The position numbers were made by a program, and so were the translations under genes. This document shows positions 1 through 64,000 of a stretch of 64,000 nt of DNA, piece by piece (positions within the stretch are counted from its first letter, which is position 1; every line of letters starts with the position of its first letter). The notes below the pieces were generated by a model, which ran no database searches, had not been told where the DNA came from, and saw only the letters and a list, made by a program, of their open reading frames with translations. Source of the DNA: Leucoraja ocellata (Eukaryota); the NCBI GenBank assembly GCA_036785375.1, contig JAWMAR010000289.1, positions 2,542,001 to 2,606,000 on the forward strand. Reading direction: 5' to 3'.

Positions 1-73
1 CGGGGATCGTTGGTCGGTGCGGACTCGGAGGGCCGAAGGGTCTGTTTCCATGCTGTATCTCTGAACTCTGAAC
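1..73 (+). mobile_element. 3' tail of HE1-like SINE (CR1/HER1-derived tail), cut by window edge
   Basis: GGGCCGAAGGGTCTGTTTCCATGCTGTATCTCTGAAC matches the tails of full SINE copies at 15097 and 54331; the (CTAAA)n tail resumes at ~838. Confidence 0.8.
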
Positions 74-837
74 GTACACACCATTGAGGATAAATGGGGA
101 TACTGTGGATAGGGTGAGCTGCTTTAAATACCTGGGAGTCCACATCTCTGAGGATATGACATGGACATCACACGCCGCAGCACTCGTGAGTAAGGCAAGG
201 CAGCGCCTTTACCACCTCAGGCAATTGAGGAAATTCAGAGTGTCTCCGTGGATCCTCCAGCGCTTCTACTCAGCGGCTGTGGAAAGCATCTTGTTCGGAA
301 ATATTACAATCTGGTTTGGGAATTGCTCTGCCGAGGACAAGAAGGCTCTGCAGAGAGTAGTGCGTTTGGCCGAACGCACTATGGAAACTTCATTCGCCCC
401 TCTGCTGGAACTATACATCAGGAGGTGCAACTCCAGACCCAATAAAATCATGGGAGACCCCTTCCACCCCTGCAACGGACTGTTCCAGCTGCTACGGTCA
501 GGCAAACGCCTCCGTTGCCATGCTGTGAGAATGGAGAGGTTGAGAAGGAGTTTCTTCCCAGAGGCCATTAGGACTGTAAACTCCTATCTCACCAGGGACT
601 AACTTTACTGTATCACTCTACTGCTTTTTTTAAATAGCTGTTTTTTTCCCTTTTTCCTTCCGCCCACAATATTTAATATGAAAAAGAATATGTGATTCTG
701 TTCCATTCTGTTTGTAGTTTGTTTGGTTGTTTGTTTGTTTGTCTTTTTGCACAAAATCCGCGAGCATTGCCACTTTTCATTTCACTGCACATCTCGTATG
801 CGTATGTGACGAATAAACTTGACTTGACTTGACTTGA
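74..837 (+). mobile_element. 5'-truncated Rex1/Babar-type non-LTR retrotransposon
   Basis: ORF 84-602 has the C-terminal RT region (FKYLGVHISEDMTW, KARQRLYHLRQLRKF, HPCNGLFQLLRSGKR, SFFPEAIR); 3' UTR ends AATAAA(CTTGA)n. Confidence 0.88.
84..602 (+). pseudogene. C-terminal fragment of Rex1-type reverse transcriptase ORF
   Basis: 172-aa open frame with non-LTR RT thumb-region motifs; no catalytic core or endonuclease. Confidence 0.85.
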
Positions 838-1467
838 ACTAAACTAACAAAAAAGTACGGGACCAACTCCAGTCCAGTTAGGTATCTTAATCCAGTCCAT
901 GTTTTCACATGAGGTAACATGTTAGGTCTGTGGATGTTGCAGTTCCAAGTTAATCACCATGGCATTGTTCAAAAGCATGTTTGTTCTGTCTTGTATTTCC
1001 AATTTAAAGGCATGTCAGTTCCAAATGAATCATCTGAGAGTAGCTTTGTCCGTGCTCCTTCCATGTTTGCAGTTTTTAATTTGGAGAGGAAGGAGGAGGG
1101 TCCTTTAAAGTTTACACTTTAGAAATGTTGCAAAGATGAGATTAAAAGTAATTAGCAAACCATTTTCTGATCATTTTTGTGTTTGATGAATCTTCTTTTA
1201 AACAAAATACAGGTTAATTGTTTGAAAGAGAATGCTCTGGTTTGGAAACACTTATAGAACAGTACAGTGCAGGAATGTTTGTGCCAAACTTGTTGATTAC
1301 TTGGTACAACTTTAGAAGTTCTTTATGTTAAGCAGGTTTGGTCCATGGAATGGAGTTCTGTATCAATTACATCTGACTTTTCTGCCATGTCCTGTGCCCC
1401 TTCTGCCAATTGTAACATCCTTTTCCAAGTCTTCATGTTATACTTGCCGTTGGCCCTTGCAGAGAAG

Positions 1468-1587
1468 CACACAAGACACAGGAACTGCAGATGCTGAAAT
1501 CTTGAACAAAACACAAAGTGCTGGAGTAACGCAGGAGCTCTGAAGAATATGGATAGGCAATGTTTTGGGTCAGGACCCTTCTTCAGA
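1468..1587 (-). mobile_element. PLE pseudo-LTR remnant with tail
   Basis: Minus strand reads CTGAAGAAGGGTCCTGACCCAAAAC...CAGCATCTGCAGTTCC, homologous to the terminal arms of the 44179-45443 element. Confidence 0.75.
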
Positions 1588-1854
1588 GAAGCCTGTAAGT
1601 TTGAATCTTGTGGTGGAATCAGATGAGGCATGACTGCAATGGTGTTGAAGGTCTTCTAATGCACTTATACTCACTATTCAGACAAGAGGCAGGAACGACA
1701 AGAGACAGGTGGAGTGTATGGAAAGGATATTCGGTGCTATAGTTTCCAGTCGCCTTGTGTCAAGATGTGGGTACAGGGTACACTTCAAAGTTGACCCAAG
1801 TGGACATTGTTGGTGAAAGGGGCTTGGCTATAAGTTACAGGAAACAAATAAGTC

Positions 1855-1982
1855 TCCAAACATCACTGAAGAAAAGGAATAGGTGATGTTTCAGTTCGGT
1901 CAGGTCTGAAGAAGGGTCTAGACCCGAAACATCACCTATTTCTTTTCTCCAGAGATGCTGTCTGACCCACTGAGTTAATCCA
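1855..1982. mobile_element. PLE pLTR fold-back palindrome with hammerhead-like core
   Basis: GAAAAGGAATAGGTGATGTTTC is inverted as GAAACATCACCTATTTCTTTTC; core CTGAAGA(1906-1912)-A-GGGTCTAGACCC-GAAAC(1926-1930). Confidence 0.75.
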
Positions 1983-2883
1983 TCTTATAGTGTAGTATTT
2001 TATTTATGCTTATTGACCGGGAAAATTTTCGATCTATACATAGATTTGTATATTTGACTTTGAAACCATTGGATAAGCCAAGTGAAATATAACCCAGAAG
2101 AAAATAAACCTTTTTATTCTGCGCATTCAATTGAATACACAATCACGGTTATTGCATTCATATATCTCATGGCAGTAATGTCATCATAAAGTCTCATTTA
2201 CTTTGGAGCTAGATTATCTCCAGTTCACTATTTACCATCCACTATTTGTTGAGTGGAAGATAACCAGAGATTAATGTGGGTGAAAGATAACAAAAAGAAG
2301 AGAAGTGCCAGAGGCCCTCATCCACTGCAAGGTGTTTTGCCAACACTGGTTTTCATTTCCTTTCTGAATGACAGAGCTTTGTAAGTTTATTGTCGCTGTT
2401 CTACAGCCTGTGGCTTCAGAGCTGGGTGCCTGCCTCACAGGCCCATTACATCTAACACTGTAACACACAGAGGGCACTGAAAGGTTATCACTGATGTGAA
2501 CTCCCCAAGGAATACAAGTCTTCTGGCAAACTCCCACGTAGATTCTCATTCATTCCTCAGGATAATGAAATAAGAACTTTGTATCATATATCAATTCTAT
2601 TTCAATGATTTGTGTAAAAATACATTCCATCCAAATAATCCATTCAGCAGAAAAATAATGCGTTACTCCAATGGCCTTAAGTAAAGTTGGCATTTGTGTT
2701 TGATTTAAATGTATTTTCTTATGCTCTAACTTGTTTGGCAAGAAGCATTAGATATACACCAGATGTACAGTTGAATACATGGTTTCTTGCAAATGGAGTG
2801 CAGGTACCTTCTCTGTGGAGCATGTTTCACATATTCAGGACATCTACCATAGTGCAGAGTTTGAAATGTTCACTTTTCACCAG

Positions 2884-3211
2884 GGTGGCACAGTGGCGCA
2901 GCTGATAGAACTGCTGCTTCTCAGTGCCAGAGACCCAGGTTCAATCCTGATCTCCACTGTGACTGTGTGGAGTTTACATATTCTCCTTGTGGTTGTGAGG
3001 GTTTCCTCTGGGTACTTTAGTTCCCTTCTACACCCCAAAGGCATGCAAGGTTTTTGATTAATTGGCCTCTGTAAAATGGCCCTTAATATGTTGGGAGTGA
3101 TGGTATGTAATCATGTGTAGTCTTTTTGCTAACTGGACAGCACACAAAGAAAAAGCTTTTCACAGTACCTCGGTATACGTGAGAACATAAAAACTAAACT
3201 AGGAACTAAAC
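2884..3211 (+). mobile_element. tRNA-derived V-SINE followed by a Rex1-like 3' tail
   Basis: A box (TGGCGCAGCTG), B box (GGTTCAATCC), V-domain TGTGTGGAGTTTACATATTCTCC; 3103-3211 carries a different tail GCTTTTCACAGTACCTCGGTATACGTGA...AACTAAAC. Confidence 0.7.
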
Positions 3212-4302
3212 ATTTTACTATCTTTTTACCTTTGAATCAAATATTTTAACACAAACCAATATTTGCCCAGCAGAATGATTGCTGGTGGTTGTATCAAGCT
3301 CCACAACCCTCCTGATTATTAAATCTGCCACTTTAAGAGTGGCCATGTGTGCAGGCTTTTAAATCTGAACTTTGGTGAATTTCCTATCACAGAAATGAAA
3401 TATAAAATGGGGCACTTCACTAACGTTATGCAGCCCCGTCCTTCCTTCACGCTCAGTGAAAGGCTGCCTGCAGGTTCACCCCGCCGTCTGGACTAGAGGA
3501 GGTTCTCAGTGAAGCAGTGACCCTGCTCTGGCTGCAATCCATCAGCAGCAGGCAAGACACATGCTGCAAACACACAAGGAGGCTGCACAAACATCTCGCC
3601 CGTGCACATCGCTGGAAAAAAGCCATCCATCGCTCTCAAACTTGGAACATCGGCAGCTCTCAGCTTTCGTTTACGATGGGGATTTTTTTCTTTGGCAACA
3701 CTGATGATTAGCAGCTTGTTGCTCGAAGCAGGTTCTAGTGTGTATTCTTAGAGACTAATATGGGCTCAGAACAGTTGCTGCTCGTGGTGGTTATCTATAT
3801 TGGTTGTGCTTTAACTTGTCAGCCTTTTTTCTCCACCATTATGGATGCATATATCAAGATGTGTGGGTGGTTCCAGACTGATGACTTATAGATGGCCACT
3901 AATAGATCAAATTAGAAGGGTTCTTCACACAGTGGGAGCAGGGCAAACGTGGAAACCTGGATTGGATCAAGCAGATACCATTCATGTGTTTAAAATGCTG
4001 CTAGATGTATACGTGCAAGAGAACTGATATGTCCATGGTAGGAGTCAGTGCTCAAAATGTAAGGTGGCTGATTATGGTAAATATCCCAAAACAGACTTAA
4101 TTTTTTTGTTATAGATTCCCTGTAAAATGTCAGTTCTAAGTTTACTCATTTGTGGTTATCTGGCCTCCTTAAACACTTCTCTGGTGTTTATAAATTGAAT
4201 TAAAAAAAACAACTTGGATATCCTTTGGTGTGCTTTTAAATAAGCATCAGCTCCACAGACAACAGCTCAGTGTTTCCATATCGAGAGGCTTTAACCAAAG
4301 AT

Positions 4303-4548
4303 CTTAGTTTAGTTTATTTTAGAGATACACTGTGGAAACGGGCCCTTTGGCCCACCGAGTCCGTGCTGACCAATGATTACTTGTACACTCATATCCTACA
4401 CCGATTAACCGACAAACTTGCGCGTCTTTGGGATGTGAGAGGAAACTAGAGCACCCAGAGAAAACCCACGCGGTCACAGGAAGAATGTTACAAACTCCAT
4501 AAGAACAGCACCCATATTTCATGATTGAACCCTGGTCTCTGGCGCTGG
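4303..4548 (-). mobile_element. HE1-like V-SINE
   Basis: Reverse complement of the SINE body and (CTAAA)n tail seen at 15097 and 54331. Confidence 0.8.
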
Positions 4549-4861
4549 CCCAAATCGGCTTATGATTCCTGAAGGTGTGTCAAAAGGGAGTGCTGATTTG
4601 TGGAAGTTCACAATCCAACATGTTCTGAAGAGAAATGGTTTGTTTTGAGCACCTCAGACTTTTTTTAAATCACACATTTTGTGCTGCCAATTACAAACAG
4701 TGTTGCACGATTTATCAGATAAGGTTGAAACCTCTCTATGGGATATCCTCAATGCATTCTCATGAAAGTGGTTCTCCTGAAGTAACACAATTGTAACCTA
4801 ATGAAAGTATCACTCCAATTATATTGTCCTTTGTGACTGTGAGTTTCGAACTGTGTTAAAA

Positions 4862-5235
4862 GTTTGAGAAGGAGTAAGCCAATTAACTCTTTGAGCCTGC
4901 GTTCCCATTCTATTTGATCATGGTTTATCATAGATCTCAATATCATAATTTTGCCCTTTCTCCATTCCCCTTGATGCCTTTTGCATCTGGAATTGTATGC
5001 ATTCCCTTCTTAAATGTATTGAGTGGCGTTGCCTTCCCTGTTTCTGTGCTCACAAATTCTACAGGTCCACTATCCTCTGGATGAAGACATTTCTCCTAAA
5101 TCTCTGGCTCTGTAACCTGATACTGCCCCCTTTTTCTAGACACTGCACTCAGGGAAACACCCTTCCTGCAACCAGCCTGTCCAACACTGGCAGAATTTTA
5201 TAAGGTTCAATTAGATCCCCTCTCAATCTTCTATA
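4862..5235 (-). mobile_element. degenerate CR1 LINE 3' end
   Basis: Minus-strand translation RRLRGDLIEPYKIL...LDRLVAGRVFP plus CR1 3' UTR. Confidence 0.8.
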
Positions 5236-5259
5236 CGTTATGCAAACTGTTGAATCAAA

Positions 5260-5990
5260 CATAGAGAGACACAAAGTTTTGCAGATGCAGAAATTTTGAG
5301 TGGAACACAAAGTTCCGGAGTAATTCAGTGGGTCGGGCAGCATCTCTGGAGGACATGTATGGGCTATGTTTGCGCCGGGGCCTTTCATCAGACTGATTGT
5401 AGACGAGGGGGGAAAGACCTGGAAAAGAGCTGGGGGAGCGGGACAAAGCCTGGCAAGTGAGAGGTGAATATAGATGCGTGGGGTTTTGGATGGCAGTTAG
5501 GTGGACAAAGGCTAGAAATAAAAAAGGAGACAAAGGGGACAAAAGACAACATTTTTCCAGATAAGGAGAGAAGAGGATTGAAAGAAGAGTGAAAGGAGTA
5601 TTGATGGAAGGGGACGGGGAGGGGGCAGGATGGTGGAAGAAATAGGTGCACACCAGGATGGAAGGAGGGCACAGGAAAGAGTGGGGTAATAATAAAAGGG
5701 TGGGGGTGGTTACCACAAATTGAAGAATTCAATGTTTATGATGTTGGATTGTAAGATACCTCCAGTTTAAATTCCAGTTGGAATATTTTGGAGGACCAAG
5801 TAACCAAGAACCAAGAACCAAGATACTCCCAAGCGGATTATGAGATACTTTCTTCCATGAAAGTACTTTGCATGTGGCTTCGCTACCATAAAGGTCAGTA
5901 TGGGAATGGGAAGGGGTCAAAATAGCTAGCGACATTGGGATCCAACAGGGGTTGATGGACAAAGTAAGTTGATACAATGTCTCCTCACAT
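5260..5990 (-). mobile_element. degenerate PLE 3' fragment (GIY-YIG C-terminus, pyrimidine-rich UTR, pLTR)
   Basis: Minus strand: PSHSHTDL and LQSNIINIEFFNL* resemble the end of the 44367-45230 ORF; pLTR with CTGATGAAAGGCCCC core near 5370-5395. Confidence 0.75.
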
Positions 5991-6049
5991 GGCGGTCCCA
6001 CCATCCCACGAGTGAACCATCAGCTCCTGCTTTGTTGTGTCATTAAACA

Positions 6050-6472
6050 AAGAAGATTGCATTTATACAGAGAGCTCTCACAACTTCACTTTAACTTAAC
6101 GCGCCTTCCAATCAATAAAATACATTTCAAGGCATGACAACAGAAAAAAATGGCAGATGATTTGTGCAGAGTCAGTTCCAACTGTGATAATGAACAGGTT
6201 ACCTGTTTGAATTATGAGAATGTTGAGAATTAAATATTGGCCGGAGGAATGGGAAAAATTACCCTGTTATTTTCCAATTGATTCTTTTATATCCTCCTGA
6301 GATGGGCTTGACTAAACACCTCGTATGAAAAACAGCACCTCTGGCAATGCCGCACATTCTCAGTATCACAGAGAGAGAGCATACTTCTATGTATAATGTC
6401 TCTGAAGGCTATCTGAACCTATAACCTTCTGACCCAGACATCAGAGTGTTATTACTGAGCCACAGCTGACCC
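6050..6472 (-). mobile_element. DeuSINE (SacSINE1/AmnSINE-like), old
   Basis: Minus strand: GTCAGCTGTGGCTCAG tRNA-like head, Deu-domain GGCCAATATTTAATTCTCAAC, L2-like tail TATAAATGCAATCTTCTTT; homologous to 22339-22740. Confidence 0.65.
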
Positions 6473-7705
6473 AACCTACACATGCATTAGTGAGAAAATA
6501 CCTTTCAGCACCATTTTGATGTCTAGTCCAAAGTATGGCAGCTCTGAAGGTCCAGCACTCCTTCAGTGCCACAATAGAATGTCTGTCGAGAGTTTATGCT
6601 CAAACCTCTGGAGAGAGTATTGACACTTCTAATGCACGCTGTTCCATTTGAGGTGCATACCTACTGATTGGTACTGTAAGTACTGTAGATTGCAATTTAA
6701 AACACATGCACACTTCTTTCCCACTGTTATACACAGTACATATCCATTGTGGGAAGGATGTTTAACTGGAGGCAGTTACACCCATTGTGTGGTCAACGTG
6801 AGCGATGTACTGCCGTAAGAACATTATCAGCTGCCAACTCTTATCAGCTTTCACTCATTCACAAGATAATTTAGCAGAGATTGTCCAAAGTTTCCTTTAG
6901 GAAACTTGTGGGATTTGATTGGTTGCAGACATCTCCTGAAGTGCCGTTGAAAGATTGCTTTAAAATTGGTAGCCTCCGCAGACTGCAAAGGAGTGGAACC
7001 TTCTCGTTCTGGTGGAGTGCCAGTCCCATTTCTTCCCCAGGCTAAATCCAGAAATACTGTAGTTTAATGCAGCTATCCAGGTATGGAAGCACATAATCAT
7101 GAGTCATGGCAACACAAAAGCAACGCCGTTCTTTTCAATGCATCCCTTAACAAAATGCACATCTGGTCACAACATCTGGTTTGTACTATATAGATTCCAG
7201 ATAGTCTTAACAGTAGGCAACAATTATAAATTAATGGTGGCATTCAATGACTGCATTGATAACAGATGGTACTAGTAATTCTAGACAGTGTACTCTACAC
7301 TCAGTGTAGTTAGCACCAGATCCTTATCCATATTTGTCTGCTTCATATTTCCTTTCTCGGTCAGGTTTTCACCAAATGCCTAGATAGACAGACTATTCCT
7401 CCAGAAGCATGTAGAGAATTTTGTGACTGGGAACCAGGACTGGCTCCACCTAATTCCCCAGCATTTATCACAGGCAGGATATTTTGTGACTGAATACTTC
7501 AAATTTGTGATTTGAATTCTTCAAACACTACATCTGAGCCACAGCTCAAGTATAAAACAAATCCCAAGGGTATTTATGACACCTTACTGGATGAACTGAA
7601 ATTTGTGTAGAATGGAGCTTAGAAGTAGTAAGCCAAGATTTGAAGAAAATTGTGCCCAGAAATTGGATTGCACTTTTTTGTGCTGTAACTAAAATAGAAC
7701 TTTCC

Positions 7706-7790
7706 AGTCTGGATGAAAGGTCTTGACCCAATATGTCAACTGTCAATTTTCCTACACAGATGCTGCCTGACCCACTTAGTTCTTCCAGCT
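7706..7790 (+). mobile_element. PLE pLTR remnant
   Basis: GATGAAAGGTCTTGACCC...CAGATGCTGCCTGACCCACTTAGTTCTTCCAGC. Confidence 0.7.
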
Positions 7791-8223
7791 AAAATGTTGC
7801 TTGAAATATTGTTCACTGTCAAATCAGGTCTCCCTAAAATATCAGCAAGCAAATTAAAAGCAAATCTGTACAGGAATGTTTTGTGTTTATTTATTGTGAC
7901 AAACCTGCATAAGGTTTGGCAACTATTCTCGGCACTCATGATCAGGCTGAATATGCATGGTACACATAAGAATTTCTTCTTCTCTTCCTGAATGTTTCAT
8001 CGTTCTAACACAGAAAAGTAACAGCATAGATGGTCAAACTCCCACTGTGGCCGTTGTAGTATCAAACATCAAACGGTGAGTTGAATTGCAATCTATGCGT
8101 ATTCCAACAGGAACAATATCATTCCTATTAATCTTCTGCAGGCTACTTCCTGGGATGTGAGGATTGTCCTATCAAGAGTGGCTAACACAGTTTGGATCTG
8201 GATTTTTTTATAGTTCAGAAGAA

Positions 8224-8715
8224 TAGTCATTGACATAAAATGGTAGAGCCAAGGAAAACGCCCTTCTGCCCATAATGTATATGTCAGACTAATGGCACAA
8301 CCAACTCTTATCTGCCTGCACATAATCTGTATCCCTCCATTCACAGCATATCCATGTGCATGTCCAAAAACCTCATAAATGGCTCTATCATATTTGCCTC
8401 CACATTCCAGGCACTCACCACCCTCTGTGTACAACATTTGCCCTCCTTTGAACTTTGCCCCTTTGAACTTTGAAGCAATGTCCTCTAGCATTTGATTGTT
8501 TTCATCCTGGGAACACGTTTATGAGTGTCTACCCTATTGATGTCTCTCCTAATTTTATACTGTACCCTTCCATCAGCCTCCTGTATTCCAGTTCAAACAA
8601 TCCAAGTATGTCCTCTCCCTGTAGCTAATAACCCCTAATCCAGGCATCATTCTGGTAGTCCTCCTCTGCACTCTTTCCAAAGCCTCCACATCCTTCGGGG
8701 CGACCAGAACTACTC
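8224..8715 (-). mobile_element. CR1 LINE 3' fragment
   Basis: KDVEALERVQRRTTRMMPGLGVISYRER on the minus strand plus CR1 3' UTR. Confidence 0.85.
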
Positions 8716-9380
8716 TCAGTAGGATGATGTGAGATCCTAAGGAGATCTGATAAAAAAGATACTGAGATGCTTTCACTAGTGACAGAGTCTCAAACATGGG
8801 GACCTAGTTTCAAAGTAAGGGGCCTGCTGCATAGTGAGACCACAGCAGTGATAAAGAGAGGCAGAAAGGTCCTGCTGTTGCTTTCCTGTGGTTTTACCCA
8901 ACCCTGATGTTTTGAACAATGAGATGATTTGCTGAAACTGGCAGTCTCTGTTCGCTCAACCTCATCATGCTTGAAACACATGTTGAAAAATCATGCAAAA
9001 ACAAAAAAGTGCAAAGCAAAATTGTGACAGAAGTCATGCAAAATATTGATTAATTTGCAGGCTGAAAATTCTAACCAGTTTTACACAAAACTGATCAAAC
9101 TAAAATAAATGAGTCATGGATATGTTTGAATGGTGGTTATGTGATAGAGATAAGCACCCCGTCGTTACTGAACTAAAATCCATCATAATGGTGAGTTGGA
9201 AATCAATACACCTGTGCAAGAAATGATTTACTTCTGTAGAAACCTAACTAGTAGTGGGAACGGGAACCTTACCCAGTGTATTGAAGATGTGATGCCAGTC
9301 CCACACTCAATGGTTAACTATTAATGGGGACTGTGCAATGTAATCCACATCTGAAGAAAGAAAATTGAATCGGATATTAA

Positions 9381-9468
9381 AAGATAGGCACAAAAAGCTG
9401 GATTAACTCAACGGGACAGGCAGTATCTCTGGAGAGAAGGGGTGACATTTCAGGTTGAGACCCTTCAT
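9381..9468 (-). mobile_element. PLE pLTR remnant
   Basis: CACAAAAAGCTGGATTAACTCAACGGGACAGGCAGTATCTCTGGAGAGAAGG...GAGACCCTTC. Confidence 0.7.
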
Positions 9469-9774
9469 TGTCTTTCATGATATCTCAAATTGCTTTATAG
9501 TCAATGAGGTGCTTTTGAAGTGTAGCCTCTCGTCTGACATAGAAAGTCGAGATTGGAACTTTGACTGTTGAGGTCAGCCAGTGCAGGATTAATCACCAAC
9601 ACTTGTTTTAATGGAGGATCACAACCCTGGGGTATTTCTTTCACAGGATCAGCCCTGATAATCTGCCACAGCTCGCACTGATAGGTTATGAGTCTATGGG
9701 ATTACTCTATGTAATGTTAGAGGTCGGCACAGTGCACACTGGTGGGTTGTGAGCCTAGGTGTCTGTATCATTAA

Positions 9775-10385
9775 CATTTGGTATGTCAGATAAGACTCTC
9801 TTGAACTTCTACAGATGAACAGTCAAGAGCATATTGACTGGTTACATCACGGCCTGGTTCGACAACTTGAATGCCCAGGAGCGAAGACAACTGCAAAAAG
9901 TGGGAACACTGCCCAGTCCATCACTGGCTCTGGCCTCCCCACCATCGAAGGGATTTACTGGAATCGCTGCCTCAAAAAGGTAGCCAGCATAATCAGAAAC
10001 CCACACCAACTTGGCCAGAAGGCAGTGGAGGCCAATTTACTGAATGTTTTCAAGAGAGAGTTAGATTTAGCTCTTAGGGCTCTTAGGGCTAAAGGAAACA
10101 AGTGATATGGAGAAAAAGCCGGAACGGGATACTGATTTTGAATGACCAGCCATGATCATATTGAATGGCATTGCTGGCTCGAAGGGCCAAATGGCCTACT
10201 CCTACACTCCTGACCTACTGCACCTATTTTCAGTGTGTTCACACACTGAACTTTTTTTTCTCTCTCTCTCACTTATTGTTTTATTACAATGTACTATGCT
10301 TATATATTCTGATTTGCAGCTGCAAGTAAGAATTTCTTTGTTCTACCTAGGACATATGACAATAAAATAATCTTGATTTGACTCA
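9775..10385 (+). mobile_element. Rex1-type LINE fragment interrupted by a CR1 3' end (~10017-10240)
   Basis: FGMSDKTLLNFYR, SILTGYITAWF, LPTIEGIYWNRCLKKVASIIRNPH, then CR1 QKAVEAN...FKRELD and CR1 tail, then Rex-like UTR ending GACAATAAAATAATCTTGATTTGA. Confidence 0.75.
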
Positions 10386-11679
10386 TGATTTCGTTGGTGT
10401 CATTTTGGGAAGCTGTCAAATTGACATGAAAAGAAGAACATTCAACACTGAGCCCATAGTTCCTAACATATCACCCTTAGGCAATCTTTGAATGGATGTC
10501 CACTTGTGAAGCCAATGAACAGTGGACTACAGGTGAAATTTTAATGGATCTGTGAAATTGACAAGTTGGCCAACAATAATCATTTTGTGGCTCGGTGCAC
10601 ATTTGAACCTACAAACTTTAAACAAGATCATATTTCTGCTTGCAATAGGTTATGGATATTCAAAATCAGCTCCACCCACTCTGCTTTGGTCAATCTTGGC
10701 AGAGATAAAGGTACTTTTTAAATTACTTTTTTAAATGAATCATTGTGACTATGTAATAGTTGTACAATTGCCGTTTGCCAAAGTAATTGAAACTTTATCC
10801 TCAGTAAACTCCCAGAAATGAAAGTAATTCCTCCTGTTTATACAGCATCTCCCTTCTGGCTCTTATTTCAGGCCTATAAATAACACAATAGAAATGGAAT
10901 ATGCAAATCCTGTCCTCTTTGATTTCATCCAAAATTGAAGCTTAGTTCAGTGACCTAGTTTACTCAACCCCTGCAAAGTCTGCCTCACAAATGACGAATG
11001 ACAATATTAAAAATTTACTCCGCAGAAAATGGCACAATATGCGACACAAGAAGAGAGAAAAGAAAAAGCGGGTAATTGATTAATGGGCAATTGAGAGATT
11101 TCATTATTGTGGAATATACGTTTTGCCACAAGGGTGTAAAGATACATGCAGAAATAAAATTGTTTCCTTGGTTCAGCTTTCTCAACAAAACCTCTTCTGG
11201 AATTTCAATGAAGATTTTCTATCCTCTGCATTGGTTGAAAAAAAAAATCAGGTTAAACCGAATGACAATAGATGCTGGGTACAGACTACCTTGTGAAACT
11301 TAGCATTTGAATGAGAAGAAATGAAATTACTTTTCTTTAACATCTACTGTTGTACTGTGGAAGTGTGTGGAATTGTGCATTTTCTAAATTTGCTGTTTAC
11401 AAGGATATAATATGAGCCGGCAATTGGAATACTTTGGCCCTGATATTAAGGAGAGGACATTCTGGAAGTATTATTGAATTGATTTCATGACAGGGTTAAG
11501 GAACAGTAGAGACAATGCCACACTGTTACACTATAAATCTCCAAATAATGGGAAATCTAGTAAGGAGCAAATTTGCAGGGGGTTTACAGAGATGTGCAAA
11601 AGCAACAGATTATTTATGGAAGAATGGCAATTACCTTAATATAGACGGGGATAGCAAAAACAAAAGGGACAAAGTGGGG

Positions 11680-11995
11680 GAGGAGTTTATGAGGTGTGTT
11701 CTTCTCGCAGAGGGTGGTGAATCGCTGGATTTCTCTACCGCGGAGAGTTATAGAAGCTAGATCATTCAGGGTATTTAACGAGGAAGTAGAAATCATTATG
11801 CTTTTGTAATAGTGCTCTGGCTTCCTCCCACATTCCAGAGATGTGTGTGTTGGTAGGTTAATCGTGCACTGTGAATTTGGGAGGAATTGATAGAAGTGTG
11901 TGGAAAATAGACTACAGAGAAAATTAGGGGGAAATGGGATTGTTCTGTGACCCAGCATAGACTTAATGCGTCAAAAATGACCTTCCTATATATTG
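11680..11995 (+). mobile_element. degenerate CR1 fragment followed by V-SINE 3' half
   Basis: TTCTCGCAGAGGGTGGTGAATCGCTGG (FSQRVVN motif), then CTCTGGCTTCCTCCCACATTCCAGAGATGTG V-domain. Confidence 0.6.
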
Positions 11996-13319
11996 CGAGG
12001 AAAATGGGAATATTTCTTCCCTTCCTACAGTTTAGTTACTTCCTTCAATTTAGTGTTATAGTTCTGAAGGAAGCTAAGCACCAATCTTAGCAAGGTTTCA
12101 TCTGTAGGCCAAACTGGAACTCACTGTAGCTGAGCCAACTCTCCAGGCCTGACATGGAGTTCACGCATTAAAGATTAATCTGGGGACAACAACAAGCAAC
12201 TCAAGAGAAATATCAAAGCAGCATTAAAATAAATCCATGGAAATGTTTGCTCATGTGGAAAAATAAATTACAGATGAAAGTAAAAGCTGCAGTAGTTGTT
12301 AAAAGAAAGACAGGATAATGAATCCGCCAGGAATGGCTCCTGCTATAGTTGGCAATCCCAGACTATCAAAAGGCAGGGACCATGAACTGAAGATATTGCC
12401 GTGCTTTTGACCTGGCTGAGCAGAAATGATTGCTGAAACTTTAGCACATTAAATTGGATGTGTAACTGTGTATGTAAACAGTACAACTGGATCTTTTATG
12501 TTCACTGTTGGAGCCTTAGTCTAATATTATACCCGAGGGATGTTTCCTCTGACAGTGCAATGCAGTGGAACATTGGATAAGCTTTATTGCCCTCAATGCA
12601 CTGAACAAGACGTGACTCCACAATTTTGACACAGACGTGAAGATGCCAGGCTACCAAATGAGCCTGAAGCAGACAGATTATTACCTTGGATCCTGGTCAA
12701 CTTAATTTCTAATGAGAGAAGAGATTTTTTTTTTTGTGGTTGTCTACCAAGAAAACTGACAATGACACCAATGACAACTCCCAAAAGCAATGGTAAATAG
12801 TGTTATTTGTCATTCTGACGACTTGATAGATACAATAGTTTGCATATACATTTTGTGTTCTTAAGGTACTGCGGCAGACCTGTTGGTGCAGCTAATTCAG
12901 ACAATAATGTTCTTCATCCATTTCTAAACATTAGAAATAATGGCAGTCCATTCATCCTTCAAGCACATTTCACAAATTTATTATGCCGTGTTTACTCTAC
13001 ACATAATCTCCAGCTAATCCGCTGTTTATCCTTGAAGCCTCACCGGAAAAAAGGTGTATCCATTTCAGTCCCAAAATAATTAAGATGTCCCAGCATACAT
13101 GCATACCAATGGTGTTTTGGAAGGGAAGTATAGGCGGGTGGTCAGCAATTCCGGTATTTCTCCATGCGCATGGAACTAGCCTCAGGAAACACCATAAATC
13201 TGTTTACAGCCCTGGGATTAAACTTCATCCCACCTTGGAGTTTGGTGCCTCTGATTATTCAGAAGCATTTTTTTTAGATAGATTGTCACTCCACACTCAG
13301 CTTCCTTAACTCCAAGAAG

Positions 13320-13655
13320 ATCTTACATTTTAAAAATGTTTGCATAACATGGCAAGGGGGATGTAGGGAGGGTGTTTTCCTTGGCTGAAGAATCTTCAAC
13401 CAGGTGTCATAATCTCAGAATAAGGGGTTGGTTGTTTAGGACTCAAAGGAGAGAAAGGTCATTGCTCAAAGGAATTCTTTAGAATTCTTAAGTCCAAGGG
13501 ATCAGGTGGCTTTGTGCTTATTCAGCACGGAGATCGATAGTTAACTGGATATTAAAGGAATCAAGAGATAGTGGTGAAAAATGGCCCTGATGTAGATCAT
13601 CCATGGAGCAGGTCTGAAGGGCTCAATGCCCAATCCCTGTTTCTAATCTCTACAT
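13320..13655 (+). mobile_element. degenerate CR1 3' end
   Basis: ACCAGGTGTCATAATCTCAGAATAAGGGG (TRxHNLRIRG) and CR1-like tail. Confidence 0.6.
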
Positions 13656-13669
13656 AGCACTACACACAG

Positions 13670-13975
13670 TCTCACAGCATCACAAAGTGCCTTACCTCTG
13701 AAGTAAAGTCACCACTTTGATGTAAGAAATGCGAGGCCAAATAGGTCAGAGCAAAATATAGCAGTAATATGATAATTACCAGATAACCTGCTTTCAGTGA
13801 TGGCCTTGTGATAAGCATTTTCCAGCCACTTTTTATAGTTGCCTGCCTAACTTTAAAAATGGTGTCATGGGATATTCTGTGTCTTAGAAGAGGATAAAAC
13901 ATGTCTCAGGTCAGTGTCTTATCAGAATGAAGGCATCTCAGACAATGTAGCATACTTTTAGTGCTGAATTGTGGG
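13670..13975 (-). mobile_element. DeuSINE, old partial
   Basis: TGATAATTACCAGATAACCTGCTTTCAGTGATG and GTGTCATGGGATATT match the reverse of the Deu-domain. Confidence 0.55.
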
Positions 13976-15096
13976 CATAATTCCCCCTGTGGACAAAAGT
14001 ACTGAAAACAGCAACTGCTGATTTCTTTCATTGATATTCCCTGAAAAGGAGGACTACGTCACTGGACCCGTTAGACTGGATTATGCTGGTTAATGGTTTG
14101 TACTAAAGGAGACAAATATGTTTATTACCAACATCAGATGACAACAATAATTTTGAGTCCATTTCAGCCAAAGAAGATATTGAGAATGAAGTTGCCATCT
14201 CCATACACTTTCTGGCTCTTTTCACCCATTGAGAGAAGGCTGGGGCCAATCTGATTGGTGCCTATATGATCATAAGATGGCATGGAAGGAAAAATGTAAC
14301 AAGGAGCCATGGATATAAAATGGCCACTGATATATTCAGGAGGCATTTCTTCCTGAAGAGAATGATGTAAATAGAGTGAATGACATATATACATTTAGAT
14401 GAGTACGTGAGGGAGAAAGGAATAGAATGAGCTGAATACATTTGATGAACTAATTGACGGTTGGAGGTGAAGTGTAAATGCTGGTGTGGACCAATTGCTG
14501 CAAATGACCCTGTCTCTTAGATACAAATTTAACAGTTATAAATGACTACTTAACATTTAATTTATTTGTCAATCCCATAATAAATTTTAGACAAATATCT
14601 GGTTAGTCTGTAACCTTAATTCACCAACAGATAGTATTTTGCATGTCCATCAACTTTCCCCTGCACTTCATATAAGACTGAAGGGAGCATCATTTGATTG
14701 GGCCACCAACCCTCTGTCTATGAAAATCAACGTTGAACCAATGCATCTACACTGACCTGAAGCAAGCCTAGTGCAAGGATTTGATTTAGATTGCATGGAT
14801 TCAGTAAGCGAGGTGTGTACAAATCAACCCATCAACCCAGACTGTTTACAGCAGAGAAGATGAGAATCATTCTGTTCACATTCAGATCACAGGTCTTGTT
14901 TTATTGTGCCAACAAAAGCTTTGCTCCTTTGCTAACACCTATACAGAATAAAGATTCAAAACACTGCATAAAATTAACAATCGGTGGAACAGCAACCAGA
15001 TCATACACCATACTGCCGTGCTAATTGTGTATCATTGAAAGTATAGTTTCTTAGAAAATATGCTCTCACACCCCTCATTACAGCACTTACACTTAC

Positions 15097-15372
15097 GGCA
15101 TAGTGGTGCAGTGGTAGAGTTGATGCCTCACAGGTCCACAGACCCGGGTTCGATCTAACTCTGGGTGCTGTCTTTGTGGAGTTTGTAGATGGGTTTTCTC
15201 TGAGTGCTCTGGTTTCTGCCCATATTCCGAAGACGTACAGGTGTGTAGGTTTAATTGGCTTCAGTAAAATTCTAAATTGTCCCAGGTGTGTAGGATAGTG
15301 CTACTGATTGATGGTTGGCGTGGACTCAGTGGGCCGAAGGGCCTGTTTTCACGCGGCATCTCTAAACTAAAC
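15097..15372 (+). mobile_element. HE1-like V-SINE
   Basis: A box TGGTGCAGTGG, B box GGTTCGATC, V-domain, tail GGGCCGAAGGGCCTGTTTTC...CTAAACTAAAC. Confidence 0.85.
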
Positions 15373-15502
15373 AGTCTGAAGAAGGGTTCGGCCCGAAACA
15401 TTACCCATTCCTTTGCTCCATAGATGCTGCTGCACCCGCTGAGTTTCTCCAGCATTTTTGTGTACCTTCGATTTTCCAGCATCTGCAGTTCCTTCTTGAA
15501 CA
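15372..15502 (+). mobile_element. solo PLE pLTR plus tail, with hammerhead-like core
   Basis: CTGAAGA(15376-15382)AGGGTTCGGCCCGAAAC; near-identical to the right arm at 23753-23884. Confidence 0.85.
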
Positions 15503-15944
15503 CCAATATTTGCCCTTTGTTTGCTCAGTAATGCAGTCCTCATGAGATTGCTGCAACCTGAGGTATTAGCTGACTATTCACTGGATATATTGACTATATT
15601 AAAACCCATTCACATGCACATCTACTCTCTACCTTATCACGAACAGTGATCAGCTGTGGAACTCTGGCTGATTGGTCTTCGCTGACTCAAATATATGCCG
15701 ACCAGCTGTGAGCTGAGATCAGTTAACTATGCACAGATGTGGAGCTAAATCCACAATCTTCTTGTCTCTACATCTTGGACCTCTCCAGCTCAATATAATA
15801 TCAATTGAGCCAAGAGTTCCTGATGACAGACTATGTGAACACACCCATGCAGGGGCACAGACTGGATGCCTATGGTCTGTCTTGAACTACCATTCTTTGG
15901 GATACAGTGATGGTGCAGAGGAAAAATAATTGGCGTAATACTCC

Positions 15945-17070
15945 ACAATGCACGTCGGCAGACAATGGGGGTAAAAACATGCCCAACGTCGCCCTCACCC
16001 TGATGGCCACCTTCATGTGTGGCTGCATCAGGCGGAGTGTAGAGCCAAGGCACATGGGCACCAAGTGTCACTACCTGCTAAGGTTCTCCCTGTCCCCGTG
16101 TTGTGAAGGATGGGCCTGGCGCAGATGCCACACAATGTGCCAGTCAGCTGGACATTGCCACACCATCTGTTGTTCATGGACCAACACTTTGACCACAAGT
16201 TCATCGGGCAGTGGTCAGCACGGAACGTCCTGCGGGCACTGCAGGGAAATGACTCCATGGATCCTGTGGCGTGGTTCCCAGAGCAGACTGCCCAGCTTGT
16301 CTGGGGAAATGCCTCATCGCCAGAACTCACCAACAAGCACCAAGACCTGGCTCGGCTGGCGGTGAGGGGAGCCCTCCCAGTCAGATCCTTCCTGCACCGT
16401 CGGAACCTCACTACCAGCGCACGCTGCCCTCAGGACGGCTGCTATGGCAAGGAGACGTGTGCAGAGTGTAGATTTGCAAAGAGAGTCTGGAGAGGTTTGC
16501 AAGGGTCCCTGTCACGGCTTATTCTGAACAGCTCCATCACAGAGGACTCACTGAGGATTTATGGACTGTTCCCAGGGACGCATTCAGAGACTGACATCGA
16601 GTGCTGCTGGTAGGTCATCAACTCGGTGAAAGACGCTCTTTGGTCTGCCCGAGCATTGTTGACCACCCAGTGGAGCGAGATGTCCGTCGAGGAATGTTGC
16701 CAACTGACCCGCTGCAGACTGCAGGACTACATGCTGAGGGACGTACTGAAGCTTGGTGCAGCCAACTCCAAGGCTCGGTGGGGGAGGACCACAGTCTAAG
16801 GCCCTTCCGCTGCTGGACATGGGGGGGCGGGGCGGGGTGTGGTGGAGATGCACCTCAAAATAAGCGAAGGGATTCCACGCCAGTGGGCCACATGAGTGGC
16901 AAGGGTGGGGGGGATAAATTTGTGAAATTTGAGCTTTGTATGTAAACAATATTGAATGTTTTGTATAGCCTCCGAAAATGTCGGATGAATTTTTTGCACG
17001 GTTCATGTATTGTATATATTTATTACCTGAATAAAGTCTATTTTGAAATTTAAAAAATATAAATAAATAC
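15945..17070 (+). mobile_element. 5'-truncated Tx1/L1-clade retrotransposon (frameshifted)
   Basis: DNGGKNMPNV, LVWGNASSPELTNKHQDL, GALPVRSFLHRR, CPQDGC..KET..ECRFAKRVW (zf-RVT-like knuckle); stop at ~16798; AATAAA and A-rich end. Confidence 0.8.
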
Positions 17071-17144
17071 TCTCGAGGTTTGGAATAGTAGTCCAGAGAC
17101 CTAATTTCAAATGCACTATGTTAGCTGTGGCATTTTAATTCAGC

Positions 17145-17328
17145 GGGGTGGCAGTGGCGCAATGGTAGAGTTGCTGCCTTTCAGCGTCAGAGATCCTGGT
17201 TAGATCATGACAATGGGTGCTGGCTGAATGGAGTATGTACGTTCTCCCTTTGACCGCGTGGGTTTTCTCTGTGTGCCCCGGTTTCCACCTACAGCCCAAA
17301 CACGTACCGGTTTGCAAGTTAATTTCTC
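17145..17328 (+). mobile_element. V-SINE 5' portion
   Basis: GTGGCGCAATGGTAGAGTTGCTGCC head and V-domain; tail missing. Confidence 0.8.
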
Positions 17329-18094
17329 TCGATTCGTCCTTTGCATCCAAAATGCACTCTGACACAGAGGTCGGGGTGCAATATAAATGGCGCTTGCCAG
17401 TGACAGCAGAATAAAGAAAATAATTAGCTGGAACATGACGATGTTGCCACAACTTCATCACTACCTGAAATAGAGGAAGAAGAAAGAAACCAATCCACTC
17501 ACAACCCCAGTCAGGTAGGGGTTGCAAGCTGCGTGTTAATGTCCAGTGAGGATAAACTCAGACTTTATGTTCTCCTTGATCCAATACTCGCCACACAGAT
17601 AACATATGGGTGACCTTCTGTAAATACATTACACCTGCCTGAAGGGACAATGCCAATAATTTAATTGGAAGTGAAAAATCAGGCTGCTTGTGCAATGGAT
17701 AATGGCGACTTTATGCTCGGGGGCAAGTTCAGAATCAGCCGAACCGTCTCCCAACACACATAGGTCTTGAGGCAAAGGAAAGCTCAAGTTTAACTCTCAC
17801 AATCAGGACATACATCAGATTAACTTGTCAGGTCCTTGCGAGCCTGTTGCTTCACAGCCCAGACCCCTGCTGCATGTTCCAGGCAAGTTTTGATTTGGAT
17901 TTGGTGACTTCATTCTGCTTTATTCGCACCACATTCCTGCTGCTAGGAATGCGATGGAAAAGTCGTACCAGTGCAACAAGGTCAGAGGTTTTGCATTTCA
18001 TACCTTGGATAACCTCTCGTAAGTGTCAATGTAGTGATGCTCAAAACCACAGGCACAGTGCCAGGTGATAAATTACTCCCAGAATCAGTTACAA

Positions 18095-18362
18095 ACTGTA
18101 GAAAGAGAAACAGAGTCAACACGTTGATGTCAACGACTCTTGTTAGTTCTGATGAAAAATCTTTAACCAAAGCATGCGTTGTCTGCGGAGGGCGCTCAGC
18201 ATCACCAAGGACTGCTCTCACCCCAACCATGGACTGTTTACCCTCCTACCATCCGGGAGGCGCTACAGGTCTCTCCGTTTCCGAACCAGCAGGTCGAGGA
18301 ACAGCTTCTTCCCGGCGGCTGTCACTCTACTGACCAACGTACCTCGGTGACTGCCAATCACC

Positions 18363-18395
<33 letters not shown>

Positions 18396-18635
18396 CGGAC
18401 ACTTATTATTATTTATTCAAATCATTTGCTATGTCGCTCTTCCAGGGAGATGCTAAATGCATTTCGTTGTCTCTGTACTGTACACTGACAATGACAATTA
18501 AAATTGAATCTGAATCTGAATCTGAATCTGAATTTAACCTGAAATTGTTTCTGAACTGTTTCTCTTTTCACAGATGCTGCCTGGTCTCTAGCATTTTCTG
18601 TTTTTATTTCAGATTTACAGCATCTGCACTTTTTT
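18095..18635. mobile_element. old PLE pLTR palindrome interrupted by a Rex1 insertion
   Basis: GAAAGAGAAACAGAG left arm; AGTTCTGATGAA core; after the insert CTGAAA...CTGTTTCTCTTTTCACAGATGCTGCC and tail CAGCATCTGCA. Confidence 0.65.
18169..18532 (+). mobile_element. Rex1-type LINE 3' fragment with (GAATCT)n tail, 7-bp TSD
   Basis: RCLRRALSITKDCSHPNHGLFTLLPSGRRYRSLR..RNSFFPAAV; TSD TTTAACC at 18162-18168 and 18533-18539. Confidence 0.85.
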
Positions 18636-20204
18636 TGTTTTTCAAGTACAAGCTGGGTGTCCAACACCCCTGACACTACTGCCAGTTAATCATACAACTA
18701 GACTGGCAAGTTATATTGTACATGAAGGATCTAATATGGTCAATAGGCCCAGCCATGTCTAACGGTGATGATAGATTAGGAAATAGCAACTCAATTCTTC
18801 CAACAAGTAGCTTCTGAGAATGCTCATTGGTTGGGAAATTATTATCAGTTGCTGGTTATACAACACAATATGATGACATCCACATCCACTCCCCCGCTCT
18901 AATAACCTTATTCTTCACATCAAATTAAAGAGATTTATATTTCACACTCATGGCTTCAAATTGTCTCATGCAGCATAATGTTTCAATGTTATCGAAAACC
19001 TGATGATGTCCTTTGTGGATTCAATCAGGTCTTTGTGAGATGCAGAGAAACCAGTGGGTGTGAGAATTGACATTAAATGGTGAGTATTGCAGTTCTGACA
19101 TCCTGCTGACATTTCTTTTCACCTCAAGAATGGTGTAAACTCTCACAAAGAAGCAGGAGATGCAAGGCCTGCTCTGGGACTAACAAACCCTCCTTCCCTG
19201 CTGCGGAGTCCAACACACTATTCTTCATGTGGGTAAGTCCTCCTTCAGGACTGCTCCTTGGTGTTCACTCCCTCCCTTGCCACACACATCCTCACGTGCC
19301 CTACTTCTGGCTCAATCATCCCTAGCCAACCCCCATGTATGAATCCCAAATATAGGAGGCAGATCACATCCAGCCGATAAACTGTATGCAGTGCAAATTG
19401 GACACAAAACATTCCAGCCTCAGCATGGTCACATACAAAGAGCTGCCCATAAAGAACTCAAAAATTGGCCTCATTAATTACAGGTCAGGTCAGAGTGACA
19501 TCAAGACATGAATTCAATTCCAGATCTATGTTTAGTTGTCTGATTTCAGCACACAGCAAGTTTTGTTATATTCCTGCTAGTTAAGGCAAATCTACCAGGG
19601 TGCCATCTGCTAATCACGATCCATGATATGGTAGAGTGCACATGCACACGTGTGTGCATCCATAAATACACATGCTTGAATGATAGAGTTAGCAGAGGAA
19701 AGGTTTCCATGTGACTCCCATTCAGTCACACATGCTGCTTTGGATGGGGTAGAGTTTCACTGCTTGTACATAACTACCATAGGTCTCCATTCTAAAATGT
19801 TATTCCAGGTGAGAACAAACTTCTCACTGTAGGTTTTTTAAACTAATTTTCTTTTGGCTTTGCCTGCAGTATGAACATGGAGAGGCCCTTCTGCCCACAA
19901 TGCTTGTGCTGTACGTAATGCCAAATTAAACTAACACCTTCTAAGTATGTTTCTGGAGACTCCAGTGGCTGCAAATCATCAAAATTCGAGTCCACTGCCC
20001 TCATTCACTGATGCAATTTCCATTTTACTTATCCTTGTGGGGGTCTCAAAATGGAACACTGGCCCCCATGAAAATGTCTCCAAAATCAATCTATAAAACA
20101 AAATCAGCCAAGCTGGCAGGGGAAGTAAAGATGAGGGAGAGTCATCATAATACAAAGAGCATTTTTTTTATTTCTTACTAGGTAACAATTAATCATTCAA
20201 ATTC

Positions 20205-20404
20205 NNNNNNNNNNNNNNNNNNNNNNNNNNNNNNNNNNNNNNNNNNNNNNNNNNNNNNNNNNNNNNNNNNNNNNNNNNNNNNNNNNNNNNNNNNNNNNNN
20301 NNNNNNNNNNNNNNNNNNNNNNNNNNNNNNNNNNNNNNNNNNNNNNNNNNNNNNNNNNNNNNNNNNNNNNNNNNNNNNNNNNNNNNNNNNNNNNNNNNNN
20401 NNNN
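20205..20404. other. assembly gap (200 N) with duplicated flanks
   Basis: 20027-20204 is repeated near-identically at 20405-20584. Confidence 0.95.
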
Positions 20405-20964
20405 ACTTATCCCTTGTGGGGGGTCTCAAAATGGAACACTGGCCCCCATGAAAATGTCTCCAAAATCAATCTATAAAACAAAATCAGCCAAGCTGGCAGG
20501 GGAACTAAAGATGAGGGAGAGTCATCATAATACAAAGAGCATTTTTTTTATTTCTTACTAGATAACAATTAATCATTCAAATTCCTATGTATGACAGTTT
20601 AACAACGTTAAAAACATATCAATGATTTTGTTAGAATTACCAGATCCAGAAACTTGATCCCAGCATTAAAAGATGCGCGAGGAGAATAACACGGAGAAAA
20701 TTATCCATACTTTATAAAGTTAATTTTCAGTGCCAAAGGGGCTTTTTGACAATAAATAACACTTATAATCTCATTCAAAGTGCAATTCCAATGAAACTCA
20801 GCCTTTTCTGATGAGTTTAGCTGAATGGCCTGCAGCTAGATGCCATCCCATGTTATTTCCAGCAGTGAGTCTCTGCAAAGATACCTCTGTAGCAGAGCAT
20901 TTGCAGAAGCAAGGAACCTAAGGCTAGCAAGTTCCTGATTTCTATCACCGCCCGTGTATGAGTG

Positions 20965-21061
20965 AGATAGACACAAAATGCTAGAGTAACTCAGCTGGCC
21001 AGACAGCATCCCTGGATAACATGGATATAAACGATGTTTTGGGTCAGAACCCTTCTTCAGA
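20965..21061 (-). mobile_element. PLE pLTR remnant
   Basis: GACACAAAATGCTAGAGTAACTCAGC...TTTTGGGTCAGAACCCTTCTTCAG. Confidence 0.75.
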
Positions 21062-21776
21062 GGGAGCTAGGAGTGTAAACACAGAGTCAAATGGGGCAGG
21101 AAGAAGAGGAAATAGGACCCGCAGATTAAAGACTTCCTTTGCTTTTTGGTTTTTCTTCTCTACTCATTCACTTGCTGATATTCTGCAGAAGAAAAGTGGC
21201 ACATTCCAAAAATACTTGGCTGTAAAGTTGGGGTGCGTCCTGAAACTCTGACAAACGCTCTATTAATGCAAATGATTCTTTCTTCTCGCCGATTATCACT
21301 CAGCGTTCCTTCTACAGCAGGAGAGCAGGAAGGGAAGAGAGAGCTGGTGGTTCAACCTGTAAAACACTTGGTCTCCTTTTATTGTTGGCCTCTGTGAAAA
21401 GAATCCTGTGCTGCCGGCTAACTATGAAACCAAAGCACAAAGAGAAATGTGTTGCATTTCATCAGGTGCTCAGGTTTTCCTCCAGATATCTTGCTGAATG
21501 TCCACACAGCATTGTTCACTGTCATTATTTTCTCAGGTATATTTCAATATGAAATAATTAATAGGCTCCGATGCCCCTCAGAGGGAACAAGATTAAAAGG
21601 ACATTTTACACTTTCAAGGAGTTTGCTTTGGCTCAGTAACTGACACTTCCACGAAGAGCACCTTCCCTGATAGCCACGCATCTCCTCAGTGTGGGAAGCT
21701 GTCAGGCTTATCGCCGTGCTGTTACATGAGGTTATGTGAAGGTCATCAGCAAGGGGAGAGTGCCAGAGGTTGGGTC

Positions 21777-21806
21777 GGGGGGGGGGGGGGGGGGGGGGGG
21801 GGGGGT
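21777..21806. repeat. poly-G homopolymer
   Basis: Run of ~30 G. Confidence 0.9.
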
Positions 21807-22338
21807 GTAGGGACGAGAGGTTGGCAGGGGGTGGGCAGATAAACACAGAGCATTCAACCACAACTGTAATCAGGCCCAGTCTGATGTGCTGACTCTTGCA
21901 CTTCCTGACACCCTGTGCCTAGTTCAGCTGGATAATTTCTAACCGTAAAGTTTGCAGGATAGATAATGTCATACAGGTACATTCCAGACACTTATCAGAG
22001 GCTGGTATTAGTTAAAGCCTGGAGGCTTAGGCCACATCAGTGACACATAAGTATTCTTTTAAGAGATAAAAGGATTTGAAACAAGGTCTTTATTACAAGA
22101 CATTGAATTGCTGTCTGTCTTCCTCTTTTACTAATATATTAAAGCTTCTTGTATTTTGTTTCCCGCCTCTAATTTCTCCTCTCCTCTCCTGGAGGCACGG
22201 GCCCATTACTGGGATGTGACTACACTGATGTCAGGCACTTGTCTGCCTCATCCATAGAACCACTTCTGCATGCCTCAGTCTAGACATCAGATGTCAATGG
22301 GACTAATTGTGGTGCCTTTGTTTTCACCCCCAACTAAC

Positions 22339-22740
22339 CAGCTGTGGCTCAGTTGCTCAAGCCCTCACTTCTGACTCAGGATGTTCTGGGTTCAAACCCC
22401 GCTCTGGACACTGATTTTTTAAAAGTTTCTGCAGCCCTGCTCGGTACAGTCCTGAGGGATTGATACACTGTTTTAGAGATGAACTGTTAAAGTGAGGCCC
22501 CATCCACCCCGCTCACCAAGGACGCTAAAGATCCTGAGAGACTGAATACAAAGAACTGGGGGAGGCTCTCATGTCCTGGCTTACACTTACCCCTCAGTGG
22601 ACAGCTCATTATTATTTGCTGGGAGCTTGCTGCGACTCCTACAATGACAATAGCTCAAGAAGAACAATCTGTAAACTGGCGCAGAATGCAAAAAATATTG
22701 GGAGAAAGTGTCTGGATATAAAAAAAAGCCCTTTATTTTT
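22339..22740 (+). mobile_element. DeuSINE (SacSINE1-like), near full-length, old
   Basis: CAGCTGTGGCTCAGTTG head, GGGTTCAAACCC B box, GTTAAAGTGAGGCCCC...GGACGCTAAAGATCC, TGGGAGCTTGCTG Deu-domain. Confidence 0.7.
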
Positions 22741-23334
22741 GTTCATTAATCACAGGTCTATGGAAGTTGGCATGGGGTAGGTAACTTTTCAATCTGGACC
22801 TTCAATGCCTAGAGGAATTGACTGTGCAGTAAGCAGTGCATTCAGCAGGTAGCAGTATGTCTTATTTTGGATGGGTGTCTCCTATGTCTAAATGTACTTC
22901 CTTATATACAAACAAAAATGATGTTTTTACTAATCTGTGCTCCCACAAGAGGTGGTAATGCAATACAATCCAAACACAAAATGCCAAATCCATAATTTTT
23001 TCTTTCTGAAGGAGTGTGACACGGATCTACCACCATGTCATGAGAACCATCAGCCAGCTGGAACCATGGAAATCAGGAAGAGACCCCAACAAGTTCTTCG
23101 AAATTTCTGGATCGTGTTCCCGTGACTTTGCATTGCTAAACTATTGTTACAGCAGATCATGAAGCACCAGTCTACTGCTCACTAGGGAAATTTAACTCAG
23201 TGAGTGCTGCAGTCTTTAATTTTACCACATCTTCTAATTTTATAAACATGTGTTGGGTTGATCTTAGCATTAGAGTCTTCTTATTAAAATAATGAAAATA
23301 TCAACAACTATTTCTGCTTCTCCCCTCTAGTACG

Positions 23335-23470
23335 CTCTCGAAGAAGGGTCCGGCTCAAAGTCTTGTCTGTCCATATTACTCCACAGATGCTGCCTGACTT
23401 GCTGAGTTCCTCCAGCGCATTGTTTTTTTATTTGTTCAAGATTCCAGCATCTGTGGCATTTTATGTCTCC
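23335..23470 (+). mobile_element. PLE pLTR remnant with tail
   Basis: GAAGAAGGGTCCGGCTC...CAGATGCTGCCTGACTTGCTGAGTTCCTCCAGC...GATTCCAGCATCTG. Confidence 0.7.
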
Positions 23471-23653
23471 AACTACTTCCATTTACTCAGCATCTTTAAG
23501 GGTAGCAAAATGCTTCAAAGCACTTTGTAGAAAGTAAAACAAAAAATAAGAAATTCATCTTGAACTGCGTATCATGTCAGCTTGGTCAAAGAAGTTTCTC
23601 TGAGGCAAGATCTTAAAGGAGCACCTTAAATAACAGGACTTAAAACTTTAGAA

Positions 23654-23884
23654 CAAGAAGGTACACAAAAATGCTGGAGAAAACTCAGCGGGTGCAGCAA
23701 CATCTACGGAGCGAAGGAAATAGGCAACGTTTCAGGACGAAACCCCATCATCGTCTGAAGAAGGGTTTTCGGCCCGAAACGTTTCCTGTTTCTTTCGCTC
23801 CATAGATGCTGCTGCACCCGCTGAGTTTCTCCAGCATTTTTGTGTACCTTCGATTTTCCAGCATCTGCAGTTCCTTCTTAAACA
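23654..23884. mobile_element. ORF-less PLE fold-back palindrome with TSD
   Basis: ~90-bp inverted arms; hammerhead-like core CTGAAGAAGGGTTTTCGGCCCGAAACGTT; flanking direct repeat ACTTTAGAA at 23645-23653 and 23884-23892. Confidence 0.85.
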
Positions 23885-24428
23885 CTTTAGAAGAAGATGT
23901 GGTTTAGAATAAAACCTTGCACCAAACGTGAGGTAAAATTGAATATAAAAAGCCAAGACCTATCGAACACTTAATTTGTTCAATTTCCATATGTTGGAAC
24001 ATACAAAAGCCACCCTATTCCCATCATAAGAAGGGCTCTGACATTCATTAACAAATGAAACAGGAGGCCAGATCCTGCAACCTCTGAGTGTAAGCCACTA
24101 CAAGGGGGATTTGTGTCACAATATTATTAGCATGACATATTGAGAAGAAAGGGCATTGCACACCTTCCAAAAGGATGTTTGTGTCGTTCTGGGCACCCCA
24201 TCACTGGAAAGATGTGGAGGCTTTGAAGATGATGCAGAAGAAGTTTACCAGCTGTTGGCTGGATTATAAGGTATTAGTTATAAGGAGAGGTTGGATAAAC
24301 TTGATTTGCTGCAATTTATGATAACCATCTCTGCTATCTAAGACACCACCCCACTTTGCTGTCAGCTGCCAACTTACTAATCATGCCTTCTACAATCTCT
24401 TCCAAATCATTGACATGAACCACAAATA

Positions 24429-24521
24429 GCATCGGGTCCACACACCACTAGCCACCGGTCCCCAAACAAAAAAAACGCATCGGGTCCACACCACTAGCCA
24501 CCGGTCCCCAAACAAAAAAAC
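24429..24521. repeat. ~47-bp tandem duplication
   Basis: GCATCGGGTCCACAC(AC)CACTAGCCACCGGTCCCCAAACAAAAAAA(A)C twice. Confidence 0.9.
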
Positions 24522-25095
24522 AATCTTCCACCATCACCCTCTGCTTCCTTCCATGAAGCCAATTCTCTAGTCCGTTGGCTAGCTATCTGTGGATCTCATG
24601 CGATCAAACCTTCCAAAGCAGCTTACCTTAATGTGTTAATGTGGAACCTTAACAAATGCCTTGCTGGCATCCACATAGACAAAATGTGTAGGAAAGAACT
24701 GCAGATGCAGGTTTAAATCGAAGGTAGACACAAAATACTGGAATAACTCAGCGGGTCAGGCAGCATCTCTGGAGAGAAGGAATGGGTGACGTTTAGGGTC
24801 CTCACCTTCCACCCCATCAGCTGTCATATACAGCATATAATCCAACATTTTTGCCACCTCCAACGGGATCCCACTACTGGCCACATCTTCCCATCTCCAC
24901 CCCTTTCTGCTTTACGCAGAGACCGTTCCCTCCGAAACTCCCTGGTCAACTCGTCCCTTCCCACCCAAACCACCCCCTCCCCAGGTACTTTCCCCTGCAA
25001 CTGCAGGAGATGCAACGCCTGTCCCTTTACCTCCCCCCTCAACTCCATCCAAGGACCCAAACAGTCTTTCCAGGTGAGGCAGAGATTCACTTGTA

Positions 25096-25200
25096 GAGTG
25101 AACCTCTGCCTCACTTTAGAAACAACAAACTGGCTGCTCAACACCCAGCTTGAGATCTAACTATTCCTTTGGTTTATGTTTGATTCGCACGAAGAAGAAG
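25096..25200 (+). mobile_element. very short LINE 3' end (RTE/RTEX-like) with (GAA)n tail
   Basis: ETTNWLLNTQLEI*, short UTR ending CGAAGAAGAAG; TSD ACTTGTA at 25089-25095 and 25201-25207. Confidence 0.55.
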
Positions 25201-25565
25201 ACTTGTACCTCCTCCAACCTCATCTACTGTATCCGCTGTTCCAGGTATCAACTTCTCGACATCGGTGAGACCAAGCGCAGGCTCGGCAAATGTTTTGCTG
25301 AACACCTCCGTTCAGTCCGTCTTAACTTACCTGATCTCCCGTTGCTCAGCAATTCAACTCCCCCTCCCATTCCCAATCTGACCTTTCTGTCCTGGGCCTC
25401 CTCCATTGTCAGAGTGAGGCCTAGCGCAAATTGGAAGAACAGCACCTCATATTTTGATTGGGTAGTTTACACCCCAGCGATATGAACATTGACTTCTCTA
25501 ACTTCAGATAGCCCTTGCTTTCCTTCTCTATCCCTTCCCCCTTCCCAGTTCTCCCACTAGTCTTA

Positions 25566-25821
25566 AGGGCCTGTTCCACTTGGCGATTTTCTTGGTGACT
25601 GCCGGCGTCATTGACTGATGTATCAGGGTGGCCGAAAGATTTTGAACATTTCAAAATCCAGCAGCGACAATAAAATGTTGCGACACTTGAGGAGACACCG
25701 CACGTCAATACGTCATCACGCTGCGTCACTGCCACATCACGCCGCAACTTTTTTGGTGACCTGATACGTCAGTCAATTATGCCAACAGTCACTGAAAAAA
25801 TTGCCAAGTGGGACAGGCCCT
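25566..25821. mobile_element. MITE, PIF/Harbinger-like
   Basis: ~60-bp imperfect TIRs AGGGCCTGTTCCACTTGGCGATTTT / AAAATTGCCAAGTGGGACAGGCCCT; 3-bp TTA TSD at 25563-25565 and 25822-25824. Confidence 0.85.
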
Positions 25822-27159
25822 TTACTGTCTCCAACTATATTCTATCTTTGTCCTGCCCCCTCCTTGACATCAGTCTGAAGGAGGGTCTCGACCTGAAACG
25901 TCACCCATTCCTTCTCTCCAGAGATGCTGCCTGACCTGCTGAATTACTCCAGCATTTTGTGTCTATCCACATGGACAACATCTGTAGCCTTGCCCTCATT
26001 TATCTTTTTGGTTACTTCTTCAAAAAATCAATCAGATTTGTAAGACATGATCTCTCACCCGTAAAAGCATGCTGATTTACCCAAGTCAGCTCCTCTCTAT
26101 CCAAATGCATACATACTGTATCTAATCCCTCGGAGTCCTCTCCAATATTTTGCCTACCACAGATGTTAGGCTCCCTGCTCTATAGTTCCAGGCTTTTCCT
26201 TGCAGCCCTTTTTTAAATAGAGCCCTTACATTAGCCACCTTCCTGTCTTCTGGGAACCTCACCCGTGTCTAATGATGATTCATATATCTCAGGCTGGGTC
26301 CTGCAAATTCTTCTGTAGCTTCCCAGTGTCTTCTGACATATCTGATCAGGCTTGGGAGTTTTATCTACTTTTGTAGATATGCGGGACATTTTTTTTTACA
26401 CAGAGTGATGAGTGCCTGGAATTTTCTGCCAGGGCTGGTGGTGGTGGCAGTTATAAGAGGAGCATTTAAGAGGCTTTTTAATTAGGCACACATGCAGTAA
26501 ATTGAGGGATGTGTATCATGTGTAGGCAGAGGCAAATAGTTTAACTTGGCATCTTGTTCGGTGCAGACATTGTGGCCTAAATCGCCTGTTTGTATGCCGT
26601 ATTGTTCTATGTTCACTGTATTTTATGTCACACAGAAAAGTAGTTCAATGTGTTTAGTTCAAGCATTCAAACTTTACTCTTGGGAGACTGTTGACACAAT
26701 CTGAGTTGGATTATCATGCATTATAATTTTATTATTTTACAAATGTGAAGCAGGCTTGCATCTCATGGTGAAAACATTGGGTTGAGCAGACCCGAGAAAT
26801 GACCAGCACTTTATGGCTCCATTAATGCTTCTCCGAAAATAGCCACTAAAAAGCGGGCCTGGCAAGTTAATTCTCATGTTAAACTCTGCTGTTTTACATC
26901 AAATCCCCCTCCATTTGTGAGGAGGTATTAATTTTAGACCAGTTAAACTCACAACAAGCAAATATTCACCTCCAGAAGCGATGAATTATTGGCAAGAAAT
27001 TAAGGATTCCCGATAATCTGGTAAACAGATGGTGCACAGCTTTATACAGGTTAAACCCTGCATGTCCTTGCACATACTTGCTTTATCATTGATGGCTATC
27101 GTCTTCAAAGCCAAGACCCTATGTTGTGGAATTCCCTTTCACTTTTCTTTAAACTTGTT

Positions 27160-28135
27160 GCTGGGCCAGTTACTGTTTGTCATCTTTATCAATGATTTGG
27201 ATGAGAACATACGTGGCAAGATTAGCAAGTTTGCTGATGATACAAAAGTGTGTGGTTTTGCAGATAGTGAAAATGGTTGTGAACAATTGCAGCAGGATCT
27301 TGATTGATTGGCCAGGTGGGCTGAGGAAAGGTTGATAGAATTTAAGTTGATAGAGAAATATGAGGTGTTGCATTTTGGGAAGTCTAACATAGGCAAGATC
27401 TATACAGTGAATGGTAGGACTGGGGAGTGTTGCAGAGCAAAGGGATCTAGGAGTGCAGGTGCACAGTTCCTTGAAGGTGGAGATGCAGCGAGACAGGGTG
27501 GTCAAAAAGGTTTTGGCACATTGGCCTTCATCAGTCAGAGTATTGAGTATAGAAGTCGGGAGGTGATGCTGCAGTTGTATAAGACATTGGTGAGACCGCA
27601 TTTAGAGTATTGTGTTCCGTTCTGGGCACCATGTTATAGGGAAGATGTTGTCAAGCTGGAAAGGGTACAGAGAAGATTTACGAGAATGTTGCCAGGAATA
27701 GAGGGTCGAGGTACAGGGAGAGGTTGAGTAGGCTGGGACTCTATTCCTTGGAGCGCAGAAGGATGAGGGGTGATCTTATAGAGGTATATAAAATCATGAG
27801 AGGAATAGAATGGGTAGATGCACAGTCTCTTGTCCAGATTAAGTGAATCGAGGACCCATGGATATAGGTTTACGGAGAAGGGGAAAAGATTTAATAGGAA
27901 TCTGCGGATAGCTTTTCCAAACAAAGGGTGGTGAGTGTATGAAACAAGTTGGCAGAGGTGGTATTTGAGGCTGGGACTATCACAACGTTTAAGAAACAGT
28001 TAGACAGGTACATGGATGGGACAGGTTTGGAGGGATATGGACCAAATGCGGTCAGGTGGGACTAGTGTGGATGGGACCTGTAGGTTGGTGTGGACAAGTT
28101 AGGCCGAAGGGCTTGTTTCCATGCTGTATGACCTC
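27160..28135 (+). mobile_element. 5'-truncated CR1 (HER1-like), frameshifted
   Basis: LFVIFINDLD, ISKFADDTKV, YKTLVRPHLEYCV, LERVQRRFTRMLPG; tail GGCCGAAGGGCTTGTTTCCATGCTGTATGAC. Confidence 0.9.
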
Positions 28136-29604
28136 ATCTCTGTTAAGGCTCTACTTAAAACCAGTCATCAGTCCAACAATGATACCCTTCTGTGGTTTAA
28201 TGTCAAACTTCACCCAATAATTGCCTTGCACAAGCTCCCTGGGTTTCTTGCCAATTGGTATTTTTGCCATAGTATGTTAAAATAGCTAAGGATGGAGGTT
28301 AAAAGAGGCACAGAACTTTTATTAGGTTAGTTGTCTAATTCATGTAGAGCAACAGTCAACAAAGTCAATAAATATTGAATAATGTAATTAAGTGGACGTT
28401 CTGATGAAGCTACGTCGTGCTCTGGTCAAGACAGTAGCTAGGGCAGAAGAAAATCTCATGTATTAAAAGACAGTGCAGAGATGAACAAAGCTGCTAACAG
28501 TTCACCAGTTAACAGTGTGAAGGTGCCTGCTTAGACAATGGCTGCTCAGTCTGGAAAGAAGGTACAAGGATTGACTTTCCTCATCCATTATGGATTTGGT
28601 AACCTTTCTGGACTCAGCGAAATGTTCATTCCCCATTGCCCAGTGAAATTAACAGAAAAAAGCAATTAAATATCTAAAGACAGATTTTAACCTGGAAATG
28701 TCATCTTTTATAACTTAAGTAATCACAGCACCTCATTAACTGCAAAATAACTTTAAGCTAATAATGAGTTTAAAGCAGAATCTTCGCAACACAAACAGAG
28801 AATAAAGTATTTCCTTTTAATTACTAGGATCTGGTAATGGAAGATTTGTTTGCTTGTTTACCTTTAAAGCTATTGGCCACTTAGATGTGGAGTTACATGT
28901 CCTGGCCTCGGGCTCCTGCTAGACTGGAGTCTCGGAGCAAGAGCCATATGGCTAAATGACAGCTCATTTGGCAAACAAACAAGCACAATCTCACAATCTC
29001 AACAGCGAAAGGCACTGGAGGTTGATTATTTTAAAAGCATTTTTATTAGGAATATTACAGAAAACATTGCGCAATCACTCTTTTTTTAAGTTGACGCATA
29101 AGTTATTTCATCAAATGCTTATATTCATGTCCCGTAAATTCCTTAACTAACAGAAACACTTGAACGATATATTAAGGATAGTATCAGTTGCCATCTACTG
29201 ATTTCCCTATAACAGTAATTGTTTCTACAATACTGTAATAGTAAACCTGGCTTCCACTAAACGCTATACAAATCTCCAGTTTTATTAATTTGTTTACAAT
29301 AGGAAACATCACTGGCAATGTTGCTATTTATTGTCCATTTATAATTGTCTCTGAAGTAAGGAGGAAACTAAGAGTGTAAAAAGCATACCACCAAACCTCA
29401 ATTTCTACTTCAAAAATCTGTTTAGATATTTAACTGCTTTGTTCTGTTTATTTCACTGGGCAATGGGGAATGAACTTTTTGCTGAGTCCAACACAACTGG
29501 TGTCTATGGTTTGCTTTGAGTTTCTCTGGAAATTTGACTGGGCATCGCCTTATCCTTCTTGGCAATTATTCTTCCCAACTGAGCTCACCAGAATTGCGTG
29601 AGCA

Positions 29605-29815
29605 AAACTATCAAGGCCAGCATTTATTGCCCCACCCTCACTGCCTTTGAGAAGATGGTGTTGAGTCAAAGTATTGAACCACTGTAATCCTTCTAATTAA
29701 GAGGTCTTTCACTGCGCTGCTGAGGGGAGCTGGGCCCAGGCGATGATGAAGGGCTGACAATATATTTCCAAGGTAGTGTTGCGTGTTACTTTAAGCAGAA
29801 ATTACAATGATGGCA
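29605..29815 (-). mobile_element. old LINE (CR1/L2-group) 3' fragment
   Basis: Reverse-complement homology to 51590-51870 (CAAGGCCAGCATTTATTGCCC...TTGAGAAGATGGTG). Confidence 0.5.
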
Positions 29816-29910
29816 CTCTTTATGGGAAACATAGAAATTGTGTTAGACACAGAAATGAGATCTATATTAGGCTGCGTCAACTCAAATTTGCAGAAAAACA
29901 CAGGAAAATT

Positions 29911-30217
29911 AGAGAGACATAAAATGCTGGAGTAACTGTGGGTTAGGCAGCATCTCTGGAGAAAAGGAATAGGTGACGTTTCGGGTCAAGACTCTTCTTC
30001 AGTTTAAGATTCAGGGAGGGCGAAACTAGAGTTATGGGAAGGTACAGTCTGAAGAAGGGTCTCAACCTGAAAGGTCACCTATACCTTTTCTCCAGAGATG
30101 CTGCTTGACCCACAGAGTTACTCCAGTATCCAGTGTCTATTTCTATGCCTGACCCACAGAGTTACTCCAGTATCTATCTTCAGTTTAAACCACCATTTGC
30201 AGTTTCTTCCTACACAT
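29911..30217. mobile_element. PLE fold-back palindrome with spacer and internal duplication
   Basis: Left arm 29911-30002 is inverted to the right arm from 30045; TGACCCACAGAGTTACTCCAGTATC duplicated; tail on right arm only. Confidence 0.82.
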
Positions 30218-30684
30218 GAAACTATAAATAGTTGATGCATTTCACATAGAGGAATGTCAATTCTGTATCGTTTGGTGAAATAGACAGAGAAAGCAATCGT
30301 TTGTTGGCACAGACTTGCTGTGTGGAAATTGAGAATTTCACCATTTTCACAGAAGGTTATGTCCCATAGGTGCAATCTATATATAAAATAACATTTTATT
30401 TTGTTATTCTTATGACCAGAATTTATTTGTGCATGTGTGTGTGCACTTGGAGGAAGAAGGACAGTAGAGTATAGGGTGACAAATATAATTTGATCTTGAT
30501 GTAAAGTATTGTTTGAATGTGGGATAATGCCACTTCGTGATTGTAGTATGGTTTTTAATATGCCAAGCGATGCTTCTGACGTAGATGCAACTTACATAGG
30601 GTCAGACATTAAGGCATATTGTTGCATTTTTTGTCTCTCATCTCTGTGTGGTCTTGTCTGTATCATGGCATCTGTGATAGGATT

Positions 30685-31005
30685 AAAGAGGATGCTTCCA
30701 GTAGTGGGAGAGTCTAGGACCAGAGGGCACAGCCTCAATAAAAGAACGCACCTTTAGATTGAAGATGTGGAGGAATTTCTTTCGCCAGAGGGTGGTGAAT
30801 CTATGGAATTCATTGCCACAGTCGGCTGTGGAAATCAACTCATTGGGTATTTTCAAAGCAGAGATTTATAGGGTCTCGATTAGTAGGGGTGTCAAAGGCT
30901 GCAGGCAGAAGGCAGGAGTTGGGGTTGAGAGGTAAAAATAGATCAGCTATGATGTAAAGGCGGTGCAGACTAAATGGACTAATTTTGCTCCTATGTCTTA
31001 TGAAC
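30685..31005 (+). mobile_element. CR1 3' end
   Basis: RMLPVVGESRTRGHSL, CAGAGGGTGGTGAATCTATGGAATTC, tail CTCCTATGTCTTATG. Confidence 0.8.
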
Positions 31006-33419
31006 TCATATTGAACCTGTTGAAGTAGACCCTGGGGTTCTGGTACAGAAAATAATTACATATTATTACAGAAGATCTTATTTTCATTTTAAAAGAAGAC
31101 TGCAGAAGTAATAATGAAGGGTAGGTTCATTGCAGTACAACACCATGGAAACTCCACAATCCTTGTGTAGCAATGTCACAGAGAGGTTAGTCGGTAATTA
31201 AAAATGTAAATCAAGATATTGACAATGAGAGAATGGTGAAAATATTCCCAACCAAAGCATCTTTCATTTTAAACCATATTTATATGAAAAGAGTTGTGGT
31301 GGAGCTGCATGATTAGTCACGGGATTACTTTTCTGCAGATTTGGACAGTTAAATGAGCATTTTGGCTGTGAACGTTACACTGAAGTAAATCATATACTGA
31401 AACGCCTCAAAAATCCTTTCAACAAGGTAAAATACATAGTTGAAGCCATCATCACAACTATTTAATTCGAAAATAACAATGATGTAATCTAACAGCATCC
31501 CCTTCTCTGCTTTTGCCCCTACGTGGGAGGGAGTCAAACAGTCCACAATCATTCACTGTAGTTACAAATTTTGCTCTGGAAAAAGTAACAAGCAATAATT
31601 TCTCCTCAAAATGAGATATGTAGTCGCAAGCATAACGATACATTGTTGCAGCCTTTTTCTACATTTCTACATGAGTTGTTCTCACAGAGATTTCAAACGT
31701 AGTGAATTGACCATCAGAACTGATTAATCTCTTTTCACGTTTTTCTCATGTTGAGGACACAGCACTACCTATCTGGCAAGTGATTGTAAAATTAAACATT
31801 GTTCCCTTTTCAATGGGAACCAAGTAATGTATCTAGGTCTAACAGAACAAATCTTAGCGTTCTAACGTCTGCAATCCCATGGGTCCTTCAACACTTGCTC
31901 CGTTGAAAACTCTTTATGCACACAAAGTTGAAAAGTAAGGAAAGGTGACAGCTAAACTTCTCGACTCAACGGTCAAAAAGTTAGAAGTTCAGGTCTCACT
32001 CCGGTGTCCCAAGCACTACGTCTAGCCTGATTAGGGCAGTGCAGTAATGAAAGAATACATTATGGTTGTAGGTGCTAATATTTGAACATTTTATTGGTTC
32101 TCTCAGCAAGGTCCCCAAACCAGCAATAGAACTAAATGTATTCCATGCTTATTATATTGTCGACAATTTTGTGGCTGTGAAATTAATTGGGACATTTTGA
32201 TGTCATGCATATGCTGCCACCCAGACAGTTATGACTGTTGTTTCTCCTGTTCCAACATAATGAAAGTGCAACTTCTTTTTTGGACCTCTAACTTTCAAAA
32301 AGGAATAATTATTTCCTTGAGAATGGTAATTTAAGTAAGCATGACATACATCAGTTTAAATGCAATCGTATGAGCTTGGCCTGATGACACAGCTCCCAAT
32401 GTTCTGCTGTTGCGAAGGATGCTGCATTTAAGTGACAAAGAAACTCTTGAATTGTTACCTAGCTGATCAAATCAAACTCTGTGTATTAATCAAGATGGTT
32501 TGATGTGAGATTCCTACTAAGTAGGAGTGGTTGGTTATTTACTTGTTGGGTATGAGTGAATTCTGCAGCCATTGAGATGATAAGATGCCTGTGCTAGTGA
32601 TCAAACAACACTTTCTTCACATCTTGGTATCAAACGCTGCTGTACGTTAGATATGGAATAACATTTCCTCAATTCTATCGACATCACCTCCTGCTGCATC
32701 ATAGTGACTTTCTACTTCCCACACCCAACCCAACTGACCTAAGTAAGAGGAGTTCACTGATTCACCATCAACCCTTGCCAATTTGTGGTCAGTGTCACAC
32801 CTGGATTCCCAAACACATTCCTTTGAGGAACCTCATTCTTACTTCAAAAAACTGAAAGGAATACTCCTATTTTTTGGAATACAAAAACTGTTTAAAAAAA
32901 AATTCATATTTGCTTTATTTAAAAATGTTCTAGCTTCATGCCAAAGCAAAATAAATCTTTGCTGCGTTAATGCAACAGTCTAATAGGACATAGCCCAGGA
33001 AGAAACCATTGTCAACCAAGGCTGGCTGCCCATTAGGTTTAATTCCTGCAGACTCTGGCTGCCGCCTGGAGCCATAAGTACATGGCAGGAATAGGGCAAG
33101 GTTCATTCATCAGAATATATTGTCGGACCACTGTGCTCTCACTTGGAGCGCCAAATTCAACTTACTTTAACCGGCAGTTTGAAAGGATGTCAACTGGAAT
33201 CAAATAAAGTGAAAAATACCAGCGGAATTTAAATAAAAACGTAGCAAAACTCTGACATGATTTTGTTTTATCAGTGGTGTGTTTAAACATTCTATTCTCT
33301 TATATGCTTAATAACGTGCTTACTTTTTAATGGGTTGGTGGTCGTCATTGCAAAAGAATGGGAATAGTTTATAACTAAACTTGCAAATGTTTTTATTAAA
33401 GCAAAATATTGTACATGTG

Positions 33420-33590
33420 AAAACAAACCAAAAAAGTGCTGGAACTACTCAGCAGATCTGGCAGCAAATGTGGAGAGGCAAACAGATTTATAGTTTCAAA
33501 TGATGAAAGGTCAATGGCACAAATATTAACTCTATTTCTCCCTTCAATGATACTGCCTGCCCTGCCGATCACCAGGCATTTTCTGTTTCC
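33420..33590. mobile_element. old PLE pLTR palindrome
   Basis: GTGCTGGAACTACTCAGCAGATCTGGCAGC left arm; TGATGAAAGGTCA core; TTAACTCTATTTCTC...GCATTTTCTGTTT right arm. Confidence 0.6.
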
Positions 33591-33834
33591 ATGCTGTGAA
33601 CATTTTTGGTTCACTGAACCTTGAGGATAGTTAATGCAACTTTGTAAAAGGTAGGTGGGTGTTTGCTGTTTGGCACAAATACAGTGGATCAAATGGCCAG
33701 TTTTCCTCTGTGATTGAAATTCTTATCAAGGTGTGCAAGGTACCCAATGTGGTGGAACTCCCTTGTGTGCAAGGTACCCTATGTGGTGGAACTCTTTCAT
33801 TTGCTCTACTGTTTTGTGCTTGGCAAATTCATGC

Positions 33835-34170
33835 TTTATTCAGTTAGTAAACATATACAATACATGAACCATGCAAAAAAATTCATCCGATATATTCGGC
33901 TATACAAACATTCAATACTGTTTACATACACTGCTCAAATTTCACAAATTTCACAAATTTATCCCCCCCACCCATGTAGCCCACTGGCGTGGAATCCCGT
34001 CCCTTATTTTGAAGGGTGTCTCCACCACACCCTGCCCCCCATGTCCAGCAACAGAAGGTCCTTAGACTGTGGTGTTCCCCCACCGAGCTTTGGTGTTGGC
34101 TGCACCAAGCTTCAGTGCGTCCATCAGCACATACTATTGCAATCTGCAGCGGGCCAGTCGGCAACATTCC
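33835..34170 (-). mobile_element. Tx1-like 3' end (same family as 15945-17070)
   Basis: Reverse complement aligns to ~16690-17037. Confidence 0.85.
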
Positions 34171-34171
34171 C

Positions 34172-34576
34172 CCACCAGCGCGGCCCGAGGACTACAGGCG
34201 CCGCAGTGTCCGGGGAGGGAGCGGCTGCTTCAGACATTTCCAAGCTGCTGAGGAGTGTTTCACCCGACGCCGGAGTTCCAGCTTCCCGGCAAGAAGGCCT
34301 GAAAACATCGGACTGGCTGCGGAGGCCACAAATAGACCCCGACCTCGGGTGGACTATGAGGAGGAGGAGAACTGGACTTTTTGGTGCCTTCCCTCACAGT
34401 GGATTCTGCTGTGGGGGGACGATTCATGTTGAATCCTATAGTGTACTGTGTCTTTTTTATTTTTTATTTTATATGGATGTATGGAAATCTAATTTCTTCT
34501 CTGTAAAGCACTTTGACTTCAACGTGATTTGATTTAAAAGTGCTATATAACTAAAAATTACTTACTTACTTACTAC
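34172..34576 (+). mobile_element. unclassified GC-rich non-autonomous retroelement with L2-like tail
   Basis: CpG-rich body; stem AGCACTTT(34507-34514)/AAAGTGCT(34537-34544), TATATAA, (TTAC)n tail. Confidence 0.5.
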
Positions 34577-35129
34577 TCTATAAAGCCATGATTAGGCCAC
34601 ACCTGGAGTACTGAGAGCTAATCATGGGCACTGCAATTTAACAAGGGTGTATTAGGAAGGGTGTACTATCTGTGGGAGAACAGTATAGATTTACCAAATT
34701 TATGCCTGAAATATTAAATATTCAGAACTAAGATCATTTTCTCTAAATTCTTCAGGAGTAAACTTTTTTAAATAGTAAAGAGTGAGCAGAGAGAAAAAAA
34801 AAAATTTCTGGTGGGAGGGTCTAAGATTAGGTGTCAGTTGCTAATTTTAAATCCGAGATTGAAAAGGCACTAGGAAAAATGAGAAAAGATAGGCAAATTT
34901 GGTGATAGGAAATTAGCCATAATCTTTTGGTAGAATTGCCTTTAAGAGCTCCCGGTCCGATGTAATTGTGATCTTGGAATTGGAGTACATAATCGGAGAA
35001 TGGGAGGTTATTTATAAATATAATTCAAATATATAAATTATAGGCACAATAGCACAGTGCAAATTTGAGAAAATCTGATGGGACATACCTACAGCTAATA
35101 TCTTTAATAATTAAATATAGAATAAAAAG

Positions 35130-35545
35130 ACATATTTAGAAAGCATTCTTCATAACTGGAATATCCCAAATTGACAAACAAATGCAGACGAAGGCTCAAA
35201 GTGCTGGAGTTACTCAGTGAGTCAGGCAGCATCTCTGATGATCATTTATAGGTGATGTTTTGGCTCAGGACTGACAATCAAATACATTTATTATGAATTT
35301 TGTTATTTGTTCCGATTAAGGAAAACAGCTAATTTGTAAATAATGTGATCTTATGAATGATTTGACTTTGTGATGTTGGTTGAGGGATAACAATTGGCTA
35401 AGGATCAAGAGAGAATTCACCAGCCCATCTTCAGAATAATGCCAGGTGACATCTTGCCCACCCAGGACAATGGACACAATCTCGCCCCTTGAAAAAACAC
35501 CACCCACAACATTGCAACAATGCCTCAGTACTGTTCTTCGTACCA
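35130..35545 (-). mobile_element. DeuSINE interrupted by a pLTR remnant (~35185-35273)
   Basis: GTGATGTTGGTTGAGGGATAA..TTGGC and CCTCAGTACTG (Deu reverse); insert GTGCTGGAGTTACTCAGTGAGTCAGGCAGCATCTCTG. Confidence 0.65.
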
Positions 35546-36419
35546 TCCTGGATTATATCTGAAACAAGACTTGCTCTCTCACACCAGGGGCATATTCTAA
35601 GTGGGAGTGATCAAGCAGGGACACATAACTGTGCAAACTAATCTGCCAGCCAGCTCAGGGCATATTGGTATAGTGTGAAGCATGTGGGTTTAACATTGAT
35701 GCTTAAAAGAGATCTAATTTAACCTCCCAGACATATCCTTTAAACTAAAGAGGTGAAACTGCTTACCTTGGCAGATACAGATTAAATGTTCACCTGGGAT
35801 TTAAAATCTCATACCCCGCCCACATTTCTGAGCATCATGGGACCCCCATCACATAAACCATCTCCGTGACCCAATCAACATTCCAATGGGCCTGAAAATG
35901 CCGTGGCATGCGTGTGCCTCATTATAAACATATGAAACACATCTTTCTTCACCAGATGAGGCAATACGCCTTACCCTAATCAACTAGGAATGCGGGAGTC
36001 CAGGTTTTTGAGCTAGCTATATACATTTCTCAATGGCAGAGAGACCAAATGAAACCATCGTGGTAGTCACAATGAGATTTCATGAAGCATAGGCTGATGA
36101 TGACAAGAGGTACACCAGGTGAGTCATCTACTGGATCCCAATAGATCAGGTTTGCAGTCCTTAAGGAACGTAAATCACTTCTTATTATCAAATGCTTTCC
36201 TAATAAATAATACGTTGTGTTCCTGGCAGCCAACATCCAATCCCTTCTGTAGCCAGGGAAGGGCAAGAAAGCTCTTAACTATCCCTTGCAACATGGATAA
36301 TGTCGGAAAAAGATTTGCTTGTGGTTTCTGTGCCTGGTAATGTCGATGGATAAATATTTGTCCTGTACAGTCTGAGGAGTGGGCTGGATCATATTTTGTT
36401 ACCTGGTGGTATATTAGGA

Positions 36420-36542
36420 GAATGGGGAGGAATATGAGAATGGGGTTAGGAGGGAGAGATAGACCAGTCATGATTGAATGGTGGAGGAGACTTGATGGAC
36501 CTAATGGCCTAATTCTACTCCTATCACTTATGATCTTATGAT
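36420..36542 (+). mobile_element. CR1 3' tail
   Basis: CATGATTGAATGG...AATGGCCTAATTCTACTCCTATCACTTATGATCTTATG. Confidence 0.7.
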
Positions 36543-36679
36543 TAGGCCTGGTTTATAACCAACAGGCAATGCCACACAGTAGCCAAACACATTTCAGGTC
36601 CTCATCTTTTGTTTGAAAACAAAAGTACATTTCTTCCCTCATCTTTATTTCATTGTATTAAGGCAGGAGTATTGACTTA

Positions 36680-36900
36680 AAGCCATGCAGCACAGAAACA
36701 GGCCTTTCTGCCCACCAGGTCCATGCTGACCATTCTAGACTCTCCCCCTCGTCTACACATCAAGACAATGTACAATGGCCACTTAGCCAAACAAAGTGCA
36801 GGTTTTTGGGGTTTAAAATCCAAGTAGTCACAGAATACTGTGAATATACTACTTCACATAGACAGCACCAAAAGTCAGTACTTGCACCATTGTGCTGACC
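36680..36900 (-). mobile_element. degenerate SINE
   Basis: CAGCACAGAAACAGGCCTTTCTGCCCACC (reverse of tail) to GCACCATTGTGCTGACCC (reverse of head). Confidence 0.55.
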
Positions 36901-36979
36901 CAATGTTGCTTATTACATTTTCAAAAGCATTTTGTATCTGGCAGAGCATCTGATGCAAATGTAATTCTTCTTAAAGTTT

Positions 36980-37260
36980 GGTGGCACAGTGGTAGAGTTG
37001 CTGCCTTACTGCGCCAGAGACCCGGGTTCGATCCTGACCACAGGTGCCGTCTGTACAGAGTTAGTATGTTCTCCCCATGACCTGCATGGGTTTTCTCTGA
37101 GTGCTCCAGTTTCCTCCTGCACTCCAAAACCACACAGCTTTGTAGATTAATTAGCTTCGGTAAAATTGTAAATTATCCCTCGTGTAGGACAGTGTTAGTG
37201 TGCGGGGATCGCTGGTCGGTACAGATCGGTGGGCCGAAGTGTCTCTAAACAAAACTAAAC
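36980..37260 (+). mobile_element. HE1-like V-SINE
   Basis: TGGCACAGTGGTAGAG, GGTTCGATCC, V-domain, (CTAAA)n tail. Confidence 0.85.
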
Positions 37261-38308
37261 ATCTGGTATAGGTTATCAGAAGTAAACTTTGCAAACTTTA
37301 AAGGGTCAGCCAGCCTGAAGTACCAGGGCCATGGTTAGCTTGTGGCGTGAAGAACTGCAGGAGTGGAAGGTGGGAGTAGGGGAAGAAAATTCCAGAAATT
37401 CCAGTGGGGCAATTGGAGCTGTGATCATGGCCCATGGCTTGGAGGAAGAGGGGATCAAAATGGCCCACCATGCCGTTACCAGGAGGGGTGGTCCCTATTG
37501 TGATCTGGCATTGGCAGCTTATGTAAGAGCACTGGAAGCCAGGAATCCCAGGTGGGATGAGAGGTCAGAGGTCAGGGAAGGGCAGGATGGTAGGGGTCAC
37601 AGCAACTGGGGAAAGGGGTTTTGCTACAGGGGATAGGACCTAGTAAATTACTAAGCTTGCAGCTTCAGATGAACAGCTTTAAGCAATTGAACCTCCCAGC
37701 AATAATCTAACTTCAGTGTACCACAGTCTAGGAAGCCAGAGATCAATGTAACATTCAGAAGATTTTGTTTGCCATCTGCAGCACCAAGCAATATGCAGTA
37801 AAAAAAATACTGCATTGCACAAGCAGTTTGTACTAATTCAGATTTTTGAGCTATGCAGACAGCATCACACCTGAAAATTAATGCAATCGCAGTAAAAACC
37901 GCTGCAGTTTTTGATAGTCACATTGAGAAGCTTTGATCCTAAAACTTCACTGGACACTTGACCAACTGATGGGCTGTCCCGAGCGATTCCATCTGCCCTT
38001 AAATAACTTCCATCTGTGGAATGCACCTCAGCAATGAGTTGGTGGACACACTGTGACATTCCTCCATATCAGCAGCATGGCTCCTGTTACTTACAAGAGG
38101 TAATAGTAAGAGATGGTTTGCCACATGTAAGCTTGGGGAGAAAGGAATATCATCTTAGTGGGGTTTTTTGGCCACTTTGAAAAAAGTACCATTCCTGAAT
38201 CACATATGGAACTACCTTTAAGGGCTAAATGGTTCCCTCCCAGTCTGATGTAAATGTGATCTGGGAATTGGACGACATAAATAGATTTAAAAAAAAGACA
38301 TAAATATG

Positions 38309-38398
38309 ACAGACACAAAATGTTGGGAGTAACAGTGGGACAGGCAGCATCCCTGGAGATAAGGAATGGGTGATGTGTTTTGGGTCAAGACCCTCCCG
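38309..38398 (-). mobile_element. PLE pLTR remnant
   Basis: GACACAAAATGTTGGGAGTAAC...GGCAGCATCCCTGGAG...GGGTCAAGACCC. Confidence 0.7.
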
Positions 38399-39315
38399 TT
38401 CCTTCACATAGGTGCCTGCATGAGCATTGGTGTGAATAAATAAATTAAACAACATACTGTAGATGCAATAGGAAAACCCGATTTGACATACCTGCAGATA
38501 ATGTTCTTCATATTTGAGTGTAAATATAGCATAAAAAATATACATTCAGATAGTGCTTTTCATAACCACTCCTCCAGGTGAAAAGATCTTTTGCAGCAGT
38601 GATCTCACAAACTGTACCACACTGGGACTGAGCCAGCTAATTGGGAACGTTGTCTTATTCCCTTATTTCAATGCACAAAAGAAAAACCTGCAGCCTGAAG
38701 CTTTCCTGAAAATTGTTTAGAATGTTAGTTGGAAGAGTGTCGAAACCAGCTTGGAAATTTTCATAAACAGTTTTTTTCTTTATTTTTCTTAATAAATACT
38801 ATTGCCTTTGGTCTTGAAAGTACTTCATATTTTATCATTCAGCAGCTTAGTGCTACTAACAGACTGCATGATGCAGTTTGCAAAGCCCGGTTTGCAAAGT
38901 TATTGCTTTACATTCACCAATATCAGTAACAACACAACCCGACAATTAAGACAGGCTATTAAGAAAATGCGCAGCACAGCCAGCTTCCAAGAAGCAAATC
39001 ATTTGCAGATGGGCCAATAAGCCCTTGTGACCCTGGGTGGCTCACAATCATCTGGTTTTGTTCACTCTGACCAGAAAATGAGTCAGTCACTTCCCAGTAA
39101 GTCCACTGCACAACACAATCCAATCTTTTTCCATCATGGTGCTATGGTCTCAAAACAGATAGCTATTTTCCCAACGCCATTCACGCTTTCCGCACCCTGC
39201 TTGCTACAAGCGATGAAGCAGTCTTTGTATTAAGGAAAATACTGGTCTGTGAGAGTTGGTGATGTGAATTTAACTAAAAGGAAGATAAGGGGGGGTGGGG
39301 GGGAGATTACAAACA

Positions 39316-39620
39316 ATAAGAACACATGAAATAGGAACAGGGATAGGCCATGAGCCTGCTCCTTTATTCAAGGTCATGGCTGACTTGATCTTGGCCTCAG
39401 CCCCACTTTCCCACTTGTTTCCCGTGACCCTCAACTTCTCCATTATGCAAAAACCTGTCAACTTCAGGCTTGAATAAATCCAATGACTCACAGCACCCCG
39501 GGGTAGTGAATTCCAAAAGTTGACAAGCCACTGAGAGAAAAAATCTTCAAGTCTGTCTTGAATTGTTTTGAAACCATGCTGCGTATTCTCAATTCCCCTG
39601 CAAAAGCCAAACTTCCCTCA
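39316..39620 (-). mobile_element. degenerate CR1 3' end
   Basis: ATAAGAACACATGAAATAGGAACAGGGATAGGCCAT reverse of CR1 tail. Confidence 0.65.
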
Positions 39621-39820
39621 AAATAGTCACCTTTTATTTTCCCCAATTTCCAATGATTTTACATCATTAACAGTTCACTGTTAAATTTCTTAACAGGAAT
39701 GGACATATAAGGAATTATAAAATTATGATTAATTACTTTCTCAAAATAGTTTTCATTACGTTTTCATAGTCGTACAAAGCTAATAAATTTTTGTTAGCAT
39801 ACCACTCATTATTTGACTCA

Positions 39821-40187
39821 GGAGAGACACAAGAGACTACATATGCTGGAAACCGGAGCAAAAAAACAAACTACTGGAGGAACTCAATGGGCCAGGCTGC
39901 ATCTGTGCAGAATAAAAGGGCATACCTTTAAAAAGGAAGAGGAATTTATTTAGTCTAAGGGTGGGGAATCGGTGGAATTCATTGCCACAGACGGCTGTGG
40001 AGGCTGTCAATGGATATTTTTAAGGTGGAAATTGACAGATTTGTATGGGTGTCAGTGGCAGAAGAAGGCAGGAGAATGGGGTTGAGAGGGAAAGATAGTT
40101 CAGCCATAATTGAATGACAGAGTAGACTTGATGGGCCGAAAGGCGTAATTCTGCTTCTAGAACTGATAAATTTATGAACTAATGAAC
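39821..40187. mobile_element. pLTR tail remnant (39821-39907, -) abutting CR1 3' end (39908-40187, +)
   Basis: GACACAAGAGACTACATATGCTGGAA...GCATCTGTG then GTGGAATTCATTGCCACAGACGGCTGTGGAGG and CR1 tail. Confidence 0.7.
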
Positions 40188-40213
40188 CAGGGCTGCCAAC
40201 TCTCACGCTTAGA

Positions 40214-41302
40214 GACTTTCAGAAGGCTTTCGACAAGGTCCCACATAAGAGATTAGTATACAAACTTAAAGTACACGGTATTGGGGGTTCAGTATTGATG
40301 TGGATAGAGAACTGGCTGGCAGACAGGAAGCAAAGAGTAGGAGTAAACGGGTCCTTTTCACAATGGCAGGCAGTGACTAGTGGGGTACGGCAAGGCTCAG
40401 TGCTGGGACCCCAGCTATTTACGATATATATTAATGATTTGGACGAGGGAATTGAATGCAACATCTCCAAGTTTGCGGATGACACGAAGCTGGGGGGCAG
40501 TGTTAGCTGTGTGGAGGATGCTAGGAGGCTGCAAGGTGACTTGGATAGGCTGGGTGAGTGGGCAAAGGCATGGCAGATGCAGTATAATGTGGTTAAATGT
40601 GAGGTTATCCACTTTGGTGGCAAAAACAGGAAAGTAGACTATTATCTGAATGGTGGCCGATTAGGAAAGGGGGAGATGCAACGAGACCTGGGTGTCATGG
40701 TACACCAGTCATTAAAAGTAGGCATGCAGGTGCAGCAGGCGGTGAAGAAGGCGAATGGTATGTTAGCATTCATAGCAAAAGGATTTGAGTATAGGAGCAG
40801 GGAGGTTCTACTGCAGTTGTACAGGGTCTTGGTGACACCACTCCTGGAGTATTGCGTACAGTTTTGGTCTCCTAATCTGAGGAAAGACATTCTTGCCATA
40901 GAGGGAGTACAGAGAAGGTTCACCAGACTGATTCCTGGGATGTCAGGACTTTCATATGAAGAAAGACTGGATAGACTCGGTTTGTACTCGCTAGAATTTA
41001 CAAGATTGAGGGGGGATCTTATAGAAACTTACAAAATTCTTAAGGGGTTGGACAGGCTAGATGCAGGAAGATTATTCCCGATGTTGGGGACGTCAATAAC
41101 AAGGGGTCACAGTTTGAGGATAAGGGGGAAATCTTTTAGGACCGAGATGAGGAAAACATTTTTCACACAGAGAGTGGTGAATCTCTGGAATTCTCTGCCA
41201 CAGAAGGTAGTTGAGGCCAGTTCATTGGCTATATTTAAGAGGGAGTTAGATGTGGCTAAAGGGATCAGAGGGTATGGAGAGAAGGCAGGTACAGGATACT
41301 GA
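40214..41302 (+). pseudogene. CR1 ORF2 reverse transcriptase fragment
   Basis: DFQKAFDKVPH, GVRQGSVLGP, FADDTKL, RDLGV, LEYCVQFWSP, RGDLIETYKI, FFTQRVVNLWNSLP; frame extends upstream of the listed ORF to 40214. Confidence 0.92.
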
Positions 41303-41397
41303 GTTGAATGATCAGCCATGATCATATTGAATCGCGGTGCAGGCTCGAATGGCCGAATGGCCTACTCCTGCACCTATTTTCTATGTTTCTATGTTTC
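40214..41397 (+). mobile_element. young 5'-truncated CR1 LINE
   Basis: Uninterrupted ORF2 C-terminal frame and (TTTCTATG)n tail. Confidence 0.95.
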
Positions 41398-41654
41398 GAA
41401 ACATGCGTTTGGGAAAATTCTCACGCTGATCACAAATTTCTCACGCTCTGTCGTGAGCAGTTCTGTTATCAATGAAAATGTAAAAACTAATATAAACTGC
41501 ATGGGCCGCGGGTGTTGGAGAGCCGGGGCTGAGGGAGGGATGGAAGCAGAAGCGGCGGCGGGGAGCCGGGGCTGGCGAGTGTTTGCGGGCTGGAGAGTGT
41601 TTGCGGGCTGGCATTGCGCCGCTGTCGTGAGTCTCTGTGCCCGAAGGGACAGAG

Positions 41655-41953
41655 ACTCTCAAAGGGAGGGGGAGAGAGAGAGGGGGTGAGAGGAGAGAGA
41701 GGGGAAGAGACAGAGGGGGAGAGAGTGGGAGACTGAGAGGGGTAGAGAGAGAGGGGTAAGAGAGGGGGAGAAAGGAAGAGAGAGAGTAGAGATAGGGAAG
41801 AGAGAGAGGGGAGAGAGAGGGGGTGGAGAAGGAGGAGCGAGGGAAGGAGAGAAGGGGAGAGGGAGGGGGAGAGAGGGGGAAGAGAGAGTGGTGGTAGAAG
41901 AGAGAGAGCAGAAGAGAGAGAGGGGAGAGAGAGGGGGGGAAGTGAGGTGGGAG
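41655..41953. repeat. GA-rich polypurine low-complexity tract running into an N gap
   Basis: Almost pure G/A for ~300 bp. Confidence 0.9.
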
Positions 41954-42113
41954 NNNNNNNNNNNNNNNNNNNNNNNNNNNNNNNNNNNNNNNNNNNNNNN
42001 NNNNNNNNNNNNNNNNNNNNNNNNNNNNNNNNNNNNNNNNNNNNNNNNNNNNNNNNNNNNNNNNNNNNNNNNNNNNNNNNNNNNNNNNNNNNNNNNNNNN
42101 NNNNNNNNNNNNN
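41954..42113. other. assembly gap (160 N)
   Basis: Run of N. Confidence 0.98.
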
Positions 42114-42584
42114 TTCTCATGCATTGAGTGAGCGAATTTCGCATTTTGCCAAATTCTCACGCTGATCACAAATTTCTCACGCTCAGAAAATCTGAGATCA
42201 ATGAAAATTTCAAAACTCATATCAACTGCATGGGCCACGGGTGTTGGAAACGGCAGGAACATATGTGGATGGGGAGCGGGGCTGGCGAGTGTTTGCCGGG
42301 CTGGCGAGTCGTCAGAAGCGTCGCGCCGCAACTCAGGCCATGGAGCAGCCTCAGTGCAAGAGTCCCGGGTCGTCGGAGGCTTCAGAAACGATGCGCCACT
42401 GCCGTGAGAGTCTCTGTGCCAAATTCGCTCAGATGATCAGGTTGGTTCATCATGGAGGACAACCAGTGGCTGCTGGAAGTAAGTACCAATTACTGGGTAG
42501 AAATGGTGGAAGATAGTGGACTTCAAATGGGAATGATTGGAGAAAGCATCCTGCTTGCCTGCTAGATTTTCACTTACTGCAACT

Positions 42585-42921
42585 GCAGGAAAAATGTTCC
42601 CGATGTTGGGGGAGTTCAGTACCAGGGGTCACAGTTTAAGAATAAAGGGTAGGCCAGTTAGGACTGAGATGAGGACAAACTTTCTTCACGCAGAGTTGTG
42701 AATCTGTGGAATTCTCTGCCACAGAAGGCAGTGCAGGCCACTTCACTGGATGTTTTCAAGGGAGAGTTACATTTAGTTCTTGGGGCTAATTAAATCAAAG
42801 GATATGGTGGAAAAAACGGGAAAGTGGTACTGATTTTAGATGAATAGCCATGATCATGTTGAATGGCAGTGCTGGCTCGAAGGGCCGAATGACCTATTCC
42901 TGCACCTATTTTCTATGTTTC
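42585..42921 (+). mobile_element. CR1 3' end
   Basis: TTCCCGATGTTGGGG..ACCAGGGGTCACAGTTTAAG; tail CTATTTTCTATGTTTC. Confidence 0.85.
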
Positions 42922-42994
42922 GATGCTTGAGTATATGGCAATAAAACTCGATCACTTGATTTGAAGCATTCGTGCTTGGTGGAGGTATAATGTA

Positions 42995-43210
42995 TTCATG
43001 GAGTGATACAGTGTGAAAACAAGCCCCTCGGCGCAACTTGCCCACATCCGCCAACATATCCCAGCTACGCTACCTGCTTTTGGTCCATACCTCCAAACCT
43101 GCCCTATCCATGTATCAGGCTGTTTTTTAAATGTTGGGATGGTCCCTGCCTCAACTACATCCTCTGGCAGCTTGTTCCATACACCCACCACCCTTTGTGC
43201 GGAGAAATGT
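42995..43210 (-). mobile_element. CR1 (HER1-type) 3' end
   Basis: AQRVVGVWNKLPEDVVEAGTI on the minus strand; same family as 27160-28135. Confidence 0.8.
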
Positions 43211-43215
43211 ACCAC

Positions 43216-43419
43216 TTAAAAAGTTACCTCTTAAAAATACTTCATACAAAACATTGAAATCATACTACTACAATGCACTAAAACATGATTTTAATACATC
43301 AAATTTCAAAAAGTCCCTTCCACACCCTCTCTCCACTCGGTTGCTCCACTCCCTCACCGGGTACCATTGATCAGTGATCGCTCAGCCTCCCCACTTTCAA
43401 AAACGCTCTGCGGCCCCTG
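43216..43419. mobile_element. possible DNA-transposon terminal fragment
   Basis: Ends in CCCCTG (reverse CAGGGGCCGC, hAT-like start); partner TIR not found. Confidence 0.3.
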
Positions 43420-44276
43420 GTTCAGACGGAGAACACTGCCAGATGTGAGCGGGGAACTGAGGCCAGTTGTCCATGATGTCTGGATCCCAATCCTCAGCGC
43501 TTCATGTTTCGGAGTTGGCTAATGTTATTGATTTGTAATTAGCCTGATTTGTAATTAGTTGACAAAACCTTAATTTATCAATCTGGAAGAATTATTTCCT
43601 TCAGTTAAATATTGGTAAGGTAACACTATTGTCATTTGCCACTCAACTATTATGTTTGTTTACCTCACTGACTATTTTTAACCCTCCCCCCCCGCCATTC
43701 CTTTGACAGGTTGAATAGAAATGTCCCCAATCTCGTTGTTTTATTAATTGAACAAGTAGATGAACATCCTCAAGGTGTGTAATCAGATGGCAACTGATTC
43801 AGATGCGATATTTAAGAGCTTGTTCAAAGAAGAGGCATATTTTAAAGTTGTGACAAGAGATATTTGTAGGGGAATGTGTGAGGAGATTATTATTTGTCTT
43901 TAGTTTTAGCTTGAACCAGGACATCTGAAGATTCAAAGTTTAATATAGTAATTGTACTGATACTGACCACAACCAACCACGTAATGAATATCCTCCATTC
44001 CGAAGGTTTTACTTTTATGATGCAATTTAAACTTCACTTGGATTTCAATCACTTCAATGTGAAAGTAATTGGGAATGGGGAGCATTGGAACAAAAAATTG
44101 CCCTCGGTACATATTAACTGTAATATAATAATGTATGTATGTTGGTAGGTGCAATCAAAACAAAGATCTTTTTATCATTGTTTAAGAGGGAACTGCAGAT
44201 GCTGGAGAATCGAAGGTTACACAGAAAAGCTGGAGAAACTCAGCGGGTGCAGCAGCATCTATGGAGCGAAGGAAAT

Positions 44277-44312
44277 AGGCAACGTTTCGGGCCGAAACCC
44301 TTCTTCAGACTG
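44277..44312 (-). ncRNA. inverted copy of the hammerhead motif
   Basis: Reverse complement of 45343-45378. Confidence 0.7.
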
Positions 44313-44366
44313 ATCAGGGGTGGGGGTGGGTGGGGACAAGAAAGGGAAAAGGAGGAGTAGCCGGAA

Positions 44367-45230
44367 GGCTATCTGGACTACACTTCTTCCCACCCTGCTT
44401 CCTGTAAGGACTCCATCCCCTACTCCCAATTCCTCCGTCTACGCCGCATCTGCTCCACGGATGAGGCGTTCCACACCAGGACATCTGAAATGTCCTCACT
44501 ATTCAGGGAACGGGGGTTCCCCTCCTCCACCATAAATGAGGCTCGCACCAGGGTCTCTTCCATACCCCGCAACACTGCTCTCTCTCCCCATCCCCGCACT
44601 CGCAACAAGGGCCGAGTCCCCCTAGTCCTCACCTTTCACCCCACCAGCCGTCACATACAAAAAATAATCCTCCATCAGTTTCGCCACCTCCAACGTGACC
44701 CCACTACTCGCCACATCTTCCCATCTCCCCCCATATCTGCCTTCCGCAAAGACCGCTCCCTCCATAACTCCCTTGTCAATTCTTCCCTTCCCTCTCGGTC
44801 CACCCCCTCCCCGGGCACTTTCCCTTGCAACCGCAAGAGATGCAACACTTGTCCCTTTACCTCCCCCCTCGACTCCGTTCAAGGACCCAAGCAATCGTTC
44901 CAGGTGCGACAGAGGTTTACCTGCATCTCTTCCAACCTCATCTATTGCGTCCGCTGCTCTAGATGTCAGCAGATCTATATCGGTGAGACCAAGCGGAGGT
45001 TGGGCGATCGTTTCGCCGAACACCTCCGCTCGGTCCGCAATAACCAAGCTGACCTCCCGGTGGCTCAGCACTTCAACTCCCCCTCCCACTCCGCCTCCGA
45101 CCTCTCTGTCCTGGGTCTCCTCCATGGCCACAGCGAGCAGCACCGGAAATTGGAGGAACAGCACCTCATATTCCGTTTGGGGAGTCTGCACCCCGGGGGC
45201 ATGAACATCGACTTCTCCCAATTCTGTTAG
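44367..45230 (+). pseudogene. PLE ORF C-terminus: RT thumb, Cys linker, GIY-YIG endonuclease
   Basis: Open frame YLDYTSSHP..IPYSQFLRLRRICS, CNRKRCNTC, NLIYCVRCSRCQQIYIGETKRRLGDRFAEH, VAQHF, RKLEEQHLIFRL..GMN. Confidence 0.92.
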
Positions 45231-45342
45231 TCCTTGCTGTCTCCTCCCCTCCCTCAGCTCCCCTGCTGTCTCCTCCCACCCTCCAGCCTTCCGGCTACTC
45301 CTCCTTTTCCCTTTCTTGTCCCCACCCACCCCCACCCCTGAT

Positions 45343-45378
45343 CAGTCTGAAGAAGGGTTTCGGCCCGAAACGTTGCCT
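45343..45378 (+). ncRNA. minimal type I hammerhead ribozyme motif in pLTR
   Basis: CUGAAGA 45347-45353, extra A, stem II GGGU-UUCG-GCCC, GAAA 45367-45370, palindromic ACGU stem III, GUU cleavage triplet; stem I weak. Confidence 0.7.
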
Positions 45379-45599
45379 ATTTCCTTCGCTCCATAGATGC
45401 TGCTGCACCCGCTGAGTTTCTCCAGCTTTTCTGTGTAACCTTCTTTTTATCATTGTTGTGTTATGAATACCACAGAAAATATTATGTACTCTCAATATCA
45501 CATTTAATAGAATAATATTGATTAAATATATAGTTATTGGACTTTGCATTTCAGAAAAGTCTCAGCTGAGAGGAAGACAGCAAAATACTGAAAATATTG

Positions 45600-45845
45600 G
45601 GGGTAAAAATGACTTCAGGCCAGTTTGTTAGTAATTGAAAGAAATGGTAACAGGTAAGTGAGTATAATTTTATAAATGAGAAATTGTGTTCAACCAATTG
45701 ATGACTTATTTGACAAAGTAACTAGCATGTTAGATAACAAGGAAGCCAATGTATGTAGCACATTTTGGTATACATAATTTGATCCGTGAAGTGCCCCAAA
45801 AAGGATTACTGCATTAGATAAGCACCTGTGGACTTGAACATAATA
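45600..45845 (+). mobile_element. highly degenerate CR1 RT fragment
   Basis: Remnants of motifs CxTNL, FDKVTSMLD, VPxKxLL. Confidence 0.45.
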
Positions 45846-45908
45846 GGTTAAGTCTAGGAGTCAGATATGGGGCTTTGTTTGTGCGCCAGATATATTGTCA
45901 GTGTAGAG

Positions 45909-46142
45909 GGGCTAGGAGCAAGGCCAAATGTGCATCCAGAGTCAATGTCTGGAATAGTACTAGGTGTGCAGTCAAAGCTGGGACCAGGGGAGTATTTAGC
46001 ACAGGGAACCTAAGCAGGTAAGCAGCTATGATCAGGGTACAATAGGGGGCCAGTTGTAAGGCTGGACTCAGGGTCAGGAATGAGAGAAGGTATGCAACTG
46101 GAGTCAGGGTCAGGAGTAGTACCAGATGTGCAGTGAGACCCA
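45909..46142. repeat. degenerate 36-bp minisatellite
   Basis: Units such as GGGTCAGGAATGAGAGAAGGTATGCAACTGGAGTCA and GGGTCAGGAGTAGTACCAGATGTGCAGTGAGACCCA. Confidence 0.55.
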
Positions 46143-46383
46143 GGTTGGTCAACATGGGCCAAGTGTTTGATTATAATCAGATTTCCATACATGAATATAC
46201 TAAGATCATTCATGTGCTGCACATGTTGATCAGAGCCTGGGCTCTACTGTGGAATGTAATTAGGAATGTAATTTAGTCTAACCTTATGCATAGCTAATCC
46301 AATTTAAAGCATATGTATTGCATTCAAGTGTAAGTTAAAAGACTCGCTACAGTATGTACCATGTTGCACAATTTCAAGCTGAA

Positions 46384-46461
46384 AAATGCATTTCGTTGTC
46401 TCTGTACTGTACACTGACAATGACAATTAAAATTGAATCTGAATCTGAATCTGAATCTGAA
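46384..46461 (+). mobile_element. tail-only Rex1 insertion with 12-bp TSD
   Basis: Matches the 3' end of the 18169-18532 copy; TSD CTGAAAAATGCA at 46379-46390 and 46457-46468. Confidence 0.88.
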
Positions 46462-47698
46462 AAATGCAAAAGCTCCGTACAAATGGGAGGGGAGGCACCC
46501 TCCTCCCCTCCCCCCTCCCTCCCCCTCTCCTCCCTCCCGCTCTCCTCCCTCACCCCCCCCCCCCTCACCTTCCCCTTCCACCCCTCCACGCCCCCCCCTC
46601 CTCCAATGCTGTCATGAGGCCAAGGAAGCTTAGCCTTGCCACAGTGTATTTACATTTTAATGTGCACAGTACTCTGCCAAATGCCATTTCTGTTCAGTAT
46701 GAGGTATATTGCAATCTGCTGCTGAAGTTAAACCAAACTTTGCCCAGGCATCACACACAATGATATTCAGTGAGAACCTATGCTGTCATGCTTGCACTGA
46801 ATGTTCAAACTCACCTGACATGCAACAAAAAAAAACAGCCAAGAGCATTTACAGCAGCTCAATTAATGTGTCAGAAAAATGATATCAGGGCCAGGATGTA
46901 ATCTGGTTATATAATACACATGACAAATAGTTTTGTGAGTGTAACATAAAATGAGGGGCAGTATATATGTGCCAAGGAATTAGATTATTTTTTTATTAAA
47001 CAAGCCTGAGAACACCTTGCATAACCAAGAGGACTGCAACCGTCTGACAGATATACTGGTCCTTAACGAAAGGAGAAGTCTGTCAGCTCTGCCAGTGTTT
47101 CCAGCTTCTTCATACAGCAATGGCACTTTTTATAGCCTTCTATTGCTCATGTTTGTTGGTACAATATCAATGTTTTATAAAGCTGTGTGACTGTTGAAGA
47201 TTCAAAACTATCATCAATAACAACTTGCATTTTATATAACACCGTTAATGTAGCAAAAAGGCTGACTCAATGTACATCATCAGCCAAAATTGATCACCAG
47301 GCCCAGAAGGAAAAGACTGCAGGAGACCCGAGTGTCAGGGGCTAGCATCAGTTAGAAAGCAAAAGTTGTGCTGGAGGTTCAGGCTTTACCCTGATCATGG
47401 CATCAGTGATGGCCATTGCCATAGTACTTAGGACAGCTGAGATAGCAAAGCAAAGGAATCCAATCATTCCTGGTAACTGTAAACACCCTCCTGCCCCTCA
47501 GGTTTGGATTTCCCATATTCCAATTTGATCTCTTTAGCGTCCCTGATGTGTGACTATACCACTGGTAGCAGTGTAACAACCCTGATCTGACATCCTCTCC
47601 TACTTTCAATTACCCCAATAAAACTTACCCAAACCATTTGAATATTGCCTGCATGCCTCAGTGCCAATTTAGACAATACTAAATTTATGCATTGGGAT

Positions 47699-47755
47699 CA
47701 CACCCACACACCCACACACACACCCACACACACACACCCACACAGCCACACACAC
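47699..47755. repeat. (CA)n-like microsatellite
   Basis: CACACCCACACA repeats. Confidence 0.85.
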
Positions 47756-49129
47756 TGAAGCCCAAAGTCTCACATATATACAAAGATACACGCACATTCT
47801 CAACATCAGACTCACATGGACACACACAAATTTACTCATAGACACACAACTCTATTCTTACAAAGAAGAACATAACTACGTTCACATACATACATTATAC
47901 ATTCATGCACGTTGTTACTATTATTTTAGGGGTGGAGGAGATTGGAGAGAGGATAAGGAATGGGATCAAGACAAGTGTGAGACTTCTTAGCTCAGTGCTT
48001 TGCTGGACTAGGAGCTGGTGTTAGTCGCTGGACGCAAGGAGAAGGTGAATGGGAGATGCTGTTCGTTAGGATACAGATGGCAGCATTTTGGCTCAGCTCA
48101 TATTTGCTCTCTACCAATAAACATTTCTCTCGCCGGATTTTCTTTAAGTTCAAGTCACTTTATTTACAGTCAAGCAGTCGGTGACTGGATCAAACTTAAA
48201 CAGGAAGTGGAAATTTCAAACAGTTCACAAAAAACATTTTAGAAAGGTGAGAAAAATACAGTGTTTAGTAAACTAATTCTTGTTATTTAGTGTTATTCCA
48301 TTCCCAGCTTGCATTTTAAATTCTTAATTTTGTTAAACAAAACCAAATCAATGAAATAATCGGAAGCAGAAAGCAACTGGAAAGCTGAACTTAGCCAGGA
48401 TTTCACTAAAACATAATGCACCAAGTGTGGAACATTAACTTGCCCTTAGGTGCTGCTGGAAAAACATGTGCCAATGTATCTCCCAGCTGAAGCAATGTTA
48501 ACACAGAAATGAGGAAGTGGGCTAAAAGGCTGTGGCTTCCTGCTGACAAAACTATTTACTTTCAAGCTTTAACTGGAGCTGTTTGCGAACCATCCATCAT
48601 GTGTCAGGAGCTGGCATTGAGAATTGACCCAGAACAATCAGTAGAGAAGGTGAAACCACATTCTGCTCCACTCACCCATCCTGCCAAACATTTTGCAAAA
48701 TTGGGGCTGGGGCGCATTCAAATGCTGCTTCGTTAGGAATCTGTCAACCCAACACCTTTGTGCTAAAGGAGAATCTAAAAAACAGAGATTAAATGATAGA
48801 TGGAAAGAATGGATACATGGGAACTGTCTGGGATATCTGGACTAGAGTACATGCAGTCAGTCATGGTGACTGGACTCTGAATAGAATCCATTAGGCTTCA
48901 GACCATTTCAAGGTACCTGGAAGGTAAATTTGTCAATTCTGGTTGAATGTTCTCGGTAGGTTTAGTCTCATAAACTCCTGGTCGAACTGTTTTACTCCTA
49001 CACTCAAGCTGTTGGACACCTGCCCTCTAGACCTTAAAGGGCACTGTACATTCTCATGCCAATCAGAGAGCCAACTATGCTTTAACAGCCAACTGATGAT
49101 GCTTGACCGGCGGTCAATCAACCTATAAT

Positions 49130-49345
49130 CGAGGAAAATACCAATACTCAGGCATTGTCAATGAAGGGAGAAATAAAATTAATGTTTCAGTTTGATTATC
49201 ATCCCTCCATTCTTGGAACAAGTGAGAAGCTCGTGAACCTCAAATGTTAACTCTTTTACTCGCTGTGTGGATGCTGCCTAGCCTGTGGAGTATTTCCAGC
49301 ATTTTCCACATGCATCACATTTCCAGCATATGCTGGGCTTTTGCA
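49130..49345. mobile_element. old PLE pLTR palindrome
   Basis: ATTAATGTTTCAG left arm; TGTTAACTCT...GATGCTGCCTAGCCTGTGGAGTATTTCCAGCATTTTC right arm and tail. Confidence 0.55.
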
Positions 49346-50054
49346 GTCTAATAATTTAATCACCATTTTTTTTTCTAATCAACTTTTGATTTTCAATTTT
49401 TTTTTCCTTTGCCCCATTGTATTCTCTGACTCACTCTAGCTGGGTTTTTTTTTCATTCATAAGTATGTGATAGTTTAGCTTTAACTTTCCCTAATCTCTA
49501 ATGGAGTGCATGAAAAAAGAATGCTTCAACTTTCTTGCAGAAATGTGCTCTGAATCTCACTTAAGGAATTAGAAAGGCAGGAATTAGAGTGAATAATCCA
49601 TTCCCATATGAATGCTTAAATCAGCCAGACTGTTTCATATTCCTCTCTATTTATATTTCAAGAGAGGACCTGTTATTTACGATGAAATAATGGCCTTAAT
49701 GGTGTATGATGTGCAGAAGCTCCAACCTTCTCAGTTTTCAGTGGAAAGTCAAGTTCAACCTATGATCCTCTATCATGTGAAGAAACAAAATATTAGGGCT
49801 CAGAAACTTTGCAGTGGCAAACATGCATCCAAAATGGTTGGATACATGCCTTTTTCACAATAATATGCAAGATATGACCTTTGTTAAAATTCAACAAGTA
49901 TATATAAATAAGTGAGTAAATGTCTATGGAGCAGGTTGCAAAAGTGTAAACACGCCTATCTGCTAAAGTGTGAAGGCATATCCATTAAATACCCAACCAT
50001 GGTTACAGCAGAAAAGATTACAAACTGCAGCATGACAAACAGCGTAATCATTTT

Positions 50055-50126
50055 TAAGATGATAAGGATTGTAGAGCAGCAGTAGTCAATATAGTTTCTT
50101 AAACTGCTCCAGCAATCAATATTATC

Positions 50127-50193
<67 letters not shown>

Positions 50194-50525
50194 CTATCAG
50201 TAATCTCATCTTTGCTCTCAACGCCTTCCTGCCTGATCCCTGGAACCTCCAGTCCAAAAAACGAGTCAGTTTCAGTCTTAAAGATGTTTAATGACTTGGC
50301 CCTCTGCCCTCTGTGATAGAAAATTTCAAAGATACACAAATATAAAACATCCCCCTCATCTTCTCCTGAAACTACAGTCCCAAATTCCAAATTCCCCCAT
50401 GAGCTGAAACAAACTACAGCATTATGGTATTTCAAAATTGTGTACGATTCAATAAGATCTCCTTTCATTCTTTGAAACTACAGTGACTGTTAGACCAATT
50501 GCTTATTTTCCTCCTGATGAGACCA
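50055..50525 (-). mobile_element. degenerate CR1 3' end containing a (TATC)n expansion
   Basis: MKGDLIESYTILK, KSLNIFKTETD on the minus strand. Confidence 0.65.
50127..50193. repeat. (ATCT)n / GATA tetranucleotide microsatellite
   Basis: ~16 perfect units. Confidence 0.95.
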
Positions 50526-50526
50526 T

Positions 50527-51158
50527 CATTCATAGCAAAAGGATTTGAGTATAGGAGCAGGGAGGTTCTACTGCAGTTGTACAGAGTCTTGCTGAGACCA
50601 CACCTGGAGTATTGCGTACAGTTTTGGTCTCCAAATCTGAGGAAAGACATTCTTGCCATAGAGGGAGTACAGAGAAGGTTCACCAGACTGATTCCTGGGA
50701 TGTCAGGACTTTCATATGAAGAAAGACTGGATAGACTTGGCTTGTACTCTCTAGAATTTAGGAGATTGAGGGGGGATCTTATAGAAACTTACAACATTCT
50801 TAAGGGGTTGGACAGGCTAGATGCAGGAAGATTGTTCCCGATGTTGGAGAAGTCCAGGACAAGGGGTCACAGTTTGAGGATAGAGGGAAATCCTTTAGGA
50901 CCGAGATGAGAAAAACATTTTTCACACAGAGAGCGGTGAATCTCTGGAACTCTCTGCACAGCAGGCCAGTTCATTGGCTATATTTAAGAGGGAGTTTGAT
51001 GTGGCCCTTGTGGCTAAAGGGATCAGGGGGTATGGAGAGAAGGCAGGTGCAGGATACTGAGTTGGATGATCAGCCATGATCATGTAGAATGGCGGTGCAG
51101 GCTCGTAGGGCCGAATGGCCTACTCCTTCACCTATTTTCTATTTTTCTATGTTTCTAT
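50527..51158 (+). mobile_element. young CR1 3' fragment (same subfamily as 40214)
   Basis: FIAKGFEYRSREVLLQLYRVL...RGHSLRI; tail TTTCTATGTTTCTAT. Confidence 0.93.
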
Positions 51159-51264
51159 CCCTTCATCCTTGAACTAGTTGTAACGCAAACAATTGTACGT
51201 GGCCATGGGTTTAACTCAAGCAGAACCAAAAGTACGAAACAAACAATATTTCAAACGTAGGGAA

Positions 51265-51422
51265 TCTGAAATAAAATCAGTGCTGGATAGCAGTCAGCAG
51301 GCCGGGATCTCATTGATAAAAGACCCAAAAAATTAAGATAGAGACACAAGTAACTACTGGAATCTTGATCAAACCACAAAGTGACGGAGGAACTCGCCAG
51401 GTCAGACAGCATCCGGGGAGGT

Positions 51423-51456
<34 letters not shown>

Positions 51457-51529
51457 GGGGGGGAAGAGGCGGAGGGGGGGAGGGAGGGGGAGGGGGGAAC
51501 AATGTTTCTTGTCGGGACCCTTCTTCAGA
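51265..51529 (-). mobile_element. two adjacent or nested pLTR remnants with internal poly-G expansion
   Basis: GTGCTGGATAGCAGTCAGCAGG (old); GACACAAG..CTGGAATCTTG..GGTCAGACAGCATC [poly-G] GTCGGGACCCTTCTTCAGA. Confidence 0.65.
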
Positions 51530-51589
51530 AAATTTAAGTTTATTTCACTGCATTGTGTGCCATCTACAAAATGTACTGCATTTACTTGC

Positions 51590-51870
51590 TTGGACCACTC
51601 CAACAGCACCTCTCTCAAATCCATGACTTCTGAAATAAGAAGGCCAAGGACAGGAGACACATGTGAACACCACCACTTGCAGATTACCCGGCCAGTTGCA
51701 CACCCTCCTGACTTTGGAAATAAAGCATTGTTCCTTCATTTTCACTGGGCTTAGATTCTCCACCAGAAGACCTGCAGCAGTTCAAGAAGGTGGCTCATCA
51801 CCACTATCTGAAAAGTAACTGAGGAAGGATGTAAATGCTGCCACTTTACCAATGTCATTCCTGATCCTCC
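51590..51870 (+). mobile_element. old LINE (CR1/L2-group) 3' fragment
   Basis: EHHHLQ...HPPD; CAGCAGTTCAAGAAGGTGGCTCATCACCAC; homologous to 29605-29815. Confidence 0.55.
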
Positions 51871-52837
51871 TGCCATTGGGAACAGCCCCACTGTATGTAA
51901 CACAATTAATTTGACCATCCATATTCAACCTCTTCTTTACCTTCTCTGCTTGAACAAGAATGAATCTAATTAATTTAAAAAAAGACATAATCCTAAGTAA
52001 TTACATCTCACTATTATGACTGCATGTGTTTTTATTTAACATGTGGAATAGCAAGTTTAATTATGGAAGAATACAAGAGAAGAACTCTAAGTACTGTAAT
52101 CAAAGCATAAGCTGAGTATTAAAAGGAAATTTTGCTAACAAAGTGGAAAGGAAATCTGCCTCCCACAACATTCTGTTTTATCTGCAGCCATGCTTTGTGT
52201 GCAGTTTAAATCTACTCTCCAACCAGTGAAAGCAAACTCCTATTTATCTTAGAATATTAATCTCCACATAAACACTAACAGAGGGGAAATGTTTGATTTT
52301 TTAAAATATAACACAAATTTTAGAGAAAACACTGTCAAGAATTATTTTTATAGCTTCCTTACTATCCTTGTGCAGCACAAAGGAATTTATTCAAAGAACT
52401 GTCGTGTCTTGCAGGATGGGAAATTGATTTGGGGAAACTCCAAGCTCAAACCCAAGTGTTCAGACATGTACAGCAGCTCCAAGTGCGTGGAAAACATTTT
52501 TACCTTATTTTTGCCAAATTTATTTGCACATATGGCTAGAGAAGAATCTGCTTCTCGTGCAGAGGTTAGTTCCGCAAAACGCATACCCTGCCAAAACACG
52601 TTAAAATGGGTGTGCCTCTCAAAGTTGGAAGGTGTGGAGTCCAGAGTGGAGAGCCATCTACTAGATTGTCCCCCTTTAAATTCACCCATCGCTGTCATTC
52701 TTTGGACCAATCTCACTCACCAATGAAGTCTAGGAATACGGAGACGCAAGGAACTGCTGATGCTGGAATCTTGCATGGAACACAAAGTTCTGGAGAACAC
52801 AGCGGGATGCAGCATCTCTCACCTTGGAGAGTATAAG

Positions 52838-53083
52838 CAGGAGTTTCTTCCCAGAGGCCATTAGGGCTGTAAACTCCTATCTCACCAGGGACTAACTTTA
52901 CTGTACCAATTTACTGTTGTGTGGTGTCTTTTTAAAATTGCTGTTTTTTCTTTTTTTCCCCTCCCACAAATATTCCATTCTGTTTTGTAGGGGTTTTTTT
53001 TTTGCACAATCCGCAAGCATTGTCATTTTTCATTTTACTGCACATCTCGTATGTGTATGTGACAAATAAACTTGACTTGACTT
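52838..53083 (+). mobile_element. Rex1 3' end (same family as 74-837)
   Basis: GGAGTTTCTTCCCAGAGGCCATTAGG..GGGACTAA; AATAAA(CTTGA)n. Confidence 0.88.
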
Positions 53084-53453
53084 GTCTGGACGACATGAAC
53101 GAGCGAGGTTTCGGGTCGGCACCCGTCCTAAAATGTTGCCTATCCATAAATCAAGTGAATATCCAATGTTCCTGATGTGGTTTCCTGTACATTGACAAGA
53201 CTAAGCAACCGTTTCTCCAATTGCGCTCCGTCTGCCAAGGCCTACTGCTTCATCCATTTGCTAACCATTTTAATGCTTCTTCCCATTCCCATACTGACTT
53301 ACCCATTCTAGGCCTCCATTACCAGGATGAGACTACAAACAACAAAGAGAAAATGCACATATTCCGCTTACAACTCAAATAAATAAATATTGAATTTTCC
53401 AATTTTAGATAACCCCCCCCACTTCTTCTACCCCCGTCCTCCTCCTCTCCTCT

Positions 53454-53700
53454 GTACCCCGTTCCTGCCTTCTCCCCATATCCCCTGACTCCGCTATTTT
53501 TAAGAGCCCTATCCAGCTCCCTCTTGAAAGCATCTGCCTCCACTGCCCTCTGAGGCAGAGAATTCCACACTCACCACTCTATGTGAGAAAAGGTGTTTCC
53601 TCGTCTCCGTTCTAAATGGCTCACTCCTTATTCTTAAGCTGTGGCCCCTAGTTCTGGACTCCCCCAACATGGGGAACATGTTTCCTACCTCTAGTGTGTC
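53454..53700 (-). mobile_element. CR1 ORF2 terminal fragment lacking 3' UTR
   Basis: WNSLPQRAVEADAFKRELDRALK...GYGEKAGTGY on the minus strand. Confidence 0.82.
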
Positions 53701-54330
53701 CCCCTCACCTGTTTCAACGTATTACCCTGCCCCTCATCTCTTCTAGCTTTCTGCCCCTCCCCCTCCAATCTACTGAAGGGTTCCGACCCGAAACGTCTCC
53801 CATCCATGGTCTCCAGACATGGTACCTGACCTTCTGAGCTACTCCAGCACTTTGTGTCCTTTTCAAACCAGATGTTTTTGACCCAGTGTTAGCCTGAGCA
53901 CCCCTGGGCTCTAACCCCGTATCGATCTGGGCACTCCCTCAACCAGAGTGCCCCCTCAAGTGCCAGTTACAAGAGTCTGCTGATTAGTAAAGTGCCTGAG
54001 AGCCAAACATTTACTCTAGGTGGAAAAAGTTTCTGGGATCTACCAGAGGTGAAGATTACAATCCAATAGAATATGCAAAGCTGGCAAAATGCAGATGACA
54101 TCATAATTTTGGAAGAAAATTTTAATCTTTAAATACACCACACACAGTTATACTTGACAGATGAATGCTCTTTTAGTGAAGCCGACTATTCAGTGCAAAC
54201 AATAGGGGAGATTAATGTTTACATCATTGTGATATGAATAGATTTAGCTCAGCTCTATAATTAAAGCACAAATCTCACAAGGCTTTATGAAGGGTAACTG
54301 TCCATTAGACTCACATTGATTTTTGTAAGA

Positions 54331-54633
54331 GGCACGGTGGCACAGGAGTAGAGTTGCTATCTTACAGCGCCAGATACCCGGGTCCAATCCTGACCATGGA
54401 CGCTGTCTGTACATGGTTTGTACGTTATCCCCGTGACCACGTGGGTTTTCCCCAGGTGCTCCAGTTTCCTCCCACATTCCACAGATGTACAGGTTTGTAG
54501 GTTAATTGGCTTTGGTAAAGATTGTAAATTGTCCCCGGTGTGTAGGATAGTATTAGTGTACAGGGATCGCGGGGCGGTGCGGATCTGGTGGGCCGAAGGG
54601 CCTGTTTCTGTGCTGTATATCTAAACTAAAACT
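54331..54633 (+). mobile_element. HE1-like V-SINE, full length
   Basis: tRNA head, V-domain GGGTTTTCCCCAGGTGCTCCAGTTTCCTCCCAC, CR1-type tail and CTAAACTAAA. Confidence 0.9.
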
Positions 54634-54964
54634 AGTGGCTGCCAGATATCTTCACACACTCTATTCCTTGCAATCAGGGACAAGGAAATCATTCCCATGA
54701 TGGCATTCACTAAGAATTTAAATTCCACCTTGTAAAATCCGAGCAGACTCCATCTCCAGGCCGCTCCTATGCATTTCATAGTTTAGCTTGGCACCCCTCC
54801 AGAATGTCCTGGAGTCTCCAGAAATTAAAAGTTGCTTTCTCGCCTGCTTCCAATTGCACTTAACACGCAGAGGGAGTGTACATACTGCTAGCCTGTGACT
54901 GCAGGACAGCCAACCAACAATGTACCATGTTGATACCAAGGGAAGTAACACGGACAAGTCATAC

Positions 54965-54967
<3 letters not shown>

Positions 54968-54998
<31 letters not shown>
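54968..54998. repeat. (CT)n microsatellite
   Basis: ~15 CT units. Confidence 0.95.
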
Positions 54999-55000
<2 letters not shown>

Positions 55001-55231
55001 GCTGTTAATTTTAAAAAGACCATACTGGTGTCTGAAATACATCCATAATTGATATTTAGAACTATCTGAAAAGGTCAAACTCTTACTGTCAACTCCAAAG
55101 CCTTAAGGAGACTACAGGTGTCTCAGAGAAATCTCCTTGCAGACAAAGCTTTCTCAAGGCATGAACGAAGATGAATTGTTGATCATTCAGCTGGCTGTTA
55201 CCAAAACATCCACATTTTCAACACATGAGTT

Positions 55232-55550
55232 GGCACAATGGCACAGTGGTAGACGTGCTGCCTTACCCTGCGCCAGATATCCGGGTTCGATCCTGACTAC
55301 AGGTGCTGCCTGTATGGATTTTGTACATTCTCCCCGTGACTGTGTGTGTTTTCTGCAAGTGCTCCAGTTTCCTCCCACATCTCCAAAGATGTACAGGTTT
55401 GTAGGTTCATTGACTTTGGTAAAATTGTAAAATTGTCCCTGATGTGCAGGATAGTGCTAGTGTACAGGGATCGCTGGTCGTCGAGGACTTGGTGGGATGA
55501 AGGGTCCGTCTCTAAACTCTAAATATACGCTGTATATCTAAACTCTAAAC
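55232..55550 (+). mobile_element. HE1-like V-SINE, full length
   Basis: TGGCACAGTGG, GGTTCGATCC, V-domain, tail CTAAACTCTAAAC. Confidence 0.88.
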
Positions 55551-55809
55551 ATGGTTTCACTATAAGAAATGCCGAATTATTTTTGAACAACTTCTGTTAC
55601 ACGAAGATATGAGCTGGAAAAGAAAAGCTTTTAATGCAAGTTTGAAGTTAAACCTTAGTACCAGGAGAACTAGAAATTATGTCAGGTAGAATTTTCATTG
55701 CATAAGTAGTGATCAGTAGCTGCCATATTCTTGAGTTGGGCACTGGGAACAAAATCCTTGGTGATGGTGCACAGTGTGTGCTATCGGCATGTAGTTGGCA
55801 TGTGCCTCC

Positions 55810-56065
55810 CTATGACCACTTGGGTTTCACCTGGGTGCCATGGATTGCCTCCCACATTCCAAAGATGTGCGGCTCAGTAGATTAATTGGCCATTGTGATT
55901 TGTCCCTAAAGCGTAGGTGAGTGATAGAATCAAGAGAAAAATGGTGGGAAGGCAAGAGAATAAAAAAAGGAATTAAAGTAGGAGTGTTGTAAATTGGTGG
56001 CAGATGGTTAGCATGAAGTTGTTGGGCTGAACGGCCTGTTTCCATACTCTACCTTTCTATGACTA
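55810..56065 (+). mobile_element. older V-SINE 3' portion
   Basis: CCTCCCACATTCCAAAGATGTGC...GGGCTGAACGGCCTGTTTCC. Confidence 0.65.
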
Positions 56066-56379
56066 TTGTGTAAGGTGAAAGCAGATGCAGTAATGGGGAA
56101 GAGGTGCGAATCGTTATCAAAGGATTAGATAGACGAGTCGAATATGTATTTACTTTTACAGCTGTCTGTTTCTAACTCTGCCCCATAATAGGACACAAGG
56201 TTTTTATAGGTATTGAACAAATGTATTCTGCAATTGTTAACCATGAATGTCTGATACTGCAATGACTTTAGAATTGTGTAAAACTAAATGAAAGTAAATT
56301 AGTTGGATGGGTATTGCTATGAAGAAAATGTGTTGTAGACAGAACAAGGAATTGCAAAGTGACTCTGCAGAAGGGTTTG

Positions 56380-56505
56380 AAGTCCTAAGAAGGGTCTCGA
56401 TCCGGAACGTCACCTATTCCTTTTCACCGGGCTGGCTGACCCGCTGAGTTACTCCAGTATTTTGTGTCTGTCTTCCATGTAAACCAGCATCTGCAGTTCC
56501 TTGTG
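56380..56505 (+). mobile_element. solo PLE pLTR plus tail
   Basis: AAGAAGGGTCTCGATCCGGAACGTCACCTATTCC...CCAGCATCTGCAGTTCC. Confidence 0.78.
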
Positions 56506-56584
56506 TGGAAAGCCACCTGAGAGTCGGATAACTGTCTCTAGACTCAGCTTTTCACATGAGCTAATCCAGGACTGAGCATTGATA

Positions 56585-56905
56585 CAAATGCAAAATGTTG
56601 CAGCTTCAGAAAACATAAATTAAAGCAGAAAATACTTGGAATATTCAGTAGGTCGGGCAGCAACTGTGGAAAGAGAAACAGCAATTGATGACTCTTGGAT
56701 TGACACAAAGAGCTGGTGTAACTCAGCAGGACAGGCAGCATCTCTGGAGAGAAGGAATGGGTGATGTTTTGGGTCAAAACCCTTCTTCAGACTGAATGAA
56801 ACTTGTTCCAATAAAAGATCATTGACCCAATCATTAATTGCGTTTCTCTCTTCTCAGCAGATGCTGCTTGACTTATTGTTATGCTTAACATTTTCAGTTT
56901 TTGTT
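56585..56905. mobile_element. old pLTR palindrome with a younger pLTR (~56698-56797, -) in its centre
   Basis: Old arms GGCAGCAACTGTGGAAAGAGAAAC / GTTTCTCTCTTCTCAGCAGATGCTGC flank GACACAAAGAGCTGG...CCCTTCTTCAGACTG. Confidence 0.7.
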
Positions 56906-59014
56906 TAATAGCAGTCAGCTGGACTGAGACTGTGTCATTTTGAACAAGGCCAGTGAGACTAAGAGCATGATTGGGCTACCAGGTTACTGAAGGCAAGACG
57001 ATGATCTAAATGAATGACAAACCAATAGCTTGCGCTCCCCTCTATCTCAGCACATGGCAAATAAATGGTGTTCCATATATTTGTTGCTTCTTTAGACGTT
57101 TACAACCCACCTTGAACAGATGAGCACATTTGCTGCACAAGGTGCAATCATCATAATTTGTTTATATTGCACTACCGCTGTCTAATGGTAGAGTAAGAAG
57201 CCTGTTAAAATTAATTGGCATGTTGCCTGTTATTTGCCTCCATGGACTTCTTCCCATCAGCAGAAAAGTTTGAGATTAGAGCCAAGTAGTGGATTTCCTT
57301 TTCATGAACTTCCACTGAACTTTTATTAGAATAAAGAACACTGGCGAAGGCTAAATGAAAAATGAGTGAATCTGTTCGTTAATTCAGGTATGAAGAGGTG
57401 ACAATTGATGACACGATGAGGGATGGGAATATTTTACAGGGACCGTTAGCATACACTAACGTAACTGGCACCATGCCAGTGTTTTACTGGCTCAGTGGAA
57501 AATTCTGAGAATCTCCATATCTTGACTAGCAATCTTCTGGTAATATCGAAGTCCAAGTGTCACCAATCAGGAATTGTGCTACAGTGCCTGTTTATTCCAA
57601 GAAGGATATGAAACTTTTTTCATTATATGTAAAATAACATGACCGAAAGTAGGAAAAATTAATGTCCTGTCCATCTTTGTGCTATTTGCCCATTTTTCTG
57701 GTTGTCTAAAGAAGGACTTCACCAGTCACTAAAATGTAAAACCCTTTCTACTTTAATGTTTAATAAACAAAACCAAATTAGGAGTGAAGCTGTTCCTTGG
57801 TTTCTTCATACAAGGCATTGCATGTATACAAGGTATTCAGATCCCCAGTAAACCAGGAAATATTTTCGCAGCTCCGTCAATGCCTAAAATAAAACCAGCT
57901 CCAAGATGTAGGCCAATACATCAGATTTCTCAGTTTTTAACAGAATTGTAATCCATTTTCTTAATGGAGCATTAAGCGTTTTCAAATCTACGTCTTCCTT
58001 CAAAATTTGCAATTAAAAGAAAGTATCTTGATAAGTATTTAGTTCTGTATGTTCCCCCTAATTGTAATTAACTTAATAAAAACATTTACTGTTTCACGAC
58101 TGAGGAAAAGTTGAGAAATGAATTCAGGTTCATTCAAAGGACTCAGCTGGGGAAGGACTTGGACTGAATTGCTCAATGGGAATCAGCCAGAACATTCTGC
58201 ATCTACTGCAGGTCATGCTGTAGGAGTCAGAGAAAGGCTTCACATTAATTTAAAAGATTGTTACAGATTAGCAGTGGGATGAAATCTGATCTTAGCAGAG
58301 AAGTACTTACTGTTAGATGCTAAAATTACCATCCAACTGAAAGGACTTTTCTTGGTTTTTCATTTTCCCATAAAGTAAGCAGCAAAATATTGCATGTGAC
58401 ATAACTGAGGGGGAATAAAATGGACGTGATAGAAACATTCAGCAGATCAGATTGTAATAATAAAGAGGGATATGTAGAGTTAACATTTTCTACTTTTGGG
58501 ATAAGTTCCAAGGAGACCAAAAATGGAAGCTCTAAAAATATCCTACTCTGCGCTCAAAGTTATTGATGACAACAGAAACTTAAAAATTGGGTCACAAACA
58601 ATAAATGCAGACGTGGGTGTAAATATCTGCAGAGGCTTCCAATGTTGGGAAACACTGAGAGATTACCATACACTGTCACAGCAATATATATTTTGACAGA
58701 TATATGGATGGGAAAGGTTTAGAGGCTTATAGACCAAATATCGGCGCATGGGTCCAGCCGACCATGCTAACTTGGACAGCATGGACCGTTTCCACACTGC
58801 ATTGTCCTATCACTCTATGAATAAGAATAGATCATTGAGTCTCACACTGTCCCATGGATGATCAATATAGTTGATTCTGTTCTCTAGCAGCCCTGTCACA
58901 CTCTCCATGTCATCATTTAGTTCTTAATCTCGATCTAGACGACCAGTGTTAATTTTCACCCATGGGATTGGCCCAAGGGTGTAGTTGAGTTCAGTGTTGG
59001 CCATTCAACCTGCA

Positions 59015-59101
59015 ACGATACGATAGAACTTTATTTATCCCAGGAGGGAAATTAATTTGCCTAGTCATAAAAAAACACATAATACGAAACATGAAATTAA
59101 A
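59015..59101 (-). mobile_element. short Rex1-like 3' tail
   Basis: Minus strand ends GGGATAAATAAAGTTCTATCGTATCGT; imperfect flank repeat GCAAC(G/A)AT. Confidence 0.55.
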
Positions 59102-59646
59102 GCAACAATGGTGAATATCAACTGATACTTCAAAACAACTAGCCACCTCACCCTGGGTTACACTGCCTGCTTCTGTCGACATCCCAAGATCATCCTCCAT
59201 TGGGAGCCTGGCTCCCTGTTCTTCAGACAGCCACATCGGAACCTGAATCAGCTCAGGAAACTGGCTGCTCTCAAACGATGACTTTGACAGCCGTTGAGCC
59301 CCTGCCCCCATACTTATCGGCTGTCTGCATTACTGCCTGTTAGTGAATTACTTTTGATGTTTTATCAGAAGCCTTTTAAAAATGTTTATAATATTTTTTT
59401 AAATTAGAACAATTTTACCTTTGAGCGACTCCAAAAACAATCCACTTGCTAAAGATCAATTAAAATTAAAACTTACAAATAATTAATAAATAACCCTGAC
59501 AAACTCCCATAGCAATGAATGCCTCACTCTAACTATCCTGCTTTTGCCAGGCATGAGATAGCAATGGCTCTCAGGGCAGATTTCCCAACCCAAACAATGG
59601 AAAGCTTGTGAAAATTCTTAGTGCCCTGCTTACTCCAGGAGAGGTC

Positions 59647-60438
59647 ATAGAAACATAGAAACATAGAAATTAGGTGCAGGAGTAGGCCATTCGGCCCTTC
59701 GAGCCTGTACCGCCATTCAATATGATCATGGCTGATTATCCAACTCAGTATCCCGTACCTGCCTTCTCTCCATACCCCCTGATCCCCTTAGCCACAAGGG
59801 CCACATATAACTCCCTCTTAAATATAGCCAATGAACTGGCCTCAACTACCCTCTGTGGCAGAGAGTTCCAGAGATTCACCACTCTCTGTGTGAAAAAAGT
59901 TCTTCTCATCTCGGTTTTAAAGGATTTCCCCCTTATCCTTAAGCTGTGACCCCTTGTCCTGGACTTCCCTAACATCGGGAACAATCTTCCTGCATCTAGC
60001 CTGTCCAACCCCTTAAGAATTTTGTAAGTTTCTATAAGATCCCCTCTCAATCTCCTAAATTCTAGAGAGTATAAACCAAGTCTATCCAGTCTTTCTTCAT
60101 AAGACAGTCCTGACATCCCAGGAATCAGTCTGGTGAACCGTCTTTGCACTCCCTCTATGGTAATAATGTCCTTCCTCAGATTTGGAGACCAAAACTGTAC
60201 GCAATACTCCAGGTGTGGTCTCACCAAGACCCTGTACAACTGCAGTAGAACCTCCCTGCTCCTATACTCAAATCCTTTTGCAATGAAAGCTAACATACCA
60301 TTCGCTTTCTTTACTGCCTGCTGCACCTGCATGCCTACCTTCAATGACTGGTGTACCATGACACCCAGGTCACGCTGCATCTCCCCCTTTCCCAATCGGC
60401 CACCATTTAGATAATAGTCTGCTTTCCCGTTTTTGCCA
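59647..60438 (-). mobile_element. young CR1 3' fragment (same subfamily as 40214)
   Basis: 233-aa open frame 59745-60446 nearly identical to the C-terminal part of 40295-41302; (CATAGAAA)n tail. Confidence 0.95.
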
Positions 60439-61032
60439 TGGTCCATTAGACCATGACAGTGCAGCTACAGGCAGCAGTCAATCATGGTGCAGAAGGTGCT
60501 GTCAGATTAAACCAGCAGCAATGCTGGAAACCAGGGCTCCTGCAGAGATTATTTGGGAAAAACCCTCCAAATCCTCAGTCCCGGCCGCTGGCTGGAAGAT
60601 CAGCCCCATTCAGCTTCTAATGGGGGGTGAGAGGAATGCTATTCAATCTGTAATATTTTAATTATTACCACTCCACAGTTTTAAAATTTGTCTTTACCAA
60701 AATACATACCATCATTTGGAACATTGTCAAAACTCTCAGTTCAATGATGAAAGTAACAAGCAAGCAAATGGCATTGTGACTGCTCCAAACTGGATTAAAC
60801 ATTTCAGGAGGCTCTGAGTAACAAGAACAATGCCCCATTTTGTTCAATCAGAAAGTCCACACAGACAAAAATGGGCTGAACAGTCTCTTTCTGTGCTGCA
60901 ACAGTCTATGTGATGTTCTTAAGCTTCTAAAGTGGAGATTGAACACTTGGCAATTTGGGCCACAGACAAGGTACCACTATTGGTTCCAACTTCTCAGCAG
61001 GTATTGTACAGAGAACAGGATCTTAGAAGGTT

Positions 61033-61320
61033 AGAGACCCGGGTTCAATCACCATCTCGGGTGTAATCTGCATGGAGTTTGCATAGTTTCCCTTTGACTG
61101 CATTGTGTTTCCCCTGGATATTCTGGTTTCCTACCATATCATAACGTCCTGTGGGTTTTATTGGTTAATTGGTCACTGTAAATTGACCCTAGTTTGTCAG
61201 GGCATGGAGTCGAGAATAAGAAAATGAGATGAATTTAGAATTAGTGTAACTGAGTAGTTGGCCAGTGAGGACTCGCTGAGACAAAGGATCCATTTCCGAG
61301 CTGTATCTCTCTATGACTCT
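61033..61320 (+). mobile_element. V-SINE, 5'-clipped
   Basis: AGAGACCCGGGTTCAATC, TGGAGTTTGCAT V-domain, tail GCTGTATCTCTCTATGACTCTA. Confidence 0.7.
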
Positions 61321-62948
61321 ACGTAGGATGTGCAGCACCATAAGTATATCCATCCCTTTGGGCCACGCCACTGAACCCTCTATGTCGTGTATCTATGACG
61401 TGTCCAGGTTGATGCGTTGGTGGAATTGGCCACTGGAGGCCCCACAGTGGCCAAGTGCGCAGATCAGACACACGCTGCAGTGGTATGGAGCAGCAGAGCG
61501 GTTTTGGAGGGTATCAACAACAAGGTTGGCACAGACATGATGAGCCAAAGGTCCCATTCCTGTGCTCTGCTGAAATTAATCAACCGGTCAGGCAGCATTT
61601 GTGAAGAGAGAACCACCAATGTTTCAAGTCAGTAATTTCTACCCACAACTGGAGTTCTGTTCTACTTCCTTCCCCCAATTGTAATCTGATCTACTAAAGT
61701 GCCTATAATAGAGCATTTGCAAAGTGGCAGAGATCAAATGAAAGCCAGACGCTTCAAGGCTGTTCAAAAATAAAGGTGATCACCAAATTGTTGTGCTTCA
61801 CATAAGCAGTCTAGATGTACAATGCTAAAATTGGCCAAAAGCTTAAAAATCAACAAATCTTACAATGTTTATTTCAGAACAGTAAATGCTGGTGTTCCTT
61901 GTTTTGTCAAAGTTTGGCATTCCAACAAAGCAAGGCTGAGAAAGACACATGCACAAAGAATCAACCAATCCAGATTTGGCAACAACGCAGTCCATTTTTA
62001 CTTTCCCGTAAATGATGCGACAAGATCAGAAAGAACTTCCTGAAGTGAGAGAGAACGAAAAAAAACCCCGTTAATCAAACAAATTCAAATGCAAATTGTT
62101 GCTTTCTTCACTGCTACTTAAGAACTTTATCCTGAGACTTGTAATCCTCCACCCACATCACTAGACCACCGTATGTCGCTCTGCATTCACCAGAAGGACT
62201 GTTTGGGGCTGTGGCTAATGTGGTTATGGGAATCAAAGCAATGACAAAATATACGGACACTGGGAAGGGAAAGTTTGCTTTTTACACATCTGTATGTTGG
62301 AGAACAGCTAATACTGAAGACCTGGCTTGGAGTCAAATAATGAGTTGAAATTGTTATTTCTGGCCAGTACTCCTTTTTTTTGTTTAAATGGGCTGTCCAT
62401 TTTTATTATTTAAATGGAACAGGAATAAATATTTCTAGTGCCTGTGGTCTGGTTCTCCTCCAGGTTTAAAGGCCACACATACTTAGGGATTCCAAATCCC
62501 AATCTACCTTTGGTTTGCAAACTGTAGTCTCTCTGCTTATCACTAAGAAATTAAGCATTTAGTTAATTAACACCCAGCTACCTGCCCAACCCTGCACCCC
62601 TTAATAACACACACAGCAGTAACTTGTAGCCAGTTTATCTTTAGATTTTTCCTCGGTTCCAGGGACTTTCCAGTACTTCTTGTTCTGATACAGAGATTGG
62701 AATAAACTAATAAATGACTTTGATGTTGAAGGAGCAGCCACCCTGCAATACAAACAGCAAATGTGGCTGCTATTGAGAGCAGTGTATGAACTAGCAGTAC
62801 AACTTGTTATTCATTAACATTGCTACCACATATCTTGCTTCAAACAGGGGAATCAGCCTTCTGGCGAATGGTGTTACTATGGTGTAAAACCCAGATTATG
62901 GTAACAGTCCCACCAGTGAGGGAAGTTGAAGGCAACAGATAATGTTAA

Positions 62949-63137
62949 CTCAGTAGGTCAGACAGCATCCCTGGAGAACATGGATAGGTGACATTTTGGG
63001 TTGAGACCTTCAGAAGAATGGTCTCAACCCAAAATGTCACCTATTCACGTTCTCCAGGAATGCTGCCTGACCTTCTGAATTACTCCAGCACTTTGTGTCC
63101 TTTTATGTATTAACCAACATCCACAGTTATTTGTCTC
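62949..63137. mobile_element. ORF-less PLE fold-back palindrome with 13-bp TSD
   Basis: ATAGGTGACATTTTGGGTTGAGACC / GGTCTCAACCCAAAATGTCACCTAT; TSD CAGATAATGTTAA at 62936-62948 and 63138-63150. Confidence 0.88.
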
Positions 63138-64000
63138 CAGATAATGTTAAATGTCTGTCCTTCTCATCAGTTGATAATACTAATTAACATTAATATGTGA
63201 CAGCAAACAAACCCAAAAGGTAAAATTGTTTTGAATATTGTAACTATGCAGCTTTCTGGACATTAAAATAGAATTTTCCCTGAAATATTTCAGTTTCAAT
63301 TGCAAATTATGATTCAATTCCAAAACGACTCCAGTAAATAGCAGAGTTATATTTAAACCAGCTCAAGAATTAATGCATAATCAAAATGTACCTTGATGTG
63401 ACGTCTGTCAACAGTCTGTAATATTTTCCCCATACACTCCATTAATTACCTTTGGTTTGCACTTGACCCAAGTGAGCAAGTGAAGTGAACAGAGCAGAAG
63501 CTGCGAGGATGATGGTTCCCTTACAGGGGTTCTTGCAGTCACAAAGCTAATGTTATGATAGATATGAACCATTTTTTTAAAACTAAATACTCCAGTTCGG
63601 GCTGACGAACCATACATCCAATGATACTTGTGCAGGAAGGAACTGCAGATGCTGGTTTGGATCAAAGCAAAAGTCCTTTCATTCACAATTTTTTAAATGG
63701 AAATAAGTTCTGAAGGGATGTCAAACATCAACGGCAGGCTAATAAATATCGATTAACTGGACTCTGCCTTCCTGGACAACCAAAAAGACTGAAAAAATAA
63801 AAGGAACTCTTTCGGGCTCTTGAGAATTCATCACCACATTCAATCAGTGTGGCCACTTGGTCACTTCAAAGGTCAACAGTTAGTAGTAGTCTAGCCAGGG
63901 ACTCGTCCTCTGGTCTTAAAGAAGGAATAGAAGTCCTTGGCATGAAAGTCGTTTTCACCAGATAACTATATATCCTACAGTAAAAATTATTATTGGTCCA

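Follow-up and report, generated by a model that had tools for sequence, protein, structure and literature searches.

EN+ Penelope-like insertions have been described with an inverted 5'-truncated pLTR, a one-sided tail of 30-40 bp and a TSD (available text of PMC8557442 and PMC3846280). For anole Poseidon, two RT start sites flank the tail and both strands are extended (PMC11167929). The hammerheads of Penelope-like elements (PLEs) are mostly single motifs, with opposite-strand pairs lying 100-700 bp apart (available text of PMC4209133), and the D. virilis Penelope has an internal Inr/DPE promoter (available text of PMC2377424). The cited PLE papers leave open how the inverted ends and the one-sided tails come about. 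We analyzed a 64,000-nucleotide stretch of DNA from Leucoraja ocellata, hereafter the window, together with related copies elsewhere in the assembly, and asked how an insertion at 23645-23897 compares with these systems.

A fold-back insertion made of two pLTR stubs

The insertion consists of two head-to-head stubs, each the last ~100 nt of the pLTR, bounded by a TSD. An initial annotation had described it as a ~230-bp insert of two inverted pLTR arms with the hammerhead core in the right arm and a direct repeat at its ends, and our results agree: the self-inverted score was 140, compared with at most 19 after shuffling, and the TSD, ACTTTAGAA, was found at 23645 and 23884. The left copy (23645-23658, plus strand) is exact over 9 nt, extends to 13 of 14 nt and shares 2 nt with the arm end; the right copy lies at 23884-23897 (plus strand). 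We numbered positions (x) from the tail-less boundary, x = 0, with the tail at +1 to +34, the start of the core at -96 and the predicted hammerhead cut before -68. The inverted tail-less arm (23657-23745, minus strand) runs from x 0 to -88 and breaks off within hammerhead stem II, without CUGAAGA. A 7-nt unstranded junction (23746-23752) connects it to the sense arm (23753-23851, plus strand, x -98 to 0), and the CUGAAGA..GAAAC core (23755-23780) is in the right arm only. The sense arm continues into a 34-nt tail (23852-23885, plus strand) with the same sequence as the 34 nt directly downstream of the full-length element's 5' pLTR, and its partner arm is tail-less, as the claim of a one-sided tail of ~34 nt had it. 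Locus L002, which duplicates the window locus across 3.2 kb and is a duplicate or allelic copy of it, has a plainer join with C-run microhomology. Because of this simpler join, the center of the window copy was likely changed after insertion.

We read a minimal type-I hammerhead motif by eye at 23755-23783 (plus strand), following the definition in the available text of PMC4209133. The conserved core, a 3-bp stem II, GAAA and the palindromic CG at 15.2-16.2 are present, with a predicted cut after 23783, and helix I of this copy is broken by a U-U at its first pair. An Rfam search over the window gave no hammerhead match; it returned only miRNA-hairpin matches below the gathering score, which we rejected as hairpin artefacts. 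The predicted RNA fold is a single long hairpin of -148 kcal/mol, in which opening the ribozyme core would cost 17 kcal/mol. On this folding model, the hammerhead is predicted to be an inherited passenger that is unable to fold inside the hairpin.

A second insertion of the same family pairs a tailed short arm (44179-44370, minus strand, x +33 to -158) with a tail-less long arm (44367-45443, plus strand, x -1076 to 0), within a 16-nt TSD at 44167 and 45442. As had been noted, its tail-less arm stops at the ACCTTC boundary seen in the first insertion. The copy is not ORF-less as first described, for the long arm encodes the RT C-terminus and part of a GIY-YIG endonuclease. A genome search with this insertion found relatives that are young, with 98-100% identity, as well as L096, a full-length copy that has a 752-nt 5' pLTR, a 34-nt tail, a 1217-aa ORF and a tail-less 3' pLTR; the tail of the insertions is the 34 nt just downstream of this 5' pLTR. 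The L096 ORF matched RVT_1 with an E value of 8e-5, below the Pfam cutoff, and contains the motif YIDD, a Cys linker and IYIGET, the GIY-YIG domain being identified from motif alone. As judged from its sequence, L096 appears to have a single ORF with RT and C-terminal GIY-YIG between pLTRs, as in EN+ Penelope-like elements. The Cys-rich RT-EN linker is Neptune-like and may place the element in the Neptune clade. The ORF (L096:3714-7367) also has a long low-complexity Pro/Ala/Gly-rich stretch ahead of the RT domain. We conclude that the source of the insert is the pLTR end of an abundant young Penelope-like element with RT and GIY-YIG. A 31-nt word from the arm occurs 83,702 times in the assembly, duplicated haplotypes counted. 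The first 3 Mb of contig C1 contain a large mirrored duplication (e.g. L117/L159 and L121/L155), and genome counts include such duplicates.

The other copies that had been listed in the window varied in how well they fit. The copy at 62949 proved to be an older-subfamily fold-back with the expected 13-nt TSD (62936-63150, unstranded). Those given at 29911 and 1855 are fold-backs, one older with a spacer (29912-30215) and one older and lopsided (1861-1994), both unstranded; a search for a TSD at their ends found none. At 33420, 49130 and 56585 there are pLTR-like remnants, and the fold-back part of the claim was not upheld, with scores of 15, 20 and 21 inside the shuffle range of 19-20. The supposed copy at 18095 scored 10 and had no pLTR match over background. 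The window also contains a solo tailed arm of the young subfamily (15372-15503, plus strand), which was absent from the initial annotation and begins at the same 5' start site, and an older long inverted pair (24681-25965, unstranded) with the tail on its left arm and an 8-nt direct repeat at its ends. Separately, an 82-nt inverted pair (28609-28690 and 29409-29490, 718 nt between) has no likeness to this pLTR and is probably a different element. Long stop-free frames lie at 40178-41302 (plus strand, 374 aa) and 41441-42436 (minus strand, 331 aa), the latter crossing an N-masked stretch.

One tail, variable junctions and concordant arms

We collected 99 inverted pairs from loci L001-L255 and the window and kept 81, leaving out 18 that were duplicates or too close to a locus edge; 45 source loci of the 81 pairs had been selected via their center. 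Mirrored duplicates on C1 were collapsed by flank for pair and arm counts. In all 81 deduplicated pairs the tail was on exactly one arm, which by chance would be expected with a probability of ~1e-28 at the tail rate of solo arms (22/62). These 81/81 pairs show the inverted 5'-truncated copy with a one-sided 30-40-nt tail that is a trait of EN+ Penelope-like insertions. A TSD was present in 78 of the 81 pairs compared with 2 of 81 when flanks were swapped, and its length was 12-18 nt in 71 of the 78, with a whole range of 8-20 nt. Most copies therefore have a TSD and a fixed arm boundary, as proposed. Several TSDs share the word GGTTTGTAGG (L306, L312, L319, L323, L023, L026 and L225), which suggests a preferred target inside another repeat. 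The end rule holds for long insertions as it does for short ones; of 13 long pairs, 11 have the tail on their shorter arm. Tailed long arms exist, ruling out that the tailed arm is always a short 5'-pLTR product.

The two arms of a locus also agree in sequence. Across 70 pairs, minor alleles matched between arms in 93 of 139 cases (67%), compared with 16 +/- 2.6% (maximum 23%) after shuffling, although this concordance could result from later arm-to-arm conversion. The three commonest end haplotypes are common to short and long arms (14/9, 14/8 and 6/5). Among 68 mini pairs we found 37 distinct junctions, and recurrence occurred only at micro-palindromes, whose centers were seen in 25 and 4 of the 68; the commonest center occurs in both polarities relative to the tail (T in 16, A in 12), and untemplated bases are present in many centers. 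The initial annotation had called for mapping breakpoints and arm ends, with random centers and fixed outer ends pointing to de novo formation. The outer ends are indeed fixed; the centers are not random, as arm 5' ends accumulate at a single site and joins favor local micro-palindromes. Since arms share subfamily variants and junctions differ between loci, we conclude that each window-type copy likely arises de novo rather than being copied as a unit. A MITE, which would have matching terminal inverted repeats, a short TSD of fixed length and replication as a unit, is ruled out by the one-sided tail, the variable 8-20-nt TSD and the 37 junction types in 68.

Taken together, we favor a reading in which the window insert was made anew at insertion by two RT primings on opposite target strands, with a probability of roughly 0.78. 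The element protein, probably as a dimer, would nick both strands ~15 nt apart, and one cDNA would start at each of two RT start sites, those measured for anole Poseidon, with one element as the source of both cDNAs. Both would stop early, most likely by run-off at the RNA 5' end just before the hammerhead, a step to which we give about even odds. Joining of the cDNAs would follow, either by microhomology, for which local micro-palindromes are often used, or with the addition of a few untemplated bases. For the window's copies, the earlier suggestion of a stereotyped two-step PLE integration is thus supported by the single tail, the TSDs, the arm concordance and the varying junctions.

The 5' stop ahead of the hammerhead

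To describe the 5' ends, we took 80 regions around the first 100 arm matches, which yielded 94 unique arms, 62 of them solo. Of the 61 arms in this sample that reach -95, 38 end at -104 to -95 with a peak at -98, compared with 9 of 23 ending in the next 395 nt upstream, and 27 of the 38 are solo. We also assembled 58 short solo arms from the 94-arm sample and from loci in the -98 and -99 start sets; 46 of the 58 have a TSD, and their upstream flanks are unrelated. Genome-wide, 38,840 arms reach -96, with starts at -98 in 6,270 and at -99 in 3,816. Because 20,813 arms reach -100, of which 64-78 per 100 among the matches listed run on into element sequence by hand count, we estimate that ~60% of arms end inside this 9-nt interval. 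Older subfamilies with different upstream sequence have the same boundary base. The arms are therefore short because their 5' ends pile up 2-3 nt ahead of the hammerhead core, solo copies included. A few arms (4 of the 94) start instead at the predicted hammerhead cut, x -68; arms starting exactly there are found at L120 (both arms), L123/L153 and L192, and are a possible trace of cleaved RNA templates.

Two further classes of copy bear on the nature of this stop. The tandem insertions L245, L262, L280 and L281 each consist of a short pLTR piece and, ahead of it, another piece that contains the ORF start; in three of the four, the two pieces start at the same position. Such double copies halt twice at one site (-97/-98 in L281 and L245, -78/-78 in L280), which suggests a template end. 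However, of 19 copies extending across the ORF start and as far as -92, 16 run past -104 and 3 stop at the site; not every template, then, has a hard end at -98. These 16 copies rule out a strict transcription-start hard stop at -98, and the run-off model must be supplemented with read-through templates or a homologous jump.

We examined cap-G and RNA evidence for the stop. There was no excess of G before starts at -99 (25/100). A modest excess before -98 (40/100) had a position control that failed, being dominated by the GGAA cassette described below, and G was present in 15 of 28 junctions with extra bases, a count in which duplicates were not collapsed; the cap-G signal is therefore weak. 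Raw RNA reads from a related organism cover the mini-element on both strands and are dominated by dispersed copies. Swamped by genomic copies in this way, they revealed no site where many molecules begin among the matches listed. The sequence at the 5' stop, TCAGT, is a motif that we take to be initiator-like. That the stop is an RNA 5' end at this motif, just before the hammerhead, is in our estimation about evenly balanced.

The strongest competing explanation also assumes de novo origin and attributes the -98 stop to a barrier, namely a G-quadruplex-prone run on the cDNA, or to a splice-related site with a pyrimidine tract and YAG. Four G-runs do lie on the cDNA strand just beyond -104, young and old subfamilies alike have a pyrimidine tract with CAG or TAG ahead of the core, and the intron end of D. 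virilis Penelope maps at hammerhead helix I (available text of PMC4209133). The old subfamilies, however, stop at the same base with other upstream sequence, and a constant barrier should also halt the ORF-start copies, just 3/19 of which halt. With regard to splicing, the 58 short solo arms have no upstream exon in common, no strong splice donor motif was found in the pLTR, and no splice joint was seen among the matches listed in the RNA reads of the related organism. We therefore consider a barrier or splice origin of the stop unlikely.

Another possible origin of the inverted arm is snap-back, in which a palindrome allows self-priming; this was put forward for the Penelope elements of Adineta (available text of PMC3846280). 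Palindromes at inverted junctions, both in our data and in that text, and the concordance of arms would fit snap-back. In the long pairs, however, the tail is on the shorter arm in 11 of 13 and absent from the longer, a pattern that one cDNA cannot yield, and the one-tail rule requires two start sites; snap-back is accordingly improbable. A similarly low probability attaches to the idea that long inverted insertions collapsed later by deletion of the center between micro-palindromes. This would explain why micro-palindrome centers recur, but the 5' pile-up is present in solo arms too, which have no partner, and many centers carry untemplated bases.

The earlier alternative of a self-propagating ribozyme-hairpin family, in which transcription and retrotransposition would act on the mini-palindrome as a non-autonomous unit, is very improbable and for window-type copies largely refuted. 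An exact 35-nt center is shared by 587 loci, one arm asymmetry recurs (a CpG C>T at x -77 in 7 of 57 mini pairs and 0 in reverse polarity, although the window copy and loci chosen because they resemble it make up 4 of the 7), and Adineta pLTR sequences alone can mobilize cargo in trans (available text of PMC3846280); against this, the 587-locus center is a micro-palindrome already built in and seen in either polarity, the two outer ends lie at fixed boundaries of priming, the variants in the arms track long-copy subfamilies, and the ribozyme core would have to be opened at the energetic cost given above.

A clustered GGAA-loop hairpin and comparison with known systems

A junction of another kind, absent from the window, joins two young arms by a GGAA loop. 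It was seen in 21 of 30 loci fetched with a control pattern and is exact at 1,970 loci in the genome. Among the 100 matches listed, 48 are on contig C1, all in 2.5 of 26.7 Mb, 0 are on C2-C4, 45 are in 3.4 Mb of C5 and 7 are on C6. The clusters (L353-L395) occupy C1:20.1-22.6 Mb, C5:14.8-18.2 Mb and C6:17.1-18.1 Mb, unlike the ordinary palindromic center, which is evenly spread across the same contigs. We read 41 of these loci (21 on C1, 15 on C5 and 5 on C6), with ~37 distinct flanks by eye; some are segmental duplicates. The hairpin is ~70 nt long with a stem of up to 34 bp, is nested in pLTR copies of varied age, some with their own TSDs, and is often accompanied by a ~33-nt duplication. 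Beside it, 66-nt tandem units occur in 19/21 loci on C1, 10/15 on C5 and 0/5 on C6; these repeats are pLTR-derived and lack the ribozyme core. A captured spacer is private to the C1 cluster (11/21 versus 0/20 elsewhere, p ~2e-4) and a point variant to the C5 cluster (7/15 versus 0/26 elsewhere, p ~3e-4). The loci are GC-richer (0.48 versus 0.44). An automatic TSD count gave 8/41 with poorly placed ends, which yields no rate, and no empty site was seen among the 41 loci read.

With one idiosyncratic junction shared by many loci whose flanks are unrelated, the hairpin looks to be copied as a unit. Because descent is local at the megabase scale, these data point to DNA-level copying into homologous neighbors. 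We tentatively propose, at slightly less than even odds, that the GGAA hairpin is a selfish DNA palindrome homing into Penelope pLTR remnants, whether old or young, that reside nearby. It has no RT start site of its own and would drag captured flanks and 66-nt repeats along. Unusually local retrotransposition may instead account for these loci. The claim of a self-propagating hairpin family thus seems to hold for this lineage outside the window, except for its ribozyme part, as the GGAA junction has no ribozyme core. A narrow check of the literature gave no match to the hairpin. If it homes by recombination it would be an unusual non-coding mobile unit, and the clustered hairpin is the part of this work most worth following. 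For the window-type copies, the one-tail rule, which has no exception, and the sharp 5' stop seen across tens of thousands of young copies make exact predictions for the existing in vitro system, namely that each start site gives one cDNA, the two being on opposite strands, with run-off near the ribozyme.

Compared with EN+ Penelope-like insertions (available text of PMC8557442 and PMC3846280), the copies described here have in common the head-to-head arms, the tail at one end, the TSD and a palindrome or microhomology at the inverted junction. They differ in that both arms are cut to ~100 nt, one tail is found in 81/81 pairs and the TSD is mostly 12-18 nt, whereas that of Adineta is 8-10. The 5' pile-up is sharp here, and the supplements of those papers may show something similar. 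With Poseidon_Ac (PMC11167929) they share a tail that is flanked, at the pLTR-ORF junction, by two RT start sites; in that system both strands are cut and extended and the hammerhead is dispensable for insertion. Here, by contrast, the tail lies in the 5' UTR before the ATG and the RT-EN linker is Cys-rich, and neither inverted pairs nor 5' ends are dealt with in the Poseidon_Ac paper. The minimal hammerheads of PLEs in the available text of PMC4209133 have the same core, extra base before stem II and palindromic 15.2-16.2, although in our copies helix I is at most 2 bp, broken in the window copy, and stem II is 3 bp. Non-LTR retrozymes (available text of 10.64898/2026.07.22.740005) are also non-coding and pLTR-derived, but they are head-to-tail with a hammerhead per unit, and we rejected this class for the window copy, whose arms are head-to-head with one lacking the core. 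We conclude that the window element represents, in minimal form, a known kind of Penelope insertion, whose one-tail rule and 5' stop are useful for mechanism, and that the GGAA-loop class is what is new here, the window-type layout having already been published.
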